Below are positions 1-64,000 of a DNA stretch of 64,000 nt, one piece after another; positions within the stretch are counted from its first letter, which is position 1; the number at the start of each line of letters is the position of its first letter. The stretch is from Escherichia phage Ecwhy_1: sequence record MH791411.1. The stretch is one strand, 5' to 3'. The translations under genes were made by a program, and so were the position numbers. The notes under the pieces were generated by a model. The model had not been told where the DNA came from. It saw only the letters and a program-made list of their open reading frames with translations, and searched no databases.

Positions 1-215
1 AATGTTAACTTATCTAATTCTACATCCAATGACAATTTCATACAGTATTCAGTATCATCTACGTACATAAGTTTATTTGAATAACAATCAACTGTGATAT
101 ATTCTTTATGTGAGAATTGGTATATACCATTAAATTTTTTACCATTTGTACTTCGGAATTTTTCAAGGTAATAAGAGAGTGGTTTAGATATTGTACTACC
201 AATAGTATTATTCAT
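1..215 (-). CDS. hypothetical protein, N-terminal part only (ORF runs off the window start)
   Basis: ATG at 215-213 on the minus strand (MNNTIGSTISKPLSYYLEKF...), open with no stop to position 1; not in the supplied ORF track because it is truncated. Confidence 0.4.
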   Translation of the reverse strand, partial: MNNTIGSTISKPLSYYLEKFRSTNGKKFNGIYQFSHKEYITVDCYSNKLMYVDDTEYCMKLSLDVELDKLT

Positions 216-227
216 AGAACCTCAAAA

Positions 228-260
228 TTTAGACAAGAAAAATGCCCCGAAGGTCGGGGC
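228..260 (-). terminator. intrinsic terminator hairpin (GCCCCGA/TCGGGGC stem) followed by T-run on minus strand
   Basis: inverted repeat at 244-260, minus-strand RNA continues AUUUUUCUUG; lies after the stop of 373..924. Confidence 0.5.
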
Positions 261-372
261 AGTACGAAAAAGATTTTGTACAAAAAAGGGGAATAATACA
301 ATAAAATAATAACGCATCATTATTATGTAAGGGAGGAAAGTAACATGATAATGTTAACCATTACTGGTATAA

Positions 373-924
373 TTATTTATCATTTAATTCTTTTAATTGA
401 GCTTGTATATCACCAGAAAGTTTACGGATTTTCTTGAAACAGTACACGCTATCATCAAGTTCAAGTTCTAGGCCGTGTGTGATTGCATAAAGCATTTCAG
501 CAAGTACTAGATCCTGACGCATCCAGTTACCATTCTTATAGGTTGTCATTACACAATAAGGACAGTGGCTGTTTCCGGTTTGTTTACCCAGGAACACAGA
601 TTGGATTGTATCATGCTTGAAACCCACAAAAGATTGGTTGATCTTGTTGATTTCAGCTACTACGTCCATTTGTGCACCAGTGTTGATTGCAAACACTTGG
701 TCACCGTTCTCGGTTTTGTTAATGTTTAGTTCAATATCACTACCAAGTTTACGAACAGCCAATGTATAAAGTAGGATTTCATACATATCATAATTGGTTG
801 TTTCGCCATTTGGTGCAGTTACATCGAGACTAACACCATGCATTTTAACTTCAGTACTGAATCCATCTTTATCTGCTAGAAAATCAGTGATTTGTTCAGT
901 TAGGATTTTAATTTGGTCAATCAT
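373..924 (-). CDS. hypothetical protein (183 aa)
   Basis: long minus-strand ORF in the same orientation as its neighbours; no family recognised. Confidence 0.5.
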   Translation of the reverse strand: MIDQIKILTEQITDFLADKDGFSTEVKMHGVSLDVTAPNGETTNYDMYEILLYTLAVRKLGSDIELNINKTENGDQVFAINTGAQMDVVAEINKINQSFVGFKHDTIQSVFLGKQTGNSHCPYCVMTTYKNGNWMRQDLVLAEMLYAITHGLELELDDSVYCFKKIRKLSGDIQAQLKELNDK

Positions 925-939
925 TATTCATATCCTTAT

Positions 940-968
940 GTTGGAAAAGCCCCCATTACGGAGGCTTT
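940..968 (-). terminator. intrinsic terminator-like hairpin
   Basis: minus-strand AGCCUCC-GUAAU-GGGGGCU stem-loop followed by UUUUCC, directly after the stop of 980..1408. Confidence 0.4.
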
Positions 969-979
969 TGTTAATCTAA

Positions 980-1408
980 TTATAGGGAAGCTTCGTATTC
1001 AGCTACAATGTCAACCATCTCATTGACAAAGTTGATGTGGTCATGAGTTACAGTACGGAAATCATAAACCAGTGATTGTTGGAAGAATACGTCTTCAGCC
1101 AGATTACCTTCAAAGTTCAGGTCGATGTTTTCTTCATCGTTGGTTGGAGCAACTTTGATATTTAGTTGATTTTCATCAACGACCAATTTCACTACACAAC
1201 CCAATGCAATCGCCAGTACATAGGCAGGTTTCTTAGCTGCTTCAGAACGGAATGGAGCACGTAGTGCACAAATGGTGCTGCTAATCTCATCATTCAGTTC
1301 TTTATATTTAACGTTAATCATCAGTTCTTCAATTTTGACGCTCTCGATTACACGACCAGTTTCAGCAGCGAAGAAAGAGTGGTTACGGATAGTTTGTTCG
1401 ATATTCAT
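980..1408 (-). CDS. hypothetical protein (142 aa)
   Basis: ORF track; no family recognised. Confidence 0.5.
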   Translation of the reverse strand: MNIEQTIRNHSFFAAETGRVIESVKIEELMINVKYKELNDEISSTICALRAPFRSEAAKKPAYVLAIALGCVVKLVVDENQLNIKVAPTNDEENIDLNFEGNLAEDVFFQQSLVYDFRTVTHDHINFVNEMVDIVAEYEASL

Positions 1409-1411
1409 GTG

Positions 1412-1606
1412 TTATTCCTTATATAGATTGCTAAAGTTACGAAGATTACGGTTTGCTTTAAACTGTTTTAAATCACCAAATCTATCATCAACGATAAAAG
1501 TGGCAGCCTGTTTTGATTGGCATATTGTACAAATCAACATACCCTGTATTGTATACTCGGTTGAACAATTTGTACAGTACTTTTTTTCATAAAGTTCAGT
1601 ACTCAT
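1412..1606 (-). CDS. small Cys-rich protein, putative zinc-binding (CxxC...CxxC)
   Basis: 64-aa ORF with CTNC and CTIC pairs; tightly packed with neighbours. Confidence 0.4.
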   Translation of the reverse strand: MSTELYEKKYCTNCSTEYTIQGMLICTICQSKQAATFIVDDRFGDLKQFKANRNLRNFSNLYKE

Positions 1607-1938
1607 AAAACCTTCACATCAGTACGTTTATCTCTTTCTTCTTTCTTTACCTCATCGGAGCGGGTATCTTCTAATTGTAACACAACTTCTTTCAGAATGT
1701 CAACATCAATCATTGCTTCTTTGTATTGAAAGTCGTTTACGCCGAAAATATACTTCAATGCAACCCATACACGTTTGTACCATTTTAAGAAAGGATTCAA
1801 ACGCATACTCACCAGACATTGACCAAGTTTATCATCTCCATGTTCTTGTGTCAAGTCAAATTGTGAAATGTGAACACAATGTTCCGTATTATCGCCACAA
1901 CTACAACGCACTATAAATTCTTTGCTGTCTTTGCTCAT
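1603..1938 (-). CDS. hypothetical protein (111 aa), Cys-rich N-terminus
   Basis: ORF track; CSCG...HC motif; overlaps neighbours by 4 nt. Confidence 0.4.
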   Translation of the reverse strand: MSKDSKEFIVRCSCGDNTEHCVHISQFDLTQEHGDDKLGQCLVSMRLNPFLKWYKRVWVALKYIFGVNDFQYKEAMIDVDILKEVVLQLEDTRSDEVKKEERDKRTDVKVL

Positions 1939-2357
1939 ACTGGATAAGCCTTCATAAATTGTTTTAGAACTCCAAACTTAGAAGCACTGTAATCATACTG
2001 ATAACTTAGCTCACGTTTATCATTCATTCGATAAACCATATGATTGTTTGGATAACCTATTCTAACAGGTTTGTTAGGATTTGCAAGCAAAATTGCCCAT
2101 TCTTTTACAGGAAAAACGTTTTCAGATAACATCTTCACATCTTTACTGTAATACTTCATTGCTTGGGTACAGTGCTTGTAATCTTCAGCACTCAGTTCTT
2201 CACACACAACACTGTGTGTTTCAGTACTGGATACCCATGACTCTTCTTCATAATATAAGTCAATTACATCTTCTACGGTATAGCTATCAGGTAAATCATA
2301 ATATACCCAATTACTAAAACCAGAGCTTACACCAACTCGAATTCGATAGTACTTCAT
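1935..2357 (-). CDS. hypothetical protein (140 aa)
   Basis: ORF track; 4-nt overlap with flanking genes. Confidence 0.45.
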   Translation of the reverse strand: MKYYRIRVGVSSGFSNWVYYDLPDSYTVEDVIDLYYEEESWVSSTETHSVVCEELSAEDYKHCTQAMKYYSKDVKMLSENVFPVKEWAILLANPNKPVRIGYPNNHMVYRMNDKRELSYQYDYSASKFGVLKQFMKAYPV

Positions 2358-2599
2358 ATTTTTTTATCATCCGATTTTACATAATAGTAACATACAATGC
2401 AGTGAATTACAAGAAGAATAATTTCTACTACATTCAGTGCCACAACATGCCCTTGCGGGACCGTAAGTGACAATAACAACATTATAGTAGGTATTACGAA
2501 TATTGTCAATGTTTTTTTCATTTTATTTCCTTGTGGGACCATAAGTGACAATAACAACATTATAGTAGGTATTACGAATAATGTCCATGTTTTTTTCAT
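2354..2599 (-). CDS. small hydrophobic protein containing an in-frame 26-codon tandem duplication
   Basis: MKKTWTLFVIPTIMLLLSLMVPQG followed immediately by MKKTLTIFVIPTIMLLLSLTVPQG; matches the 78-bp DNA tandem repeat. Confidence 0.35.
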   Translation of the reverse strand: MKKTWTLFVIPTIMLLLSLMVPQGNKMKKTLTIFVIPTIMLLLSLTVPQGHVVALNVVEIILLVIHCIVCYYYVKSDDKKI

Positions 2600-2608
2600 T
2601 TTATTTCC
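2452..2608. repeat. tandem direct repeat, two copies of about 78 bp, near-identical by eye
   Basis: copy 1 about 2452-2530 and copy 2 about 2531-2608 share ...gggacc(g/a)taagtgacaataacaacattatagtaggtattacgaata(t/a)tgtc(a/c)atgtttttttcattttatttcc. Confidence 0.8.
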
Positions 2609-2832
2609 TTAATGTAGGCAAATGGTAAAAATACAACCTCTACCCCAGGAAATGCAGTTGCGAGTGCATCAACTATAGATTTGTTTTTATTACATTGCCA
2701 TACTTTTGTAACTTTGTGCTGGAATACCTTGCCATCTTTTACTAACCAATACATTTGCATTTTAACAGTACTGTTATCAGATGGTATTAGTAAATCTTCC
2801 ATATCATATGAATTAAAGATTCTCTCGTTCAT
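2596..2832 (-). CDS. hypothetical protein (78 aa)
   Basis: ORF track. Confidence 0.4.
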   Translation of the reverse strand: MNERIFNSYDMEDLLIPSDNSTVKMQMYWLVKDGKVFQHKVTKVWQCNKNKSIVDALATAFPGVEVVFLPFAYIKEIK

Positions 2833-3091
2833 ATAATCTCCTAGTGAAAAAAGCCAGATTCTTTCTTATATATTCGGCGACACAATCAGTAGTTTGTGTA
2901 TTTGTGAATGCAACAACTTCATTCGATACACCATTCCCATTACACAATGGACAAATCCCCATATACTTAGGTGTTGGAACTGTATCTAGTTTATATTTCC
3001 CTGAAGATATCATGTATTGTTGTGGTAATACATCCAAAGAAATAATATAATCTTCATCGAATTGCTTACAACATACCCAACATTTACTCAT
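2813..3091 (-). CDS. small zinc-finger-like protein (CWVCC ... CPLCNG)
   Basis: two Cys pairs in a 92-aa ORF. Confidence 0.4.
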   Translation of the reverse strand: MSKCWVCCKQFDEDYIISLDVLPQQYMISSGKYKLDTVPTPKYMGICPLCNGNGVSNEVVAFTNTQTTDCVAEYIRKNLAFFTRRLYERENL

Positions 3092-3575
3092 TGTGGTTCT
3101 CCTTCAAAACAATTCTTATATCTTCGAATGTTTTAACAAACCAGTCATGTTCATCAGATACATCAACCACCTTCCCACCATAAACATAGTAATGATAGAA
3201 GGGTAACTTACTTTTCCTCAATCGTTCAGCAAGTTCTGGGTTTTGAAATATCTTAGCACATATTGCATCCTGGATACAAGAAATGCATTCGGGTGTCATT
3301 TCAATACGGTCGTGCATATACTTGTTCGCCGCTGCTTTTGCAGCAGCACCCGACACTTTTCTAAGATCATCATGTTTCTGGCCTGTTAAAAACCAAAAAT
3401 AAAAAGTTTCTACCGATGGGAACCAACCGTATGGTTCTAAGGTAAAACTATGTGACGAAAAGTTAGATAGATCCCTACCTAACTTAGTTTTAGCTTTACT
3501 ATAGATATTAATGTGTCTGTATCCGTCATCAGTAGGGTCAATATAGTTAAATGACTCTTCAGGAAATTCAAACAT
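3084..3575 (-). CDS. NADAR/YbiA-like domain protein
   Basis: motifs resembling E. coli YbiA as recalled from memory: SNF...W.S.E..F...K...AAKAAANKY...NPELAERL. Confidence 0.4.
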   Translation of the reverse strand: MFEFPEESFNYIDPTDDGYRHINIYSKAKTKLGRDLSNFSSHSFTLEPYGWFPSVETFYFWFLTGQKHDDLRKVSGAAAKAAANKYMHDRIEMTPECISCIQDAICAKIFQNPELAERLRKSKLPFYHYYVYGGKVVDVSDEHDWFVKTFEDIRIVLKENHNE

Positions 3576-3577
3576 AA

Positions 3578-3931
3578 TTACTCTTCTTCACCAGATGGTG
3601 TACCACGCAGTTTATCAAAATCAACCCAAATACCATGCTGGTTTTTGAAGCGACATTTCTCATAGTACCAGCTATAGTCGGTTTCAACACCCTGAGAAAT
3701 TGAACGAACACTACAGTCATACATATTGTATAAATGTGTACGTACAATGAATGTTCCTATAAGAAGAACAAACACAACAATCCCAGTACAGATCTTTGGA
3801 TGATCCATAATTAGGTCCAACACAGAACTGGTTTCAGTACTATCAATTTTACTACGACCGATAGCAACAACTTTCAGTACTACTAATGATACCAGTAATG
3901 AAATAACAAGAACACTCAAATAAATTAGCAT
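3578..3931 (-). CDS. small membrane protein (two predicted TM helices)
   Basis: hydrophobic segments LIYLSVLVISLLVSLVVLKVV and IVVFVLLIGTFIV. Confidence 0.45.
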   Translation of the reverse strand: MLIYLSVLVISLLVSLVVLKVVAIGRSKIDSTETSSVLDLIMDHPKICTGIVVFVLLIGTFIVRTHLYNMYDCSVRSISQGVETDYSWYYEKCRFKNQHGIWVDFDKLRGTPSGEEE

Positions 3932-3933
3932 AT

Positions 3934-4518
3934 TTAGACTCCTACCCCAAAACGTAAAAGGATGTTATTAACAAACACAAAATCAAATGGAGACTTTGGT
4001 TCAGATACCGAGTACTGAAAAGTTTCAGTGGCAAAATTTTCCCTATTATGCCATGTTGATGAATCGATTAGTAATTGTTTATCACCAATTGACGTTGAAT
4101 GTAATGGGACGTGTGCTGATGAATTTATAGAATACGCATTTAGTTTTCCTTGTTCATCAAATGTAACACAAAGGTAATATCTCTTCTTAACATCAGGAGA
4201 ACGCTCTTTAATATACGAATATATTGATTCATTCAAATCATCATCATTCCTTGTCTTAGCACCGAGAACTTGAGCAAAAGACAAATTACGTTTCGGTTGG
4301 ATCGTTCCTGGTCTTTTTAGAATGAATTCTTTTGTTAAGTAAAAGTTATTGTGTTTTACCTCAATATTAACAGTTTTAAAGTTTGTGATTTTATCATATA
4401 CGTTCCTAAAAACTGTTATATCCCATGAACTAATTTCTTGCATCGTTACCGTAACTAGTTCTTCTAGTTCTTGGATAAATGGCAAATCGTCTTGATCAAA
4501 TCTAATCACAGTTTTCAT
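3934..4518 (-). CDS. hypothetical protein (194 aa)
   Basis: ORF track. Confidence 0.5.
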   Translation of the reverse strand: MKTVIRFDQDDLPFIQELEELVTVTMQEISSWDITVFRNVYDKITNFKTVNIEVKHNNFYLTKEFILKRPGTIQPKRNLSFAQVLGAKTRNDDDLNESIYSYIKERSPDVKKRYYLCVTFDEQGKLNAYSINSSAHVPLHSTSIGDKQLLIDSSTWHNRENFATETFQYSVSEPKSPFDFVFVNNILLRFGVGV

Positions 4519-5089
4519 ATACCTTTTTTAAATTCATAATTTCAAGAAGACTATATTCTTTTTCACTAATCAAATCTTCAGTGAGTGCTTCTGGTTCGGT
4601 GTTACAATACAACTTCCCATTAATGATAACATAACCATTGCTAAGATACAACGCACTCATTATCTGTTGTCCTTCTTTTGCATTGACTGCTATACCAGAA
4701 TTTGTTACAACAAGCCCATTGTTTGCAAATGCTGATGTTAGTTCCGACCATTCAACTGATATTAAATCACGATAGTCTTTTGATACTTTTATAGTAACAA
4801 TACAAGCAACTCGTGTAATAGATGGAGTACTAATCGTATACATCTGTGGGTGTTGGTAGTTTGAGTTATATGTTTGTGGTGTATTAACAGCAGTTCCTGA
4901 ATTCGGAGTTGTTGGCATAATTACTTGATCCATATTTGGAACAGCCGTTCTTAGTGATGCAATACGTCCAGTTTCATCCAATTTCAAAACTAAACGATGA
5001 GTTTTATCCTCAGAGTGATACGGGAATAGACCACCGGAATTCATATTTTGAAGCATTTTAATTAATTCATAAGTATTTTTTAAAAACAT
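4502..5089 (-). CDS. hypothetical protein (195 aa)
   Basis: ORF track. Confidence 0.5.
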   Translation of the reverse strand: MFLKNTYELIKMLQNMNSGGLFPYHSEDKTHRLVLKLDETGRIASLRTAVPNMDQVIMPTTPNSGTAVNTPQTYNSNYQHPQMYTISTPSITRVACIVTIKVSKDYRDLISVEWSELTSAFANNGLVVTNSGIAVNAKEGQQIMSALYLSNGYVIINGKLYCNTEPEALTEDLISEKEYSLLEIMNLKKVYENCD

Positions 5090-5136
5090 AATAAATCCTA
5101 TAGAAAATGGGAGTACAATGTACTCCCAGATTTAGA

Positions 5137-5691
5137 TTATAGTTTAATTACTTCTTGGATACCAGTATCCATTGCTTTCTTAGTGCGTGTATCAGAAACT
5201 ACTGTACATAAATGTTCAATATTTTCACTTGGGAATGTGTTAGTATCAAGAATTTTGGAGTTCCAGAAACCTTTACGGAACTTAGCATAATCAGTACACT
5301 GGTCAATTTTCATTTTCTGAAGATTGTTGAACTGTGTACGTCCTGACTCGATAGTTACCATAAGTTCTTGATAAATCTTAGGATCGAGATTAGGAACCTG
5401 TTGTTGAATCTGTGACATCACAAACTTCTGGTCAACACCTTCACGACCTTTAAAGTATGTTTCGATGGTTTCTTTCAATGCATCCTTATACTTATCAGAA
5501 ACTTGTACTTTTTCTTGAATGACAAGAGTGTATTTACTTAGTTGACTTTCTGATGCATCATAGTACTTTTTAATATTACCTTCAAATTCAACAGCACGGT
5601 CATGTGCATCTACATACATACTAACTGAACCAATTGCCATAAGACCGAATACAACAACAACACCAATCAATGCAATAATTTTACCATTCAT
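5137..5691 (-). CDS. LemA-like membrane protein
   Basis: N-terminal TM helix; C-terminal ESGRTQFNNLQKMKIDQCTDYAKFRKGFWNSKIL resembles the LemA-family C-terminus as recalled from memory. Confidence 0.45.
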   Translation of the reverse strand: MNGKIIALIGVVVVFGLMAIGSVSMYVDAHDRAVEFEGNIKKYYDASESQLSKYTLVIQEKVQVSDKYKDALKETIETYFKGREGVDQKFVMSQIQQQVPNLDPKIYQELMVTIESGRTQFNNLQKMKIDQCTDYAKFRKGFWNSKILDTNTFPSENIEHLCTVVSDTRTKKAMDTGIQEVIKL

Positions 5692-6782
5692 AACTTGTTA
5701 TCCCTCATATAAAGGCCAATGAAAATAGATACAATCAGTAACAAAATAGAAGCACCGATGAGAACATCTTTACGTGGTTCCATTTTTACAGACAAGTACT
5801 CGAACTCTTTATTAGAGAGTCTTTCAAACTTTGTGTCAATATTATGCACTTCTTTGCTCAACAAGTCAAGAGTTAATTTTTCATTTAATGCATCCATTCG
5901 CATCTTAGCATGTAGTTCTTCGTTCTTCATGCCTTGTGCAAAGGAAGTGCTATCAAATTTAACAATCTTCCCATCATTATCAATTCCAAAGAACATAATA
6001 ACATCATTCTTCTTACCACCACGCCACGAAGCGAGTGTTGCCTCAACAAAATCTACGTTTTTATAATCATAAACCAAAACTTGGATGTTGACTTGTTTAC
6101 GTGCACCCATAGTTTTTAGTTCTTCACGCAGATACTCATCATAACCATCTACATTATAATTAGTAGTGTTGATTACATGGTGTGTTTTATAATAGTCTAC
6201 CACACTTGGGTATTCTGGTAATGTACTAAGATATTTCTCATCATACATTTCATGTAATTCACCAGGACTAAACAATGAGTTTTTATCAGCGAACAGATAG
6301 TTAATATAAGAACTTTCTGCGGCGGCATAATCCCCAATGTTAACCTGTTGCCAGCGGGGAGGGGTCATTGTACCCTGGCGGTTTACTCGCTCAATCTCAA
6401 ACTTCCCTACAGTACTTTTTACATACCAGTCAACTTCGTATGAATAATCAAATACCTTATAGGACTCACATTCACGATGGGATTTCCCCTTACTATCATA
6501 ACGAGTTCTGCATTTCTCGTGCCACGTGTAATGCTTACATGAGCTTGATTGTGTACAAAACTCCTTGTGATTATATTTGGATGTTACCTGCCCATTTAGA
6601 ATCTCTACATCGTACAATTGGCTGTAGTTGATTGCATATGAGATACCAAGCACAAGAGCAGCACCAACTATACAACAACCAATATGAATCAACAGTTCTT
6701 TAGTACTGATATGCTTATCATACATGTATTTCATAACAAATACAACGATAAGTGAAGGAATCAACAGAATAATAAAATTCAT
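5688..6782 (-). CDS. membrane protein with N- and C-terminal TM segments, possible LemA partner
   Basis: hydrophobic N-terminus and C-terminus; 4-nt overlap with the LemA-like gene. Confidence 0.45.
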   Translation of the reverse strand: MNFIILLIPSLIVVFVMKYMYDKHISTKELLIHIGCCIVGAALVLGISYAINYSQLYDVEILNGQVTSKYNHKEFCTQSSSCKHYTWHEKCRTRYDSKGKSHRECESYKVFDYSYEVDWYVKSTVGKFEIERVNRQGTMTPPRWQQVNIGDYAAAESSYINYLFADKNSLFSPGELHEMYDEKYLSTLPEYPSVVDYYKTHHVINTTNYNVDGYDEYLREELKTMGARKQVNIQVLVYDYKNVDFVEATLASWRGGKKNDVIMFFGIDNDGKIVKFDSTSFAQGMKNEELHAKMRMDALNEKLTLDLLSKEVHNIDTKFERLSNKEFEYLSVKMEPRKDVLIGASILLLIVSIFIGLYMRDNKL

Positions 6783-6785
6783 GTA

Positions 6786-7475
6786 TTAGTCCAGTTTAAG
6801 TTTATTGAGACAATAGGAGATTTGGATAGCTTCACGTGCTGCATCATACAGAGGGTGATGTAATTCCAAACCATTAATACCACATTTTTCTGCATACTTC
6901 ACGAATTTAGCTAACTGCACTGACACAATCTCATCCATTTCGGTGCGAGCTTCTTCATTCAATAAACGCTTCAGGGTTCGTGCGTTTTCAGGAGCATCAT
7001 ATTTCCACAAATCACCAACATTCAATAGTTTTAAGTGATTAGCTTGTAAAATACTACAGTCGAAGTTGCAGCCATTTCCCCAAATTGAATGTTCAACCTC
7101 TTTACCATAACAATCAAAACGGATATCTTTCCAGAAATCGACAATACCATTAGAAGTAAAGATTTGTTTGGATTTACCATTAGGACCGTACAATTCTGGT
7201 GCAACAAGTGCCATAGTACTGGCAACTTCAGCATATGCATTAGGATATTCCTTCTGACATGTATTCATCCAGAAATCCATTGCACCTGCATCTGATTTCA
7301 GCCCAGCGTTGACTTGTGCTTGGTATGGTAACTTAACATATACAAATTGTCTGATATCATGTTCAGGTTTACTTGGAACAACTACTGCTGCATAATTTGG
7401 AATAATAATATCATAACCAGAGTTTTCAGGAGTACCGAGAGCTTCGATATCAACACTAACATGACGGCGTTTCAT
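6786..7475 (-). CDS. dexA: DnaQ-like (DEDDh) 3'-5' exonuclease, DexA-like
   Basis: VSVDIEALG (exo I), WGNGCNFDCSIL (exo II), HHPLYDAAREA (exo III, H-x4-D). Confidence 0.55.
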   Translation of the reverse strand: MKRRHVSVDIEALGTPENSGYDIIIPNYAAVVVPSKPEHDIRQFVYVKLPYQAQVNAGLKSDAGAMDFWMNTCQKEYPNAYAEVASTMALVAPELYGPNGKSKQIFTSNGIVDFWKDIRFDCYGKEVEHSIWGNGCNFDCSILQANHLKLLNVGDLWKYDAPENARTLKRLLNEEARTEMDEIVSVQLAKFVKYAEKCGINGLELHHPLYDAAREAIQISYCLNKLKLD

Positions 7476-7524
7476 ATTTCGTTCCTTATCTGTATATTAA
7501 AAAAGAGTGCGTTTCAATAAGAAC

Positions 7525-7553
7525 ATTATATTGAAAACGCCCTCTTGTGTCAA
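7525..7553 (-). promoter_or_regulatory. sigma70-type promoter, consensus TTGACA-N17-TATAAT on minus strand
   Basis: minus-strand TTGACA = rc(7548-7553), 17-nt spacer, TATAAT = rc(7525-7530); 50 nt upstream of the ATG at 7475; embedded in an imperfect palindrome. Confidence 0.45.
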
Positions 7554-7556
7554 CTA

Positions 7557-8774
7557 TTACTTGTTAGCTTTTTCAGCAATTTCACGAAGAGTATCTTCGA
7601 GTTCATGAGAGAGTTTTGCGATTTCAATCTTAGCACGCTCACGCTCTTCTTTACCTTTCTTCTCTTCAATCAGTACTGCTTCGATGCTATCGATCATTGT
7701 TTTGTGTACATTACGCAATGTTTTAATATCCACGATACCACGATTATTTGCTTTAGCAGCATCCAACATGTTAGTTGCTACCATTTTAGAGTTTACTTCG
7801 AGTAAACGGTTAGTTTCATTGTCAATCAGATTACCCAACTCATTGTCTTTACGTTGACGTTCGGAAATCAACTGTTCAGCCAATTGTGATTTCCATGCTG
7901 GAATAACAACTGATTTCAAATCCTCAAACTTAGAAACAGTGTTGAGGTTTACTTTCTTCATACTCATCAGGCGAGGACCGCTCAGTTCACACATCATGAT
8001 AAGACGACGAATCTTATCTTCCTGTTTAGAAAGAGCTTCACAAATCATCTTTTGCTCCTGGATTGCAAAAGAATCAACGTCAGGGTTCGCTTGCATTGCT
8101 ACCAATTCAGCATCTTGTGCTTTGGTAACTTCTTCCAACTCAACTAACGTATCACGCAGTTCAAAGAGATAGTTTTTGTTTTCGTTGTAAGCAGTGTCTA
8201 GCCATGCACATTCCCCATGCTGGCGGTTAATACCAACCTGAAGAGTGTTCATGATTTCATCAATTTGTTCTTTACTGTTTTTGTACTGATCGCCAACTTT
8301 CTGTTTAGCATTAACAAAAAGTTTTTTGACCCAGCCTACGATTGATTTATCATCCTGTAGACTATCAATATCAACTGCACGAGTCAATGTCAAGATAGTA
8401 GTAATAGACTTACCGAATTCGGTATTATCATCAGTGACGTTAACTTTTGACATGATTTCATCAGCCAAACGTCCTACACCTGCCCCAGCGGTGGTTCCGA
8501 TGGTATTAATATTCTGCACAGTTAACGCCATACTGTTGCCTTTAGTATCTTTCAGTACTGGAAGTGACTTGGACTGTTGTTCGAAGATATCAGTTGCGTC
8601 AATTGTGTGTGCTGCTGTTTTGGTAGTACGTTTGGCAGTTTTGGTTGCTTTGGCTTGTTTAACTGTTGCTTTTTTCGGATTGATTTCTTTCTCGGACATT
8701 GTGTATTCCTCAGTTAATTTAAGATAGTGTTGCTCAGTGATAAACATTCTACAGGCAACACTCAGTACTGTCAA
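7557..8774 (-). CDS. hypothetical coiled-coil protein, weak resemblance to TelA/toxic-anion-resistance family
   Basis: about 400 aa, Lys/Thr/Ala-rich N-terminus then long helical/coiled-coil stretches; true start probably the internal MSEKEINPKK near 8699. Confidence 0.3.
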   Translation of the reverse strand: MTVLSVACRMFITEQHYLKLTEEYTMSEKEINPKKATVKQAKATKTAKRTTKTAAHTIDATDIFEQQSKSLPVLKDTKGNSMALTVQNINTIGTTAGAGVGRLADEIMSKVNVTDDNTEFGKSITTILTLTRAVDIDSLQDDKSIVGWVKKLFVNAKQKVGDQYKNSKEQIDEIMNTLQVGINRQHGECAWLDTAYNENKNYLFELRDTLVELEEVTKAQDAELVAMQANPDVDSFAIQEQKMICEALSKQEDKIRRLIMMCELSGPRLMSMKKVNLNTVSKFEDLKSVVIPAWKSQLAEQLISERQRKDNELGNLIDNETNRLLEVNSKMVATNMLDAAKANNRGIVDIKTLRNVHKTMIDSIEAVLIEEKKGKEERERAKIEIAKLSHELEDTLREIAEKANK

Positions 8775-8782
8775 CTACTTTT

Positions 8783-9910
8783 TTACTCTTTATTTCCATA
8801 CGCTAGGTTGCGAATGATATTGGCAGTATCTTCATCGACTGCTTTACCAGTTTGAGCTTGTAAACGACCTATAATCAATGGGATAGTGATAGTTTGAATG
8901 TCAATCATTCGGCTCATATCAATCTGATACTGCTTACTAACACCAACAATACTAGTTTCAGTCATTGCTGTTGAAATACCCATTTTCATAATACGTTCAA
9001 GCGTTAGTTCATATTCAAATGGATCTTCCAAACGACGAATTGCATATTCACACCCAATCTTACCATACTCAAGTTCATTTTTGATTTCACGAACTTCCTC
9101 ACGAATTTCAGTGAATAAAGACGTAATACCACTAAACTTGTTAGTATCGTACTTCACGGCCTCATTCAATGCTTTCATTACTTTTGGTAAATCAGATGGT
9201 TGAACTTTGATATCTGCTTTCCCAAACAACTTCTGTGCAAAGGTAGGCTTCAACGGGAATAACTTTTCCAGTGCTGTTGTAAGGTTACCCATTAATAAAC
9301 GGATATAATCACTGTGTTGTTGTAGTGCTGCGTTCAAATCCAATTGTCGCTCAGAGATCTTCTGAATCTTCATACCAACTTCTTGTGCACATACTGGGAG
9401 GTTAACATACCAATCCAGTACTTTTACCGAATCTTTTTTAATTGTATCTGGGAATTCCATCCAACGTTCAATGTCAGCAACCATATCACATTCAGGATCG
9501 ATAGGTTTCTTCTTAAGAACAATAGGAGCCGGAACTTCTGGTGAAGTAGCTACTGCTGCCATGTTTGGACGAAGTTTGCCTTCCTTCCAGTCTCGGTACT
9601 CCTTCTCTAACGGAGGAATTGGGAGATCTGGAACGATTCTCACATTTGAGAAATGAATTTTATCTTTCATCAAATCCATTACCTTCAAACGGCGATTATC
9701 AAAATAGATCTCGTCGAGTGAAAGTGAACGGGTGTCGAAATGTGGATTTCCCAATGAATCGTATGTTCTGTCCACAACAATGGTATACATATATTTTCGA
9801 TTCGATGAACGATCATACTGTTTTAACAGTGAGTTAAGAACGTAGTTGAAGTTAAATTCTTTGATTTCAACTTCTTTGCCGTTGTCAATGAAAAAATATT
9901 TTCCTTTCAT
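8783..9910 (-). CDS. hypothetical protein (375 aa)
   Basis: ORF track. Confidence 0.5.
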   Translation of the reverse strand: MKGKYFFIDNGKEVEIKEFNFNYVLNSLLKQYDRSSNRKYMYTIVVDRTYDSLGNPHFDTRSLSLDEIYFDNRRLKVMDLMKDKIHFSNVRIVPDLPIPPLEKEYRDWKEGKLRPNMAAVATSPEVPAPIVLKKKPIDPECDMVADIERWMEFPDTIKKDSVKVLDWYVNLPVCAQEVGMKIQKISERQLDLNAALQQHSDYIRLLMGNLTTALEKLFPLKPTFAQKLFGKADIKVQPSDLPKVMKALNEAVKYDTNKFSGITSLFTEIREEVREIKNELEYGKIGCEYAIRRLEDPFEYELTLERIMKMGISTAMTETSIVGVSKQYQIDMSRMIDIQTITIPLIIGRLQAQTGKAVDEDTANIIRNLAYGNKE

Positions 9911-9990
9911 TACTAACCTCTTAATTAATTAAAATTGATACGATACGTACATTCTACATACACACGATGTATTTGTCAAACCATTTTTTA

Positions 9991-10021
9991 AAGAAAAAAA
10001 GGACGCACCTTAGTGCATCCT
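9991..10021 (-). terminator. intrinsic terminator (hairpin + T7 run on minus strand)
   Basis: AGGACGCAC / GTGCATCCT stem at 10000-10021; minus-strand RNA continues UUUUUUUCUU; overlaps the stop of 10010..10828. Confidence 0.55.
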
Positions 10022-10828
10022 TTTGTTACTCTTGTCCTTGTACCACACAAATGTTTTTACTGGTGGGTACTTTTCATTCTTTGGTGGTTCCGGCATATCA
10101 TACACAGTTGCATTTCTGAATTTTAAAATGTATGAATCCATTAAACGAATTATACAATAGTTCATGCACTTTTGTGCACGTTCTTTCCAAAAATGTTTAT
10201 ATGGTTCTGGACACCCAAGATAATCCAATTTGTACATACCCATAGCAGCTTGCATAAAGCGTTGGGCAGAGAACTTACGCTTGTCTACCTTACTAGCTCG
10301 ATGCTGGTCACATGTCCAACTAGAGATACCAGGGAGATGACAGAATAAATCAAAACTCACCATACTATCAAAGTACTTGTTATGACCGTTCAACTCTCCA
10401 TAAAATACCGCTTCGGAAACAGTTTCATATAGTGAGTAATTTGTATGTATATGTTCATTGTCAAATATAGCTTTTAGATCTTTGTAAGTTTCTGGTACTG
10501 GTGGCTCTGGTAACACTTCACCGAACGTCTCTAAGCACCAAATCTTCCACAAGCCTTTCGTAAATTTTACTTCAAGTTCTTTATCGCTGTCAATATAAAA
10601 AGTTTTCTCATTGATAAAAACTTTTCGTGCCATGTATGCTTTGAATACCGCATCAGGGTCGATATCTTCACGTTTGATATCGTCCCATCCTTTACCGATT
10701 CGAGAAATTTCGAATCGTCTCATATACATTCTACATGCCAAATCTTTAGTTGTACTACGATGATACTTGTCGTCTTGGTGAAGTTTGGTAGTCTCATGGA
10801 GAGATTTAAGCATGTTTAAAATTCTCAT
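10010..10828 (-). CDS. hypothetical protein (272 aa)
   Basis: ORF track. Confidence 0.5.
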   Translation of the reverse strand: MRILNMLKSLHETTKLHQDDKYHRSTTKDLACRMYMRRFEISRIGKGWDDIKREDIDPDAVFKAYMARKVFINEKTFYIDSDKELEVKFTKGLWKIWCLETFGEVLPEPPVPETYKDLKAIFDNEHIHTNYSLYETVSEAVFYGELNGHNKYFDSMVSFDLFCHLPGISSWTCDQHRASKVDKRKFSAQRFMQAAMGMYKLDYLGCPEPYKHFWKERAQKCMNYCIIRLMDSYILKFRNATVYDMPEPPKNEKYPPVKTFVWYKDKSNKRMH

Positions 10829-11505
10829 CGTAACACCAAATACTTCCCATCTTTACCTACTACATACTGATTACCGCTACGTAGGACGCTATAACTTTCA
10901 CCTAGTACCGAACTTAAGCGAGATGTATCTACCTGCGTATCGTTCGATAGAAGCTGTTTTACGTATGCTTCTGACACAAAGCCACTACCAGTACTGTAAT
11001 GTAGTTTACCATATGCAGTGTTTAGTGCAAGCATGTGACCTTCTTTAACAACAGATACACCAGCAAAGTCTAAAAATTCACTGATGGATTTAGGAATACC
11101 CAAATCGATACGTTGTTGAATTTCATCAAAATCAACATCAATCGGATCATTCACACCATAAAGCTGAATCTTCCAGCCAGGATTTGGGCAAATGTTTTCA
11201 ATAGTTTTGATAAGACGAAGTAGGTTTTCTGGAAATTCCGCATCACGTTCCATTTCAACGAATACCTGATAACGACCATCCAGGTTAGGTGTTTCAGCAG
11301 CTTCAGTATCAACTGCATCAATTGGAGACTTCTCAATAAAAGATGACAGGTCATATGCAGCATCAAAGTTGTTTAGTACTTGAAACATAACAACGATATT
11401 ACTATCTTCAATCTTAGGAGTATATTCATCTACACTAATAATAGGATGAATCAAATCCTTTAGTACTTGTGGACGTAAACCTTGTTCATTTAGTTTCTTT
11501 TTCAT
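10825..11505 (-). CDS. hypothetical protein (226 aa)
   Basis: ORF track; 4-nt overlaps with both neighbours. Confidence 0.5.
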   Translation of the reverse strand: MKKKLNEQGLRPQVLKDLIHPIISVDEYTPKIEDSNIVVMFQVLNNFDAAYDLSSFIEKSPIDAVDTEAAETPNLDGRYQVFVEMERDAEFPENLLRLIKTIENICPNPGWKIQLYGVNDPIDVDFDEIQQRIDLGIPKSISEFLDFAGVSVVKEGHMLALNTAYGKLHYSTGSGFVSEAYVKQLLSNDTQVDTSRLSSVLGESYSVLRSGNQYVVGKDGKYLVLR

Positions 11506-12068
11506 TGCATACCACCTTGTTGTACATCATCAGATACTTCTACATCTAAATCAACATCTTCACCAGTAATTGGCTCATCTGATGGTTCTTGTGCATTCAT
11601 AGGATTACTATTGAACTCGGAAGCCATTAGTTTGTATTCGTCAAAACTTTCAGGGTTGATTAGGTTTCTAGGAATTTGTACACGAACCAATAGAACTGGA
11701 ATTCGTTCATTTTTCGGAATACGAACAGAACCAGATTGCGTTGCCACACTCTTCATATCAGCCTGACGGTTAGGTTCTTGAATAGGTGTAATTTCATAAT
11801 CTGCTTTCACATATACCTTAGTCCCGTGCTTCTCAAGAATTGAGAATGCAGTAGGATCAGGGAAATTCTCACGATAGTATTTGAATGTCACAGTACACCA
11901 GTACTTACTAACAATCGGACCTTCAACGAGTTCACCTTCGATGATACCATGATATGCGTACAAATCATTATCATCAAAATATTTTTCAACAGCCAGAAGT
12001 ATATCTAGCATACCGCTGTTATCATACAACTGCTGGACTGCATTATCTGTATAATCTAAATCATCCAT
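11502..12068 (-). CDS. hypothetical protein (188 aa), acidic C-terminus
   Basis: ORF track. Confidence 0.5.
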   Translation of the reverse strand: MDDLDYTDNAVQQLYDNSGMLDILLAVEKYFDDNDLYAYHGIIEGELVEGPIVSKYWCTVTFKYYRENFPDPTAFSILEKHGTKVYVKADYEITPIQEPNRQADMKSVATQSGSVRIPKNERIPVLLVRVQIPRNLINPESFDEYKLMASEFNSNPMNAQEPSDEPITGEDVDLDVEVSDDVQQGGMQ

Positions 12069-12120
12069 GTTTTATATTATCCTTAAAAAACTAGCACATA
12101 TAATACTATTTACTACTTTT

Positions 12121-12151
12121 AAAAAACAATAAAAGGGGATTAAATAATCCC
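12121..12151. terminator. intrinsic terminator hairpin (GGGGATTA/TAATCCCC), T-rich on both sides
   Basis: hairpin 12134-12151 flanked by A-run upstream and ATTGTTTTT downstream; after the stop of 12168..12794. Confidence 0.5.
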
Positions 12152-12167
12152 CATTGTTTTTACTATA

Positions 12168-12794
12168 TTATTGGTAATATTTCGACAGTACTGAATAGAT
12201 TTTTAAACGTAGTTCATCCCAGTTGTTAACATAGTCATACCCATAACCATTTTTATACATATGATTGTGGGACGCTCGCATCATAACTGATGGGATACCC
12301 AATTCCATTGATGTTTCAATATTATTGATATAATCATCAATCATCAGTTTTACGTCATATCGTTCTTTTAATTCTACTAGTGCTTCATGCTTAGATTCAT
12401 TCATTTCAACAATGATGATTTCATCAAAACATGTCTCACCAAATACATGCATAAGATTAGTATTGCGAAGTACCTCGCTATAACCTTTCTTACCACACTT
12501 AGTCAGTACTATGAATTTTTCCTTGTAAAAACGATCACGCAGTTCATGCATAATACTTACAGTGTTAGTTTCTACAGGTTTTAGTAATCCAAACATATAC
12601 GAACGTTGATTGAATTCAGTAATGATCTCTTGAACTTTTTCTCGTGAAACACCAAACCATTCAGATAAATCGTATGCGAGTGGGTATGGTGTTGTTGGGT
12701 TGATATCATATTGGAGTTTTGCGTATTCTCCTAATGAACCAATGTGATCTAGTAGTACTTCATCACAGTCGAATACAATACAACGGTCTTTCAT
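12168..12794 (-). CDS. HAD-superfamily phosphatase, possible 5'(3')-deoxyribonucleotidase
   Basis: motif I FDCDEVLLD (DxD) near the N-terminus and LMIDDYINN (DD) later. Confidence 0.45.
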   Translation of the reverse strand: MKDRCIVFDCDEVLLDHIGSLGEYAKLQYDINPTTPYPLAYDLSEWFGVSREKVQEIITEFNQRSYMFGLLKPVETNTVSIMHELRDRFYKEKFIVLTKCGKKGYSEVLRNTNLMHVFGETCFDEIIIVEMNESKHEALVELKERYDVKLMIDDYINNIETSMELGIPSVMMRASHNHMYKNGYGYDYVNNWDELRLKIYSVLSKYYQ

Positions 12795-13747
12795 TACATG
12801 TTCCCCGAACAGATTAGGTCAATCTCACACAGTAATGCACTGAGATTCATTTCACGGTCAGACACAGTAGCTTGTTTAACAACAGCGTCACGAATCTTAA
12901 CCTTAATTTTCATTAGAGTAATTTCATCAGTACTGAACATTTCTGCATTACGATACAGATAAGAGAAGAATGCATCCATCTCATCATCAGGAATGTTTTG
13001 CACGATCTGCTCACGCATTTGACGAATGTTACCAGCTTTTAGTGCATCAATAATGGCAGTACGATACCCAGCAGAGTTCTCAATACTGTCTTCTAGTTTT
13101 ACAAGTTTACCATCGACTACTGAACTTTGCAATACGTTTAGCGTTTTGCGGAAATCAGGATATGAAGCATTGATGTATTTTTGTACTTGTTCAATACTTT
13201 CATCAGTACTTAGATCTACTCCTTCTGCCAATAGTACGTTGTAGATGCGTGACATGAATTGTTCCATATCATGCTTCTCAATGGTGATGACCTGAACACG
13301 AGAGATAATAGGTTTCTGAATCTTATGTGGTTCATTACTGGTAAGAATGAAACGAGCATTTTCATGGTAATCTTCCATGACACGTTTCAAGCTACCCTGT
13401 GCTTTGTGGTTCATTTGTTCCATTTCTTCCAGAACAAATACACGATAACGACCAAAACATGATAGTTTTGCTGCTGCATCAATTTTGTCACGAACAGCAT
13501 CGATACCTTCATCTGACATATTCAGTGTTGTTACATCACTAGGGTCAAGGTGTCCGTTAGCTTCCAGACCATTCAGTAGTACTTTGATTGCTGAAGTTTT
13601 TCCTGTCCCTGCTGGTCCAAAAAATCCAATATGTGGGATATCACCAGTACGAATCCATTCTTCCATCTTCTGACGTAGGGCTTCGTTCTTAGATACATAA
13701 TCTTCCATAGTTTGTGGGCGGTATTTTTCAGTCCATAATGTAGTCAT
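12794..13747 (-). CDS. 44: clamp loader large subunit (RFC-like AAA+), gp44-like
   Basis: EKYRP RFC box, Walker A GPAGTGKTS, Walker B region VFVLEE, SRV/SRC-like sensor; length 317 aa similar to T4 gp44. Confidence 0.8.
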   Translation of the reverse strand: MTTLWTEKYRPQTMEDYVSKNEALRQKMEEWIRTGDIPHIGFFGPAGTGKTSAIKVLLNGLEANGHLDPSDVTTLNMSDEGIDAVRDKIDAAAKLSCFGRYRVFVLEEMEQMNHKAQGSLKRVMEDYHENARFILTSNEPHKIQKPIISRVQVITIEKHDMEQFMSRIYNVLLAEGVDLSTDESIEQVQKYINASYPDFRKTLNVLQSSVVDGKLVKLEDSIENSAGYRTAIIDALKAGNIRQMREQIVQNIPDDEMDAFFSYLYRNAEMFSTDEITLMKIKVKIRDAVVKQATVSDREMNLSALLCEIDLICSGNM

Positions 13748-13773
13748 GTTTTATTTCCTTGTATATTAGGTGT

Positions 13774-14043
13774 TTATGAAATCCAATCTGCATAATCATA
13801 CAACAATGCAGTGAATAAGTCTTCTGTCATTTCAAGTTGATTAAACAAAAAATTAAATGAGTTTGCTTTGTTCTTCACACCCATTGCTTCGGCCTGGGCT
13901 GATACGATAAGTAAGTACTTAAACATATCATGAGAAACTTCATATACGTACTTCGTGTTAGTTCTATCTTCAAACATAAATCGTCCATTTTTAGAAACTA
14001 ACGTAACGTCAGAAAAACTATATTTTCCATCATCAGTTATCAT
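13774..14043 (-). CDS. hypothetical protein (89 aa)
   Basis: ORF track. Confidence 0.4.
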   Translation of the reverse strand: MITDDGKYSFSDVTLVSKNGRFMFEDRTNTKYVYEVSHDMFKYLLIVSAQAEAMGVKNKANSFNFLFNQLEMTEDLFTALLYDYADWIS

Positions 14044-14099
14044 GTATTTTCATCCAAATAAAAAGCCCAGATAATATATCCGAGCTTTAGATTTATGTT

Positions 14100-14426
14100 T
14101 TAACGACCAAATGTTTGAGCAGAGATGCGTGGATCAGTGTCAGATACCAAACTTACTGCTGCTGGATAATCAACGAGATTCATTTTAATACCATCAATCT
14201 CAATAGTTCTCGACCAACGACCGTGGTCAATTAGAATCCATTGTCCTTCTTTGATATCGGTAATGTCTTCACCAACAGAATATACTTTAGCCCAACGACA
14301 ACGAATACCACGTATCTTACCATCATCACTTGTCAGTACAATACCACCTGCGGTTTTACGCTCACCATGTTCTAGTTCAGTTACAATAACTTTACCTTTA
14401 CAAGCTGTCATTACTTTATTGGTCAT
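14100..14426 (-). CDS. Cpn10/GroES-like co-chaperonin (gp31-like?)
   Basis: KTAGGIVL...VYSVGEDI...EGQWILID resembles the GroES SAGGIVL...VLAVG...VGDIVIF pattern. Confidence 0.4.
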   Translation of the reverse strand: MTNKVMTACKGKVIVTELEHGERKTAGGIVLTSDDGKIRGIRCRWAKVYSVGEDITDIKEGQWILIDHGRWSRTIEIDGIKMNLVDYPAAVSLVSDTDPRISAQTFGR

Positions 14427-14429
14427 GAA

Positions 14430-14774
14430 TTACTCCTGATCTTTAGTTTTTGCTCGGCGTGGAGCTTTCTTCTCTTCAGATACTTCAACTTCTGGTTCTT
14501 GTGGTTGAACTTCAAAGCTTTCATCATCCCATACTTCTTCAGTACTATATTCAGCACTGTGAAGTTGGTGTTCAGGAATGAAATCAGGAATTTGCATTTC
14601 ACGTTCTTTTTCTTGGATTAGTTCTTCACGGGTTTTAATGACCGTACCACCTGAACCAATCTTATCACCACGAGCATTTAGGTTTGCATTACCTAGTGCG
14701 ACTTTGTGCTGGTTTTGATACTTTAGCATATCCATATCAATGGTGGTTCCACGATAAGTTGTGTGTTTTGACAT
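14430..14774 (-). CDS. hypothetical protein (114 aa), acidic C-terminal region
   Basis: ORF track. Confidence 0.4.
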   Translation of the reverse strand: MSKHTTYRGTTIDMDMLKYQNQHKVALGNANLNARGDKIGSGGTVIKTREELIQEKEREMQIPDFIPEHQLHSAEYSTEEVWDDESFEVQPQEPEVEVSEEKKAPRRAKTKDQE

Positions 14775-14819
14775 ATAAAAATCCTTTTTCTATGTGAGTG
14801 ATATAACGCCTCAAACAAC

Positions 14820-14828
14820 ATTATATCA
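14820..14828 (-). promoter_or_regulatory. extended -10 element TGATATAAT (minus strand)
   Basis: rc of 14820-14828 = TGATATAAT in the 63-nt gap upstream of the ATG at 14774. Confidence 0.35.
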
Positions 14829-14837
14829 CATGTTTTT

Positions 14838-15356
14838 CTACCATTTCAAAAATTCATTTACATCTAGTTTATACTTCAAAGAATCAACCATATGCAAATC
14901 AATCAGGAACAAACAATACGAAGCCACTGAACTACCACGCCCAAGACCCCAAAAAATATTGTGCTCTTCCATATAATCAACTAACCAGATCATACATCTT
15001 AAAAGCTTAGTCATGTTGTAATGTTCAAACAAATCAATCTCATACATTACACGTTCACGGGCTTCATCCGATGTACATTTCTGTAAAAAGTACTCACGCA
15101 AGTTGATGTTATCGTACACTGGATCATAACGCCATAGTTCATGGTTTTTATCATGTTCTATTGTATAATCCAGCATACGCTGTTCTAAACCAAATTTTTT
15201 ACAATTATCGTTAAATTTCAATCGTTCCGGTTCATCAATCTCCTGTAGCTGTAAGTACTGAATATCTGCACCACAGTTGATTGCATACACGACTGCATTA
15301 AGGTTACATTTTACATCACCATTGGGACTTATAAATCTGTTTCCTTGTACTTTCAT
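14838..15356 (-). CDS. family-C DNA polymerase (Pol III alpha/DnaE-type) palm, N-terminal fragment ending before the catalytic DxD
   Basis: YEIDLFEHYNMTKLLRCMIWLVDYMEEHNIFWGLGRGSSVASYCLFLIDLHMVDSLKYKLDVNEFLKW aligns by eye to DnaE ...ELDVIIQMGFPGYFLIV...[36 protein letters not shown]. Confidence 0.55.
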   Translation of the reverse strand: MKVQGNRFISPNGDVKCNLNAVVYAINCGADIQYLQLQEIDEPERLKFNDNCKKFGLEQRMLDYTIEHDKNHELWRYDPVYDNINLREYFLQKCTSDEARERVMYEIDLFEHYNMTKLLRCMIWLVDYMEEHNIFWGLGRGSSVASYCLFLIDLHMVDSLKYKLDVNEFLKW

Positions 15357-15627
15357 TTTTCTTCTTCTGATCCTCTTCGTTATCCGTTAAGTAAGAGTTC
15401 ATGTCAAATATACATGGGTCTTGCTCATCATAGGAGGTTTTTTCTTTTTGTCCCTGACGAATCTCTAATTCAGCATAGCACTGATTCAGAACGGTTTGCA
15501 TGTTACCAACAATCATATCACTCATACCTGCTGCACGAGCAGACGTAATACGCATCGATTGTTCGTTAATTTTCAATTGTAACTCTTTCTCGGTCATGGT
15601 TGATGGATCAAAAAATGGATTGAACAT
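15316..15627 (-). CDS. hypothetical protein (103 aa)
   Basis: ORF track; overlaps the downstream gene by 41 nt, so one of the two starts may be mis-set. Confidence 0.35.
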   Translation of the reverse strand: MFNPFFDPSTMTEKELQLKINEQSMRITSARAAGMSDMIVGNMQTVLNQCYAELEIRQGQKEKTSYDEQDPCIFDMNSYLTDNEEDQKKKNESTRKQIYKSQW

Positions 15628-15628
15628 A

Positions 15629-18052
15629 TCATCCTCCTAAATTGCTGTTTTGTAATGAAATCAAAAATGTATCATGAACGTAGTTTTCGAATTCATGTGC
15701 AAAGAATCCAAATTCAACTCCTGTGATTTCAAACTCAACACCAACCATCTTACCATGTTCATTGTTCTGAAGTAAAGTGTTAAAGAATGCTTCACCCTTT
15801 CCTGGTGCACAGTATGCAACTGGAATGATTGGCATGAATTTCTTTTTAACTCCATTTTCTTCGTATGGGTGATTCATGAAACGAGGAACAGTGTCAAGCA
15901 TCTCATCAGAAATTCCAGGTATAGCATCTACATACAAACCACGGTTTTGTAAATCAGTTGGGTCTTTCACAAGGTTAGTTGTGTCTTCGCCAATTGCTGC
16001 AAAAATATTTTGACGCAAGCCAAATATTTCACCGAGTGTTCCGTTATCAATTTGCGTGTAACTTCTTGGATTCTTAGAAACCGACACCAATGAACCTGCT
16101 GGTAAAACTTCACGGTATAATATATCATACTGCAAGTTACCTTGGTTGTCAAGTGCTGACATTACTTTATAGTTGCCCATTACCATTCTAAATTTTCCAT
16201 CAGGTATAGTTGCACCAGTTTGGTTTATGATATTTTCCCTAAGTACTTTTTTAATATCACTCAACGTAGTGTAAGTATAGTTCTGACTCAAAAAGTTTTC
16301 TTTTAATAAAATACGTGGTACTTTTTGTAACCCGTATCTATCATCTGATTGACGATGGAAAGCTTGATTTGTAAATGATGGTGTACTAATACACTTAAAC
16401 CATTCACGTTCAAAATAAACAGAAGGTACAATATGTGCACTTAAGTAGTTTTGTCCAAAACCACGTACAATTTTAAGTTTAAATAACTTGGACGCAACAC
16501 CACCTTCAGTGTCATATGCTTTGATGTTGAATTCTAAATTTATATCATCATTTGCACTGAAATCTAAACTTTTTGCATATGCCGTCCCGACCAAGAACCC
16601 ATCTGCGGTGAGGTCCAAACCATATTTGCGAATATCATCAGGTCCACCATCTAATACATAAGATACCTGATTAGTACTGGTAGTTTGTATTTGTGGATAA
16701 GTACTGTGACCGAAATATTCACCCACATGAATACTACCTAAATCACTATCAGTTGTGAAGTCTATTGAGTTTTCTTCTTCTGCGTTCACTAGAACACGGA
16801 ACATCTTCTCTTCACCTATAATATTCTCACCTAAGCTTGAATCATAATATCCTAAATCAATCCAATCTGAACTTTTAAACACTGGCTTTGTTTCACCTAG
16901 ATCATATTCACCAGAGATTACATATGGATATACAACGTTATCTTTCAACTGATACAAATGATTAGGTAAAGGTTTATCACCATCAGCGTATATACCATCT
17001 ACATTGTCTGGACATACCCACATTTGATATGCTTTGAAACGTTGGTTTATAGCGAAGCGGTCAGTGTCATAACTATATGTACTCAAAATATCAACAATTT
17101 CAACTTTGAAATATGCATCACATGCATCAGAGTCATATAGGAATGTTTGCAGAAATTGTCCATTTGGGTTGAAAACCAATCCTGAATCTAGTAACTCCCC
17201 AGAGCTAGTTTGAATATTAACCTTAATTTCTTTATTAATACCAAATACAGGCCATATATTATCAATAGGACGTAGGATTGCATAATCATCAGTAATGTGG
17301 CGAGCAGGAACTTCTGCTGGGGTCATATCGAGTAGACGATACGCTGGATAAAATACTCTAGGAGATAGGTCAGTTGATGTATCAGTTCCTAAAATAAATG
17401 GACGACGGCGACCAAATCCCTGTACAAATAAAGTACTGTTGGAACCGTATTCAATATCGCCAATACAATATAATTTGTCATCATCACCGATTTCGATTCC
17501 AGGAGTAACCCACACTTCCTGACTATCATATTCAATTGTTACTTCATTTGAACCAATTTCACCACTAGGGGAAATGTTACCATAGTACATAACATTTACT
17601 GCTTGAAGATAGAAGTTAATCTGTTCAGAGTTGTTAAATGTACCATCATCTTTACAATGCAATTTAATAAAATAAACATCTTCGGTATTAGTGCTTGCCG
17701 ATAGATCAAATTGAGTTTTATCAATTTTACATTTGTGCTTACCATTAATCAACTTGTTACCAGTAATACCTGATGATATAGGTGTGAGATTAGATTCATC
17801 ATTACCAACATACACTGCGTAGTGATCTTCTGGTTGAAATACTGCATCAGAACTGTCCAAACCCTGAATAGTTAGAATCATCTCTAAGTATTCGTTTTCA
17901 TTAAGTATATAACTATCATCCGTTGTGGTTTCTTTGTTGATACTCAAACGCACAAGAATGTCTTGTCCTTCTTGTATATATCGAGCATCGGCTTTTATAT
18001 CCCATCTAGGGGTAAAAGTTGTCATTATAATTCTCCATAGCCAAGCTACCAT
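15629..18052 (-). CDS. large hypothetical protein (about 800 aa), possibly structural
   Basis: uninterrupted 807-codon ORF; likely start at the internal MTTFTPRWD; no catalytic motifs recognised. Confidence 0.5.
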   Translation of the reverse strand: MVAWLWRIIMTTFTPRWDIKADARYIQEGQDILVRLSINKETTTDDSYILNENEYLEMILTIQGLDSSDAVFQPEDHYAVYVGNDESNLTPISSGITGNKLINGKHKCKIDKTQFDLSASTNTEDVYFIKLHCKDDGTFNNSEQINFYLQAVNVMYYGNISPSGEIGSNEVTIEYDSQEVWVTPGIEIGDDDKLYCIGDIEYGSNSTLFVQGFGRRRPFILGTDTSTDLSPRVFYPAYRLLDMTPAEVPARHITDDYAILRPIDNIWPVFGINKEIKVNIQTSSGELLDSGLVFNPNGQFLQTFLYDSDACDAYFKVEIVDILSTYSYDTDRFAINQRFKAYQMWVCPDNVDGIYADGDKPLPNHLYQLKDNVVYPYVISGEYDLGETKPVFKSSDWIDLGYYDSSLGENIIGEEKMFRVLVNAEEENSIDFTTDSDLGSIHVGEYFGHSTYPQIQTTSTNQVSYVLDGGPDDIRKYGLDLTADGFLVGTAYAKSLDFSANDDINLEFNIKAYDTEGGVASKLFKLKIVRGFGQNYLSAHIVPSVYFEREWFKCISTPSFTNQAFHRQSDDRYGLQKVPRILLKENFLSQNYTYTTLSDIKKVLRENIINQTGATIPDGKFRMVMGNYKVMSALDNQGNLQYDILYREVLPAGSLVSVSKNPRSYTQIDNGTLGEIFGLRQNIFAAIGEDTTNLVKDPTDLQNRGLYVDAIPGISDEMLDTVPRFMNHPYEENGVKKKFMPIIPVAYCAPGKGEAFFNTLLQNNEHGKMVGVEFEITGVEFGFFAHEFENYVHDTFLISLQNSNLGG

Positions 18053-18081
18053 TATCTATAGATTATTTATATAAAGGACAA

Positions 18082-18104
18082 GGAAGACCCATAAAGGTCT
18101 TCCC
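18082..18104 (-). terminator. terminator-like hairpin (GGAAGACC/GGTCTTCC)
   Basis: 8-bp stem after the stop of gp52; downstream minus-strand sequence only moderately U-rich. Confidence 0.3.
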
Positions 18105-18113
18105 TGTTTATAA

Positions 18114-19526
18114 TCAATCTTCAGTTTTTGGCGTGAAGTCAATCTTACGTAGTTCTTTCAACTCATCTTTATAGATGTTCCAAATCAAATCATGATTCGA
18201 CAGGAGATTGTTATATTCATCCATTAAATCCAAGTTATGTTGAATATCAGCTAGTACTGATTGATAATTGTCTTGGGTCCAACGATATGATGGGAAGTTT
18301 ACGATGCTTTGAATATTCTCATCGGTTGCTTCGATTTCAGTGTTTAATGATTTAACAAACTCAACCATTTCTGAACGGTTAGCAAAACCCTTAACCTTAG
18401 CAATCATATCATTATCAAAACATTCTTTGATTAGAATCTTATAACGCACTTCAGCAGCACAATCATCAAGTTTCTTCTCATAGCGTTTCACATAGTATTT
18501 GAAACGGAATTCAACAAAGTCCTTAATCAAATCCATTGTGTTATCATAGACTTTAACCTTACCATTCTCACCTAGAACAGTTAGAATTTGTGTCATTTTC
18601 TTATGAATACCAAAGTATTCAATTACGTCTTTTTCTACCCATTTGGCAGATGTACCGCGTGGTAGTTTGATTGTGATATCAATAACATCAGTACTATCAT
18701 TATCATAATCACGAATATCACCATCATCGCTCATCTTAATGAGTTTCTCGATGAATTTCTCAATACTGTAGTTTGGTGGTAGACCTGTCACTTTAACAGT
18801 ACTGGCATCAATTACTTGTGCTTTACCATAGAACTCATATTTGTTTTCATCAAGCTTAGTTACGATATCACTTGCACCACATGAAACATAGTATGGAGTC
18901 ATTTCTTTTAATGGTTTTTTATCAATAGCACGAATACAGTTATCAATAACATCTTCAATCTTATGTGGTAGAATTGTACTCTTATAACCTACTGACATAC
19001 TATCGTTACCAAACAAAGATAGTGGGATGATAGGTAAAAAGAAACTTGGTTCCATTGTAGTACCATCATAGTTCTCTTTCATTGGAATAATGTCAGCGTC
19101 ACGTAGCACTAACATTTCAGTACTTTTATTCTTTTTAACATAAGTATAACGAGCAGAAGCTGGAGTACTGTTTACTTGTGTACCAAAACCACCACGTTTA
19201 CCAATGAGTGGGTAGTTGTTTACTACTGGTGATGCTAAGTTCTGGAGAGTTCCAGATGCAGATGTATCACCGTGTAGATAGATACCATCACTAATCATTT
19301 TACCAGCACATGATACAGTTTTGATTTCACCACTAACTTTTGAGAGGGTGAAGATTGCTTTACGTTGTGAACTCTTAAGGCCATCAATCCCAGGGATTGC
19401 ACGGTCTAGTGTGTACATTGAATATTCTAGTGATGTGGTATTCACATAATCAGAACTGTTATAATCTAGTAGAGTTAGTGTTTGGTTATCGATGCTTTGA
19501 TTTTCGGTTTTTTTACTTTTAGCCAT
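18114..19526 (-). CDS. 52: DNA topoisomerase II medium subunit (GyrA-like N-terminal domain), gp52-like
   Basis: YSMYTLDRAIPGIDGLKSSQRK...ARYTY pattern matching T4 gp52 / GyrA as recalled from memory. Confidence 0.8.
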   Translation of the reverse strand: MAKSKKTENQSIDNQTLTLLDYNSSDYVNTTSLEYSMYTLDRAIPGIDGLKSSQRKAIFTLSKVSGEIKTVSCAGKMISDGIYLHGDTSASGTLQNLASPVVNNYPLIGKRGGFGTQVNSTPASARYTYVKKNKSTEMLVLRDADIIPMKENYDGTTMEPSFFLPIIPLSLFGNDSMSVGYKSTILPHKIEDVIDNCIRAIDKKPLKEMTPYYVSCGASDIVTKLDENKYEFYGKAQVIDASTVKVTGLPPNYSIEKFIEKLIKMSDDGDIRDYDNDSTDVIDITIKLPRGTSAKWVEKDVIEYFGIHKKMTQILTVLGENGKVKVYDNTMDLIKDFVEFRFKYYVKRYEKKLDDCAAEVRYKILIKECFDNDMIAKVKGFANRSEMVEFVKSLNTEIEATDENIQSIVNFPSYRWTQDNYQSVLADIQHNLDLMDEYNNLLSNHDLIWNIYKDELKELRKIDFTPKTED

Positions 19527-19540
19527 TCCATTGTCTCTTT

Positions 19541-19565
19541 GTAAAAGGGGAACACCATGTTCCCC
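19541..19565 (-). terminator. intrinsic terminator (GGGGAAC/GTTCCCC hairpin + UUUU)
   Basis: minus-strand AAUGGGGAACAUGGUGUUCCCCUUUUAC right after the gp39 stop; near-identical hairpin at 63227-63245. Confidence 0.55.
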
Positions 19566-19576
19566 ATTAATCTATA

Positions 19577-21541
19577 TTATTCCATCCAGTTCTTACGATC
19601 ATCAGCACGTTTCTTGTTGAAAATCAAATCAAGAGTTTCACCAAGACGACCATCATCTGTAATCGCTACTGCAACACTGTTAGTGAATGCATCACGGAAG
19701 TTTGCTTTTTCTAACGTACCCAATCCTTTCGCACGGGTTGCTTTCCAACCTTTCCAATCATCTGGGTTGTATTCATGTACATCATGACCATAGTAGTACT
19801 TGGATTCCTTACCTTTCTCTAGAATGATGAATGGTGTTTTGAATATATACACAAATGGATTCTCTGGGTCTTGGAATAGTTCAGGCCAGAATTTGTATAG
19901 GAAGTTACATACTAAAGCACCAATGTTCTTTCCATCCTCATCTTCATCGGCACAGATATAAAGCTTACCATAGTTAAGGTCTGCTCTTTCCGCTTTTACA
20001 CCAGGAATCAGGTTGATACTCGCCATTATATCATGCAATGCCATTGAATCCATTAATTCTTTGGTTTTCTCATTACCACTGACGTTCATAATCTTACCAC
20101 GCAATGGTAGAATACCATGAACTTTAGGATCACGAGCACTTGCCATGTTGGAAATAGCAGAATCACCCTCAGCAATTAGTAGGATGCAGGTGGAACGATC
20201 TGTGCCAGTACTGTCAAGTAGTTTTGCAACTTTACCTTTCAGTAGTTTTTTAGCTAGACGGCGATCTTCTTCTGCATCTTTCTTGTTGGTACGAGCAGCA
20301 CAGCGTTCAAAAATTTCATCAATCCACTCTTTGTTCTTCTTGACTAATTCATCGAACCATTCAGAATTCATCGCTTGTTGAATTGGACGAATAACGTTTT
20401 CGTTAGTTAGTTTTGATTTAATCTGTGAGTTGAATGATGGTGCTTTCATCGTTGTTACGTTATAAATCAACAGACCTTCTTCAATATCAGAGCGGTTAGG
20501 TTTCATCTTGCGTTTCTTTGATTCTTTCTCTAGAGCAGTTCCTACTCCTAATGAGAAGAATTTCTTGAATGTATCAAGATGTGTACCACCATCAAATGCT
20601 GGGGCATTGTTAACCAAACCATGCATATGGAAGTTAGTGTTCATACCCGATACTGCATTAGGAACAATGTAGAAAGTACTGTTAAAGTTGAATGATTCAT
20701 CTTTAACGTTCAATTGCATCAGTTTAGATGCGTTGAATAGTGCTTTTTCAGTAGTTCCTTTAATTGCAATACGCTTACCGTTAAGGAAAATCTTATAGGT
20801 AGGGTTAGCAGCAGACATTTCTTTCAAAATACTGTATAACAATTCGGTTGGCAGTTTACGGTTAGGAAATACCTCAGAACTCAGAGTGAAGCGAATTGTT
20901 GTTCCAGTCTTATCTGCTTGAACCTTACGAATAGTTGGTTCATGTACATGAAGTTCAGGAAACATAATAGTTCCTTCTTCGAACTTCTGATTGAACTTAT
21001 AAAAACCGTCATATCCGTCATTGCTACTTTGTGTTTTATACGGGCGACCTTGGCGATGGATTTCAAGTTCAGCTTTAGAACTTACAATCATTGCAACTGA
21101 ACCGCCCAATCCATTCTGACCGATTGTTTCATCACGCTTCGAGTCATCAAAGTTGCGACCAGTTTTAGTTTCAGTCATTACCATTGTACATAGATTTTTC
21201 TGATACTCAGGAACATAGTCAATTGGAATACCACGACCATTATCACTGATCTCAAAGGATAACTCTTCTTCATTGAAATCAACTTTGAGTACTGGCTCTT
21301 TTGTTCCAGCTTTTTTAAATTCATCTAAGCTGTTATCGATAATTTCACGAGTAGCAGTTAGAATTGCAGGAACCCACTCAACGTTTTTAACTTCATATCC
21401 AGACTCACCAAAGATCAGTACTTGACTTTCGTGAACAGAACGTGAACCCAGATACATCTCAGTACGTAAGCGAGCATGTTGATAATCGTTTAGACGTTGT
21501 ACATCATGTTCCTGAAGAACAGCACTTTCTTTCTTAGCCAT
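19577..21541 (-). CDS. 39: DNA topoisomerase II large subunit (GyrB-like), gp39 with gp60-equivalent C-terminus fused
   Basis: GHKL ATPase motifs (EIIDNSLDE, DNGRGIP, GLGG) then Toprim region; 654 aa, about the combined length of T4 gp39 + gp60 as recalled from memory. Confidence 0.85.
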   Translation of the reverse strand: MAKKESAVLQEHDVQRLNDYQHARLRTEMYLGSRSVHESQVLIFGESGYEVKNVEWVPAILTATREIIDNSLDEFKKAGTKEPVLKVDFNEEELSFEISDNGRGIPIDYVPEYQKNLCTMVMTETKTGRNFDDSKRDETIGQNGLGGSVAMIVSSKAELEIHRQGRPYKTQSSNDGYDGFYKFNQKFEEGTIMFPELHVHEPTIRKVQADKTGTTIRFTLSSEVFPNRKLPTELLYSILKEMSAANPTYKIFLNGKRIAIKGTTEKALFNASKLMQLNVKDESFNFNSTFYIVPNAVSGMNTNFHMHGLVNNAPAFDGGTHLDTFKKFFSLGVGTALEKESKKRKMKPNRSDIEEGLLIYNVTTMKAPSFNSQIKSKLTNENVIRPIQQAMNSEWFDELVKKNKEWIDEIFERCAARTNKKDAEEDRRLAKKLLKGKVAKLLDSTGTDRSTCILLIAEGDSAISNMASARDPKVHGILPLRGKIMNVSGNEKTKELMDSMALHDIMASINLIPGVKAERADLNYGKLYICADEDEDGKNIGALVCNFLYKFWPELFQDPENPFVYIFKTPFIILEKGKESKYYYGHDVHEYNPDDWKGWKATRAKGLGTLEKANFRDAFTNSVAVAITDDGRLGETLDLIFNKKRADDRKNWME

Positions 21542-21640
21542 TTGAATTCCTTTTTAATGTCTCTTTGTCATGCAACATTGTATCATCAATGCTTTGTTTG
21601 TCTCAAAAAAATATCGGGACATTAAATGCCCCGACAATTA

Positions 21641-22434
21641 TTATTTTACCAGAAGTAATTGTAATTCAGCACTAGGACTAAATTCATCATCACTCCAGTA
21701 CTTATGAACCTTCTCTGGACTAGCCTTAGCCAATACTTCACCACCACCCACAATGTAGACTTGGTGTGAACCAATCAATCGGGTCCAGAATTTAATTGCA
21801 TCATCTGTGTGAAGACTGTCACTTAGTACTTTAATACCATGAGAAACCATATCCATAAAGATATTATAGATGATACCTTTAGTACCAGTTTTAGAGGCCG
21901 TAGCGGAAATCTCAAACACTTGTGGTACACCAACCACTGCATCATTCGACAAATGTCCACTAACGATAGCAAGCTGTTTACCCGCTTTATCATAGGCAAT
22001 AAACCCAGTACCATTCTTATTCATAAACACATCATAATCTTTGTGTTCTGCGAACTTAACCATGTTGTGCTTACCTGTCATCTCAGCAGTTTTGTCAACG
22101 AACTCGTCACGGTCTTGGCCTTGGAAACTATCGAAACGTTGTGGCATTTCTTCCAATTTCTCTTTATGGTCTTCTTCACATGAATCCATTATATCACTAG
22201 TTCTGTCTTCTGTATCAGCTAATTCTGCATCTTGTACAATATCAACCAAACCACGCATACTAGATTCTTTTACTTTATTAGGGAGTTTTGAACCTTTCTT
22301 AAGATTTCCCTCTTTTTCATCGGCTGCATTCCACTCTTTTGCTGCACTTTGTGAAATCCCTGCTTTTTTGGCGAATTCAGGATTATGGGCAGCAGCAGCG
22401 AAGAATTTCGCTTGGCTTTTACTTTTACTTGGCA

Positions 22435-22435
<1 letters not shown>
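21641..22435 (-). CDS. hypothetical protein with DUF3008-like N-terminus
   Basis: N-terminal SKSQAKFFAAAAHNPEFAKKAGISQSAAKEW...GSKLPNKV resembles the DUF3008 signature as recalled from memory. Confidence 0.35.
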
Positions 22436-24578
<2,143 letters not shown>

Positions 24579-24615
24579 AGATATCTAATCTTGGAGTTTT
24601 TTAGGTTATATACTG

Positions 24616-25678
<1,063 letters not shown>

Positions 25679-25747
25679 GTAATAAAAGCTCCGATATGGT
25701 TTTAATGTTTAATTCGATAGTAATTATAGCTAAGAACTAATGTTCTG

Positions 25748-25942
25748 TCAAGCACTATCATTATGTTTTTTAATTGCTTCACAGATTGCTTGAACTTGCA
25801 CTAGATAAGTTTTAGCAAACTCTGCTTGAGTACGCACGCGTGGATTTGGTGCATCTTTGATCATAAGTTCTAAGTCATAAACTACTTTATCGAAAACACC
25901 CTTGTCTTCAATAATACGATCATAAAAGGTTTTGTCAGTCAT
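25748..25942 (-). CDS. hypothetical protein (64 aa)
   Basis: ORF track. Confidence 0.35.
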   Translation of the reverse strand: MTDKTFYDRIIEDKGVFDKVVYDLELMIKDAPNPRVRTQAEFAKTYLVQVQAICEAIKKHNDSA

Positions 25943-25965
25943 GTCAAGAACTCCATGTGGTTAAA

Positions 25966-26556
25966 TTATAATTTTACGTAAGAAACTACAGAAGCATCAG
26001 TAATAGAAGGTACGTTTAGGTACACATTCTCGTACTCAATGAAATCAACAGTGGTGGTAGATAGTGCATCTTTATCACGTTGGATTGTTTTCTGTACAGA
26101 AATTTCTTCATTCTCAATTGCGTTAGTACCGTCACCTTTTAGGGATTCGTTTAGCAACTCTTGAATAACTTCTGCTGCTTTAGCAGTTTTAAGATCAACA
26201 GTGGTTAGTGCAGCTTGTTCTTCAACACTTAGAGTGCTTAGGAATGGCTCGTAGCTGATATAACCAACATTGATGGTTGCACCAGTTGGAATAGTTGCTG
26301 CTGTGCCTGGGGTAGCAAATTCAACAGTACAATACACTGGGACAGAATAAGTTGATAGTAGACGTGTAACCTGTAGGTAACGTAGTAGTGCTACAGACTT
26401 GTCAATTGTTTGTTGGTCGGTTGGTGCAGTTGTTGGGGAAGATGAATCATAATCTTCATACATATAATAAGGAATATTATCTAGATTTGTCCCTGCAACT
26501 TCAATTTTGAATACTTGTAGTAAATTGTTCATTGTATATTCTTCTCCATAATACAA
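25966..26556 (-). CDS. hypothetical protein (196 aa)
   Basis: ORF track. Confidence 0.45.
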   Translation of the reverse strand: MYYGEEYTMNNLLQVFKIEVAGTNLDNIPYYMYEDYDSSSPTTAPTDQQTIDKSVALLRYLQVTRLLSTYSVPVYCTVEFATPGTAATIPTGATINVGYISYEPFLSTLSVEEQAALTTVDLKTAKAAEVIQELLNESLKGDGTNAIENEEISVQKTIQRDKDALSTTTVDFIEYENVYLNVPSITDASVVSYVKL

Positions 26557-26615
26557 AACACTTTTGATTATTTATTGTTAAGAATCAAAATTATTTGTGT
26601 ATATCATTTAGTCTA

Positions 26616-27959
26616 TTAGAATCGTGCATTCTGACGCAACATAACATTGTAACGCGGTCGTGTCATAGCAGTGTATAGGATTCTGCATTTTGTATCGTTA
26701 GTTCCGATACGCTCAATAAAATCAGTATCAAACCAGATGTTATCGAATGTACTTCCTTGTGATTTGTGAACAGTTGTTGCATAAGGATAATTGATAATAT
26801 GTAATTTGTTTTTAATCACATAGTAATCTTGCCACATATATGGTTTCTTTGTCAATGGGTTGATTTCTTTTTTCTCAATGTTTTTAACTAGTTCATCGAG
26901 TTTAGCTTCCATTGCAATTCTCGTTTCTGGTCCTACACCTAAGATGTAGCTACCATTTGGTAAACGGAATTGCCAACAATCAATACCCATGAAACTTTCG
27001 GTTTTCACATCAGGACATTGGATGATTTGCTGAACCACATATGGACTGTTCTCAGTGATGCTTTCAAAGACAATCGGTTCACCTTTTGTGAATTCCTCTG
27101 GTACTTCAAACAATTGGCTACGAATGTAGATGTTAGCCAAGTTCACACGGTAGTTGGTGTATGCCAAGATTTTATTTTCATTAACAAAATCAAATATCTT
27201 CTTAGCTGAACCTTTGTTCTCCATAATGAATTCACGGTAAACTTCCAAGAAAAGATCTTCATCTTCAATTGGTGTAATAGTACTCAAACCATGTGTCTGG
27301 TGCATAATATCAAACGGGTTCTTGGATGTACCTATGCACTCACGAATTGCAGTTGCAATTGCAAGTATAGGGTTATCCAACGCTTGACGTAAAACTTCTG
27401 TTAATTCATATTGTACTGGAACATCAAAAGTAGGGGAAAGCTTAGTTTCTCCTATTGTTCCTTCTGATTCAACTGGAGGCAACTGACAGCGATCACCGAT
27501 GAATAAAACCGCTCGGCGAACACGCCACAATTGATCCTGAATGTGTTGAAACAGTTCTTCTGAAATCATACTACATTCATCGACAATTAGAATATCAACA
27601 TTAGTATTACTAACTTTACTTTGTGGGTCATGCTTCAGTACTTGACGATTCTTTTCATATACTAGTTTTAAACCTAGAAATGAGTGAATAGTACTAACCT
27701 GTGCATCTTCTTTAGTTAACCCAGCATTGTTGATTAGCATATTGCGAATAACAGAGTTTGCCTTGTGTGTTGGCGATGTTACTGCAATATTGTAATTTTT
27801 ACATAGTGCTTTAACAATCTCAGCAGTAGTGAAAGTTTTACCTGTACCCGCTGGTGCTGACAGTACAGATATAGTTTTACCTGCATAATTATAAACACGA
27901 TCTACAAAATTATCAAAAATTTCTTGTTGCTTATCCGTAAGCTTGATTTTACTCATCAT
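26616..27959 (-). CDS. dda: Dda-like SF1 DNA helicase
   Basis: Walker A APAGTGKTF, ...STIHSFLG..., DECSM (Walker B), length and motif order as in T4 Dda. Confidence 0.8.
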   Translation of the reverse strand: MMSKIKLTDKQQEIFDNFVDRVYNYAGKTISVLSAPAGTGKTFTTAEIVKALCKNYNIAVTSPTHKANSVIRNMLINNAGLTKEDAQVSTIHSFLGLKLVYEKNRQVLKHDPQSKVSNTNVDILIVDECSMISEELFQHIQDQLWRVRRAVLFIGDRCQLPPVESEGTIGETKLSPTFDVPVQYELTEVLRQALDNPILAIATAIRECIGTSKNPFDIMHQTHGLSTITPIEDEDLFLEVYREFIMENKGSAKKIFDFVNENKILAYTNYRVNLANIYIRSQLFEVPEEFTKGEPIVFESITENSPYVVQQIIQCPDVKTESFMGIDCWQFRLPNGSYILGVGPETRIAMEAKLDELVKNIEKKEINPLTKKPYMWQDYYVIKNKLHIINYPYATTVHKSQGSTFDNIWFDTDFIERIGTNDTKCRILYTAMTRPRYNVMLRQNARF

Positions 27960-27981
27960 TCCCTCGACTGATTATTACACT

Positions 27982-29290
<1,309 letters not shown>

Positions 29291-29367
29291 TTATTACTTT
29301 AACTCCATATAAACTATCAAAAAAACGTAAATTTGGGTAAATACTTTATAAAAATAACAATAAGATT

Positions 29368-32228
<2,861 letters not shown>

Positions 32229-32263
32229 TCATTATAGCACAGTTCTGGTGTTTGTCCTAAATT

Positions 32264-32458
32264 TTATTCGGTTGGTACAAACATGACAATGTGTGCCTGA
32301 ACGACTCTAGTACCATCTACCAGTACAAGACCATTGGGACAAACATCAGATACTGCACCAGTTACCTTAAATCCACCAGTTAGGTAGAAGTCATAGATAA
32401 CATTACGCTCAATTGTAAAAATATCACTCATATAAATTCCATAAGAAAAGGGATTCAT
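32264..32458 (-). CDS. hypothetical protein (64 aa)
   Basis: ORF track. Confidence 0.35.
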   Translation of the reverse strand: MNPFSYGIYMSDIFTIERNVIYDFYLTGGFKVTGAVSDVCPNGLVLVDGTRVVQAHIVMFVPTE

Positions 32459-32479
32459 AGAATCCCTGTTAGTTTTATT

Positions 32480-33604
32480 TTATAGTTTAAATGGCGAGAA
32501 TGTATCTCCTTGGATATCATTCACAATACCACCAATGATATAAGAACTGATTTCAGTTTCTTGTGGTGCTACCTGTACAGAACTACCACTTACCCAGTGT
32601 TCAGTCCACGGTAGTGGGTTACTCTTGGATACAGTATATGGACATTTGATACCAAGTGCAGTCATACGCTTAGAACCAATCCAGCGAACATACTGTTTAA
32701 GAATTTCAGAGTTCAATCCAATAATAGAACCATCTTTAAAGAGGAAATCTGCCCATGCTTCTTCTTGGCGAATAGCAGACATAAACATTTCCAGTACTTC
32801 ATCATAGCACTCTTCGGCAATTTTTACCATATCTGGATCTTCTTTCTTTAGAAGACGTAAAATCATTTGTGTTGCTGCGAGATGAAGGTTTTCATCACGA
32901 CAAATTAGACGAATAATCTTTGCATTACCTTCCATGAGGTTGTTCTCTGCAAATGCCCATGAACAAGCAAAACTAGCATAGAAACGAACACCTTCAAGAA
33001 TGTTAATACTATTCAAACATAACCATAGTTTTTTCTTTAGATCATACATATTAATTTCAATAGTTTTACCATTAACAGTATGAGTACCTTCACCTAATGC
33101 ACGATACAATGTTCCTAGTTCATCAAGGTCATCATAGTATTTTGAAACATCAGCAGCACAATCAGTGATTTCTGGAATGTCCAACATAGTATCAAAAACT
33201 TCAGATGGATTAGGATAAATGTTACGAATAATATGTGTATATGATTTACTATGAATAGCACCTTCAAAGAACGCCCATGTTTCAATAAAGTTTTCAAGTT
33301 CAGGTAGAGATGCATATGGTAGTAGCATTAGATTAGGACCACGACCTTGAACTGAATCAAGAAGGATTTGACGTTTTAAGTTTGATGTAAAGATATGCTT
33401 CTCAGAATCATTGAGGTTAGCAAAATCAATTTTATCTTTAGATACGTCAACTTCACCTGGTGTCCAGAAGAAACTTTTCTGTTGTTCAGTTAGTTTTTCA
33501 AGTGCAGAGTATTTGTTACTTTCAAAGCGTTGAATATCAACACTTTCATCAAAAAACATATTCTTTTCTAGGTGAGACTTCTCATTAATTTTGAAAACTG
33601 ACAT
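32480..33604 (-). CDS. nrdB: ribonucleotide reductase small subunit (class Ia NrdB)
   Basis: di-iron/tyrosyl radical subunit pattern (FFEGAIHSKSYTH..., EGVRFYASFA..., ENLHL). Confidence 0.9.
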   Translation of the reverse strand: MSVFKINEKSHLEKNMFFDESVDIQRFESNKYSALEKLTEQQKSFFWTPGEVDVSKDKIDFANLNDSEKHIFTSNLKRQILLDSVQGRGPNLMLLPYASLPELENFIETWAFFEGAIHSKSYTHIIRNIYPNPSEVFDTMLDIPEITDCAADVSKYYDDLDELGTLYRALGEGTHTVNGKTIEINMYDLKKKLWLCLNSINILEGVRFYASFACSWAFAENNLMEGNAKIIRLICRDENLHLAATQMILRLLKKEDPDMVKIAEECYDEVLEMFMSAIRQEEAWADFLFKDGSIIGLNSEILKQYVRWIGSKRMTALGIKCPYTVSKSNPLPWTEHWVSGSSVQVAPQETEISSYIIGGIVNDIQGDTFSPFKL

Positions 33605-33616
33605 ATATATATTCCT

Positions 33617-34390
33617 TTATGTATTAATTTTATGACCCAATTTATATGATAGCCAATGGATATCACTAATTCCTTCTTGTGAACCCAAGTGTAGTGTAAG
33701 TAGTTCATTCCATGTCAAAACTGTATTATTGTCAGGTGTATGAGCATTGTATCGAGCCATACCATCGGCACATGGGTCCAACGCGAGTATTTGATTACCC
33801 GTAATAGTTTTTGCTGGTGCTTCTAACCCCATCAATGAGCGTATATCATCCGATAGTATTTGAAATGCGGATACTGCTGCAACATTTAATGCAGTAATAT
33901 TATCTTTGATAAAATCAACCGTTAAAGTTTGATAATATGAAATATAGTTCTTATCAATATAATCCCATTTATCTTTAATGAAATCAAGTGTTAGTTTTTG
34001 GTATCTGGAAATTTCCGACATTACACCATCTCTAAATTCAACAAGGTCATTCCATTTGTCTTGAATAAAATCTTGTGTTAGTTTTTGATACTTAGCAACA
34101 GTATCCAGAAAGTTATCTTTGAAGTCATTCCATTTTTCCATAATCAATTCCATTGGCATGACTACATATTGTGCAATAACATTTTTATCAAACCACTCCC
34201 ACTTTTCTTTAAGAAAATCAGTTGTCATTGTTTGATATCGAGCTAACATATTAGGGTTCATTTTATCAAAATGTTTTTTTATAAAGTCTTGTGGGAGTTT
34301 TTGATAGCGAACAATCATATCCATATCAAGATCATCCCAAAATTCTTCTATGAATCCAATATCTATTGGACTACGATAGTCAACTTTCAT
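33617..34390 (-). CDS. tandem-repeat protein (six copies of a roughly 20-aa RYQxLTxDFIKDKW motif) between nrdA and nrdB
   Basis: RYQKLPQDFIKKHF / RYQTMTTDFLKEKW / QYVVMPMELIMEKW / KYQKLTQDFIQDKW / RYQKLTLDFIKDKW / YYQTLTVDFIKDNI. Confidence 0.5.
   Translation of the reverse strand: MKVDYRSPIDIGFIEEFWDDLDMDMIVRYQKLPQDFIKKHFDKMNPNMLARYQTMTTDFLKEKWEWFDKNVIAQYVVMPMELIMEKWNDFKDNFLDTVAKYQKLTQDFIQDKWNDLVEFRDGVMSEISRYQKLTLDFIKDKWDYIDKNYISYYQTLTVDFIKDNITALNVAAVSAFQILSDDIRSLMGLEAPAKTITGNQILALDPCADGMARYNAHTPDNNTVLTWNELLTLHLGSQEGISDIHWLSYKLGHKINT
33910..34310. repeat. imperfect coding tandem repeats, about 60 bp period, six copies
   Basis: periodic ttttgata / tttttggtatct / ttttgatacttagc / gtttgatatcgagc / tttttgatagcgaac motifs on the plus strand. 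Confidence 0.5.
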
Positions 34391-34400
34391 TATATCACTC

Positions 34401-34429
34401 CTATGAAATAAATCCCGCCGAAGCGGGAT
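34401..34429 (-). terminator. intrinsic terminator after nrdA (UCCCGC-UUCG-GCGGGA + U-rich)
   Basis: hairpin 34413-34428; minus-strand RNA continues UUUAUUUCAU. Confidence 0.5.
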
Positions 34430-34435
34430 CTTTAA

Positions 34436-36754
34436 TTAGATCTTACAACTATCACAATCACCTTCATCTAAGTCAGGTAGTGTAGGTAACACAAACTGTC
34501 CTGATTCTGGTTTTGCAGCTTCTTTTAGTACTTTCTCAACATCAACTTCATCAGAACCATCATTAGTATTATGATAGTACAGATTTTTCAAACCAACTTT
34601 GTATGCATACATTAGTTCAGTTAGTAGTGTTGACATTGGCAACTTACCATCAGGGAAGTGTGCTGGATTGTAACTGGTATTCACACTAATACTTTGGTCA
34701 ATGTATTTCTGAAGAACACCACAGATTTGTAGATAACCGATGTTATCTTTCTGATCCCATAGTAAATCATATTTGTTTTTCAACTTATTGATTTCAGGAA
34801 CGACTTGTTTAAGAATACCATCTTTAGATAGTTTCTTGGTTACAAGTGAACGAGGTTTCTCAATACCATTAGTACTGTTACTGATTTGTGCACTAGTTTC
34901 TGCTGGCATCAGTGCCATAGTTGTTGCATTACGAATACCATATTGTTTGATATCCTGACGCAATGTTTCCCAATCTTGTTTTAGTTCAGGAGATACCAAC
35001 GCATCAATATCTTCTTTATAGGTATCAATTGGTAGAATACCTTTAGCATATTTTAGTGTGTCAAAACCTTCACACTTACCTTTCTCTTTAGCAAGCTGTA
35101 CGGAAGATTTAATTAGATAATAAGACCATGCTTCAGCCCACTCGTTAACTGTTTCCAATGCAGCTTCATTGTAACGCAAACCACGTTTAGCAAGGAAGTA
35201 TGCAAAGTTAATGATACCAACACCTAATGGGCGGTACATTTTTGTTGCACGATCTGCATGAACTACTGGGTAGTCTTGATAATCCAATAGAGAATCAAGA
35301 GCACGTACAGAAAGATCACAAGCAGTTTCCATATCTTCTGGTCGGTCAAAGTTACCCCAGTTGATTGCACTCAAAGTACATAGACTAATCAAACCTTCAC
35401 CAGTATTAATATCATCAAATGGCACAGATGGTAGTGCGATTTCTTGACACAAGTTGGATTGTTCAATTGGTGCAATTGATTCAATAAAGGTTGAGTGTGT
35501 GTTTGCATGGTCAATGTTTTGAATATAGATACGACCAGTTTCTGCACGCTCAGTCATTAGAGTACTGAATACTTCAACAGCAGATACAGATTTTTTACGA
35601 ATGCTTGGATCAGCTTCATACTTCTTGTACAGCTTTTCAAATTCTTTTTGGTTAGAACAGAATGCTTCATATAGCCCAGGAACTTCATTAGGACTAAAGA
35701 ATGTAATATTCTTGCCATCAACTAAACGTTGATATAGTGTTTTGTTCACTTGGAAACAATAGTCAAGTTGTCGAACACGGTTGAACTCAGTACCTTTGTT
35801 ATTTTTCAGTACTACAAGATTGTCAAATTCCAAATGCCACAATGGGAAGTGGACGGTTGCTGCACCACCACGCACACCACCTTGAGAGCAGCTTTTAACG
35901 GTCTTAGCAGTTGATGCAATGAAAGGAATCAAACCAGTGTGTACTGCATCACCTGAACGAATCTCGGAGTCCAGAGCACGAATGCGGCCCATATTGATAC
36001 CAAGTCCAGCTTTACGGGAAATATAACGTAGTATAGCGTGGTTAGAAGAACCAATACTATCTAGACTATCTCCAACGTTTAGTACTACACAAGAACTAAA
36101 CTGACGTGTATTGGTACGTAGACCAGCCATGATAGGAGTCGGGAGACTGATATCAAAGTTACTAACAGCATCATAAAACTTCTTAACATAAGACATACGT
36201 ACAGAGCGATCATACTCCATAAAGATGATTGCTGCAATGGTCATATATGCCATTTGTGGAGTTTCGTAGATTTTCTTAGTTACGCGATTCTTATATAGAT
36301 ACTTTCCTTCCCACTGACGCATAGCAACATAAGTGAATTTATCATCACGTTTATGTTTGATGTAACGTCCAAGCTCTTCAATTTCTTGAAGTGTGTATTT
36401 CTCAAGAATTTCTGGATCATAGATTTTTGTATCTACCATTTCTTGTAGATGTGCAGTGTATTTGATAGGGTCATAGTCGCCATACACTTGCTTACGGATA
36501 CTATAATTTAGTAAGCGACCAGCAACGTATTGGTAGTTTGGTGTATCTTCAGAAATAAGTTCTGCTGCTGATTTAATCAGAATATCATGAATAGTATTTG
36601 TTTCAATACCTTCAAAGAATTGAAGTTGTGCACGAATTTCAATTTCGGAAACAGATACACCACTCAGCCCTTCGGCAGCAAAAAATAAAATTTGATGGAT
36701 CTTATCCAAAGATAACGGTTCTTTTTTTCCATTACGCTTGGTTACGTTAATCAT
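34436..36754 (-). CDS. nrdA: ribonucleotide reductase large subunit (class Ia NrdA)
   Basis: N-terminal ATP-cone (VTKRNGKKEPLSLDKI), catalytic region with SCVVLNV... and C-terminal CDSCKI. Confidence 0.9.
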   Translation of the reverse strand: MINVTKRNGKKEPLSLDKIHQILFFAAEGLSGVSVSEIEIRAQLQFFEGIETNTIHDILIKSAAELISEDTPNYQYVAGRLLNYSIRKQVYGDYDPIKYTAHLQEMVDTKIYDPEILEKYTLQEIEELGRYIKHKRDDKFTYVAMRQWEGKYLYKNRVTKKIYETPQMAYMTIAAIIFMEYDRSVRMSYVKKFYDAVSNFDISLPTPIMAGLRTNTRQFSSCVVLNVGDSLDSIGSSNHAILRYISRKAGLGINMGRIRALDSEIRSGDAVHTGLIPFIASTAKTVKSCSQGGVRGGAATVHFPLWHLEFDNLVVLKNNKGTEFNRVRQLDYCFQVNKTLYQRLVDGKNITFFSPNEVPGLYEAFCSNQKEFEKLYKKYEADPSIRKKSVSAVEVFSTLMTERAETGRIYIQNIDHANTHSTFIESIAPIEQSNLCQEIALPSVPFDDINTGEGLISLCTLSAINWGNFDRPEDMETACDLSVRALDSLLDYQDYPVVHADRATKMYRPLGVGIINFAYFLAKRGLRYNEAALETVNEWAEAWSYYLIKSSVQLAKEKGKCEGFDTLKYAKGILPIDTYKEDIDALVSPELKQDWETLRQDIKQYGIRNATTMALMPAETSAQISNSTNGIEKPRSLVTKKLSKDGILKQVVPEINKLKNKYDLLWDQKDNIGYLQICGVLQKYIDQSISVNTSYNPAHFPDGKLPMSTLLTELMYAYKVGLKNLYYHNTNDGSDEVDVEKVLKEAAKPESGQFVLPTLPDLDEGDCDSCKI

Positions 36755-36797
36755 GTGTCATCCTTGTTATATTGTTTATACAGTTCTTAAATTTTGT

Positions 36798-36820
36798 GGA
36801 AGAAAAAGGCGGGACGCCTT
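36798..36820 (-). terminator. intrinsic terminator (AAGGCG-UCC-CGCCUU + UUUUCUU)
   Basis: hairpin 36806-36820 directly after the stop of 36821..37402. Confidence 0.5.
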
Positions 36821-37402
36821 TTAAGGTTTGTCCCACCCACGATATACAAATTCTATGTGGTATCCTGAATTTAAATAATCCGCATTAACTATGTCAAATT
36901 GCATATTTCCAGTACTTGAATCATAAACTGGATTACTAAACAGAATAGATAAAATTGCATCAGTACGGCTTGTGTTATTTGACTGTGCAATCATAGTTGA
37001 AGAACCAGCAGCAACAATTTGCACTGTGCCTGATTCTAAAATAGTCTCATTGCTATTATACGCGATGTAGTCGATGAATACACGACTTTCACTTTCAATA
37101 ATAACTTCAACACTCTCTTGGTTTTGTGGAATGTCTACTTCAAATGGACGGTTGATGATTTTGGATACCGTTCTCCACGGTGAGAATTCGGTAATTATTT
37201 CCACGTTCTCTTTACCAGAGTTTGGATCAGTTTCCCATGTACGCCCAGCAACTAAGCTTGCTGGGTCTGATGAGGAAGGTAGGCCGATGAATACACGACC
37301 CACATCAGTACTGAATCCTATCTGGCCTTTTTCCAACGCGTCTGGTAAGTCACGTTGCTTACCAGTTCTTACTTGCTGTAACGCAATTTGTTGTTGTGCC
37401 AT
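36821..37402 (-). CDS. hypothetical protein (193 aa)
   Basis: ORF track. Confidence 0.5.
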   Translation of the reverse strand: MAQQQIALQQVRTGKQRDLPDALEKGQIGFSTDVGRVFIGLPSSSDPASLVAGRTWETDPNSGKENVEIITEFSPWRTVSKIINRPFEVDIPQNQESVEVIIESESRVFIDYIAYNSNETILESGTVQIVAAGSSTMIAQSNNTSRTDAILSILFSNPVYDSSTGNMQFDIVNADYLNSGYHIEFVYRGWDKP

Positions 37403-37430
37403 AAAAACTATCTCCTATAGTATTATAGGA

Positions 37431-37988
37431 TTATTTAGCGTTTTCTTTAACTTCAGCAATACGCTCATTGATTAGTTGAGATACAACAGAGCTATCAACG
37501 GAAGAAAGAATTGATTCAGGAACTAGGGATTTCAAGTGTTTTACATAGTTTGCAACACTTTTTAGTTCTTTGGTTTTTAGTGCTTCTTTGATAATATCCA
37601 AATCTTCTTTTGAAGCTTCAACACGTTCAATAACAACAACGTCTTCTTCTTCAACAACAGGTGCTAGTTCTTCAGCGATTACTTGTACTTCTTCAGATAC
37701 TTTAATTTGTTCTTCAGTATCTACTACATATGATTCGATTACTTCTGGTGCAACATTACGAGATACTTCGTCAACACTAATATCTTCAGCAATTTTCTCT
37801 TTGATTACTTCTACAGGTTTTGCACCGCGAGATTTATAATCTTTAATATTAACTAGAAGTTTATTTGAAAGTTGTAGTTTGTCAATTTCTTCATCACTTA
37901 GTTTGATTACTTCATCTAAGGAGTAGCCTTTACTTTCTAGTGCACGAATTGTATATAGGTCTTGTTTCATTTGTTTATGCTGTTCCAT
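37431..37988 (-). CDS. hypothetical acidic protein
   Basis: ORF track 37431..38075; start moved to the internal MEQHKQ (GGAGA 11 nt upstream) to limit overlap with the upstream nuclease gene. Confidence 0.4.
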   Translation of the reverse strand: MEQHKQMKQDLYTIRALESKGYSLDEVIKLSDEEIDKLQLSNKLLVNIKDYKSRGAKPVEVIKEKIAEDISVDEVSRNVAPEVIESYVVDTEEQIKVSEEVQVIAEELAPVVEEEDVVVIERVEASKEDLDIIKEALKTKELKSVANYVKHLKSLVPESILSSVDSSVVSQLINERIAEVKENAK

Positions 37989-38694
37989 TTGATTCAATTT
38001 CTCCACGTAAAATATAGTATTGTTCAACTCTACCAATCCACATATCAACCGCATCTTTGAAGTCTTGTCCTTCAATAACGAATTCTTGATATTGTAAATT
38101 GTTAGGATCTTTTCTTACACAGATGAAAATTACACCACGCTCAATATTTGTTCCAAACATTTGATTATGCGATAGTGCATATGCAGCGATTTGCATACGG
38201 TAATTTTCGATATGTTCCCATGTCTTTAATTTACGGGAATTCTTATAGTCCATGATAGAAGGAATACCATCATGAACTCCAACTAAGTCAGTTGTTCCAG
38301 CCCATAATCCTTCATAGAATAATGGAACTTCCTGACCCCACACTTCATTGATTCTAGGCCATGCTTCTTCTTGAATTTTGTCAGCCATTCTACGGGCCAG
38401 AACTCGTATCGGCATACCACCTTGGTGGTCTGGCTTTCCATCCAGACGATATTCTAAGTTCTCGTGCATAAAAGTACCAACAGTACATGCTTCTAATGTA
38501 ATCTCATTAGCTTTCTCTTCACCAACAAATTCTCTCCATTTTTTCAACCCCTCATTGTCAGAGGTGGCACTAAGAATTGTTGTTACTGACGGCAGATTCC
38601 CTGTTGGAGTTGAATAAAGGCGACCTTCGGGGCCGCCTTCAATTCTTTTGTAATCAACGTATGTATATCTGCTAACAATTGGTGGTGTGTACAT
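37975..38694 (-). CDS. PD-(D/E)xK nuclease (RecB/Cas4-like fold)
   Basis: TTDLVGVHDGIPSIMDYKNSRK (D...D/ExK) followed by RMQIAAYALSHN (QxxxY motif). Confidence 0.55.
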   Translation of the reverse strand: MYTPPIVSRYTYVDYKRIEGGPEGRLYSTPTGNLPSVTTILSATSDNEGLKKWREFVGEEKANEITLEACTVGTFMHENLEYRLDGKPDHQGGMPIRVLARRMADKIQEEAWPRINEVWGQEVPLFYEGLWAGTTDLVGVHDGIPSIMDYKNSRKLKTWEHIENYRMQIAAYALSHNQMFGTNIERGVIFICVRKDPNNLQYQEFVIEGQDFKDAVDMWIGRVEQYYILRGEIESNGTA

Positions 38695-38740
38695 CCGTGT
38701 ACTCCTAATTATAGCATCGTATTTTTGTTTGTCTCAGTTT

Positions 38741-39070
38741 TTATTGCTTATTTGCTGCAACAGCAGCTTTTGTTGCCCAATCTTCAACTTGGTCTTCAGA
38801 GTTCTGTTCAACTTCACCAGTACTTTCTGAATCATTACCAGTAAATGTTACAACATCCGAATTCGCATCTTGCACAAATGGCAAAGAGTTTAGAATATCC
38901 ATCATAACATTATAAGGAACATCAATGTTGGTTCGCTTTTTGATTTCAGCGATTAAAGATTGTAGGTTCACTTCTTCGCGACCCGATGATACTAAAGACA
39001 ACGCAATAGTAGTAATCATATTGCGTATGTCTTTACCAGGAGCCTCTTCTGTAAGATCTTGAAATCTCAT
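38741..39070 (-). CDS. small acidic protein, faint resemblance to T4 AsiA anti-sigma factor
   Basis: IRNMITTIALSLVSSGREEVNLQSLIAEI versus T4 AsiA VREIITVASILIKFSREDIVENRANFIAFL (from memory); weak. Confidence 0.3.
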   Translation of the reverse strand: MRFQDLTEEAPGKDIRNMITTIALSLVSSGREEVNLQSLIAEIKKRTNIDVPYNVMMDILNSLPFVQDANSDVVTFTGNDSESTGEVEQNSEDQVEDWATKAAVAANKQ

Positions 39071-39086
39071 TTAGATTCATCCTTAA

Positions 39087-39719
39087 TTATTTTTTAACGT
39101 ATCCTAGTACACGTTTAACTTTCTTCTCGTTCTCAGATAGCCAAGTTTTCATTTCTTCTTTGTTTTTGAAGAATTTAGTACCTACAGTACCGCGAACACT
39201 TTCCATCTTAATACCAATTTGAGTTGGTTTTACAGATTCTTTCATTTCACGCTCAGTTGGTACTGGCTCAGAAATAATATCTTCTTCGAAATCAGCATCA
39301 GCACCCATGTCGAACGTTGGGGTGTCAGCAGCAATGTCGATATCAACATCTTCACTACCAATATCAGAAACTGCTGGACCATCAGTGATATCACCAGTTA
39401 GTTTTAAAGTTTCAGTACTGATTTTGTCTTTAACATCCATTAGAGTAGTAACTGCATGTTGAAGTAGGTGGCGAACGCTATCACTAAAGTTCTGTGCAGC
39501 ATCAAGACCTTGTTCCGCTTTGATACGGTCAAGTAGTGGGCCTAGAACGTCAACGCCCATGTTGTTGATTACTTCAGACTGACGTTGTAGTTTGTCAACG
39601 ATTTCACCTTTAACAGAGAGAACGATTTCAGCTTTCTCAATATTAGATTCGTTCAATTTGATGAACTTCATTGCTTCAACACGTGAAGCAGATTCCATTA
39701 GTTTTTTGTAGTTAGACAT
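39087..39719 (-). CDS. hypothetical acidic protein
   Basis: ORF track 39087..39743; start taken at MSNYKK. Confidence 0.45.
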   Translation of the reverse strand: MSNYKKLMESASRVEAMKFIKLNESNIEKAEIVLSVKGEIVDKLQRQSEVINNMGVDVLGPLLDRIKAEQGLDAAQNFSDSVRHLLQHAVTTLMDVKDKISTETLKLTGDITDGPAVSDIGSEDVDIDIAADTPTFDMGADADFEEDIISEPVPTEREMKESVKPTQIGIKMESVRGTVGTKFFKNKEEMKTWLSENEKKVKRVLGYVKK

Positions 39720-39752
39720 TTGAATTTCCTTATAAAATATCACTAAATTTAT

Positions 39753-40430
39753 TTACTTTATATAACCTTCACTCTTTAGAAAGTTCAGTACACGCTCTTT
39801 GAGTTTGTATGCTTCAGCTTTCTTTTCAGCGATGATGATATCTAAATCTTTTGCTTCATCGTACTTCGACTCATTCAGAACACGTTGACGTTTCTGTGCA
39901 GCCTTCAATGCTTCGGTAATTACATTGGTGTATTGTAAACCGGAACTGATGATACCAAGAACTTTTGCATCTGTCAACATTCTTCCTTCGTTGAGAAGGT
40001 TTACTAGTGTTAGTGCAGCTTCATACATCATAATATTATTCATGATAACTTGAGAACTATGATTACATTTAACACTGTATACTTTTGTTGATTTAGTACC
40101 TTGAATTTTTTCTTCTACTAAACTCCAGTTAGTTTTAGGTTTAGCAGGTGCACGTTGTACAACAGGTTGTGCTGGTTGGTGACCAAGCATGTGTTCATTG
40201 TATGGGGCGTGGAATGGAACAACATGTGGATGTGTCTGTTCTGGATCAACACCATAATTCATACCAGCTTCATTTAATGATGTCAAAATGTCGGTCATTG
40301 CACCGATATCACCACCTGACTTGTAAGGAACACCAGACGCATTATGGGTTGCACCAGCTTCAATGTCATTCAAACCGCTTAACAAATCAGCCATCTGATT
40401 AACTGATTGTTGATCGTACTCGTAATTCAT
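39753..40430 (-). CDS. hypothetical protein (225 aa)
   Basis: ORF track. Confidence 0.5.
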   Translation of the reverse strand: MNYEYDQQSVNQMADLLSGLNDIEAGATHNASGVPYKSGGDIGAMTDILTSLNEAGMNYGVDPEQTHPHVVPFHAPYNEHMLGHQPAQPVVQRAPAKPKTNWSLVEEKIQGTKSTKVYSVKCNHSSQVIMNNIMMYEAALTLVNLLNEGRMLTDAKVLGIISSGLQYTNVITEALKAAQKRQRVLNESKYDEAKDLDIIIAEKKAEAYKLKERVLNFLKSEGYIK

Positions 40431-40645
40431 TTATTACTCCTAACAGTTGAATACTCTTCAGTACCGTCATCTTTCTCAACAATATTTAGGACTCCACGAG
40501 ATACCATTTTATCCGCTAGTTCCTGATAGTATTCGTTTACTTTTTCAACTGGCACGGAACCTCGTGCCTTAATTTTCTGTAATAGTCGATATTCTTCGTT
40601 GGAAACCATAGTGTTGTGACCATGAACATTAGGTACAGTTCTCAT
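40427..40645 (-). CDS. hypothetical protein (72 aa)
   Basis: ORF track; 4-nt overlap with upstream gene. Confidence 0.4.
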   Translation of the reverse strand: MRTVPNVHGHNTMVSNEEYRLLQKIKARGSVPVEKVNEYYQELADKMVSRGVLNIVEKDDGTEEYSTVRSNK

Positions 40646-41607
40646 TATCGGCCTCGCATACGGTGACAGAAATCAATGATTTGATCTACCATCTCATCAT
40701 TCTCTTGTTGTGCAGAGTTTGCCATTACACTTTCATCACCATAGATATCATCTTCTTTTTCGATATCAGCGATTGCATGAATCATTTCACCCATACCTGG
40801 TGCGTGTTGTGTTAGTGGAGATGGTGAATTTGGATTACCGTCTGGTTCCATACCAGGCTCACCCATCACTTCACTATTAATTTCTTGTGGTGATTTCTCT
40901 TCACGAATTGTAGTACTTTGATTTTGATTGTCAACTGGAGTTACATCATCCAAAGGGAAAACATTCAATTCGTTTGGCTTAGTGCCACTTTTGGTTACTA
41001 CTAATGATTGTTGTGGATTTTGTCCAGCATCAATACCAACAACTGGTTCAATTGAATCAGTACCGCTTTGACTACCAGGAACACTAACTTTAATGTTATT
41101 AGCATTACGTTGTAGTTCTGCTTGTTTAAGTTTTGCTTGGGTTTGTGGATTAACTTGCTGTTGTTGCTGGGACACATTCATCTTAGCAATCTGTGTAGAT
41201 TTCAATTGGTTTTCAGGATTTTCCAAGTTAGAGGATAAATCTTCAAACACAATAGTTTTTAATTCTTGAATACTCAACTTAGAAACATCAGAGTATGTGA
41301 AGTTACTTTTGTATGCTTCAACTAAGTCTTTCATTGTCATAGAATCAACTGTCTTATGCCAATCAGAACTTTCAACAATATGTTTAGTTACATTGTCAGT
41401 ACTGAAGTATGAGAAACTTTCGCTCATTTGTGCTTTGTACTTTTGTAGAATTTGAAAAATTTCACGGTTATCTGAATTATCCATAGCGGCATTTAGTGTG
41501 ATGAAATCACCCGCATCCATATTATCCAGTACAACAGAAACATCAACATTCAAATTATGTGCGTCAGCAAACTTCTGTAGCTCCGCTGCTGTTTGGTTTA
41601 TATTCAT
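40645..41607 (-). CDS. hypothetical Gln-rich protein (320 aa)
   Basis: ORF track; low-complexity Q/N/P-rich central region. Confidence 0.5.
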   Translation of the reverse strand: MNINQTAAELQKFADAHNLNVDVSVVLDNMDAGDFITLNAAMDNSDNREIFQILQKYKAQMSESFSYFSTDNVTKHIVESSDWHKTVDSMTMKDLVEAYKSNFTYSDVSKLSIQELKTIVFEDLSSNLENPENQLKSTQIAKMNVSQQQQQVNPQTQAKLKQAELQRNANNIKVSVPGSQSGTDSIEPVVGIDAGQNPQQSLVVTKSGTKPNELNVFPLDDVTPVDNQNQSTTIREEKSPQEINSEVMGEPGMEPDGNPNSPSPLTQHAPGMGEMIHAIADIEKEDDIYGDESVMANSAQQENDEMVDQIIDFCHRMRGR

Positions 41608-41664
41608 AATTACTCCATATAAAATAAAAAAGACCTCTGTCTTGCTTTATGATATTTATCACAA

Positions 41665-42057
41665 TTAAGAAAAGGTCTGTTTGCTGATGCTAATATTTGT
41701 ATCATTACCTGTTGTGATAAATTTTGTAATTCTTTTACCATTTAATTCTGTCGGTAAAACTAATGGTATTCCATTCAAACGCAAGTCAACATCCATTGGT
41801 ATTGCGAATTTGAAAGTACTAAGAGTACATTTACCCCATGAAACTGGAAGATTATAGAAAGATGCGTTGTTATCTTTATATAGATCTACTTCAGTTTTTA
41901 CTACACTTACCATCATGGGATAATCATGTGCCATAATAGCCTCCAACAATCTCGACAAATTCATAGCACCAGTGAACTTAGAATCGATGATTGTTGGAGT
42001 TGTACCATCACCTATATCTACAACAGTATTAATTGTGTAGAAAGTATATGGTTTCAT
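41665..42057 (-). CDS. hypothetical protein (130 aa)
   Basis: ORF track. Confidence 0.45.
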   Translation of the reverse strand: MKPYTFYTINTVVDIGDGTTPTIIDSKFTGAMNLSRLLEAIMAHDYPMMVSVVKTEVDLYKDNNASFYNLPVSWGKCTLSTFKFAIPMDVDLRLNGIPLVLPTELNGKRITKFITTGNDTNISISKQTFS

Positions 42058-42251
42058 TCAATATCCTTATTTTTAGTCTCAACAACTTTATATCCAAAGA
42101 AATTTGTAGGAGGCATTCTTCGAAGTAATGGGTAATTTAATCCAGTACTGACTGATGCTACTGCACCTGCTGATGTTGCACCAGCAGAAGCATTTTCTTT
42201 TAGTTTAGTTTTCTTCTTCATATCAATTCCCTTTATTACGTTTTTCATCAA
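42054..42251 (-). CDS. hypothetical protein (65 aa)
   Basis: ORF track. Confidence 0.35.
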   Translation of the reverse strand: MMKNVIKGIDMKKKTKLKENASAGATSAGAVASVSTGLNYPLLRRMPPTNFFGYKVVETKNKDIE

Positions 42252-42495
42252 GTGCTATGTTCTCCAAGCCCTTCTGAAACTTTTTATAATCTCGGTTCTT
42301 AATACTAAGAAATAAACGTTTCTTCAAATCTTCAGCATCAGTTTGGTTAAATTCATCTTCGATACTCTCCAATAAATGAATAACAGAGTTGATTGCATGA
42401 TCTGCACGATTACCAAAACTCTGTAACGTATCTTTCTCTGGTGTATAGTCAACTATACTATCAAGTAGATTCTTTTTATTGGATTTACTAGACAT
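42223..42495 (-). CDS. hypothetical protein (90 aa)
   Basis: ORF track. Confidence 0.4.
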   Translation of the reverse strand: MSSKSNKKNLLDSIVDYTPEKDTLQSFGNRADHAINSVIHLLESIEDEFNQTDAEDLKKRLFLSIKNRDYKKFQKGLENIALDEKRNKGN

Positions 42496-42498
42496 TCA

Positions 42499-44019
42499 TT
42501 ATTTCCTTTGATTTAACCATTGCTTCATTGCATTTACACGATCAGTACCAATGTGAGGCTGTTGAGGCTGGGATTCAGTTTGTGTAGAAGTGATTGGATC
42601 ACTATCTGTATTTAGTGTTACGCTTTCAACACTTGATGTAGTGCTTGGTTTAGGAGCACCAGAAAGCGTATGACGCAGTGTTTGCATTGTACTTGGTGGC
42701 ATTGCCATGTTACCACCGCCTACCTTAGAGATACCACTGTGACGGAATCCTGACCCATCAGTTTCTAGTTGTTGGATTGTTGTTGCATGGTCTAAAACAC
42801 GAAGTGAATCAATATCGTAAGACATACGCAAACGTGAACCAACTGCACTACTGTTACGTGTTTTCTGGAAGTCAAACCAAAGTTCGCCAGTTTCTTTACG
42901 TGCTTCAATGTAGATAACGTTATCCGCAGTATAGATTTTAGAAATACCACCAGCAATCTGACTTTGACTTTTCTTATCTTCATCCATACCACTACGGTTA
43001 AACTGTGACGCAGTGAATACGGTCAAATCCATTTTGGTTGCTAGTGCACGCAATTCTTCAGATACAAATTTATCTTTTGTAAATGTATTAGATTTATCAT
43101 TAGGACCAAGACGATTTGATGTTAATAGGTCAAGGTAGTCCACACAAACATAATCTAATTTGACTTCCATTTTAATTTGCAATTCACGAAGATAACTTTC
43201 AATATCATCAGTGGTTGTTACGGATTCTGGTAAACGTTTAATACGCAATATACCACTATCCTTACCTTCCATTTGAACTCGTAGACCAATCTTTTCAGCT
43301 TCGTTCTTAACGTTACTTAGCTTAGATTCAGTCATCATACCATAGATACGAACGGCTACCAACTCTTCTGCTAGTTCTAGTGAAATGTATGCACCATTCA
43401 TACCAGCCTTAGCAAAGTTAACTGCTAAGTTCTGTAGTACTACTGATTTACCACCACCAGACGCTGCTGCAAAGATTTCAAGTTCACGGCGACCAAAACC
43501 ACCGAATAGTTTATAGTCAAGGGTTTCCCATCCACTCTTGAATGAACCTTGCATAGTGCTCAATGAACGAATGGTATCTTCTGGATTTTCAAAGATATCA
43601 AGACCCAACTCATTCTGTACAGATACTAACATAGCTTCACGAATGAGTTCTTCGATGCCACCATATTTTTTCTGATGTACTAATTCCATACCTTTCTCTA
43701 CTGCTAGAGCTAGAGCTTTGTGACGGCAAAACTCACTACAGGTATCCAGTACTGCCTGTTTATGAAGTTCTTGTACTTCATACTGATCATACTGATAACC
43801 ACCTTTCACTTCGATATCTTTCAGTGTAGGGGATGAACTATATTTTGCTGCATAATCATGAACGTACTGAATACTTTCATGAAATGTTTTATCAAAATAT
43901 TCTGGCTTTAGAATATTTTTACAACGTACAAATAAATCTGGATTACTGAAAACTTGGGATAGTAAGTATTGTTGTGCATTAATCCCATACTGTTTGACGT
44001 CCACTGTGCTTTGAATCAT
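42499..44019 (-). CDS. 41: DnaB-family replicative helicase, gp41-like
   Basis: Walker A AAASGGGKS, ISLELAEE, Walker B VCVDYLDLL, arginine finger region TASQFNRSG. Confidence 0.85.
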   Translation of the reverse strand: MIQSTVDVKQYGINAQQYLLSQVFSNPDLFVRCKNILKPEYFDKTFHESIQYVHDYAAKYSSSPTLKDIEVKGGYQYDQYEVQELHKQAVLDTCSEFCRHKALALAVEKGMELVHQKKYGGIEELIREAMLVSVQNELGLDIFENPEDTIRSLSTMQGSFKSGWETLDYKLFGGFGRRELEIFAAASGGGKSVVLQNLAVNFAKAGMNGAYISLELAEELVAVRIYGMMTESKLSNVKNEAEKIGLRVQMEGKDSGILRIKRLPESVTTTDDIESYLRELQIKMEVKLDYVCVDYLDLLTSNRLGPNDKSNTFTKDKFVSEELRALATKMDLTVFTASQFNRSGMDEDKKSQSQIAGGISKIYTADNVIYIEARKETGELWFDFQKTRNSSAVGSRLRMSYDIDSLRVLDHATTIQQLETDGSGFRHSGISKVGGGNMAMPPSTMQTLRHTLSGAPKPSTTSSVESVTLNTDSDPITSTQTESQPQQPHIGTDRVNAMKQWLNQRK

Positions 44020-44045
44020 TTATGTTCCCTCATTTATATCCTGTG

Positions 44046-45101
44046 TTACATCCACTTATCCGTTTGTGCTTTAATATAGAAAGGCTCGTCAACTATACTA
44101 TCATGTATCAGTTGTAAACAAAATAATCTTCCAAATCTAGCACATGCTTCGTCAAAATCTTTAATGTGACGTATAGTACTTCCAACACGTACTGCCCCAA
44201 AATCTGGGAAAGAAACACTAAATCCATATTCTAGTGCTTGTTCGATTGTTTGTAATCCATCCTTATCACGGTCTGGTACGATAACAATCTTTTTACCTTT
44301 TTCTTGTGCAGCTTTAAGTACATCTATTTGTACTGCTGACAATTTAAAGTTATTTGCAGAAACACCACCCATTAGTGCTGCATCCATTGGACCTTCACAA
44401 ACTAATATAGTTTTAATTCGTTCATCTTGTAACAGATCATAATTATATAGAATATTAGTACTGACCTGATTAATAAAACGATAGGTACTTCCTGGGTCTT
44501 TAAGTTTGTGTCTAGCAGTATATCCGATAATTTTACCGTTCATAACGTATGGTATGATAAATCGGTCATACATTTTATGTTCTTTAGCTGGACTCCAATA
44601 CAATTCTAAATCTAATAGATATGGATTTCGCTCATTCACATGATTCAGAACACTAATAAATTCTTGTGGTATTTGCTCTTCTGGTAACGATGCCCATTCC
44701 CAGAATGTTTTTGAGTTCGGTGGTAATTCACGAACAGTTACACGTTGATATAGTTTAGATGCAGTAGTTTCTTGTTCTGCAAAGTCTCCACTATCAACCA
44801 TTTCTTTAATGTAAAATTTAGCTAGTTCTATTTCCTTATCCTGTGCACCAAAAGAAATGAGCAAAGACTCCATATCTTTGCTCATATATTTTCCAGGTTG
44901 CCACCCAGTTTTTAGACTACAGTTAAAACAGTTATAAGAAACAGAACCATCTGCGTTAAACATATGATTGCCGCGATTTTTAGTATCGGGGCGTGAATGA
45001 CCACGGAACACACAAGCAGGACAATTGTGATGTGTCCACATACCAATTCCTGGTACTGGGTCATTCATGATTTGTGCCATGATGTTTTGTACAGCGTTCA
45101 T
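44046..45101 (-). CDS. 61: DNA primase (zinc ribbon + Toprim), gp61-like
   Basis: CPACVFRGHSR...CFNC zinc ribbon, Toprim motifs CEGPMDA and VPDRDKDG; directly upstream of the helicase as in T4. Confidence 0.85.
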   Translation of the reverse strand: MNAVQNIMAQIMNDPVPGIGMWTHHNCPACVFRGHSRPDTKNRGNHMFNADGSVSYNCFNCSLKTGWQPGKYMSKDMESLLISFGAQDKEIELAKFYIKEMVDSGDFAEQETTASKLYQRVTVRELPPNSKTFWEWASLPEEQIPQEFISVLNHVNERNPYLLDLELYWSPAKEHKMYDRFIIPYVMNGKIIGYTARHKLKDPGSTYRFINQVSTNILYNYDLLQDERIKTILVCEGPMDAALMGGVSANNFKLSAVQIDVLKAAQEKGKKIVIVPDRDKDGLQTIEQALEYGFSVSFPDFGAVRVGSTIRHIKDFDEACARFGRLFCLQLIHDSIVDEPFYIKAQTDKWM

Positions 45102-45156
45102 AATTTAATCCTTGTTATTTCTCACAAATGATTATAGCACAAACACTTGTTTTGTC

Positions 45157-46135
45157 TCACCTGCGAATCAAAATTTTAGGAACTGACAGTAGTGGGTCAT
45201 AGACTTTTCTTACTGCCGCATAGTCATAAGGAACTGGAACGATCTTAGGATGAATACAAACAACCAATCGCAACCACATGTAATTACCTTTAAAATTAAA
45301 TGCTTGAATCCCATCTAACGCTTTAGGGAATCCATTTTCATCAATATCATTTTCGATATATTCTTTACCATCCAATTTAACAATAAACCATTTATAGTTT
45401 TCGTTATCAGTTGGTACGTTATTACACAAACATCCTTGTAATTGAATTCTACCAATGAATTTATCAAAGTACATTGCAATAGTACTAAGACCATCAACTA
45501 ATCCGTACTGCATTTGTGCAGGAAGGGGAGATGTTGCCATTATATCAAATTCACCAATAACGCCACGAGCGATTGGTTCATGATACAAGCGTTTGATGGT
45601 AGTCCATGCTGGGTTTTTATTAACAGATACTTCAATACTTGGCACAAACACAGGAGCAGCTTGGTCGGAAATGATCAATTCAGCAGAGGCTTCATAATCA
45701 AGACCAGTGTATAAGTACTGTGTAGGTTCAATCAAGGAACCATCCATTGTTACTTTAGTAATACTCCATCTATATTTTGAACCAGGACTAGTATCCTGAA
45801 TTACACCAGCAGGAACAATACATCCATAATATACTTTTTTACTATTACCTAATGTTTGTCTTGCTTGTCCACTTTCTGATAGCCATGATGGTTTTTGTTT
45901 ATCCAAAACTACATCGAATAATTTAGTATTGTTTCTAGCATCAAAAATCATGAATGTTAGATATTCGTTATCTTTTAGTAATGTATATTTTCCATCAGCG
46001 TTATGCACTGTGAATGATAAATTGTTATTTGCACCTCTGTATATTGTAAGTTTCTCATTGCTATATGGCATATTAAAATTGCCCAATGATACTTCTTGGT
46101 TATAAGGGTACATAAACACGCCGTGATGAGCCATA
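45157..46135 (-). CDS. hypothetical protein (326 aa)
   Basis: ORF track 45157..46368; start moved to MAHHGVFMYP, which has AGGAA upstream; the longer N-terminal extension is low-complexity. Confidence 0.45.
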
Positions 46136-46191
46136 GTTTTTCCTTCCATAAATAATAGGTATAAATTTATACTAATATTTATGGAACTCAT

Positions 46192-46545
46192 ATGAATCAA
46201 TATAATACTATTCCACCATTTATCACGGTAGTTCAGTGTGATGGTAAAACTTTCATTGGTATTATCAAGATAAAAAGTAAACAGTATACTACTCTTTACT
46301 GCTTTGATGATATGGATGAACCAATGCAAGATGAATTGTTGGGTATAGCACATGATTGGTGGTGGCAAAGCAACAGGTCAATTCCAGTCTGTCTATTCTT
46401 CCAAGAAGAGATGGAGAAATTTGAACCTTACACACAGAGATTCGATACCCCTGCGGTGAATTTCGTTTGTGGTCCAGTAGTTTCTTTAAGTGATTTGCCA
46501 CAAAAACGCATCAAGCGTCGTAATGTGGCTCTTAAGAAGAAGTAA
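46192..46545 (+). CDS. hypothetical protein on plus strand (117 aa)
   Basis: plus-strand ORF filling a gap in minus-strand coding; TATAAAT motif at 46158-46164 upstream; ends overlap convergently with 46532..47170. Confidence 0.4.
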   Translation: MNQYNTIPPFITVVQCDGKTFIGIIKIKSKQYTTLYCFDDMDEPMQDELLGIAHDWWWQSNRSIPVCLFFQEEMEKFEPYTQRFDTPAVNFVCGPVVSLSDLPQKRIKRRNVALKKK

Positions 46546-47170
46546 GATGTTCAACTAAAGCGTTAAGTTGAACTACAATCATTAAGCTGTATGCATAAGC
46601 ATGTGGCTTTTTGAAATATCGTAACTTATTTCCTGCTTGGTCTGTGCCAATAGTACTGTAATCCCATATAGTGGATTCAACTTCACTCCATGTATTCATA
46701 CTTTGGCACTGCCTTTTTCCAGGACGAATCATTGCAATAAACATTGCAAGTTCATCAATGGATTTAGGTTTCCACACATTTAATAATGTAACATGTTTTT
46801 TAATCTGTGAAAGATGTTCAACTATTTCTGGTTCTAACAGAAGATCCCAATTAGGTTCCTGATTCATTAGTTCTTTTAAATGTGCTCTATCACGAACATA
46901 CTGGTAAGCCGATTGTGACAGGATATCTACCTTTTGATATCCCAAGCGTTCGGCTTCTTTATATTGTATGCTGGCTAAACCAGTGATAGGGTCAATTGGT
47001 ATATTATCAAAATGAACACCACTGTTATGGGGGATTAAACCATCCTCCGTAATTTTTTCTGTACTTCGCACACAAGGAAGCTGTGCAATCACTGACTTAC
47101 TATCTTTAAAGTCAATGTCGATATCTGTTCGTGCTTTACGGTACGAATTAGAATTTGTCGAATCCTGCAT
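46532..47170 (-). CDS. family-C DNA polymerase (Pol III alpha/DnaE-type) palm, C-terminal fragment starting at the catalytic DIDIDF
   Basis: [11 protein letters not shown] ~ DnaE [29 protein letters not shown] ~ [35 protein letters not shown] ~ DMIALVALFRPGPLQ; thumb region apparently absent. Confidence 0.55.
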   Translation of the reverse strand: [212 protein letters not shown]

Positions 47171-47477
47171 TTTTGATTTGCTCCTGCAATTTGTTTACAG
47201 TGTTAGATAATTTGGTTACCTGATTTTCTAACATTGTACACTTTTGTTTGGTCTTTGACAACTCTTGACTTAGACCAAAGAATCTTTCCTCATGTCTTTC
47301 AACCATACTGATAATTTTTTCTACACGAACAGGATCGTGCACCTGAAAGGTTTTACCATCAAGTGTAATTTCAGTTATAGAACCCTGTCTAAGCAATGAT
47401 AAAGATTTAGATTTATCTGCTTTAGGCACAGGTACATACCCTTCTGGTATTTTATTATATATACTTTTTCCATTCAT
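47148..47477 (-). CDS. hypothetical protein (109 aa)
   Basis: ORF track. Confidence 0.45.
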   Translation of the reverse strand: MNGKSIYNKIPEGYVPVPKADKSKSLSLLRQGSITEITLDGKTFQVHDPVRVEKIISMVERHEERFFGLSQELSKTKQKCTMLENQVTKLSNTVNKLQEQIKNAGFDKF

Positions 47478-48184
47478 AATCCAGCCTCACGTAGCATACT
47501 TTTTATTTCATCACATTCCTTTTTGTACTTTATAGTTTTAACCTCAAAGTAACTAGGATCAATGTATTTAAGTATATACTCGATTTCAGAGTTAGAGAGA
47601 TTCTTGAAAAACTTATTAGTACTTTCTTTTGGTGCTAACCAGATAATCCAAGGTGAAATCTTACCACTCTCAATCCATGCAATTGCACGGGCAGAACTCA
47701 CATTGGAAAAAAACTTATTCCACTCCAAGTTCAGATTCTGACCCCATTCCACCATCGCAACAACACTACGGGAAACCGCAGCATTGGGAGATTCAGAACG
47801 AATACAATCTAATATCCATTCATCCTTTGCTTTATAAGTACTCCATTCCATAATAGGACGGTTTCTTACAATTAGACTTTTCACAAAACCATCAATATCT
47901 AAAATATCACGGTTGTTCAAATAATAAATTGCAAAATCATAAAAATCACTAAAGTACTTTGATTTTATAAAAGCCATTAATGGTTCAACTCCCTTCTTGA
48001 AAGGGAAATGGTTTAACTCCATGAATTGCATATAAATGCGAAAAGCCTCCCTCATGGGGCGGCTATCACGATCTTCGTAGCGGTCACGTTTAACACACTT
48101 ATGTGTGTTAACTGTGTCTTCGCGTTTAAATTCTTTATCACAGAACTTACATTTGTATACGGGACTACTTGATTTCTTTGCCAT
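47474..48184 (-). CDS. hypothetical protein with N-terminal C2H2-like zinc finger
   Basis: YKCKFCDKEFKREDTVNTHKC. Confidence 0.5.
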   Translation of the reverse strand: MAKKSSSPVYKCKFCDKEFKREDTVNTHKCVKRDRYEDRDSRPMREAFRIYMQFMELNHFPFKKGVEPLMAFIKSKYFSDFYDFAIYYLNNRDILDIDGFVKSLIVRNRPIMEWSTYKAKDEWILDCIRSESPNAAVSRSVVAMVEWGQNLNLEWNKFFSNVSSARAIAWIESGKISPWIIWLAPKESTNKFFKNLSNSEIEYILKYIDPSYFEVKTIKYKKECDEIKSMLREAGL

Positions 48185-49010
48185 ATTTCTTACATTCTTC
48201 TTTAAATAATTTCATCATTGATTTCATTTCTTTCTCTTGCAAACCTATGTCTTCAAGGAAAGACTCGAATGTTTTTTTGTTATATTGCAACAAAACAATT
48301 TTATATTCATCTTCGTTCATTTGAGTTGCGATTGAATCTGGCTGTGTACTTTTAATGAGTTCAAATAATTCATTATTAGCACGCTTAAAACTCTTGGAAA
48401 AGTTTAACCAGTTTCGTGGCAATTCCTTACCACCCAACATATCATGAACAGAACATAGTAGTTGATATACAAGTTCAGGGTGTTCTTTCATATCCCAGAA
48501 CCCATCATTAACCATATCATTCAACATAATCAACTGATAACGTACAACGTCACTGTCAACCAATGAGATGATCTGTCCACCAGCAATACTAAATTCAGTC
48601 ATTGCTGCAATCAACTTGTTAGCATCATCATTGCTTTGTACGGCAAACTTGATACGCCAATCATAGTCACTGTGACAGTACTTAGTAACTGATGTTACAT
48701 TAACACCAGTACTATTGAGTTCTTTGACAAGTTCAGTTAGTGCTTCTTTACCACCAGCTTTCCACTTACCAAATACGTTTTCCACTTTACTACTAGGGAA
48801 AGTTACTTGAAGTGAGTCATCAAGTGAACTTACCCAACGAAGTACGGTATAAGGTGTAAATTCCTTACGCTCATCTTCGGTCATGTCATTATAGTATTTG
48901 TAATCTGCACGGTCAATATGTTTTAGAAATTCAGCAATAGAAAATGTATGCTGGGTTGGTTTATCGTTTTCGTCTACTGACTTAGCTTTAATATTACTGA
49001 AATCTAACAC
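48165..49010 (-). CDS. hypothetical protein (281 aa)
   Basis: ORF track. Confidence 0.5.
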   Translation of the reverse strand: MLDFSNIKAKSVDENDKPTQHTFSIAEFLKHIDRADYKYYNDMTEDERKEFTPYTVLRWVSSLDDSLQVTFPSSKVENVFGKWKAGGKEALTELVKELNSTGVNVTSVTKYCHSDYDWRIKFAVQSNDDANKLIAAMTEFSIAGGQIISLVDSDVVRYQLIMLNDMVNDGFWDMKEHPELVYQLLCSVHDMLGGKELPRNWLNFSKSFKRANNELFELIKSTQPDSIATQMNEDEYKIVLLQYNKKTFESFLEDIGLQEKEMKSMMKLFKEECKKYGKEIK

Positions 49011-49012
49011 TA

Positions 49013-49510
49013 TTACACTCCTAGATACAAATCTTGAATTTTCTCGTTCTCATCTGCAAAGTAAACACAAGGTGGATTATCACCACTGTGCAGAGGAACA
49101 CATAGTAAGTTCTTCTTAGGCAGCATAGGGATCTGCCACTTAGTAGTGAGTGCGAATACACGCAGTACTTTTACAGGTTCGAACTTAGGATACATCGAAC
49201 GGATTGGATTGTAAACAAAAGCTTTAGGTTCTTTCATATTAAGAATGTTTTCAATGGTACACATCTCAACCATACCCGTCTCTTCATCACCCAACATGAT
49301 TTGCCAACCCAATGGTACTTGGATAATCTTTTCACCAATCTGCAAATCAGCACTGATACTATTAAATGATACAGTGTTCAAAATGTGGCGAAAATAAAAG
49401 TCAGAGTCACCGTTTGGACTCAAATCTAAAACACAATACATTTCTGATGGAATGTGTTCAGTTACTAAATCCATATCAAATGAATTATTTTCTGGGGTTA
49501 ATACGTTCAT
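49013..49510 (-). CDS. hypothetical protein (165 aa)
   Basis: ORF track. Confidence 0.5.
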   Translation of the reverse strand: MNVLTPENNSFDMDLVTEHIPSEMYCVLDLSPNGDSDFYFRHILNTVSFNSISADLQIGEKIIQVPLGWQIMLGDEETGMVEMCTIENILNMKEPKAFVYNPIRSMYPKFEPVKVLRVFALTTKWQIPMLPKKNLLCVPLHSGDNPPCVYFADENEKIQDLYLGV

Positions 49511-49519
49511 CTCATCTCC

Positions 49520-49948
49520 TTAGTACTGGGAATCTTCATCTTCATCGTAGTAATCTTCTTCATCTTCATCGGATGTACCATAGAATTCAAGACCATACGT
49601 TTCACACATTTCTTGAATCTTATCAACATCGGTATCTAAGTAAGAATCAAAATTACCACTAAGACTAACAACATCAATAAACGTTGTAGTATCAGTACTT
49701 GCATAGATGATATCATATTTTAATGATTCAACTTTCGAGTCAATTCTGGTTTGCAATTCATAGATATTAATCCATGAATTAGTGTCAATATTACATCTCC
49801 AAACATTAGTATCGTCAGTTTCTAGTTCAGGTATATAGTCAAGTGAAGATACCATGTCATCCATAATACCATCATCATTCAACAATACATCAATTACATC
49901 TAACGTTTCTTGGTCACAGATAAAAGCAATACTAGATCTTAATTCCAT
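49520..49948 (-). CDS. hypothetical acidic protein (142 aa)
   Basis: ORF track; AAGGAAG Shine-Dalgarno-like sequence upstream. Confidence 0.45.
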   Translation of the reverse strand: MELRSSIAFICDQETLDVIDVLLNDDGIMDDMVSSLDYIPELETDDTNVWRCNIDTNSWINIYELQTRIDSKVESLKYDIIYASTDTTTFIDVVSLSGNFDSYLDTDVDKIQEMCETYGLEFYGTSDEDEEDYYDEDEDSQY

Positions 49949-49983
49949 TTTTATTTTACTTCCTTGTTGTTGTCATACGACAC

Positions 49984-49992
49984 ATTATATCA
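49984..49992 (-). promoter_or_regulatory. extended -10 element TGATATAAT (minus strand)
   Basis: rc(49984-49992) = TGATATAAT, 36 nt upstream of the ATG at 49948; adjacent hairpin 49995-50015 overlaps the uvsW stop. Confidence 0.4.
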
Positions 49993-50004
49993 TGTACAGC
50001 GGGA

Positions 50005-51489
50005 TTATCCCGCTGTATTTTCCCAATCCTTAACATCTATGATACTATGAGGATATTGTGCTTCCTTATAGTATTGTAAACGTTCACGTAAGTGTTTTGC
50101 ACTATATTTGTTTGTACCACTGATATCAAAGATTTCCACGTGGTCTTTGTCTTCTGCACGACGCAACCCACGACCAATGGACTGTATTGTACGAACGAAG
50201 CTTTTTCCTGGTTCGATTAGAACGACATTATACAAACGAGAAATACTGATACCAGTACTTGCTACCCCATAGGTTGCAATGAGTATTTTGTTATCAGCCC
50301 AGCGAATTTCACCATATGAAGATTCACGGTCTTTCTTTTTGGTTTCCCCACGAACAAATTCTGACTTAGGAATACCCAAAAATTCACAAAGCAATTCACC
50401 AGCTTCAAGTCTATCAACCAGTACTAAAGTGTTTCCAGATTCTGCTAACGCACCTATCAGTGATGCTACATATGCCATTCTATCACGGTCAGTAACTAAG
50501 TACTTCAATTCTTCTGCATATGACGCGAACTTTAAATTACTTTTAAGTTTAATACAGTTCACATTACATGTGCTTAGTATTTTTTTATCTTGTAATTCTT
50601 TAGCTGTGATTTTAAATATCACATCACCAACGTTACATTTAATCTTCGCAGCGACAACTTGGTCTTTAGGGATTGTACCAGTTAATCCCCAGCGAAGTGG
50701 GACGTTATTCATAACTTTAGAGAGTACTTGAACTAATGCATCACCACCAGCACCTTGACACTCATCGACAATCACACAAACCACACCATCAATAAAGTCA
50801 TGAACGTCTTGTTCAGTCAGTTCAATTTCACCTTTCTTTGTTTTCTTCCACAAAGAGTTGAATGACTGCCATGTAGTGATTGTGTGTTGGTGACCAAAGT
50901 CTTTCTGTGCACCATAGAACACTCCAGTGTCAAGACCACACATAACATAGTCATCATATGTTTGCTGCACCAAATCAGTACTAGGTACGATAATCACAGA
51001 ACGTCCATACTCTTGTACCTTCTTGGATAATGCCGCTGTGATGAGCGTTTTACCAGCCCCTGTAGCTGCTAATAATAAACCATGTGGGTTTGCAAGGCAA
51101 GCATTAACTGCGTTCACCTGATGCTCTCTGAGCTTGATTGACTTACCTTCCATGTGGTGTCCAGCACCAAACACAACATCACTAAAAATATCTTCATCAA
51201 TTGGTTCAAAATTGAATCCATAATTGACACGATGATCTTCAAGTTCAATATCAATTTTTGCTTCATCTAAGATTGGCAACAACTTATCCAACATGTGGTA
51301 GTAAGTACTGCCACCTAAGTTCATAAACTGTACCTTACCATCCCAACGACCAATACGACCAGCAGGGGTGAACTTAGCGTATGGAAGTACATATTCTGTT
51401 GCACGAATCATCTTCTGACGAATTGAGGGATCTAGTCCCTCAAATTTACAATTAACCTCGTCCAGTAAGGTTAGCTTACAAGTTTTCAT
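50005..51489 (-). CDS. uvsW: UvsW-like SF2 DNA helicase
   Basis: N-terminal RIGRWDGKVQF (as T4 UvsW RYGNWDGRIRL), Walker A ATGAGKT, DEAD-like VDECQ, motif VI QSIGRGLR. Confidence 0.85.
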   Translation of the reverse strand: MKTCKLTLLDEVNCKFEGLDPSIRQKMIRATEYVLPYAKFTPAGRIGRWDGKVQFMNLGGSTYYHMLDKLLPILDEAKIDIELEDHRVNYGFNFEPIDEDIFSDVVFGAGHHMEGKSIKLREHQVNAVNACLANPHGLLLAATGAGKTLITAALSKKVQEYGRSVIIVPSTDLVQQTYDDYVMCGLDTGVFYGAQKDFGHQHTITTWQSFNSLWKKTKKGEIELTEQDVHDFIDGVVCVIVDECQGAGGDALVQVLSKVMNNVPLRWGLTGTIPKDQVVAAKIKCNVGDVIFKITAKELQDKKILSTCNVNCIKLKSNLKFASYAEELKYLVTDRDRMAYVASLIGALAESGNTLVLVDRLEAGELLCEFLGIPKSEFVRGETKKKDRESSYGEIRWADNKILIATYGVASTGISISRLYNVVLIEPGKSFVRTIQSIGRGLRRAEDKDHVEIFDISGTNKYSAKHLRERLQYYKEAQYPHSIIDVKDWENTAG

Positions 51490-51504
51490 CCATGAATACC
51501 TTTA

Positions 51505-52323
51505 TTAATTAGTTCGAGTATTATATTCGTACTCAAATGTATATACTAAATCTTTATCACAGTTTGGGTTACTTGCATCAAGAATATCACTGTTAGTAAT
51601 CATCCATTCAATATAGTTCAATGGAACAGTTTCCATTGGTTCGCCTTTGTGTTTACCAAATGGCATGAATTTATAACGCATTGGTGTATTACAGAATGTT
51701 ACGATTTGTTCACCAATGTCACCATTAGGGTCAATATGTCCACGTTCAATCGCAACTTCAATCAATTTGATTAGAACTTGATAACACATAAACACGTCAT
51801 CTTTTGCTGCGTGAGCATTGACTGCACGATGTACATCACGATAGCAACCAAATTTATACCACAAATAACTTAGAGTTAAGTTTTTAAATTCAGTGTCTTC
51901 TGCAAACATCTTCTTAGCTAAACGAAGGGTACAAATCCATTTATCTTCATCGAGCAAGTACTGCGAAACTGAGTTACGATATTTATATTCGTTATCTACC
52001 ATCATTCGGCGGTCAAATTGAACGTTGTGTCCAATAAAATAATTACGACACCCCATTAGTGCGTCAATGTTTTCTAAGTCATCTTTATAACCAATACAGT
52101 TTGCTACATCTTCAGTACTGATAAAATGCACAGCACTTGCTTCTGGTGGTATATCTTTTAGTGGTTTATAACGCAAAGTGTAGTTATCAATAGTATCAAT
52201 ATTCTCATGTGCATCGTGAGGATATGAAATACTAAATTCAATAATATCATCTTCACTTTCGACACCAGTTGTTTCGGTGTCTAGTACTGATACGTTTGAT
52301 AGGAACTCATCTAATTTTGTCAT
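51505..52323 (-). CDS. DnaQ-like (DEDDh) 3'-5' exonuclease, ExoX-like with C-terminal KHKG-containing extension
   Basis: LDTETTG, GHNVQFD, HRAVNAHAAKDD, C-terminal FMPFGKHKGEPMETVPLNYIEWM. Confidence 0.65.
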   Translation of the reverse strand: MTKLDEFLSNVSVLDTETTGVESEDDIIEFSISYPHDAHENIDTIDNYTLRYKPLKDIPPEASAVHFISTEDVANCIGYKDDLENIDALMGCRNYFIGHNVQFDRRMMVDNEYKYRNSVSQYLLDEDKWICTLRLAKKMFAEDTEFKNLTLSYLWYKFGCYRDVHRAVNAHAAKDDVFMCYQVLIKLIEVAIERGHIDPNGDIGEQIVTFCNTPMRYKFMPFGKHKGEPMETVPLNYIEWMITNSDILDASNPNCDKDLVYTFEYEYNTRTN

Positions 52324-52332
52324 TTTATTCTC

Positions 52333-52361
52333 GCATAGAAAAAGGACGCGTAATGCGTCCT
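52333..52361 (-). terminator. intrinsic terminator (AGGACGC-GUAAU-GCGUCCU + UUUUUCUAUG)
   Basis: hairpin 52343-52361 after the stop of 52371..52832. Confidence 0.55.
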
Positions 52362-52370
52362 TATGGATAG

Positions 52371-52832
52371 TTATTCTAAACGTGCATCTTCAATACCAGC
52401 AGCACGTAGTCTCACAATATTGTTTAACTGAAAAGCTTTCATCTCTAAGGATTTAACAATACTGGAAAACGTATTACGGATATATGATACTTCATTTATT
52501 AGTTCGGATAATTCACAAACTTCTTTATCACCTTCAACATACTTTTTACAGTCAGAAGATGAGAGTGCTCGACGATATGCTTCAAGGAAATATTTAAACT
52601 TTTCAGCTTGTAGTTGACGCATTTCAATTTCTAGCATTTCAAGTACCGCTTCTAGTTCTTGAAGCTGACTGAGACGAGTCTCATGCCAGCCTGGAATCTC
52701 CTGAGCAATCTTTTCAATGATGCCAATCTTTTTAACTTCACGACGAGCTTCTTCAGTTTCTTTTTCGAAGTGTTCAATCATGTCGATTATTTTAGATTTA
52801 TCATCTTTGATGATCCAATGCCAAGGTTTCAT
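52371..52832 (-). CDS. uvsY: UvsY-like recombination mediator (tentative)
   Basis: sits between uvsX and the exonuclease/uvsW genes; C-terminal SSIVKSLEMKAFQLNNIVRLRAAG versus T4 UvsY ALDAIKSRGFAIKHIQDMRAFEAG (from memory). Confidence 0.4.
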   Translation of the reverse strand: MKPWHWIIKDDKSKIIDMIEHFEKETEEARREVKKIGIIEKIAQEIPGWHETRLSQLQELEAVLEMLEIEMRQLQAEKFKYFLEAYRRALSSSDCKKYVEGDKEVCELSELINEVSYIRNTFSSIVKSLEMKAFQLNNIVRLRAAGIEDARLE

Positions 52833-53950
52833 TATTCCTCACTACTTCCAATATCAGTACCAAATGATTCATCACCTTTTTCTTCTTCTTTGACTTCTTC
52901 AATCAAAGGGTGACGTTTGAATTGATTCATAACTAAATCAAGACAAGAATCTTCATTACGCATCCATTCTTTACGATATTTTAGAATCTGTTCACCAGTG
53001 TCAATATCAACGTACATTAGACGGTTACCAGATTTAACGATAAGTTCATATTTCTCGAACATATCTAGTAGACCACTGCGTGGGTCCATACCTTTATCCC
53101 AAGGAATTTTAATCTCAACATCTTCAAATGGTTTGTTGTAACGAGTCTTCATGACTTTACATTTAGAACGAATACCACTTACATCTGAAGTCTTGTTGCC
53201 TTCTTCATCTTCTTTAAGTTTTAGTTTACCCATTGCGATAACCATAGAAGATGCATAAATCAAACCACTACCACCAGATACTTTTGGATCAGGGTTGAAC
53301 ATATCTTGGGATTCATAACTATGGTTTACACAAACCATACCAATGTTAAGTGAACCAATCGAGTTTACGCAGTTGGTGATGTAAGCTTTAAGCTGTTTAG
53401 GTTTGTGACCCATATCACCTTTCAAGTTACCAGCTTTCATCTGGTCATTAGCAACTTCAGTATTCAACATACCAATTGAGTCGATAATGAATAATACTTT
53501 TTGACGTTCTTCTTTAGGAGTATTTTCGTATTCTTTACGATACCCTTCGATGAACTCATAGGTAAATTTAGCAACATCACCAATCATACCCATGTTTACT
53601 TTTAGTAGTTTTTCTTCTGAAGTGTCTACACCTAGTGCTTGTAGCCAATCTGAATCCAATGCGTTCTCGGAATCAATCATAACAACAAAGATACCTTGTT
53701 GTTGTGCTTCACGGGCGATGTTTCCAGAAACGATAAATGATTTACCAGAACCAGATTCACCAGCAAACATTGTTACTTTACCTAGTGGAATACCACGGTC
53801 AAAATAACCACTAATACGATAGTTCAAAGCAAAGTTACCAGTACTAATCCATGTATCAGGATCATGAAAGCCTACGCTAACACCAGTATTCTTTTTAACG
53901 CTACCAGTACTATTTTTTAGAATGTTTGCAAAACCACTTGTCATTTTCAT
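52832..53950 (-). CDS. uvsX: UvsX recombinase (RecA family)
   Basis: Walker A GESGSGKS, Walker B FIIDSIG, C-terminal DPRSGLLDMFEKYELIVKSG as in T4 UvsX DPYSGLLDMALELGFVVK. Confidence 0.85.
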   Translation of the reverse strand: MKMTSGFANILKNSTGSVKKNTGVSVGFHDPDTWISTGNFALNYRISGYFDRGIPLGKVTMFAGESGSGKSFIVSGNIAREAQQQGIFVVMIDSENALDSDWLQALGVDTSEEKLLKVNMGMIGDVAKFTYEFIEGYRKEYENTPKEERQKVLFIIDSIGMLNTEVANDQMKAGNLKGDMGHKPKQLKAYITNCVNSIGSLNIGMVCVNHSYESQDMFNPDPKVSGGSGLIYASSMVIAMGKLKLKEDEEGNKTSDVSGIRSKCKVMKTRYNKPFEDVEIKIPWDKGMDPRSGLLDMFEKYELIVKSGNRLMYVDIDTGEQILKYRKEWMRNEDSCLDLVMNQFKRHPLIEEVKEEEKGDESFGTDIGSSEE

Positions 53951-53969
53951 AATTCGCTCCTTGAATTTT

Positions 53970-54001
53970 ATGAAATAAAACGGGGCAAACTCCGTTGCCC
54001 C
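53970..54001 (-). terminator. intrinsic terminator (GGGGCAA-CGGAGU-UUGCCCC + UUUUAUUU)
   Basis: hairpin 53982-54001 after the gp32 stop. Confidence 0.55.
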
Positions 54002-54019
54002 TTAACTTTTCAAATACTA

Positions 54020-55087
54020 TTACTTACCTTGTTGTTTCAAACGAGCAACTAGTGCAGATGCAGAAAGTTGTTCTTTTGGAGCTTCAGCTACTGGTGCTGG
54101 TGCAGCAGCTACTGGTTCAGCAGCAGGAGTAGGAGTAGCTACTGGTGCTTGCGGAGCAGGAGTTTGTGCAGGAGCAGGTTGTTGTACTGGAGCTTGTGGA
54201 GCAGGTTTGTTTTCACTAATAGTACCAGTTGTTGGTTTTTGTACACCTGCTGGACGGTAAGCGAAAGCCCAACGTGCAGGGTCATAAGGTTTACCATCAA
54301 CAGATGCTTCGAACATTTCTTCGATAGCTTTTAGTTCTTCTGGAGTTGGTTGTTTTGGCATAAAATCATTTAGATTATATAGACCAAACTTTTCAATCGC
54401 TGCCAGTTCTTCTTCATTGAGTGGACGCTCGGACATGGAGAATTGAGACATGTCATAGCTATTGTAACCACCACCATTCTTAGTTTTAACAATACCAAAG
54501 TCACGACCGTGAATGTAGTGAGTTGGTAGTTCTTTGATGCCTGGGTTTAGCAGGATAGATTTAACTTTATCAAAGATATCTTTGTTAGCTAGGATACGAC
54601 GGATTGGGTTTTCTGGAGCAATATCGTCTTTTACTGCTACGCTATCAGGAGCAACGAAACATTGCATTAGATAGGTTTTCTTTTTCCAGTAACGACCAGC
54701 CATTGCTTTCAGTTCTTCGTTTCCAGTTTCATTCGCACTTTGGAACCATTGACGTACTTCTTTAAGAATTGGACATGATTTAGGAACCCACATTTCGTTA
54801 CATGGTACTTGAACGGTAACTTTATCGGTGTGCATACCAACAATACCTTGGAACGTTAGGTTGATCATATCACGTTCACGCCAGAAGAATGGGTTAGACT
54901 CATCAGCATCTGGTAGAAAACGTAGGTTTAGTGGTTCATTGTAAGGGACATTCCAGAAAGCTAGGAAAGAATCGGCTTTACGTTCACCTGTAAATGTACC
55001 ATTCTTCTGTGCTTCTGCTTTTTCTTGTTCAGCTTTTAGTTTTGCACGAATTTCAGCTAGAGTTTGCATATTGGGCTTCCTTGTCAT
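54020..55087 (-). CDS. 32: single-stranded DNA-binding protein, gp32-like, with Pro/Ala/Gln-rich C-terminal tail
   Basis: Cys/His zinc site pattern (PCNEMW...CPILKEV...), ELKAMAGRYWKKKTY as in the T4 gp32 core; C-terminus PAPQAPVQQPAPAQTPAPQAPVATPTPAAEPVAAAPAPVAEAP. Confidence 0.75.
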   Translation of the reverse strand: MTRKPNMQTLAEIRAKLKAEQEKAEAQKNGTFTGERKADSFLAFWNVPYNEPLNLRFLPDADESNPFFWRERDMINLTFQGIVGMHTDKVTVQVPCNEMWVPKSCPILKEVRQWFQSANETGNEELKAMAGRYWKKKTYLMQCFVAPDSVAVKDDIAPENPIRRILANKDIFDKVKSILLNPGIKELPTHYIHGRDFGIVKTKNGGGYNSYDMSQFSMSERPLNEEELAAIEKFGLYNLNDFMPKQPTPEELKAIEEMFEASVDGKPYDPARWAFAYRPAGVQKPTTGTISENKPAPQAPVQQPAPAQTPAPQAPVATPTPAAEPVAAAPAPVAEAPKEQLSASALVARLKQQGK

Positions 55088-55156
55088 TAGTTTGTTTGTT
55101 AAGTTTTAACGGGCTATTAACGTTGATTTGTCTTCATTGACTCATCAACAATTTAC

Positions 55157-55165
55157 ATTATATCA
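55157..55165 (-). promoter_or_regulatory. extended -10 element TGATATAAT (minus strand), proximal copy upstream of gene 32
   Basis: rc(55157-55165) = TGATATAAT; TTGGGA 18 nt upstream as a possible -35. Confidence 0.4.
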
Positions 55166-55232
55166 TGGGATTTTTAACCGTCCCAAGGTTTTTTTACTCT
55201 GTTTGTCAAGGCTCATTGCCCTGACAAACATC

Positions 55233-55241
55233 ATTATATCA
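55233..55241 (-). promoter_or_regulatory. extended -10 element TGATATAAT (minus strand), distal copy upstream of gene 32
   Basis: rc(55233-55241) = TGATATAAT; followed on the transcript by the stem-loop encoded at 55202-55228. Confidence 0.35.
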
Positions 55242-55242
55242 C

Positions 55243-60477
<5,235 letters not shown>

Positions 60478-60494
60478 TCACTTTCCCAGATTTG

Positions 60495-60501
60495 ATAAAT
60501 A
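60495..60501 (+). promoter_or_regulatory. late-promoter-like ATAAATA box, copy 1 of a duplicated TTTGATAAATAATAT element
   Basis: resembles the T4 late promoter core TATAAATA with G in place of the first T. Confidence 0.3.
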
Positions 60502-60556
60502 ATATCATAGAGATCAGGGAATATTGCCTTAAATTTAAATGTGGTTTATATTTTTT

Positions 60557-60563
60557 GATAAAT
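60557..60563 (+). promoter_or_regulatory. late-promoter-like ATAAATA box, copy 2, 47 nt upstream of the ATG at 60611
   Basis: TTTTGATAAATAATATTAAGC; strong AAGGAG Shine-Dalgarno sequence at 60598-60603. Confidence 0.35.
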
Positions 60564-60610
60564 AATATTAAGCAGGGTGTTCCTGCACAAAATTTGACAA
60601 GGAGATTTTT

Positions 60611-61210
60611 ATGAGTCTTAATTCTTTTAACCGTAACTATGGTATGTCTGCTACTGCTCGTGAATACTGGGGTGGTAACAATGGTTTCGTAACCATCGTT
60701 GTTGATCTACCAGCAGATGTTGAAGTTGGTACTACCGCTGTTACTTCTGACGGTTCCGAAATTCAAGATGAAGCACTACAAACTGCAATCAGTAATGCTC
60801 AATACAACCAATTCATGATTACCCAACTACTACAACAACGTGCAGTACTAGTTACTACTTCCGTACTAGCTCTAGACACCGCTGTTGTTATCCCTGCTGA
60901 CTTTAAAACAGTTGGTGGTAACGTAATCGCGTTTGGTACTAGTGGTGCTGATGTTGCGGGTGGTGCTGGTTCTGTTGCTCTAACCTTCATCTGTGAACGT
61001 CAAGACGTATTTGACAAACAAGAAGTTCGCCCAGGTGCTGCTTACTCTGTTCCAGTTGATCCAACTGTTGAACTAGCTAAAGCAATTGCACAAGCTAAAT
61101 TCTTCCGTACCAAATCTTATGTTGCTCTAGGTACTGATGGTGTTGGTGATGCTGCTGCGGCTGACGCTGTTGCAATTAAAGTTCGTGCTGCTCTACCAGT
61201 ACAACTATAA
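60611..61210 (+). CDS. Ala/Gly/Val/Thr-rich protein, paralog 1; probable abundant late (virion?) protein
   Basis: plus-strand ORF with strong RBS; codon usage (Leu cta, Arg cgt, Ala gct, Gly ggt, Val gtt) unlike the rest of the window; shares QQRAV...ATS...ER.(D/N)VFDK motifs with 61226..61915. Confidence 0.6.
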   Translation: MSLNSFNRNYGMSATAREYWGGNNGFVTIVVDLPADVEVGTTAVTSDGSEIQDEALQTAISNAQYNQFMITQLLQQRAVLVTTSVLALDTAVVIPADFKTVGGNVIAFGTSGADVAGGAGSVALTFICERQDVFDKQEVRPGAAYSVPVDPTVELAKAIAQAKFFRTKSYVALGTDGVGDAAAADAVAIKVRAALPVQL

Positions 61211-61225
61211 TAGGGGGACTACAAT

Positions 61226-61915
61226 ATGTCTAATACTAATACTTCTTTTGAACGTATCAATGGTTATTCCTTTGATAAAATTCTAGGTTACTTCTGTGGT
61301 AAAAACGCCCTAGCATCTATCGCAATTAGTAAAATTGGTAATGTTAACGTGCGTGTTACTGGTGCAGTTGGTTCTTTCGCTGGTCTACAACGTTTCCTAA
61401 ACACTGACGTAGCTGATGAAATCGTTGCATATCTAAACGAAAAAGGTATCATCCGTATCGATGGTACTCCATTTGAAGCAGCAACTCTAGAAGCTGATTA
61501 TAACGCTGCTTACGCTGCACAAACTAACGTTAAACGTATCGTTGATGTTGTTCAACAACGTGCAGTTATCATCGCTACTTCCGAAATCGCTGGCAACGAC
61601 GCTGACCCATTCGCAGTTACTGGTTTTACCAACGCTGCTGACGGTATCCTAAGTGTTGGTGCTGTTGATATCGCTAGTGCTTCAGTAGTTACTTTCCTCG
61701 TTGAACGTGCTAACGTATTTGATAAAGATATTCAATCTTTCCAAGGCGTTCCAAGTACTGAAATCGAAGAAGGCCGTCTACTAATTGATGACCTAACCGC
61801 AGTTCCACTACTCGCTAAAGATGGTGTTACTGAAGTTGTTCTACGTTCCCAAGCTGCTGATGCTGCTGGTGACTTCGGTATCAAACTATTCAAATTCATC
61901 CCAGCGATGGTTTAA
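61226..61915 (+). CDS. Ala/Gly/Val/Thr-rich protein, paralog 2; probable abundant late (virion?) protein
   Basis: same codon bias and shared motifs (VQQRAVIIATSEIAG, FLVERANVFDKD); followed by a strong terminator. Confidence 0.6.
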   Translation: MSNTNTSFERINGYSFDKILGYFCGKNALASIAISKIGNVNVRVTGAVGSFAGLQRFLNTDVADEIVAYLNEKGIIRIDGTPFEAATLEADYNAAYAAQTNVKRIVDVVQQRAVIIATSEIAGNDADPFAVTGFTNAADGILSVGAVDIASASVVTFLVERANVFDKDIQSFQGVPSTEIEEGRLLIDDLTAVPLLAKDGVTEVVLRSQAADAAGDFGIKLFKFIPAMV

Positions 61916-61934
61916 TAAATTAAAGATAAAAGAA

Positions 61935-61966
61935 AAGGAGAGCTTTTGCTCTCCTTTTTTTATTTG
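61935..61966. terminator. bidirectional intrinsic terminator (GGAGAGC-UUU-GCUCUCC + U-run)
   Basis: hairpin 61936-61955 then TTTTTTTATTTG on plus strand, A-rich upstream; lies between convergent genes. Confidence 0.65.
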
Positions 61967-62685
61967 TATGAACGGAACCCTTCAGGTAAACCAGGTAGAT
62001 TCTCTAACCCTTCGTTCGCATTCACTAGCTTTACGTCATAATCATCACTGAAATCATCCGTAGCTAGTTTACGCCCCATGTCTCTAACGAAGTTGTCAAT
62101 AATTTCTTCTTCGTCATTGCCTGGATGACCTTCCGCTTTTAACTTTTTCCAAAAGTATTCATTATAATCAAAAACAAATTCAACTTCATTTGTTTCTGGA
62201 TTAAGTACTACATCCAAATCAATCCAAGGTTCTTTACGTAAAGTAAAGATTTCCTTTGAATACTCTTGTTGTGTAATCTCTTCATAACGATATGCAAACT
62301 CGATAGCTTTAAGACGTTTGTCATCACCATCAGGCATTAGTTCGATTACTTCCATATCATACTCTTTTTGAGTAATTGCACCAGTACTTAATTTAGCATC
62401 AAGTAATTTTACATTATACTCATCACGGGTAATCTTGGAATACTTCAATTGTACATCTGCCTGTGCTATTAGATAATCAAGAGTTTCTAATACATTGTAT
62501 TTCTTTTTGATATCCAACTGTGCTACATCAACTTCATATGGTGTTAGATATGTAAGTTCTGCAACTAACATATCAGCTTCATAATCATCGTTATAGTAGT
62601 ATGCTTTCGCAATCTCTTTCGCTTTACCAGAAAGTCCCCAATGAGCGGGGACCATCCAGAAAGGAATAAACCTTTTTTTAGCCAT
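61960..62685 (-). CDS. hypothetical protein (about 240 aa)
   Basis: ORF track 61960..62712; start taken at MAKKRFIPFW to limit overlap with the upstream gene. Confidence 0.45.
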   Translation of the reverse strand: MAKKRFIPFWMVPAHWGLSGKAKEIAKAYYYNDDYEADMLVAELTYLTPYEVDVAQLDIKKKYNVLETLDYLIAQADVQLKYSKITRDEYNVKLLDAKLSTGAITQKEYDMEVIELMPDGDDKRLKAIEFAYRYEEITQQEYSKEIFTLRKEPWIDLDVVLNPETNEVEFVFDYNEYFWKKLKAEGHPGNDEEEIIDNFVRDMGRKLATDDFSDDYDVKLVNANEGLENLPGLPEGFRSYK

Positions 62686-62980
62686 TTGATTTCTTACCAA
62701 AAATTTCTTCAATTTTCATCACATAATATGTGTCTTCACCACCACCAAGATCTTCAGTGATAGGAGTGTTTAGTGATGAACGACCGAATACAACCATATC
62801 ACCAACACAAATATTATGTTCTGCAATTTGCCCATTAGGTAGTACTTTACCTTCACCAACTGAAATCACCATACCAACACATGGTGGTTCCACGTTTCCT
62901 AGGATAATACCACCAGTACTTTTATTCTGTGCTTCAATTTGACGAACCAGTACATAATCGTTAATCATTTTAATTTTCAT
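62678..62980 (-). CDS. Cpn10/GroES-like co-chaperonin
   Basis: from MKIKMINDYVLVRQIEAQNKSTGGIILG...VISVGEGKVLPNGQ...VGDMVVF...YYVMKIEEI, closely following the GroES pattern PLHDRVIVKR...KSAGGIVL...VLAVGNG...VGDIVIF. Confidence 0.55.
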   Translation of the reverse strand: MKIKMINDYVLVRQIEAQNKSTGGIILGNVEPPCVGMVISVGEGKVLPNGQIAEHNICVGDMVVFGRSSLNTPITEDLGGGEDTYYVMKIEEIFGKKSNG

Positions 62981-62981
62981 A

Positions 62982-63188
62982 TCAGTAACCTCCAGTGTTT
63001 GCAAACCATTTACCACGGAAATAAAGATTTGCACCTTTATCACCTGGGGTAAAAACTTCCAACTTCATAGTCTTCTCACCATTACATTGAGGACAATCAT
63101 GAGGTTCTTCACGATTGGCAATTTTTACAATCTTTTCTAAACTGTGTTTACATTCTTCTTTTTCACAACGATATGTATATAATGGCAT
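62982..63188 (-). CDS. zinc-ribbon protein (FmdB-like CxxC...CxxC)
   Basis: MPLYTYRCEKEEC...HDCPQCNG. Confidence 0.5.
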   Translation of the reverse strand: MPLYTYRCEKEECKHSLEKIVKIANREEPHDCPQCNGEKTMKLEVFTPGDKGANLYFRGKWFANTGGY

Positions 63189-63214
63189 TTTTTGTCTTCC
63201 TTTACTTATTTTTA

Positions 63215-63245
63215 AATCAAAAATTTGGGGAACTCCATGTTCCCC
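63215..63245 (-). terminator. intrinsic terminator (GGGGAAC/GUUCCCC hairpin), near-identical to the one at 19547-19565
   Basis: minus-strand AAUGGGGAACAUGGAGUUCCCCAAAUUUUUG directly after the gp45 stop; a TATAAATA box (rc of 63247-63254) lies just 5' of it. Confidence 0.5.
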
Positions 63246-63255
63246 ATTATTTATA

Positions 63256-63987
63256 TTAGCAACCTGTTACGTAAATCTTGTATACCGCAATACCAGTGTC
63301 TAGAGTTACGTTTAGCATACCAGTTTTGGTAATACCTAGGGTAACAGATTCTGCGTTAGAAACGCGGGATAGAGCTTGTAGAACACGGTCAATGTTATAA
63401 CCAAAACCAAGACCTAGTTCACCTTCAGTTTTAGAGAATGCTAGTGCACCAACGTGGTTACTTTTGTTCTTCTCACCAACGTGGAAGTAAAGAGTATCAC
63501 CTTCAGTGTATGGAGTTACTAGAGAACTGAAAGATTTAAACACACCAGAGAAGCTTTTTAGTTCCTGAACTTTAGCTGCACTAGGTGTAACCTGTACGTC
63601 ATATGGTTGTTCGTGGAAACGAGGCTGGGCTGGAATTAGTTTTTCTGGTTGAACCATGAAAGTAGTACTTGCATCTTCTGCTTTGAATGCTAGGCTCTTA
63701 ACTGCACCATCTTTCAAGTTAGAAGTGATAGTAGTTCCTTCAGTACTATAAGTTTTTAGAGACATTAGACCCTGTAGAAGACCTAGGTTACCAAGACCAA
63801 AACGACCTTGAACTTCTGGTACGTCTTCTTTAGTGTGAGCACGCATAACTAGGGTGCGGTCATCGGTGTATGCTTCCATGTAAACACGCTGTCCATCACC
63901 ACGGTCTTCACTGCTAACTGCGATACAAGAAAAGTCGATGCCGTTGGTAGTGTTAACTAGGTCACGTAGTACGTTGCGTAGATCCAT
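63256..63987 (-). CDS. 45: sliding clamp, gp45-like
   Basis: N-terminal MDLRNVLRDLVNTTNGIDFS resembles the start of T4 gp45 (from memory); about 240 aa; clamp genes otherwise absent from the window. Confidence 0.6.
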   Translation of the reverse strand: MDLRNVLRDLVNTTNGIDFSCIAVSSEDRGDGQRVYMEAYTDDRTLVMRAHTKEDVPEVQGRFGLGNLGLLQGLMSLKTYSTEGTTITSNLKDGAVKSLAFKAEDASTTFMVQPEKLIPAQPRFHEQPYDVQVTPSAAKVQELKSFSGVFKSFSSLVTPYTEGDTLYFHVGEKNKSNHVGALAFSKTEGELGLGFGYNIDRVLQALSRVSNAESVTLGITKTGMLNVTLDTGIAVYKIYVTGC

Positions 63988-64000
63988 TATATAATTCTCC

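Follow-up and report, generated by a model that had tools for sequence, protein, structure and literature searches.

This locus raises the question of why a phage with a T4-type replisome should encode half of the palm of a bacterial DNA polymerase III alpha subunit (Pol III alpha, DnaE; a family-C polymerase) as a stand-alone gene, and what this gene could do together with a second one, located 31 kb away on the same strand, that appears to hold the catalytic aspartates. The two are referred to here as the N-half and the C-half, and the whole 64-kb stretch of DNA that was analysed as the window. The window comes from a RaK2/121Q-like jumbo coliphage: it shares 99-99.7% identity with phages of this type, among them EC.P1, WPEC5 and fEgEco12, and 82% with 121Q and PBECO4. 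An earlier interpretation made from the letters alone (the sequence-only reading) had recognised both halves and proposed a two-subunit enzyme. The observation was confirmed as real and conserved, and the interpretation is supported in each element that could be checked: the two genes probably encode, in two parts, a single minimal polymerase core of family C (Pol III alpha-type), proposed to act as a non-covalent accessory DNA polymerase without proofreading. The coordinates of the genes, their motifs and other features of the window are collected in Table 1.

Table 1. Positions of the two polymerase genes, their putative active-site motifs and further genes in the window
Feature	Position	Strand	Remarks
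N-half gene	14838..15356	(-)	ATG start, 172 aa; ORF list
GS-type triphosphate-binding loop, codons G137-L-G-R-G-S-S143	14928..14948	(-)	Coordinates verified; E. coli GPGRGSG, GRGS at 361-364
C-half gene	46532..47170	(-)	212 aa; predicted palm beta-sheet with catalytic carboxylates and pared-down fingers; starts ...RTDIDIDF
Codons D16-I-D18-I-D20	47111..47125	(-)	Coordinates verified; = E. coli D401-F-D403-V-D405, two of the three catalytic aspartates
Codons K80-V-D82	46925..46933	(-)	= E. coli K553-F-D555, third catalytic aspartate; aligned to VKFDFLGL
Codons R149-P150-G-K152	46715..46726	(-)	= E. coli fingers motif FRPGP (RPGP from residue 639)
Codons K187-K188-P-H190	46601..46612	(-)	= E. 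coli N757-K758-S759-H760, O-helix
N-half downstream module	12794..14774	(-)	114-aa ORF, GroES-like gene, small ORF, clamp-loader AAA+ subunit
114-aa ORF	14430-14774	(-)	Adjoins N-half; conserved
GroES-like gene	14100-14426	(-)	Pfam Cpn10, E 1e-4; syntenic with N-half in PA5oct and Atu_ph07
Clamp-loader AAA+ subunit	12794-13747	(-)	Pfam DNA_pol3_delta2/AAA/Gp44_lid
103-aa ORF	15316-15627	(-)	No Pfam match
C-half downstream module	42499..46368	(-)	Virion structural protein, primase, DnaB-like helicase
Primase	44046-45101	(-)	From annotation
DnaB-like helicase	42499-44019	(-)	Pfam DnaB_C
117-aa ORF	46192-46545	(+)	No Pfam match
Zinc-finger protein	47474..48184	(-)	236 aa; upstream of C-half; annotated as zinc-finger domain protein in fEgEco12
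DnaQ/RNase T-type 3'-5' exonuclease	51505-52323	(-)	Stand-alone, 272 aa; PF00929, E 1e-14
Translation initiation factor IF3	25175-25678	(-)	fEgEco12 annotation (g413)
Large terminase (gp17-like)	56580-58882	(-)	Three ORFs, 228, 114 and 445 aa
Second GroES-like co-chaperonin gene	62678-62980	(-)	fEgEco12 annotation only

Two halves of a putative family-C active site

The N-half could be assigned at the level of sequence profiles. Its residues 90-171 matched positions 15-95 of the 260 in the Pfam family PF07733 (DNA_pol3_alpha, Bacterial DNA polymerase III alpha NTPase domain) with 36.4 bits (E=5.8e-9) against a curated cutoff of 23.9 bits, a match that is, judging from this score, far beyond chance. 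When a profile built from 27 sequences of the N-half family was run against the PDB, only Pol III alpha chains were matched (E ~0.003-0.006), over residues 320-393 of the E. coli, 384-455 of the Taq and 342-413 of the M. tuberculosis enzyme, and hhalign placed the N-half onto residues 322-395 of E. coli DnaE (E=7.7e-6). Similarly, all of the top 14 Foldseek PDB matches of its AF2 model (pLDDT 88.5) were family-C polymerases, and PHROG 11127 covers the protein over its full length (E 3.9e-85). By profile alignment and predicted fold, the N-half is thus the N-terminal, helical, nucleotide-binding part of a family-C palm, equivalent to approximately residues 320-395 of E. coli DnaE, as the sequence-only reading had claimed; its first ~90 residues are family-specific and less conserved. 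The protein contains the GS-type nucleotide-binding loop of such palms (GxGRGS), in which G137, G139, R140, G141 and S142 were 100% invariant among 151 sequences (clusters at <=50% identity). In E. coli DnaE, an FLN motif at residues 392-394 is followed by the catalytic PDFDVDF at 400-406, and the N-half, with its C-terminus EFLKW, ends 5-6 residues short of the position of the catalytic DxD. This is in agreement with the earlier estimate that the gene stops about 6 residues ahead of PDxDxDF.

The C-half, which had been named as the matching C-terminal part, proved harder to place by sequence. No significant match was obtained in Pfam or the PDB at the sequence level, a hmmsearch of the PDB with the C-half profile returned nothing, and its match to the fingers family PF17657 was weak (residues 129-162, E 0.04; 27 of 66 family members matched, with a best E of 0.003). 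The assignment therefore rests on the predicted structure, for which the top 12 Foldseek matches were all Pol III alpha, and on the register of the motifs, which hhalign aligned colinearly with E. coli DnaE (DIDID with 401-405, KxD with 553-555, RPG with 639-641 and KxH with 758-760), albeit with weak E-values of 0.015-0.078. PHROG 11778 covers the C-half over its full length.

[quoted passage not shown] The D16/D18/D20 motif, located on a predicted strand (E17-21), was invariant in 66 of 66 C-half family members. In the same set, D82 was invariant and K80 at least 90% conserved, both residing on the predicted strand E80-85, and H48 was also invariant. The fingers are represented by both the RPGP and the O-helix motif, though the domain is strongly truncated. 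R149, P150, K152 and H190 were invariant among the 66 members, and K187 and K188 were at least 90% conserved. In the alignment of the C-half FKKPHAYAYS with the E. coli FNKSHSAAYA (756-765), H190 coincides with H760, the presumptive steric gate against ribonucleotides (PMC8485763). At the level of aligned motifs and predicted folds, every active-site element of a family-C polymerase was shown to be present across the two halves.

The phage pair shares a Pol-beta-like palm with the bacterial enzymes DnaE (Pol III alpha) and PolC, and its GRGS loop, Asp triad and RPG and KxH motifs follow one another as they do there; the predicted phage folds matched only these enzymes. The differences lie in the two chains (172 and 212 aa), the missing PHP domain and the reduced thumb. 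The halves amount to 384 aa in total, compared to ~1160 aa for E. coli Pol III alpha. No PHP domain was detected by Pfam in either protein, and only ~90 residues precede the palm match of the N-half, so the absence of an upstream PHP domain noted earlier holds. The thumb (E. coli residues 433-510) is reduced, with ~27 residues between DIDID and the H48 strand compared to ~105 in E. coli, and in the fingers ~80 residues are deleted between RPG and KxH. The alignment of the pair ends at approximately E. coli residue 773-775, with nothing past this point that could correspond to a clamp-binding motif, an OB fold or a tau-binding domain. The C-termini of both halves are short and variable, and neither a thumb nor a clamp-binding element was found in the pair, which does not form a single polypeptide of ~1100 aa. 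A phmmer search with the single E. coli DnaE sequence against all ORFs of the window revealed no further DnaE fragments, although this search was insensitive and also failed to score the two halves as significant.

Replication context and proposed function

Both halves lie in replication modules (Table 1). The order of the genes downstream of the N-half is shared with phages PA5oct and Atu_ph07 (homology by phmmer), and that of the module downstream of the C-half with PA5oct, Atu_ph07 and the Alishewanella phage Slickus01. The zinc-finger protein encoded upstream of the C-half, a candidate accessory factor, is conserved in its location: homologues were found there in PA5oct (E 1e-33) and Atu_ph07 (E 6.5e-32). 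In Slickus01 the blocks are rearranged, with the N-half following a UvsW-like helicase and the clamp loader located just upstream of the C-half block (L008 6135-9045, 17514-20495), which suggests that the two modules were closer in smaller genomes.

Two small ORFs overlap the polymerase genes. Convergent with the C-half gene and sharing 14 nt with its 3' end, the 117-aa ORF breaks an otherwise long series of minus-strand genes. Its homologues in PA5oct and Atu_ph07 (E ~1e-18) take up the matching convergent position, where Slickus01 has an ORF of comparable size. The 103-aa ORF shares 41 nt with the beginning of the N-half gene, an arrangement that may reflect translational coupling; it corresponds to a hypothetical protein in 121Q (gene 55) and is unannotated in fEgEco12.

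The sequence-only reading had regarded a family-C palm as unexpected next to a T4-type replisome, T4-like phages being known for a family-B polymerase (gp43). Such a polymerase was indeed found as an intact, single gene of 1001 aa (PF03104 and PF00136) in the closest relative, fEgEco12 (99.5% identical over the tested region), where it adjoins the sliding clamp and lies at a position ~550 bp past the end of the window. Among the other parts of the T4-type replisome, the clamp loader, the SF2 helicase (UvsW-type) and DnaB were confirmed by Pfam, while the sliding clamp and a gp32-type SSB were identified by annotation only. The stand-alone DnaQ-like exonuclease is encoded ~4 kb upstream of the C-half, beside the UvsW-like helicase. 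It could conceivably proofread for a polymerase that has no exonuclease of its own; the PA5oct and Atu_ph07 loci examined did not contain it at the corresponding place.

We propose that the two proteins build one active site between them. The N-half would provide the helical part of a Pol-beta-like nucleotidyltransferase palm, with the GxGRGSS loop gripping the triphosphate of the incoming nucleotide as in Pol III alpha. The C-half would contribute the metal-binding carboxylates D16, D18 and D82 on the beta-sheet, together with reduced fingers bearing RPG and the O-helix K-x-H, where H190 would take the place of the H760 steric gate. The cut appears to fall in the loop between the last helix of the N-side and the DxD strand. 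No intein fragments are present, and the sequence reveals no mechanism that could link the halves covalently, so that they must associate non-covalently. The resulting heterodimer would rebuild one Pol-beta-like palm with mini-fingers and a single active site. As the histidine aligned to the steric gate and the fingers motifs are invariant, a DNA-templated, dNTP-selective polymerase is favoured over a synthase that uses ribonucleotides or produces signalling nucleotides.

The lack of PHP and proofreading domains, a thumb, a clamp-binding motif, an OB fold and a tau-binding domain predicts a distributive, accessory enzyme instead of the main replicase, and the heterodimer would probably also be error-prone when acting alone. 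Its role is thus probably an accessory one beside the phage family-B replicase, and its synteny with the genes of the primase-helicase and the clamp loader points to activity at the fork, or to a part in recombination-dependent replication or repair. Possible tasks would be short-patch synthesis in repair or recombination-dependent replication, or the extension of primers made by the neighbouring primase-helicase.

A more specific form of the last option, which we put forward tentatively and regard as rather unlikely, is that the pair constitutes a dedicated primer-extension or hand-off polymerase physically coupled to the phage primase-helicase, and not a spare repair polymerase. In that case the parts that are missing (thumb, proofreading and processivity) would be supplied by other conserved neighbours, for which the zinc-finger protein, the products of the 114-aa ORF and of the small ORF convergent with the 3' end of the C-half, and the DnaQ-like exonuclease are candidates. 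Such an enzyme would be an analogue of eukaryotic Pol alpha or of B. subtilis DnaE, which extends RNA primers before hand-off. The functional analogy with B. subtilis, where DnaE operates alongside PolC, is speculative: in both cases a second, non-proofreading family-C polymerase would be present beside the main replicase, and the synteny of the phage C-half with the primase-helicase adds to the likeness, but the main replicase of the phage is of family B, and its family-C enzyme is far smaller and split. If this were true, the T4-type replisome would be a two-polymerase (family B and family C) machine, and the pair the smallest natural family-C core for studying the origin of Pol III.

The sequence-only reading had instead suggested, for example, a primer or signalling-nucleotide synthase or a translesion enzyme, and an active nucleotidyltransferase heterodimer that is not a templated DNA polymerase, but performs template-independent tailing or synthesises primers, oligonucleotides or signalling nucleotides, would be compatible with several features of the pair. 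The palm belongs to the Pol-beta-like nucleotidyltransferase superfamily, which includes such enzymes (PMC7824862), the thumb and most of the DNA-binding parts of Pol III alpha are absent, and a complete family-B replicase is already present in the genome of the closest relative. However, the structural neighbours were exclusively family-C DNA polymerases and not cGAS-like or CCA-adding-type nucleotidyltransferases, and the closest relatives did not fall among cGAS/CD-NTase enzymes, CCA-adding enzymes or poly(A) polymerases. In addition, the fingers motifs that in Pol III alpha contact the incoming dNTP and the template are invariant, and the genes belong to replication modules and not to islands of defence or counter-defence. 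Synthesis of signalling nucleotides or primers is therefore not favoured, chiefly because the residue aligned to the E. coli H760 steric gate is invariant, and we consider a non-polymerase function of this kind quite improbable.

Conversely, the split Pol III could be a principal replicative polymerase, for example for one strand, working with the phage clamp and clamp loader while the family-B enzyme serves the other strand. Consistent with this, the two genes are a core pair, universally conserved in this phage lineage, synteny links the N-half to the clamp loader and the C-half to the primase-helicase, and synthesis of one strand has been raised by Iyer et al. (PMC7824862). On the other hand, the pair has no proofreading domain, thumb or recognisable clamp-binding tail, and its total length is far below that of a replicative Pol III alpha (384 versus ~1160 aa). 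Moreover, in T4-type replisomes the family-B enzyme serves both strands. Taken together, these points make a principal replicase a decidedly improbable reading, and leave the accessory polymerase as the preferred one.

Distribution, split point and selection

Both halves were found to be kept together, with the same split point, well beyond the relatives of the window phage. A tblastn search detected the N-half in 92 and the C-half in 95 phage records, and the numbers per genus agreed between N- and C-half (Escherichia 33/33, Pseudomonas 11/11, Salmonella 8/8, Erwinia 8/8, etc.), and the halves also occur together in hundreds of metagenomic clusters. They are separate genes in every case, 11-224 kb apart: 11 kb in Slickus01, 14 kb in Xoo-sp13, 30 kb in a Vibrio phage, 44 kb in PA5oct, 182 kb in Atu_ph07 and 224 kb in Phosso. 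Slickus01, which carries both halves and a family-B polymerase, has a genome of only 141 kb and is thus not a jumbo phage.

The lengths of the two proteins are similarly constrained. All 110 N-half clusters measured 95-187 aa, and the best 120 of the 789 C-half clusters 157-220 aa. A scan of 1.84 billion representatives with the N-half HMM returned 979 relatives at E<=1e-10 and 476 at E<=1e-30, the best 150 of the latter being 157-196 aa long, and no fused form of the two halves was present among the protein-database matches listed. In 133 of 151 aligned sequences, the N-half ended 0-1 residue past the FLK motif (10 residues at most), while 0-15 residues preceded DIDID in the C-half. Compared with phage 121Q, dN was 0.034 for both halves, and dN/dS was 0.010 for the N-half, for which dS was saturated, and 0.045 for the C-half. 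Both halves are under strong purifying selection.

These data bear on whether the proteins are functional at all. The loss of large parts of Pol III alpha and the fragmentation of the gene could be taken to mean that the halves are what is left of a captured dnaE that is decaying or inactive, or that they have a structural or regulatory role without catalysis. Against this stand the catalytic and nucleotide-binding residues, which are invariant over hundreds of divergent clusters, dN/dS values of 0.01-0.045, and the same split point and matching lengths in phages of hosts ranging from Enterobacteria to Agrobacterium, Pseudomonas, Vibrio and Alishewanella, and such a remnant is accordingly very improbable. 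That the split itself is unreal, through mis-assembly or because the halves are rejoined by split-intein trans-splicing as in cyanobacteria, where dnaE consists of two distant genes, has next to no probability given the same two-locus arrangement in >90 independently assembled phage genomes, the transcription of the C-half upstream of the N-half, and termini too tight for an N-intein of ~100 aa or a C-intein of ~35 aa. On the coding strand the order of the two halves is permuted, so that no simple deletion, join or mis-join would restore a single gene. Distribution, conservation and dN/dS together exclude chance, pseudogene decay and mis-assembly, and the mis-assembly, pseudogene and intein readings were rejected on the basis of the >90 genomes, the low dN/dS and the tight termini.

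The cyanobacterial case differs from the phage one in further respects. In both, a family-C polymerase is derived from two distant genes (dnaE-n and dnaE-c in cyanobacteria), but the cyanobacterial halves bear intein fragments and are spliced to full-length DnaE, whereas the phage halves are without inteins and are cut elsewhere, just before the DxD strand of the palm. A split intein of the cyanobacterial type comprises an N-intein of at least ~100 aa that starts with Cys and a C-intein of ~35 aa that ends in HN followed by the nucleophile. The few residues beyond FLK in the N-half and ahead of DIDID in the C-half leave no room for either fragment, in line with the lack of an N-intein-like block noted from the sequence.

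The split Pol III in the literature

The arrangement has been known from sequence since 2021, and the present work is a rediscovery. Iyer, Anantharaman, Krishnan, Burroughs and Aravind (Viruses 13:63, PMC7824862) described a phage-specific minimal Pol III module in group 2.2 jumbo phages, whose two parts, an N-terminal protein that binds NTP and a C-terminal one that binds Mg2+ and DNA, are encoded by distant genes. In their account, the module occurs alongside a family-B polymerase, a PCNA-like clamp and a clamp loader of the RFC-like type, may work together with the family-B enzyme when one strand is synthesised or in repair, and is viewed as a model of the ancestral enzyme (PMC7824862). The pair analysed here, with its two separate halves 31 kb apart and its accompanying T4-type replisome genes, is the same system, with nothing essential different. 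Our interpretation is hence supported, but not new.

What is added here is a residue-level map to E. coli DnaE that includes the residue aligned to H760, the finding that 150 or more divergent clusters share one split point, the conserved synteny with the clamp-loader and primase-helicase modules, and the presence of the pair in the 141-kb, non-jumbo phage Slickus01. PHROGs 11127 and 11778 are labelled DNA polymerase, and many GenBank records carry the name DNA polymerase III alpha. A literature search for a later functional study of the split pair (activity, expression or essentiality) yielded none, the papers returned being on split inteins, routine genome reports and the 2021 study, and the main text of the PA5oct omics paper makes no mention of either gene. 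A connection between the second polymerase and the probable modified guanine in PA5oct DNA was considered and dropped, as nothing connects the two.

Should the proposed mechanism hold, the pair would be the smallest natural family-C polymerase, with a catalytic domain that is cut mid-way and rebuilt from two subunits, and a family-C enzyme would operate beside an archaeo-eukaryotic-type (family B) replicase in one replisome. This bears on the evolution of Pol III alpha and on why large phages keep a second polymerase, and a minimal split Pol III could serve as a compact scaffold for engineering.

Several other genes of these phages deserve mention. In related phages the family-B polymerase is itself often in pieces: the polymerase B of MIJ3 and PA5oct is interrupted by an intein or HNH (PMC6892783), and in Slickus01 the family-B polymerase is present as two adjacent ORFs of 567 and 311 aa (L010 2558-5196). 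Within the window, a gene annotated as IF3 in fEgEco12 lies among replication and structural genes, and a second GroES-like co-chaperonin gene is present (Table 1). The large terminase occupies three consecutive, slightly overlapping ORFs, which correspond to three separate CDSs at the same place in fEgEco12 (g367-g369), and which could reflect programmed frameshifting, an intervening element or a gene that is truly split.

Follow-up and report, generated by a model that had tools for sequence, protein, structure and literature searches.

A split minimal form of Pol III alpha has already been reported by Iyer, Anantharaman, Krishnan, Burroughs and Aravind (2021, Viruses 13:63, PMC7824862), whose reading is the same as the one given here. 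The authors suggested a role in the synthesis of one strand or in repair and proposed that the phage form is ancestral (PMC7824862). A "truncated" Pol III alpha of 172 aa had been described in a CBB paper of 2017. We found no biochemical or genetic study of the activity or role of the split polymerase in the literature. In group 2.2 jumbo phages the split Pol III alpha (PHROGs 11127 and 11778) is encoded by two distant genes, one for an N-terminal NTP-binding unit and one for a C-terminal Mg2+- and template-binding unit, and it accompanies a family B polymerase.

The single-chain counterpart is bacterial DnaE1, represented by the E. coli enzyme (1160 aa; PDB 2HNH and 5FKW) and by that of Taq (PDB 2HPI). 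Active family C enzymes are known to tolerate a shortened thumb, as seen in PolC and the DnaE3 of Thermotogae (Timinskas et al. 2014, PMC3919608). PolC and DnaE3 have lost no more than about 40 residues of the thumb, a helix-loop-helix, and their other domains are intact.

The window analysed here is a stretch of 64,000 nucleotides from Escherichia phage Ecwhy_1 (MH791411.1). Judged by nucleotide identity, it comes from an E. coli jumbo phage of the Rak2/121Q type. For the 4 kb surrounding the gene under study, the identity is 99.6–99.8% to BF17, WPEC5, EC.P1, fEgEco12 and further phages and 82–83% to phages 121Q and PBECO4; with fEgEco12 it is 99.7% over the 4-kb query. Two genes of the window, here called the N-half and the C-half, belong to the same family as the group 2.2 pair and come from the same type of phage. 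The C-half is the C-terminal subunit of a split minimal DnaE-type (family C) polymerase core. A first-pass annotation of the window had proposed such a C-terminal piece starting just before the DxD strand; this split-polymerase reading is correct in its core and was already published. The two genes and their motifs are as follows.

14838..15356, minus strand: N-half gene (172 aa), N-terminal palm helices and the GRGS triphosphate-binding loop
14931..14942, minus strand: GRGS motif of the N-half, equivalent to E. coli G361-R362-G363-S364
46532..47170, minus strand: C-half gene (212 aa), palm beta-sheet with the catalytic carboxylates and a reduced fingers module
47111..47125, minus strand: DIDID motif of the C-half, D16/D18/D20 equivalent to E. 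coli D401/D403/D405, with D16 and D18 as the putative catalytic pair
47018..47029, minus strand: HNSG strand 3' of the site of the missing thumb, H48 equivalent to H511 and G51 to G514 by hhalign
46925..46933, minus strand: KVD motif, K80 equivalent to E. coli K553 and D82 to D555, the putative third catalytic Asp
46715..46726, minus strand: RPGK fingers motif in the PF17657 stretch, equivalent to E. coli R639-P640-G641 (R149-P150 to R639-P640) in the HMM/HHM alignments
46601..46615, minus strand: FKKPH fingers motif, followed by a long C-terminal helix, equivalent to E. coli F756-N-K758-S-H760

Translation of 46532..47170 gives an open reading frame of 212 aa with an ATG start, and an AGGAG Shine-Dalgarno-like motif lies about 10 nt 5' of the start codon. 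The GC content of the gene (36%) equals that of the genome. Its start overlaps the preceding gene of 109 aa by 23 nt, and it is the final member of a chain of overlapping minus-strand genes that runs from 49010 to 46532. The product falls in phrog_11778 "DNA polymerase" (E 2e-106, residues 10–211 covered), and several GenBank/RefSeq records as well as PHROGs name both halves DNA polymerase. The genes adjoining the C-half on either side are annotated as virion structural proteins. Some GenBank records label the C-half itself "putative membrane protein".

Profile, profile-profile and fold comparisons of the C-half returned matches to Pol III alpha/PolC only. As a single sequence the protein had no match in a phmmer search of the PDB, and its Pfam match to DNA_pol3_finger (PF17657) was sub-threshold (E 0.04); a profile of 26 C-halves reached only E 1.6 at best. 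The family comprises 789 clusters when grouped at 90% identity and 512 representatives when grouped at 50%, and most of its members among the matches listed have about 180–220 aa. We describe the family by a profile of 101 representatives with a mutual identity below 50%. Pol III alpha chains were the sole significant matches of this profile in the PDB (Taq, E 1e-5; E. coli, 3e-5; M. tuberculosis DnaE1, 7e-5), and the match consists of three colinear stretches, placed here on E. coli DnaE.

Residues 398–417: first stretch of the 101-member profile, DiDiD
Residues 539–641: second stretch, "aeelgyfKiDlL...LAxxlAliRPa"
Residues 754–767: third stretch, "yfKKshAiaYAl"

An hhalign comparison of 98 standalone C-halves with an alignment of E. 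coli DnaE 396–800 and two phage DnaEs gave a Prob of 94.6% and an E-value of 6.8e-8, and it extended the alignment to the strand PHNSGV, the equivalent of KHAGGV. With E. coli DnaE alone, hhalign gave the correct register at low probability. MAFFT E-INS-i placed the H48 strand on E. coli 443–469, at the start of the thumb; this register was rejected because it disagrees with the hhalign result, with the conservation of H-x-x-G-V and with the hairpin predicted for this part of the protein. The AF2 model of the C-half is a confident one (pLDDT 91.9) with a soluble alpha/beta fold, and its best 11 Foldseek matches are all Pol III alpha.

The residue map bears out the motif assignments that had been made from the letters of the window. 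DIDID, which had been equated with the DnaE catalytic motif, aligns to E. coli D401-F-D403-V-D405. The HNSGV strand corresponds to KHAGGV in the hhalign alignment quoted above, with H48 on H511 and G51 on G514. The stretch GYQKVDIL, proposed to carry the third catalytic Asp, aligns to GLVKFDFL and thereby brings K80 onto K553 and D82 onto D555. AMIRPGK matches ALFRPGP at E. coli 636–642. Further downstream, K188 and H190 are the equivalents of E. coli K758 and H760. Five residues (D16, D18, K80, D82 and P150) are invariant across the 101 representatives; the catalytic Asp residues thus both align and are conserved, and the reading is not refuted on the grounds that the first-pass annotation had named. 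In the same set the conservation of D20, H48, G51, R149, K187 and H190 is 90% or higher. The E. coli residues D401, D403 and D555 are absolutely conserved in family C, and D405 is specific to DnaE, PolC having Asn at this position (Timinskas et al. 2014, PMC3919608). As D20 is the equivalent of D405, the C-half is DnaE-like rather than PolC-like. One relative, P0263, in which both parts are fused, has Glu at the D20 position. Around the split point, E. coli R390 and R396 could not be matched to clear counterparts.

The first-pass annotation had also noted a short distance between the DxD motif and the third Asp and ascribed it to loss of the thumb. Both points stand. D18 and D82 are 64 residues apart, compared with 152 for D403 and D555 of E. 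coli, and D18 and H48 are 30 residues apart, compared with 108 for D403 and H511; about 78 residues are therefore missing at the thumb position. The AF2 model has a beta-hairpin (34–41/44–53) with a 2-residue turn at the thumb insertion point. The thumb of E. coli DnaE reportedly comprises residues 433–510, a range ascribed to Lamers et al. (2006). Unlike PolC and DnaE3, the C-half has the entire thumb replaced by this beta-turn.

The protein had further been described as a palm without fingers, and here the reading has to be corrected. Residues ~90–212 of the C-half align to E. coli ~560–645 and 745–785, which belong to the fingers, and 62 of the 101 family representatives match PF17657 DNA_pol3_finger (best E 2.5e-7). 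Besides its part of the palm, the C-half carries a cut-down fingers module in its last ~120 residues. The reduction can be located between R149 and K188, which are separated by 39 residues in the C-half and by 119 in E. coli, a loss of only about 80 fingers residues. As had been claimed, the protein lacks the clamp-binding and OB regions; it terminates near the equivalent of E. coli residue 785. In Pfam and NCBIfam searches neither half matched the PHP domain (PF02811), and the (HhH)2/clamp-binding and OB domains were likewise absent.

The window pair shares with E. coli DnaE1 the Pol-beta-like palm, the GS loop, D401/D403/D555, D405 and K553, and the C-half shares with bacterial DnaE1 the fingers motifs RPG and FNKSH. 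Unlike DnaE1, the pair is without the PHP domain, the thumb (~78 aa), the (HhH)2/clamp-binding motif, the OB domain and the tau-binding C-terminal domain, and without ~80 aa of the fingers. It also differs in consisting of two polypeptides, whose genes are 31 kb apart, and in not being the only polymerase of its genome.

The remaining part of the active site is encoded by the N-half. This protein matches PF07733 DNA_pol3_alpha (E 5.8e-9), phrog_11127 (E 4e-85) and NCBIfam DnaE models. Its R140-G141-S142 are the equivalents of E. coli R362-G363-S364 and are invariant in 40 sequences. The GRGS motif lies in the N-half and not in the C-half, which means that the GS loop is supplied in trans. The N-half and the C-half together carry the complete set of GS, DxD and third Asp, in agreement with the pairing with 14838..15356 that had been put forward earlier. 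Relatives of the N-half form 110 clusters, mostly standalone proteins of ~155–190 aa with PF07733 in nearly all. The two genes lie 31 kb apart on the same strand, as measured in the near-identical fEgEco12, and in the five phages compared the halves are separate genes 14–116 kb apart (44 kb in PA5oct, 116 kb in SCTP-2). In the match tables sampled, the N-half and the C-half occur in the same phage groups.

Fused homologs of the two halves exist, although they are rare and metagenomic. Three of them (P0184, P0380 and P0381; 375–376 aa) are from three separate contigs, and P0263 (336 aa) is a fourth. P0184 is complete within its contig of 2.4 kb. Its N part matches the N-half of the window (E 2e-24), its junction reads ...EFIKDNKEGIYNIADFDIDT, and it aligns to E. 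coli DnaE 319–417 in a single stretch that spans GRGS and DFDVD (E 3.5e-6). When the two products of the window are concatenated, the PF07733 match crosses the junction and improves from 5.8e-9 to 2.5e-11. Where the N-half ends and the C-half begins, both are directly homologous to contiguous DnaE sequence, with a linker of only about 17 residues.

For a model of the joined core we used P0184, which is 31–36% identical to the halves of the window; the model is that of this fused relative and not of the window's own complex. The alignment behind it contained 4 fused sequences, 36 N-halves and 24 C-halves, and its register was checked. The model was obtained with a pLDDT of 89 and a pTM of 0.86, and the junction loop is the sole low-confidence block between the two parts. 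By this model, the joined core has the architecture of a Pol III palm with part of the fingers, and the gene break falls in a surface loop.

The C-half is under strong purifying selection. Compared with its counterpart in phage 121Q, it has a dS of 0.76 and a dN of 0.034 (dN/dS 0.045). The earlier statement that the protein is not a decayed remnant is upheld by this selection. The family is found in phages of Enterobacteria, Pseudomonas, Xanthomonas, Stenotrophomonas, Vibrio, Salicola and Alishewanella. One of these, Alishewanella phage Slickus01, has a genome of 141 kb and is not a jumbo phage. The idea that the C-half is the sole polymerase of Slickus01 was rejected, as other "DNA polymerase" genes are present, and so was the presence of an N-half beside it, as the adjacent ORFs are not PF07733.

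Both halves are located in replication/recombination modules, also in distant phages. The relevant genes of the window are listed below.

12794..13747: AAA+ clamp loader, 1.1 kb from the N-half
42499..44019: DnaB-like helicase, near the C-half
44046..45101: primase, named after the fEgEco12 annotation
47474..48184: zf-C2H2 protein, a neighbour of the C-half
50005..51489: SF2 helicase, near the C-half
51505..52323: DnaQ/RNase T-like exonuclease, farther along from the C-half
Same stretch as the DnaQ-like exonuclease: RecA/UvsX, gp32 and a 5'-3' exonuclease
63256..63987: clamp, named after the fEgEco12 annotation

The family B polymerase gene of fEgEco12 (1001 aa) would fall about 0.5 kb past the end of the window. 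The order helicase ... zf-C2H2 protein, C-half, ... primase, DnaB is repeated in Pseudomonas phage Paride, and a looser version of it is seen in Slickus01. The window presents a standalone C-terminal unit of ~200 aa, a separate and distant N unit, and a T4-like replisome with a family B polymerase, the last as in the near-identical fEgEco12; these are the features of group 2.2. We see no essential difference between the window pair and the group 2.2 split Pol III alpha, of which it is a member.

All the above indicate that the two genes probably encode a two-polypeptide minimal DnaE-type polymerase core that is typical of Rak2-like ("group 2.2") jumbo phages. We infer its catalytic activity from conservation and the predicted structure. 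The N-half would provide the preceding palm helices and the GRGS loop, which would hold the triphosphate of the incoming nucleotide as in Pol III alpha. The C-half would provide the Pol-beta-like palm beta-sheet with D16, D18, D82 and K80 together with pared-down helical fingers, and D16, D18 and D82 might bind two metals like their E. coli counterparts. The conserved RPGK and FKKPH motifs would be supplied by the reduced fingers. Because the break between the genes falls in the surface loop that separates the GS helix from the DxD strand, the halves would have to associate non-covalently into one active site at their interface. Such a heterodimer of the two window proteins is expected to be distributive unless other phage proteins compensate, because it lacks the thumb, the clamp-binding motif and the OB domain. 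The missing thumb and the ~80 missing fingers residues normally contact the primer-template, and the C-half may therefore bind DNA poorly on its own. Given the loss of the thumb, PHP domain, clamp-binding motif, OB domain and ~80 fingers residues, the pair most likely forms a short-patch DNA polymerase of low processivity that works alongside the family B replisome. It might act next to this T4-like replisome in gap filling, in repair or recombination synthesis, or in one specialised step of replication. The need for a second polymerase is not evident, since a complete family B replisome is already present in the phage.

If active, the pair would be the smallest family C polymerase core, with ~380 residues in two chains and without thumb, PHP domain or clamp-binding region. 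It would then bear on the catalytic minimum of the bacterial replicase, on the choice between an ancestral phage form, as proposed by Iyer et al., and one reduced from a full-length gene, and on why T4-like jumbo phages retain a second polymerase. To the published reading the present analysis adds the residue map, figures for the extent of the thumb and fingers deletions, the corrected view of the fingers, fused relatives together with a model of the joined core, and the dN/dS value, as well as the occurrence in a 141-kb non-jumbo phage and the breaks of full-length phage DnaE genes at the DxD site that are described below.

The main rival to a DNA polymerase is a non-templated or specialised nucleotidyltransferase. 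The pair would then still be an active enzyme of the Pol-beta fold, working as a tailing enzyme or terminal transferase, as an extender of RNA or primers, or as a maker of nucleotides for anti-defence. We regard this as unlikely. The thumb, ~80 residues of the fingers and all modules for processivity and clamp binding are gone, and the genome already has a full family B replisome, as such an enzyme would allow. Yet the RPG and FxKxH fingers motifs that have been retained are specific to family C and nearly invariant, and both genes keep to replication/recombination modules in distant phages. Far less probable, and strongly disfavoured, is the idea that the C-half is left over from a decaying dnaE gene of host or phage origin, or that it keeps the fold without catalysis and has a structural or regulatory function. 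The extreme truncation with respect to the 1160-aa DnaE, the word "truncated" in the CBB paper for the N-half partner, the neighbours annotated as virion structural proteins and the name "putative membrane protein" in some records might speak for it. Decay is contradicted by the dN/dS of 0.045, by the 512 clusters at 50% identity with the catalytic Asp and Lys residues invariant in the 101 aligned, and by the retention of the family from enterobacterial phages to those of Pseudomonas, Xanthomonas, Vibrio, Salicola and Alishewanella; a membrane protein is at odds with the soluble alpha/beta fold of the AF2 model.

The halves might also be joined into a single polypeptide, by a split intein ("fractured gene") or by trans-splicing. 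Cyanobacterial DnaE is a family C polymerase made from two distant genes, the intein halves of which trans-splice to give the full-length protein. PolB of the related jumbo phages MIJ3 and SCTP-2 is fractured by split inteins or homing endonucleases, and full-length phage DnaE genes are broken at the same site as the window pair. The sequences of the pair make such a joining scarcely credible. The N-half ends with EFLKW, which is homologous to E. coli E389-L392, and has no N-intein of ~100 aa. The C-half has only 15 residues before DIDID, with no block F/G and no HN+Cys/Ser/Thr junction, and many members of the family begin with M-DIDID. The cyanobacterial gene, moreover, is split at a different site, and no intein sequence is found in the window pair.

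The two-polypeptide polymerase core thus remains the preferred reading, and a more specific version of it concerns the origin of the two genes. They may have arisen by intron or homing-endonuclease fission at the DxD codons, with the thumb-less heterodimer being a working second polymerase that borrows other phage proteins. We hold this version to be rather doubtful as a whole. Candidate stand-ins for the lost domains would be the gp45-type clamp, the DnaQ-like exonuclease and the zf-C2H2 protein, which is a conserved neighbour. The interruption of full-length phage DnaE genes at the DxD site suggests, but does not prove, an origin by mobile-element fission. In Clostridium phage CS266P1, DnaE is broken there and the downstream ORF begins with MDIDVDF after an I-HmuI-like HNH gene, and in Bacillus phage vB_BceM_WH1 the first DnaE ORF stops just past PDVDTD. 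The C-half of the window starts 15 residues ahead of DIDIDF, near this break site. Unlike the window pair, the CS266P1 and WH1 genes consist of adjacent pieces and encode full-length DnaE, which includes the PHP domain and the thumb and is complete in its fingers; these genes are probably intron-containing or split by an endonuclease.

The predicted mini Pol III, a minimal DnaE-type polymerase core that Ecwhy_1 encodes as separate N- and C-halves, also occurs naturally as a single chain. Short metagenomic contigs are the source of these fused proteins:

P0184, P0380, P0381 (locus L003, 1066-2193) and P0263: fused single-chain mini Pol III, 336-376 aa

The closest relatives of their C part are the standalone C-halves (51-59% identity), and P0263 has Glu in place of the Asp equivalent to D405 of E. 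coli DnaE. Two further short proteins match the fused form weakly:

P0394: 551 aa, PHP and DNA_pol3_alpha, on a 16-kb contig
P0393: 540 aa, PHP and DNA_pol3_alpha

P0394 may represent a further type of truncated or split DnaE, and the shortness of P0393 may be due to a contig end.

The site encoding the catalytic DxD pair is also where full-length DnaE genes are interrupted in two other phages:

Clostridium phage CS266P1 (locus L009), 2532-3770, 3960-4448 and 4574-6100: interrupted full-length DnaE
Bacillus phage vB_BceM_WH1 (locus L008), 2460-3815, 4540-5460 and 5864-6658: interrupted full-length DnaE

In CS266P1 the first DnaE ORF ends with ...SRFMRKEKKKLP plus 11 aa and is followed by a gene for an I-HmuI-like HNH endonuclease and then by an ORF beginning MDIDVDF. 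In vB_BceM_WH1 there are three "Pol III alpha" ORFs, with PDVDTD just before the end of the first. Both genes are broken at the position of the split in the jumbo-phage mini Pol III. Because the breaks coincide, interruption of a phage DnaE at the DxD site may be the evolutionary source of the jumbo-phage split.

The C-half family also extends to a phage that is not a jumbo phage: the 141.6-kb Alishewanella phage vB_AspM_Slickus01 (loci L005 and L006) carries a 203-aa member (L005, 19884-20495) with local synteny similar to that in the window. At 2558-5196 Slickus01 has further, separate "DNA polymerase" genes, which look like a two-piece polymerase. In the close relative Escherichia phage CMSTMSU (MH494197.1, 229549-229962), the match to the N-half falls in two places and accounts for only 81% of the query, which suggests a frameshift or sequencing error in that record.

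Two further genes lie near the C-half gene:

47474..48184, minus strand: 236-aa protein (phrog_11058, a family of unknown function) with a C2H2 zinc finger at its N-terminus
51505..52323, minus strand: DnaQ/RNase T-like 3'-5' exonuclease (PF00929, E 1e-14)

The zinc-finger gene lies just upstream of the C-half gene. Its homolog in Pseudomonas phage Paride (30% identity, E 4e-36) adjoins the C-half gene directly, and a zf-C2H2 protein is encoded two genes upstream of the C-half in Slickus01. PDB and NCBIfam matches of the 236-aa protein are confined to the finger itself; the protein may be an accessory partner. The exonuclease gene is about 4.3 kb, or five genes, from the C-half gene, and its counterpart in phage CBB is annotated as Pol III epsilon. 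Bacterial epsilon docks on the PHP domain, and mini Pol III has no such domain.

Downstream of the C-half gene, two ORFs overlap as called:

46192..46545, plus strand: 117-aa ORF (phrog_11637, E 6e-55)
45157..46368, minus strand: 403-aa ORF, with a PHROG match from residue 79 on

The plus-strand ORF runs towards the C-half gene, and the two overlap by 14 nt at the stop of the latter. In the near-identical phage fEgEco12 a 70-aa minus-strand ORF is annotated here instead; in 121Q it is the opposite-strand gene that is annotated. Given where this PHROG match starts, the true start of the 403-aa ORF is probably near 46135, and its overlap with the plus-strand gene would therefore vanish.

Follow-up and report, generated by a model that had tools for sequence, protein, structure and literature searches.

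The gp32 protein of phage T4 is the textbook model of an SSB that coordinates the replisome, and the 'acidic C-terminal domain' usually counts as a defining feature of it. The only structurally defined partner contact of the T4 gp32 tail is that with Dda, in which an Ala-rich amphipathic helix (residues 248-269) places V258, L262 and F265 in a groove with a Kd of ~48 uM (PMC11551737). The acidic segment, residues 273-301, has been assigned to occupancy of the ssDNA trough (PMC11551737), and the acidic C-domain competes with ssDNA for this basic trough (PMC11551737, PMC12424635). An earlier note on the DNA studied here, which took the acidic residues of T4 gp32 to be the contacts with partner proteins, therefore followed an outdated picture.

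The window, that is, the whole 64-kb stretch of Escherichia phage Ecwhy_1 DNA that was analyzed, encodes a gp32-fold SSB on its minus strand (Table 1). The product matches Pfam PF08804 (29.8 bits against a cutoff of 26.8), and its residues 7-353 align with positions 2-326 of the 326 positions of phrog_1192 'single strand DNA binding protein' (E 1.4e-97), which means that the match covers the full-length profile including the tail. The SSBs of this PHROG family come from Rak2-like jumbo phages and from related phages, most of them metagenomic. A Foldseek search with the AF2 core retrieved the gp32 core structures of RB69 and T4 (2a1k/1gpc, TM 0.70/0.69, prob 1.0), and profile-profile alignment with 11 T4-like gp32 proteins by hhalign gave a probability of 99.1% and an E of 1.6e-17. 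Escherichia phages EC.P1, BF17 and fEgEco12 encode proteins with the same amino acid sequence (100% identity), and the source belongs with the Rak2/121Q-like jumbo phages and not, as the setting assumed in the earlier note would have it, with the T4-like phages. The relationship to gp32 was reached by fold search and not by sequence search of the PDB; the latter, with the whole protein, returned EB1 and a 2-oxoglutarate enzyme (8p5r, E 2), which are compositional noise from the PA-rich tail.

The true start of the gene is probably not the ATG at 55087, which opens the mechanical ORF and is not preceded by a Shine-Dalgarno sequence, but the ATG at 55069 (Met7), which would give a protein of 349 aa. 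This start is favored by the position of the Shine-Dalgarno sequence AAGGAAG (55082-55076), 6 nt ahead of it, and by the starts of the homologs, since the fEgEco12 CDS as deposited, like almost every homolog, begins with M[QKA][ST]LAEIRA.

Table 1. Features of the gp32 locus of Ecwhy_1 (residue numbers are given where a feature lies within the gp32 protein).
Feature	Position	Strand	Basis and remarks
gp32-type SSB gene	54020..55087	-	Pfam, PHROG, AF2 fold, profile-profile alignment; mechanical ORF of 355 aa
N-terminal amphipathic helix, residues 9-28, TLAEIRAKLKAEQEK...	55004..55063	-	AF2 helix 10-28; putative counterpart of the cooperativity domain at the N-terminus of T4 gp32
Folded gp32 core, residues 41-283	54239..54967	-	AF2 pLDDT 93-98; Foldseek 2a1k/1gpc
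Disordered Pro/Ala/Gln/Thr/Val-rich linker, residues 286-337	54077..54232	-	pLDDT, composition, divergence
Conserved tip KEQLSASALVARLKQQGK, residues 338-355	54023..54076	-	Basic amphipathic short linear motif; ends ...ALVARLKQQGK
Predicted tip helix, residues 343-353	54029..54061	-	AF2 pLDDT ~72 (moderate confidence)
UvsX	52832..53950	-	Pfam/PHROG matches; directly downstream of gp32
UvsY	52371..52832	-	Pfam/PHROG matches; downstream of gp32 beyond UvsX
Intrinsic-terminator-like hairpin, GGGGCAACGGAGTTTGCCCC then GTTTTATTT	53982..54001	-	Between gp32 stop and uvsX start
Sigma-70-like promoter, extended -10 (TGaTATAAT)	55157..55186	-	Upstream of gp32; 10/12 matches, TG present; consensus match only

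The N-terminal helix carries the motif [ST]L[AE]E[ILM]RA[KR]L, which is nearly invariant in the family (Arg in 117 and Leu in 112 of 134 sequences). The hhalign alignment placed this motif on the N-terminal helix of T4 gp32 (T4 residues ~8-21, just past the KRKST 'LAST' motif), and when a PSSM of the family N motif was applied to 11 T4-like gp32 proteins, the N-terminal 5-15 region was the top match in seven. Judged from the sequence, we regard the helix as the putative counterpart of the T4 cooperativity domain; the KRKST 'LAST' motif is not present in the probable mature N-terminus (MQTLAEIRA). At its C-terminal side the core of the family is extended by a specific conserved segment, YDPxRWxxxYRPxGV. 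The structural Zn site of T4 (His64-Cys77-Cys87-Cys90) is not kept, with two of the four ligands conserved: H64, C77, C87 and C90 fall in the hhalign columns of Q80, C96, C105 and L108, and of these equivalents C96 and C105 alone do not vary across the family.

The last ~70 residues form the tail, a disordered linker rich in Pro, Ala, Gln, Thr and Val followed by the tip. Pro and Ala account for 29 of the 52 linker residues, compared with 15.4% of the core (binomial p = 2.6e-11), a single residue of the 52 is a large hydrophobic one, and AF2 predicts no secondary structure over residues ~285-340 (pLDDT 44-61). GC content is higher in the DNA that codes for the tail (48.6%) than in the window (36.0%), and the linker-coding part has weak 18- and 21-nt tandem repeats; we took two plus-strand ORFs under the tail (53995..54132 and 54068..54334) to be mechanical by-products of this GC-rich repetitive coding sequence. 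The net charge of the tail is +1 (pI 8.1), with -2 in the linker and +3 in the last 15 residues (pI 11.2), whereas residues 254-301 of T4 gp32 have a net charge of -12 (pI 4.05); by this computation, the acidic C-terminal (A) domain is missing from the gp32 of Ecwhy_1. These values, together with the predicted terminal helix, bear out the earlier description of the tail as a PA-rich linker that ends in a short basic helix and is not acidic where T4 gp32 is, and the disorder prediction that the note had proposed agrees with it. The 61 C-terminal residues that it quoted are exact (54023..54205, with the stop codon at 54020..54022), and its interval 54020-54200 is right to within 5 nt. Given a non-acidic tail and a terminal helix of charge opposite to that of T4, electrostatic functions of the T4 type cannot work in the same way; likewise, as the tail is near-neutral and the tip basic, the T4-type acidic 'flap', a DNA mimic that occludes the ssDNA trough, is missing from the family.

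Comparison with three orthologs whose cores match at 94-96% separated the two parts of the tail: linker identity was 43-51% with indels, whereas the 18-residue tip was 94-100% identical. The linker sequence is free to drift, lengthen or shorten, and the tip is the only conserved element within the tail. The family tip motif, [SA]x[DA][IL][LV]A[RK][IL][RK], has a hydrophobic face at i, i+1 and i+4 ([IL][LV]..[IL]) with Ala and basic residues alongside, and the conservation of this face makes the tip read as a protein-docking rather than a DNA-binding element.

The family is very large (roughly 5,700 homologs; 699 clusters at 50% identity, E<=1e-3) and comes mostly from uncultured and jumbo phages. 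When tip presence was defined as a motif score above the 95th percentile of a core null, the linker-plus-tip tail was found in 118 of 120 close homologs (98%; 44-100% identity) and in 120 of 128 tailed 50%-identity representatives (94%; 33-60% identity), and the tail length stayed near 70 residues (medians of 72 and 69, respectively). As far as these homologs indicate, the non-acidic linker-plus-tip tail is the norm of the lineage and not an anomaly of this genome. The caution in the earlier note, that orthologs across T4-like phages might commonly carry the same tail, was thus justified within the phage's own lineage but not for the T4 type, in which the last 60 residues were net negative (-2 to -14) in all 11 gp32 proteins sampled from Straboviridae, Kyanoviridae, Ackermannviridae and Campylobacter phages. 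Seven of 135 representatives lack the tail and keep the N motif, indicating that SSB function does not require the tail in all lineages. The composition of the linker also changes with distance, the PAQTVS fraction being 0.80 among close relatives and 0.57 among distant ones, and some linkers are acidic or Ser/Thr/Asn-rich. Additional internal copies of the tip motif occur in 17 of the 128 representatives, and an acidic DDxPF/W motif resembling the bacterial SSB tip lies inside the linker of 23, suggesting that the tail acts as a carrier of short linear motifs; relatives with acidic Pro motifs include P0139 (DDDIPFDT) and P0226 (which ends in DEDSIPY).

The gp32 gene lies between a virion structural protein gene and the recombination genes, and the order gp32-UvsX-UvsY is kept in relatives at 46-57% gp32 identity. 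An ExoX-like exonuclease is encoded at 51505..52323, and in fEgEco12 the genes g356-g385 include annotated helicases (two), a primase, a polymerase, a clamp and an RNase H-like nuclease. No autoregulatory pseudoknot like that of T4 gene 32 was found, either by an Rfam scan of the gene and leader or by folding of the 5' leader (z = -1.55). The helicase loader gp59 is reportedly missing from Rak2-like phages, a genome-wide absence taken from the literature (PMC5259590), and a tblastn search with T4 gp59, which covered the 64-kb window, gave no convincing match; with a phage collection as its target, the search hit 1968 records, 30 of them listed. The partner set probably differs from that of T4.

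We favor, with moderate confidence, a model in which the tail is a disordered tether whose end offers a docking helix to partners in replication or recombination. The Pro/Ala-rich linker of ~52 residues, probably extended, would serve as the flexible tether, and the amphipathic tip helix (S-A-S-A-L-V-A-R-L-K) would be a tethered docking peptide, whose Leu/Val/Leu face would lie in a groove of one or several phage proteins that act in replication or recombination. Such docking would recruit partners to SSB-coated ssDNA or pass ssDNA on to them. Both protein binding by the tip and the identity of the partners are inferred; the most plausible partners would be the syntenic UvsX/UvsY pair, or a helicase/primase. 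The retention of the tip beside a variable linker in orthologs with nearly identical cores, the prevalence of the tip at a tail length near 70, and the synteny with UvsX and UvsY down to 46% gp32 identity all count for this model, as do the hydrophobic face of the tip and the further short linear motifs in the tail, and the AF2 prediction of a disordered linker with a terminal helix fits it. The amphipathic helix by which T4 gp32 binds Dda is a precedent. Against the model we counted the AF2 confidence of the tip helix (~72), the tail-less representatives and the resemblance of the tip to the protein's own N helix. The different interaction mode that the earlier note expected is therefore right in part: charge, position and probably the partner differ from those of T4, but a tether with an amphipathic helix is probably the same in kind.

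The resemblance to the N helix allows another reading, which we consider unlikely, namely that the tip mimics this cooperativity helix and either vies with it for the docking site on the neighboring core or supplements it there, tuning cooperativity, capping or turnover in place of the T4 acidic flap. The best match of the N-motif PSSM outside the N-terminus fell in the last 26 residues in 87 of 134 sequences, and the best match of the C-tip PSSM outside the C-terminus fell in the first 30 residues in 80 of 134, each with a chance expectation of about 10%. The resemblance depends on residue order beyond composition in about half of the sequences (51% at p<=0.05, compared with 5% expected), and among all ORFs of at least 100 aa in the window the best non-self match of the N-motif PSSM was the tip of gp32 itself (14.1 bits). 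For both the tip and the N motif, notable cross-matches among the proteins encoded in the window were found only inside gp32; the N-terminus of the primase was rejected as a carrier of the motif, its match being weak (9.7 bits) and not significant. Optical tweezers measurements of T4 gp32, as cited in PMC12424635, found that disruption of cooperative interactions requires the complete C-terminal domain, and PRD1 P12, in which C-terminal helices mediate cooperativity (PMC11886824), provides a precedent. However, the N motif and the tip have identical residues at equivalent positions only as often as the column composition predicts, without covariation, and they show a fixed difference, in that the N motif has a near-invariant Arg where a near-invariant Leu stands in the tip. 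The match is about equally good in registers 0 and +4, and both elements are short basic amphipathic helices, so part of the likeness is generic helical periodicity; moreover, tail-less family members keep the N motif. The mean column entropy is 2.21 bits in the tip compared with 1.81 bits in the N motif, and this higher entropy together with the lack of covariation fits a tip that follows lineage-specific partners and not the conserved core, as the docking model would have it. A special form of this reading, that the tip is a decoy copy of the N helix competing in cis or trans for the core docking site and that the T4-type LDDLLxxL is an acidic version of the same ancestral element, seems to us unlikely as well. 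If it were true, the decoy tip would give a large gp32 family its own built-in switch for assembling and dismantling filaments, one not based on electrostatics, in place of the T4 acidic flap, and a specific role of the LDDLLxxL tip in T4 would have been overlooked.

The linkers of E. coli SSB influence cooperativity and phase separation, and the linker of Ecwhy_1 gp32 might itself be functional, through PxxP/polyproline-II contacts with OB folds (a model proposed for E. coli SSB) or through condensates at replication factories, with the tip secondary. We find this quite improbable: the composition of the linker is extreme and its length of about 70 residues for the tail is conserved across the family, but its sequence is not kept even among nearly identical phages, it contains just two PxxP motifs, its Pro/Ala richness is not a family constant, and the sole conserved element of the tail is the tip. 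It is very improbable that the tail steers the SSB into the capsid for packaging or ejection with the DNA, although mass spectrometry of purified phAPEC6 virions detected the ortholog Gp204 with four peptides and reportedly the RaK2 ortholog was detected as well (PMC7247149, PMC5259590), several database entries call the ortholog a 'structural protein', and the gene has a virion structural gene on one side. Few peptides were counted and virion preparations are often contaminated by abundant DNA-binding proteins, tails of this architecture extend across a very wide metagenomic family, and the tip does not resemble known capsid-targeting sequences. That the tail is a low-complexity extension without specific function, as the fast-evolving linker with its repeats and indels and the few tail-less members might suggest, is hardly credible when 94-98% of homologs, over a span of overall identity that reaches from 100% to ~33%, have the tip and the tail length is constrained.

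The proteins compared here form a very large sister family that retains the gp32 core and N-helix, but in which a basic amphipathic tip on a near-neutral tether stands in place of the acidic tail. The comparison suggests that what unites both families is an amphipathic helix tethered at the terminus rather than acidity, which would refine which part of an SSB tail carries specificity. The tip peptide of about 15 residues could be used as bait for partner proteins of jumbo-phage replisomes that reportedly have no gp59 loader.

The T4-type gp32 proteins (Straboviridae, Kyanoviridae, Ackermannviridae) and that of Ecwhy_1 have in common the core fold (TM 0.69-0.70, hhalign 99.1%), and T4 gp32 also has the N-terminal amphipathic helix and the general plan of N-helix, core and disordered tail. 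In most T4-type proteins the tail likewise closes with an amphipathic tip whose hydrophobic spacing matches that of the family tip (LDDLLNDL in T4, LDDLLAGL in JS10, LDDLLDEI in Acj61 and LDALLADL in KVP40-like phages). With the family tip PSSM, the T4-type tip was among the top three matches in about 4-5 of the 11 proteins, the T-even and KVP40-like tips, which ranked in the top three, scored the same as a core helix, and the tips of cyanophages, Campylobacter phages and Ackermannviridae gave no score; homology between the acidic T4-type tip and the basic family tip is therefore suggestive only. The two proteins differ in tail charge (+1 against -12, without an acidic DNA-mimic segment in Ecwhy_1), in the tip, which is basic in Ecwhy_1 and acidic in T4, and in helix 248-269 directly after the T4 core, which has no equivalent in Ecwhy_1. 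Their cores are ~16-18% identical, the Ecwhy_1 family having the extra conserved YDPxRW..YRPxG segment and two of the four T4 Zn ligands, and the neighboring genes are uvsX/uvsY in Ecwhy_1 but gene 59 for T4-type gp32.

Bacterial SSB resembles Ecwhy_1 gp32 in having a disordered, compositionally biased, fast-evolving linker of similar length that leads to a short conserved terminal motif, which in bacterial SSB serves as an interaction hub. It is, however, a homotetrameric OB-fold protein, whereas Ecwhy_1 gp32 belongs to the gp32 monomer fold family, and its tip, DDDIPF, is acidic and extended where that of Ecwhy_1 is a predicted basic helix; an acidic Pro-Phe motif was not found in the Ecwhy_1 tail and occurs in some relatives only. 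The 2-oxo-acid dehydrogenase E2 chains have Ala/Pro-rich, extended, semi-stiff inter-domain linkers that act as swinging-arm tethers; these are unrelated proteins, and their resemblance to the Ecwhy_1 linker is physical and compositional only. C-terminal-helix-mediated cooperativity is also known for HSV-1 ICP8. SSBs of the PRD1 P12 type, in which a C-terminally tethered helix can dock on the neighboring protomer and give filament cooperativity, would be the analogue if the tip acted on the protein's own filament. In P12 the helix comes directly after the core and the disordered tail last, whereas in Ecwhy_1 gp32 the predicted helix stands at the end of the ~52-residue linker of a protein that already has a putative counterpart of the N-terminal cooperativity helix.

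Four lines of evidence identify the ORF as a gp32-type SSB, as the earlier note had proposed: Pfam PF08804 (29.8 bits against a gathering score of 26.8), PHROG 1192 'single strand DNA binding protein' (E 1.4e-97, nearly full length including the tail), a Foldseek comparison of the AlphaFold2 model (88 input homologs; mean pLDDT 85.5, core >93) with the core crystal structures of RB69 and T4 gp32 (probability 1.0, TM 0.70 and 0.69), and profile-profile alignment with 11 T4-type gp32 proteins (99.1% probability, E 1.6e-17). PDB matches from a plain sequence search with the protein were only compositional noise from the tail and were rejected. The mechanically assigned first ATG is probably wrong. 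The true start is probably Met7, because a Shine-Dalgarno sequence is suitably placed before its ATG and because M-x-[ST]-LAEIRA is the start in nearly all homologs and in the deposited annotation of the identical fEgEco12 gene; no Shine-Dalgarno sequence was found upstream of the first ATG. This start gives a 349-aa protein with the N-terminus MQTLAEIRA (residue numbers below refer to the 355-codon ORF). The T4 gp32 zinc site (His64/Cys77/Cys87/Cys90) is half kept, since the profile alignment gives Gln80/Cys96/Cys105/Leu108; only the two Cys are invariant among these positions in the family, and the zinc subdomain may be metal-free or use other ligands.

Features of the gp32 region and their coordinates
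Feature	Coordinates	Strand	Remark
DnaQ/RNase T-type exonuclease	51505-52323	-	downstream of uvsY
Block of large terminase, ~450-aa virion protein, gp32, UvsX, UvsY	51505-56547	-	
Terminator-like hairpin and T-run, strong	53982-54001	-	between gp32 and uvsX
gp32-type SSB ORF, 355 codons	54020..55087	-	stop codon 54020..54022
Last 61 residues, coding span	54023..54205		
Zinc-site counterpart, residues 80-108	54764-54850	-	
Probable start, ATG of Met7	55069		
Shine-Dalgarno AAGGAAG	55082-55076		6 nt 5' of ATG 55069
First ATG	55087		mechanical ORF start
gp32 5' leader	55070-55160	-	small hairpin, then ~35-nt A/C-rich unstructured stretch into the Shine-Dalgarno
Extended -10 promoter-like site TGaTATAAT	55157-55186	-	upstream of gp32

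The conserved core ends in …YDPARWAFAYRPAGVQKP and is followed by a linker of 52 residues (286-337), TTGTISENKPAPQAPVQQPAPAQTPAPQAPVATPTPAAEPVAAAPAPVAEAP, and a tip of 18 residues (338-355), KEQLSASALVARLKQQGK. Pro and Ala make up 29/52 linker residues, against 15.4% of the core (binomial p = 2.6e-11), and only one large hydrophobic residue occurs there; the GC content of the linker-coding DNA is 48.6% against 36.0% for the window, and weak tandem repeats of 18 and 21 nt occur in it. In the AlphaFold2 model the linker has pLDDT values of 44-61 without secondary structure, and the tip forms a helix at 343-353 (pLDDT ~72). The net charge of the tail is +1 (linker -2, last 15 residues +3). The earlier note, whose quoted tail is the exact end of the ORF, was thus right in describing a Pro/Ala-rich linker followed by a short basic helix.

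To place this tail within its own family, we used two sets. The close set comprised the best 120 of 5,692 matches from a search of 5.8 billion proteins (44-100% identity), and the representative set comprised the best 150 of 699 clusters (33-60% identity) obtained at E<=1e-3 when 1.84 billion 50%-identity representatives were searched exhaustively with HMMER. A core HMM marked where the core ends, and tip scores came from a PSSM, with the 95th percentile of the best within-core score as the threshold. A terminal tip motif was present in 118/120 close homologs and in 120/128 tailed representatives, proportions which are somewhat circular because the PSSM was built partly from the same sequences, and which agree by eye with the raw tail listings of both sets. 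The median tail length was 72 and 69 residues, respectively, and the median charge of the last 15 residues was +2 in both; no close homolog and 7/135 representatives lacked a tail. The tail is therefore the family norm, typical of its lineage and no anomaly in the window, so that the unusual character claimed for it holds against T4-type gp32 but not within its own family. The consensus tip is [SDN]-A-x-D-[IL]-L-A-[RKM]-[IL]-[RK]-x-[RK]. Alignment with orthologs of 94-96% core identity gave 43-51% identity and 5-11 gap positions in the linker but 94-100% identity in the tip. This sharp difference in evolutionary rate is the signature of a disordered tether bearing a short linear motif. Extra internal tip copies were found in 17/128 representatives (P0023, P0025 and P0026 of the RaK2 group, P0121, P0125, P0135, P0137, P0192 with TADLLAKLKKTE…STADLLAKLKARQQG, P0222, P0235, P0248 and others); the motif is thus duplicated within the linker in several independent lineages, as is typical of short linear motifs.

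An acidic DDxPF/W motif lies inside the linker of 23/128 representatives (for example, DDDIPFDT in P0139), and one representative ends in DEDSIPY. Tails of this type include those of P0139, P0127, P0132, P0133, P0135, P0136, P0182, P0190, P0192, P0205, P0207, P0264 and P0226, and the motif also occurs in the tails of T4-like KP15 and Campylobacter phage F365. It resembles the bacterial SSB C-terminal tip DDDIPF, and by this analogy the host SSB-interactome may be open to some of the phage gp32 proteins. The window protein has neither extra tip copies nor the acidic motif, only the terminal helix.

The phage is a Rak2-like jumbo phage, not T4-like. Its gp32 is 100% identical to those of Escherichia phages EC.P1, BF17, fEgEco12, Turkey3 and WPEC3/5 (genomes of 356-384 kb); its identity is ~84% with the protein of 121Q/PBECO4 (genus Asteriusvirus) and, over the core, ~80% with that of RaK2/K64-1. 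The local order is terminase, virion structural protein, gp32, UvsX, UvsY, ExoX-like exonuclease and helicase, with a B-family polymerase, clamp, RNase H-like nuclease, primase and second helicase nearby. The C-terminus of the exonuclease matches 'quorum-sensing-regulated virulence factor'/ExoX-like C-terminal domains (PF12843 at 24 bits; PF20600 weakly). The gp32-uvsX-uvsY order is kept in relatives whose gp32 shares only 46-57% identity, namely marine contigs (85-297 kb) and a Vibrio jumbo phage, and their ~151-residue neighbour is UvsY (46-54% identity). The whole terminase-to-UvsY block is syntenic with such marine metagenomic contigs and the Vibrio phage (L014, L016 and L017), and marks a very wide clade of large phages related to Rak2. 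In T4-type phages gene 32 adjoins the helicase-loader gene 59, whereas here gp32 adjoins uvsX-uvsY; gp59 has been reported absent from Rak2-like phages (PMC5259590), and tblastn with T4 gp59 gave no convincing match within the 64-kb window. The hairpin with T-run on the 3' side and the promoter-like site on the 5' side suggest that gp32 forms a highly expressed transcription unit by itself, from which transcription reads through into uvsX-uvsY. The leader loosely recalls the T4 gene 32 translational operator; it had no Rfam match, and its folding z-score was only -1.55.

On balance, we favour a model in which the Pro/Ala-rich segment would be a flexible, probably extended tether and the tip would be a helix that docks onto one or more proteins of replication or recombination. 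This model is suggested by the conservation pattern of linker and tip, the conserved hydrophobic tip face with its flanking Ala and basic positions, the tip duplications and co-resident SSB-tip-like motifs in relatives, and the T4 precedent (PMC11551737). UvsX and UvsY are candidate partners in view of the conserved gene order, and helicases or primase are equally possible.

The main alternative, a rather unlikely one, is that the tip instead mimics the N-terminal helix, competing for its docking site and regulating filament dynamics. Profile and PSSM comparisons indicate that this helix is the counterpart of the T4 cooperativity domain (for that domain, PMC12893549), so that a tip resembling it could compete. 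The two are indeed alike in the window protein (TLAEIRAKLK and SASALVARLK) and in the family consensus ([ST]L[AE]E[ILM]RA[KR]L and A-x-D[IL]LA[RK][IL]). The N-terminal and tip PSSMs picked out each other's element as the best internal match in 87/134 and 80/134 sequences, respectively (chance ~10%), and the likeness exceeded what tip composition gives in about half of the sequences. When every ORF of at least 100 aa in the 64-kb window was scored with the N-terminal motif, the best non-self match was gp32's own tip. Such a regulator would echo the T4 C-domain, needed to disrupt cooperative contacts as cited in PMC12424635, and PRD1 P12, whose cooperativity depends on a C-terminal helix (PMC11886824). 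However, equivalent positions showed no covariation, the near-invariant Arg of the N-terminal motif corresponds to a near-invariant Leu in the tip, two helical registers matched about equally, the N-terminal motif is more conserved (mean column entropy 1.81 against 2.21 bits), and it is retained in tail-less members (P0162, P0201, P0209, P0243, P0245, P0246, P0250 and P0255).

A virion-targeting role is a lesser alternative, prompted by the detection by mass spectrometry, in purified virions, of orthologs of this SSB (Gp204 in phAPEC6, PMC7247149) and of the neighbouring RecA-like protein; either an abundant DNA-binding protein contaminated the preparations or the packaging is genuine. SSB orthologs are annotated as 'structural protein' in some records (phages 121Q, UB and 7t3). 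Function of the linker itself (PxxP/OB contacts or condensates) and functionless low complexity are likewise lesser alternatives.

Disordered linkers that carry a terminal interaction motif are a standard SSB design, and several deposited genomes already give this gene an SSB annotation. What is new is the variant, in which a large sister family of gp32 combines a near-neutral tether with a basic tip of reversed charge; it brings with it the cross-family inference set out below. The literature searched contained no description of this tail, and the papers found go no further than calling Rak2-like SSBs gp32 homologs.

The difference in tail charge from T4-like phages, which the earlier note had pointed out, is real: T4 gp32 residues 254-301, verified against a T4 record, have a net charge of -12, and the last 60 residues are net negative (-2 to -14) in all 11 T4-type proteins compared (T4, JS10, Acj61, KP15, a KVP40-like Vibrio phage, two cyanophages, a Methylophilales phage, a Campylobacter phage and two Ackermannviridae-type phages). 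Nevertheless, the C-terminus of most of the 11 is a short amphipathic tip whose hydrophobic residues are spaced as in the window family (T4 LDDLLNDL, JS10 LDDLLAGL, Acj61 LDDLLDEI, KP15 LDKLLDM, KVP40-like LDALLADL, cyanophage LSYFAKLAE, Ackermannviridae-type IEDFEAFLKQN and LDDFERMLAE). T-even and KVP40-like tips were among the top three matches of the family's tip PSSM, and homology of the tips is only suggestive because these scores were no better than those of a core helix. The premise that the acidic C-domain of T4 makes the partner contacts has to be revised in the light of the literature. The partner contact that is defined structurally, the one with Dda, is through an Ala-rich amphipathic helix (residues 248-269), with V258/L262/F265 in a hydrophobic groove and a Kd of ~48 uM, and the proposal for the acidic 273-301 segment is that it fills the ssDNA trough (PMC11551737; also PMC12424635 and PMC12893549). 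From this division, the recruiting element across gp32 proteins appears to be a tethered amphipathic helix, and acidity appears to serve a separate autoinhibitory DNA-mimic role which the window family cannot have. The element shared across the families would thus be the terminal amphipathic helix rather than acidity.

Follow-up and report, generated by a model that had tools for sequence, protein, structure and literature searches.

In phage T4, the operator of gene 32 consists of a folded 5' element, an H-type RNA pseudoknot of ~28 nt, and an adjoining stretch of over 40 nt that has less structure, carries UUAAA/UAAA repeats and includes the ribosome-binding site; both parts are essential for repression (PMC535899). 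The gene 32 mRNA is the most stable of the T4 mRNAs, and autoregulation by gp32 is not universal, as the leader of RB49 lacks the operator features (PMC3014915). How T4 gp32, which binds single strands whatever their sequence, selects its own mRNA is a standing question, and reviews urge the study of autocontrol in diverse relatives (PMC3014915, PMC535899). In the middle promoters of T4, a phage-specific upstream box, the MotA box with its center at -30, replaces the canonical -35 element and stands together with an excellent -10 box that often has TGn; these promoters precede genes of the replication period, including gene 32 and uvsX (PMC2988021). For the Rak2-like phages CBB and GAP32, a class of "divergent RpoD-like" promoters has been predicted before DNA-synthesis genes, in which a -35-position box is followed by 14 nt and TGNTATAAT, and the class as presented there is tied to replication and recombination genes and to a gp55-like sigma gene (PMC5259590).

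Here we describe the region upstream of a gene for a gp32-family single-strand DNA binding protein (SSB) in Escherichia phage Ecwhy_1 (MH791411.1). The window, the whole stretch of 64,000 nt that was analyzed, derives from an Asteriusvirus-like jumbo coliphage, and all features described below lie on its - strand unless stated otherwise. The region is best explained as the expression-control region of the SSB gene.

The SSB gene and its boundaries

The SSB gene (54020-55069) encodes 349 aa, counted from the ATG at 55069. An initial annotation, made from the sequence alone, had named the downstream gene gp32, and membership of that family is borne out by a match to Pfam PF08804 (29.8 bits against a cutoff of 26.8 bits) and by the annotation of relatives as "single-strand DNA binding protein", although on the basis of the Pfam score the protein is only a distant relative of gp32. 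A search of PDB sequences with the SSB as query gave 0 matches. The start codon is likely the ATG at 55069-55067, and less so the ATG at 55087, since a Shine-Dalgarno sequence read as AAGGAAG (55076-55082) lies 6 nt 5' of the former and tblastn homologues align from residue 1; the AAGGA of this element is invariant across the leader alignment. With this start the intergenic region becomes 55070-55242, so that the 155-nt leader originally delimited (55088-55242) was misjudged in its extent.

Downstream, the terminator scan placed an intrinsic terminator between the SSB gene and uvsX, with the hairpin GGGGCAACGGAGTTTGCCCC followed by a T-run (53982-54001), and the annotation of phage G17 also has a terminator at this position. 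It bounds the SSB transcripts, and uvsX has no promoter of its own behind it. The upstream neighbor is an ORF for a "virion structural protein", whose last codons contain the A-tract of the distal promoter described below.

Tandem promoters of a replication-gene class

Two identical extended -10 boxes about 76 nt apart had been reported upstream of the gene. Both are present as exact copies of TGATATAAT, at 55233-55241 (P1) and 55157-55165 (P2), with starts 76 nt apart, and beyond the earlier description each box belongs to a full promoter-like unit of an A7 tract, a -35-position box, 14 nt and TGATATAAT. In P1, an UP-element-like A7 tract read from the sequence (55263-55269) lies just upstream of the box CGAGAC (55256-55261; class consensus TGRGAC), followed by 14 nt and the TG of the -10 box, which is kept in phage 121Q and other relatives. 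In P2, an A7 tract of the same kind (55189-55195) precedes the box TGGGAC (55180-55185), again 14 nt before the TG, and the -10 box reads TGCTATAAT in 121Q. The A-tract has the same position before P1, P2 and the promoters of all relatives. Both units therefore have the make-up of a sigma-70 extended -10 promoter, i.e. TGnTATAAT with a -35-like hexamer at 16-18 nt and/or an A-tract, and the promoter scan scored P1 as GAGACA-16-TATAAT with TG and P2 as TTGGGA-18-TATAAT with TG, each at 10/12.

The exact box is enriched, with 11 copies in the window against 2.2 expected, a count reached in 0 of 100 shuffles, and all but one of the 11 lie on the coding (-) strand. Generic sigma-70-like matches in the region are only mildly enriched (11 against 8.1 expected). 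All 23 distinct relatives examined have tandem promoters ahead of their gp32-family SSB gene; these relatives belong to at least five genera and span Asteriusvirus, Mimasvirus, Eneladusvirus, Alcyoneusvirus and unclassified lineages, with two promoters each and three in JNE01. This architecture is conserved across genera while the sequence between the promoters has diverged. Because the tandem layout persists in spite of this divergence, and because the geometry is shared with a promoter class that is spread over this genome and was predicted in related phages, it is very probable that both boxes are genuine tandem promoters at which initiation is predicted; on this point the initial proposal of tandem promoters upstream of gp32 stands. 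Searches of the literature on Rak2-like phages (phAPEC6, RaK2, fEgEco12, PA5oct) gave no transcription start site or transcriptome data usable for the locus.

The class in question, here called class II, has the layout A-tract, TGRGAC box, N14 and TGnTATAAT, and includes P1 and P2. Thirteen such sites occur in ~164 kb of the phage, all of them pointing in the direction of the genes, and the early region has none. Every one precedes replication, recombination or late-sigma genes; the targets include topoisomerase II, FEN/RNase H, a Dda/PIF1-like helicase, the primase-DnaB operon, the late sigma factor and a DNA polymerase operon. The SSB gene is the only locus in these ~164 kb with two class II promoters in tandem. 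Judged from this layout and context, it is highly probable that P1 and P2 are tandem class II (middle-type) promoters read by the host RNA polymerase, possibly together with a phage factor; recognition by unaided sigma-70, through nnGACA and TGn, is possible.

The geometry is identical to that predicted in CBB and GAP32, as CGAGAC-N14-TGATATAAT and TGGGAC-N14-TGATATAAT stand against TGAAAC-N14-TGNTATAAT. The box itself differs (TGAAACG there, TGRGAC here) and varies between genera. In the CBB promoter table the entries pass from Porf_272 to Porf_282, and SSB promoters appear absent from that table (PMC5259590). As in T4 middle promoters, a phage-specific box stands in for the canonical -35 element beside an excellent -10 box with TGn, before replication-period genes; unlike the MotA box, the box here lies at canonical -35 spacing (17 nt to TATAAT). 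The analysis tells apart two predicted promoter classes of Asteriusvirus-type therapeutic coliphages, an early (canonical) one and one that serves replication genes. Two + strand candidates at the locus, a terminator-like site (55166-55195) and a promoter-like match (55137-55166), were rejected; both are by-products of the A-tract, box and -10 element of P2, and neither is conserved in 121Q.

Hairpins at the predicted 5' ends

Between the P1 and P2 boxes, an 11-bp imperfect inverted repeat had been noted at 55202-55228. The repeat is real and proved stronger than described: the hairpin, H1 (55200-55230), has a stem of 12 bp (55229-55201) that reaches 13 bp with the pair U55230-A55200 added, with one G.U pair and a 5-nt AAUGA loop, and folds as RNA of the - strand at about -20 to -22 kcal/mol. 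The P1 leader overall has a fold z-score of -4.8, and 0 of 200 shuffles folded as well. A second, weaker hairpin that the initial annotation missed, H2 (55122-55149), lies just past the P2 box, with an outer stem GUUGAU/AUCAAC, an inner stem GUC/GAC and the loop AAUGAA (-10 kcal/mol); the P2 leader overall is no more structured than its shuffles (z = -1.4). The stem core of H1, GUCAGGGC, begins at G55225 and H2 begins at G55149, each 8 nt after the -10 box of its promoter. In all lineages compared the first stem base is a G at +7/+8 past the -10 box (+8 in the window), and this G is the likely transcription start. H1 and H2 are thus predicted to be the 5'-terminal stem-loops of the P1 and P2 mRNAs.

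Several lines of evidence suggest that the stem-loop is maintained at the RNA level. Three differences separate H1 of the window from that of 121Q, and all of them keep pairing through G.U on the sense strand; in H2 of 121Q the loop is kept while the stems differ yet remain complementary. MAFFT misaligned the hairpins of the window and 121Q against those of the other genera, and the cross-genus comparison for H1 was therefore made with a covariance model. Built from other genera only, this model returned H1 as its top match in 206 kb (21.7 bits, E = 0.008). In the other genera, compensatory changes are seen at two pairs of the stem, and counts on the nine ungapped sequences only show pairing in 77% of cells, compared with 20-52% once the partners are slid; the covariation is modest, and 5 of the 10 pairs never vary. 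The reading of H1 as a conserved RNA-level structure is supported by these sequence comparisons.

The loop is also conserved. The AAUGAA loop recurs in most relatives, and in other genera at least 11 different stems carry the loop type A[UG]G[AG][AU]. The loops of Mimasvirus and Eneladusvirus are AGGAA/AAGGA and contain no AUG; a leader peptide starting from the loop AUG was rejected on this ground. In a more distant SSB clade (40-50% identity), there is, independently, one promoter with an immediate hairpin, whose loop is UAAGUA, followed by 2-3 repeats of UAGGCA(A/C)A before the Shine-Dalgarno sequence.

Stem-loops at the 5' end are known as mRNA stabilizers, both of the ompA type and as the STAB-SD elements of Bacillus. 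The leader resembles these in having a stable hairpin predicted at, or a few nt from, the 5' end, with a G at +8 here and +7/+8 in relatives as the first stem base; the 5' end is here a predicted start, and stabilization is putative. The Mimasvirus and Eneladusvirus loops further resemble a Shine-Dalgarno sequence, whereas the AAUGA(A) of the window does not.

The A-rich box and the ribosome-binding region

Adjoining the Shine-Dalgarno sequence is an A-rich box, AACAAACAAAC (55090-55100), a version of the clade-wide (T/A)AACAAAGAARC(A/C)AA. The box is a conserved block in 16 aligned leaders, of which the window has the most diverged copy. No further copy in the window is intergenic besides AACAAACAAAC, the leaders of other genes in ~164 kb of the phage lack the box, and AACAAAGAARC was not found in the leaders of capsid (including major capsid), portal, sheath or polymerase genes. 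A role as a genome-wide enhancer was rejected: with one mismatch allowed, 12 copies occur against 5.6 expected, which is hardly an enrichment, and all others lie inside coding sequence. The surrounding 64 nt (55121-55058) are 45% A, and their MFE is -3.4 kcal/mol; 95.5% of genome windows have more structure, but 17% of the window's translation-initiation regions have as little. Most relatives place the Shine-Dalgarno sequence in the loop of a mini-hairpin whose flanks co-vary; the window lacks this mini-hairpin.

A possible autoregulatory leader

By analogy with T4 and RB69, we infer that the SSB may regulate its own translation through this leader. As in those phages, the leader of a gp32-family gene (here 55070-55225) would carry a compact folded element of ~26-29 nt at the mRNA 5' end, followed by ~50 nt of weakly structured, A-rich RNA whose short motifs, conserved or repeated, continue into the ribosome-binding site; as in T4, the mRNA would have structure at its 5' end and a terminator at its 3' end, consistent with a stable message. 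Unlike in T4 and RB69, the folded element takes the form of a plain hairpin, with AAUGA(A) as its loop, and not of an H-type pseudoknot, the conserved single-stranded motif is AACAAAGAARC and not UUAAA/UAAA, no sequence similarity to the T4 operator is seen, and there are two alternative 5' ends, each with a different hairpin. The leader has three UUAA motifs that 121Q does not keep. When H-type pseudoknots were enumerated, the only candidates were AU-rich ones of 5+5 bp, which were equalled in 16 of 200 shuffles of the P2 leader and 42 of 200 of the P1 leader, and a cmscan search of Rfam over 53900-55400 (E <= 10) had no match inside the leader. The arrangement had been noted to differ from the T4 pseudoknot, and it does: no pseudoknot rises above chance and the folded elements are plain hairpins.

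What the initial annotation had proposed as an analogous operator, tandem promoters together with the long stem-loop, holds in that the promoters are well supported and the hairpin is a conserved RNA structure. It fails for the stem-loop as sole operator, since H1 lies upstream of P2 and is absent from P2 transcripts. Two features missing from the initial annotation, H2 with its conserved AAUGAA loop and the gene-32-specific A-rich box, are better candidates for the operator than H1.

The sequence elements, their conservation, the substitutions that preserve pairing and the gene specificity of the A-rich box are matters of observation, and from them we infer promoter activity, the exact transcription start, stabilization and SSB binding. 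The best overall explanation would combine tandem class II promoters, stabilizing 5' hairpins and a possible hairpin-type autoregulatory operator; taken whole, it falls a little short of probable. Transcription from P1 and P2 would begin at the G 8 nt after each -10 box, and since this G is the first stem base, both of the resulting mRNA isoforms would begin with an AAUGA(A)-loop stem-loop, H1 on a leader of ~156 nt and H2 on one of ~80 nt, and both would end at the terminator past the SSB gene. With its 5' end paired, the mRNA would be protected against decay that depends on the 5' end, through RppH and RNase E, so that the SSB message would be long-lived and abundant, as T4 gene 32 mRNA is known to be. 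Surplus SSB might nucleate at the hairpin and from there coat the A-rich stretch and the ribosome-binding site by cooperative spreading, turning off its own translation. These parts differ in strength. The leader hairpins are probably real and functional RNA structures; whether they stabilize the mRNA is evenly balanced; and that hairpin and A-rich RNA form an SSB operator, with the layout of T4 and a hairpin in place of the pseudoknot, is an analogy that we consider possible but somewhat doubtful.

Among the other readings, a constitutive high-output leader without feedback, in which two promoters and stabilizing hairpins are joined to an A-rich box that serves as a translation enhancer or ribosome (protein S1) loading site and the SSB does not bind specifically to its own mRNA, is rather unlikely, yet several features speak for it. 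The 5' hairpins are general in the phage, the A-rich, G-poor and weakly structured sequence by the Shine-Dalgarno element fits an accessible ribosome-binding site, and the mini-hairpin of the relatives amounts to an arrangement for its display; nor is there a pseudoknot above chance, and RB49 shows that a gp32 gene can do without an operator. A plain stabilizer needs no conserved loop, yet the loop type is kept on 11 different stems, and the absence of the A-rich box from other highly expressed leaders, such as that of the major capsid gene, argues that it is not a general enhancer. If the leader serves high output only, the finding is an ordinary one. The loop might also bind some factor other than the SSB, such as a phage translational repressor or endonuclease that targets mRNAs of replication genes, or act in boxB-like antitermination through the SSB terminator into uvsX; in its favor, uvsX lacks a promoter of its own behind the strong terminator at 53982-54001. 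A hairpin of that loop type, GGUACA-AGGAA-UGUACC, is present in the leader of the late-sigma gene, which is class II too, and purine-rich pentaloops that lie near promoters on short stems may bear a likeness to lambda boxB. This reading is improbable, as the loop type is absent at most other class II promoters and no candidate factor or boxA-like partner was identified.

H1 might instead act mainly on transcripts that come from the late "virion structural protein" gene upstream, either terminating or attenuating them or serving as a PeSL-like site of processing or 3' protection. It starts 13 nt past the upstream stop codon with no other terminator between the genes, in JNE01 UUUUCG comes after the equivalent hairpin, and true terminators occupy this position in EJP2, Hallingskeid and 7t3; PeSL stem-loops have been shown to terminate transcription (PMC2839356). 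An intrinsic terminator combines a GC-rich stem-loop with a U-tract, and as a terminator H1 was rejected on either strand: on the sense strand it is followed by GAGUAAAAAAACC without a U-tract, and on the + strand the T-run precedes the hairpin. The terminator scan flagged neither H1 nor H2, both of which lack a U-tract. In Mimasvirus and Eneladusvirus, the homologous hairpin follows the gene-proximal promoter, far from the upstream gene, which rules out termination of that gene as its conserved role, and a function for the upstream gene is quite improbable. The likeness to the PeSL cassettes of T4-type phages lies elsewhere: these too are compact units of promoter and stem-loop, one subclass has the stem-loop just past the -10 box, and unit copy number varies between close relatives, as do the promoters here (two against three). 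P1 with H1 (-20 kcal/mol) and P2 with H2 (-10 kcal/mol) each join a strong sigma-70-like promoter to a stable stem-loop. They are unlike PeSLs in having class II promoters, a conserved core gene and hairpins without U-tracts, where PeSLs have an early promoter flanking ORFans in hyperplastic regions and a terminator stem-loop; PeSL-like units occur instead in the early region. Finally, chance or non-functional repeats in AT-rich intergenic DNA, to which the mild excess of generic sigma-70-like matches might point, are very improbable given the five-fold enrichment and strand bias of exact TGATATAAT and an architecture kept across genera despite diverged sequence.

The interpretation in the initial annotation is partly supported. 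The promoter class itself was already predicted in CBB and GAP32. No account of the tandem layout, of hairpins at the 5' end or of the leader box was found in the literature searched. The leaders offer a pseudoknot-free candidate operator in at least five genera of jumbo phages, with a loop, an A-rich box and two alternative 5' ends as parts that can be mutated. A broader proposal, that Rak2-like gene 32 leaders share an undescribed cis-regulatory RNA module of a 5' hairpin with an A[U/G]G[A/G][A/U] loop, the gene-specific AACAAAGAARC box and, in most lineages, a Shine-Dalgarno sequence displayed by a mini-hairpin, with a parallel in the distant SSB clade, is on balance unlikely. If these leaders are SSB-binding operators, autogenous translational control of gp32-type SSBs would be ancient and widespread, with interchangeable nucleation structures, a pseudoknot in T-even phages and hairpins here, and they would form a natural comparative series for how an otherwise sequence-blind SSB chooses its own mRNA.

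Promoter-proximal hairpins elsewhere in the genome

Hairpins as such are not specific to gene 32. Seven of the 14 early promoters have a promoter-proximal hairpin, as do several other class II promoters of the phage. Because half of the early promoters carry one, a general role of the 5' hairpin, such as mRNA stabilization, is at least as likely for H1 as a role in an operator. Promoter-proximal hairpins thus appear as a common design feature of the mRNAs of these coliphages. The early region is full of units in which a canonical promoter is joined to a hairpin formed by a G-tract and a C-tract.

Probable tandem replication-class promoters precede the SSB gene

Genes in the window lie almost all on the - strand, on which terminase, a 434-aa "virion structural protein" (55243-56547), an intergenic region, the gp32-family SSB gene (54020-55069; Pfam PF08804, 29.8 bits vs. 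a 26.8-bit cutoff), an intrinsic terminator (53982-54001) and uvsX (52832-53950) follow one another in an order kept in all relatives fetched. ATG 55069, which has an AAGGAAG Shine-Dalgarno 6 nt upstream and from which homologues align at residue 1, is the likeliest start of the SSB gene. Over the 2.7 kb surrounding the leader, identity is 99.6-99.9% with eight jumbo coliphages of Asteriusvirus type (among them EC.P1, vB_Ec-M-J, fEgEco12 and Turkey3) and about 88% with the PBECO4/121Q/G17/phAPEC6 group.

The initial annotation placed two identical extended -10 boxes about 76 nt apart in this leader, and we confirm them: TGATATAAT occurs exactly at 55241-55233 and 55165-55157 (- strand), 76 nt apart. 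There are 11 copies of this 9-mer in the window (2.2 expected), 10 of them on the coding strand. Each leader box belongs to a full promoter-like unit of an A7 tract, a -35-position box (CGAGAC in the distal unit, P1; TGGGAC in the gene-proximal unit, P2), exactly 14 nt, and TGATATAAT. It is highly probable that the SSB leader carries tandem replication-class promoters; their activity we strongly infer, rather than report, since TSS mapping was not found for any Rak2-like phage in the literature searched. P2 is overlapped on the + strand by two matches, one terminator-like (TGGGATTTTTAACCGTCCCA then a T-run, 55166-55195) and one promoter-like (TTGACT-18-TATCAT, 55137-55166). Neither is conserved in the relative 121Q, so both probably arise as side effects of the elements of P2 itself.

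The window has about 11 sites with this layout (class II: A-tract, TGRGAC-type box, N14, TGnTATAAT), and about 164 kb of vB_Ec-M-J, a near-identical phage, has 13; all are co-oriented with genes. Among the genes downstream of these sites are topoisomerase II, FEN/RNase H, a Dda/PIF1-type helicase, the primase-DnaB operon, a PD-(D/E)XK nuclease, a gp55-like late sigma factor and a regulator-DNA polymerase operon. In the 164 kb of phage examined, no locus other than the SSB gene has class II promoters in tandem. Class II promoters are absent from the early region of vB_Ec-M-J (1-50 kb), which has 14 canonical TTGACA-N17-TATAAT promoters, and the major capsid gene has a late-type motif, TATAAATA. 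These early, class II and late-type motifs match the three classes predicted by MEME for CBB and GAP32 (PMC5259590). The "divergent RpoD-like" class set out there, a TGAAACG box followed by TGNTATAAT ahead of DNA-synthesis genes, has the TGAAAC-N14-TG geometry and gene association of the window class; predictions in relatives have already made the promoter class known. Among promoters studied by experiment, the T4 middle promoter comes closest: there a phage box stands in for the -35 element and is paired with an excellent -10 box, in many cases with TGn (PMC2988021). Two class II promoters on the - strand are composite terminator-promoter units with the -35-position box CGGGAT inside the upstream stem: CAGCGGGATAATCCCGCTG at 49992-50030, and TCCCGCTTCGGCGGGA then a T-run at 34397-34430.

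Conservation was assessed in the intergenic regions between structural and SSB genes of 14 GenBank relatives and 9 further IMG/VR genomes, spanning Asteriusvirus, Mimasvirus, Eneladusvirus, Alcyoneusvirus and unclassified lineages (SSB identity 59-87%). Each of these leaders carries two boxes of the TGNTATAAT type, or close variants of it, spaced 75-110 nt apart (three boxes in JNE01), every box with an upstream A-tract and TGRRAC-type box, and the inter-promoter sequence is largely unalignable. Promoter-hairpin units differ among relatives in number and spacing: the three of JNE01 each begin TGATATAATG-NN-GT(T/A)TGT, and three further leaders have about 40-50 nt inserted between units, a variation that fits duplication or recombination of units. 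Mimasvirus and Eneladusvirus (GAP32, Serratia BF, CBB, Yen9-04) also have a T4-late-like (T)ATAAATA motif, lying about 25-35 nt upstream of the distal -10 box, which suggests that their SSB gene is additionally transcribed late; neither the window nor 121Q has the motif there.

Predicted hairpins follow each promoter

The 11-bp imperfect inverted repeat of the initial annotation is present but proves to be a stronger RNA stem, H1, of 12-13 bp (55230-55200; one G.U pair, AAUGA loop, about -20 kcal/mol), and the P1 leader folds far better than its shuffles (z = -4.8). Past the P2 box lies another hairpin, H2 (55149-55122, -10 kcal/mol). In nearly all lineages a hairpin starts 3-12 nt past each -10 box, and at gene-proximal promoters the first stem base is a G at +7/+8. 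Sigma-70 promoters usually initiate transcription at about +7/+8 from the -10 box.

In sequence, H1 is a homologue of the hairpin that Mimasvirus and Eneladusvirus have downstream of their gene-proximal promoter; the shared core is GUC-N2-3-GGC-[5-nt loop]-GCC-N2-3-GAC-AAA. A covariance model built from those two genera only ranked H1 first in 206 kb (21.7 bits, E = 0.008), and no other part of that sequence gave a comparable match. Their stem is 77% paired (20-52% in slid controls), with five invariant pairs and compensatory changes at two. Three substitutions separate H1 from its 121Q counterpart, all in the 5' arm, and since each keeps pairing through G.U, the comparison points to a sense-strand RNA structure rather than a DNA operator. 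In the H2 of 121Q the AAUGAA loop is kept while both stems are rebuilt (GUC/GAC to AGGAAC/GUUUCU). Under a strict regular expression, an A[UG]G[AG][AU] loop lies 65-105 nt upstream of AUG in 16 of 23 distinct leaders (about 21 when AAGGA loops and 2-bp variants are admitted), and loops of this type are carried by 11 different stems. The predicted 5'-terminal hairpins are probably real RNA structures.

Promoter-proximal hairpins as such are not unique to the SSB gene. The early region of vB_Ec-M-J, including the terminal repeat, is dense in small ORFs, each behind a near-identical TTGACA-N14-GTACTGTATAAT promoter (e.g. at 10917, 14603, 14872, 17724, 18218 and 19744). Half of the early promoters (7/14) have a G-tract/C-tract hairpin (GGGGAG...CUCCCC) of -13 kcal/mol or stronger (about -13 to -14.5) 12-13 nt past the -10 box, and these units closely resemble the PeSL (promoter-early stem-loop) cassettes of T4-type phages (PMC2839356). 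The polymerase-operon and late-sigma promoters have 5' hairpins too. Directly after the class II promoter of the "transcriptional regulator"-DNA polymerase operon (45667-45757 of fetched stretch L050; about 210.7 kb in vB_Ec-M-J) come GUCAUCUUACAGCGGUUGUGAGAUGAC and AUUUUUUC (-15 kcal/mol); this hairpin with its U-tract may be an attenuator, and T4 gene 43 is likewise autoregulated via a leader hairpin. The gp55-like late sigma leader (L050, 26615-26672) has a class II promoter, then GGUACA-AGGAA-UGUACC, whose AGGAA loop is of the same type as in the SSB-leader hairpins of Mimasvirus and Eneladusvirus.

An A-rich stretch and the T4 gene 32 operator

From H2 to AUG the leader is A-rich (45% A, 12.5% G) and weakly folded (64 nt, MFE -3.4 kcal/mol); as little structure is seen in only 4.5% of genome windows, but in 17% of translation-initiation regions. 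A (T/A)AACAAAGAARC(A/C)AA block, often duplicated, is conserved 8-12 nt upstream of the Shine-Dalgarno in 16 aligned leaders; the window's box, AACAAACAAAC (55100-55090, - strand), is its most diverged copy. Most relatives present the Shine-Dalgarno AAGGAA in the loop of a 3-5-bp mini-hairpin with co-varying flanks, which is absent from the window. Independently, a more distant SSB clade (40-50% identity) combines a single canonical promoter with a hairpin right behind it (loop UAAGUA) and with 2-3 UAGGCA(A/C)A repeats ahead of the Shine-Dalgarno.

The T4 operator comprises a folded 5' element of about 28 nt, a pseudoknot, and next to it a stretch of more than 40 nt that has less structure, bears UUAAA/UAAA repeats and includes the ribosome-binding site; both parts are essential, and gp32 nucleates on the fold and then spreads cooperatively (PMC535899). 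T4 gene 32 mRNA is also the most stable T4 message, with a processed 5' end just before the pseudoknot (PMC3014915). The window leader has this layout in common, with a hairpin in the pseudoknot's place. The arrangement is unlike the T4 pseudoknot, as the initial annotation had held: a search of the SSB leader found no pseudoknot above chance, and an Rfam search of it found no match. By analogy, the hairpin and A-rich leader could together act as a T4-like autogenous operator of the SSB gene, a reading we advance tentatively. The chances that the 5'-terminal hairpins stabilise the SSB message are about even. The operator first envisaged is partly supported: tandem promoters and a conserved RNA structure are borne out, but the stem-loop then named is missing from P2 transcripts, and H1 can therefore be at most half of any operator. 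The papers searched contain no description of a gene-32 leader module of tandem promoters, loop-conserved hairpins and an A-rich box.

The main rival to an autogenous operator, which we regard as rather unlikely, is a constitutive high-output leader combining a stabiliser and an enhancer. The A-rich block is absent from all other leaders of the window and of the additional 100 kb of phage examined, which makes it gene-specific and argues against a general enhancer. It is improbable that the conserved loops serve a different binding factor or an antitermination element, and still more so that H1 is a terminator or processing site for upstream late transcripts.

Other features of the locus

The large terminase is seemingly split (56580-58224) into - strand ORFs of 114 aa (57880-58224) and 445 aa (56580-57917), in different frames with a 38-nt overlap. 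In G17/121Q it is one CDS of about 545 aa, and the vB_Ec-M-J annotation names a "terminase large subunit B"; possible causes are a frameshift, a programmed shift and a split gene. The SSB C-terminus (54020-54230) is a long Pro/Ala/Gln-rich low-complexity tail (…KPAPQAPVQQPAPAQTPAPQAPVATPTPAAEPVAAAPAPVAEAPKEQ…) with a short basic end, whereas T4 gp32 has an acidic C-terminal domain for protein contacts and modulation of RNA binding. For uvsX (52832-53981), no promoter is recognisable in the roughly 30 nt that separate its start codon from the strong SSB terminator. Presumably uvsX is expressed by read-through of that terminator, and the SSB-to-UvsX ratio would then be fixed.
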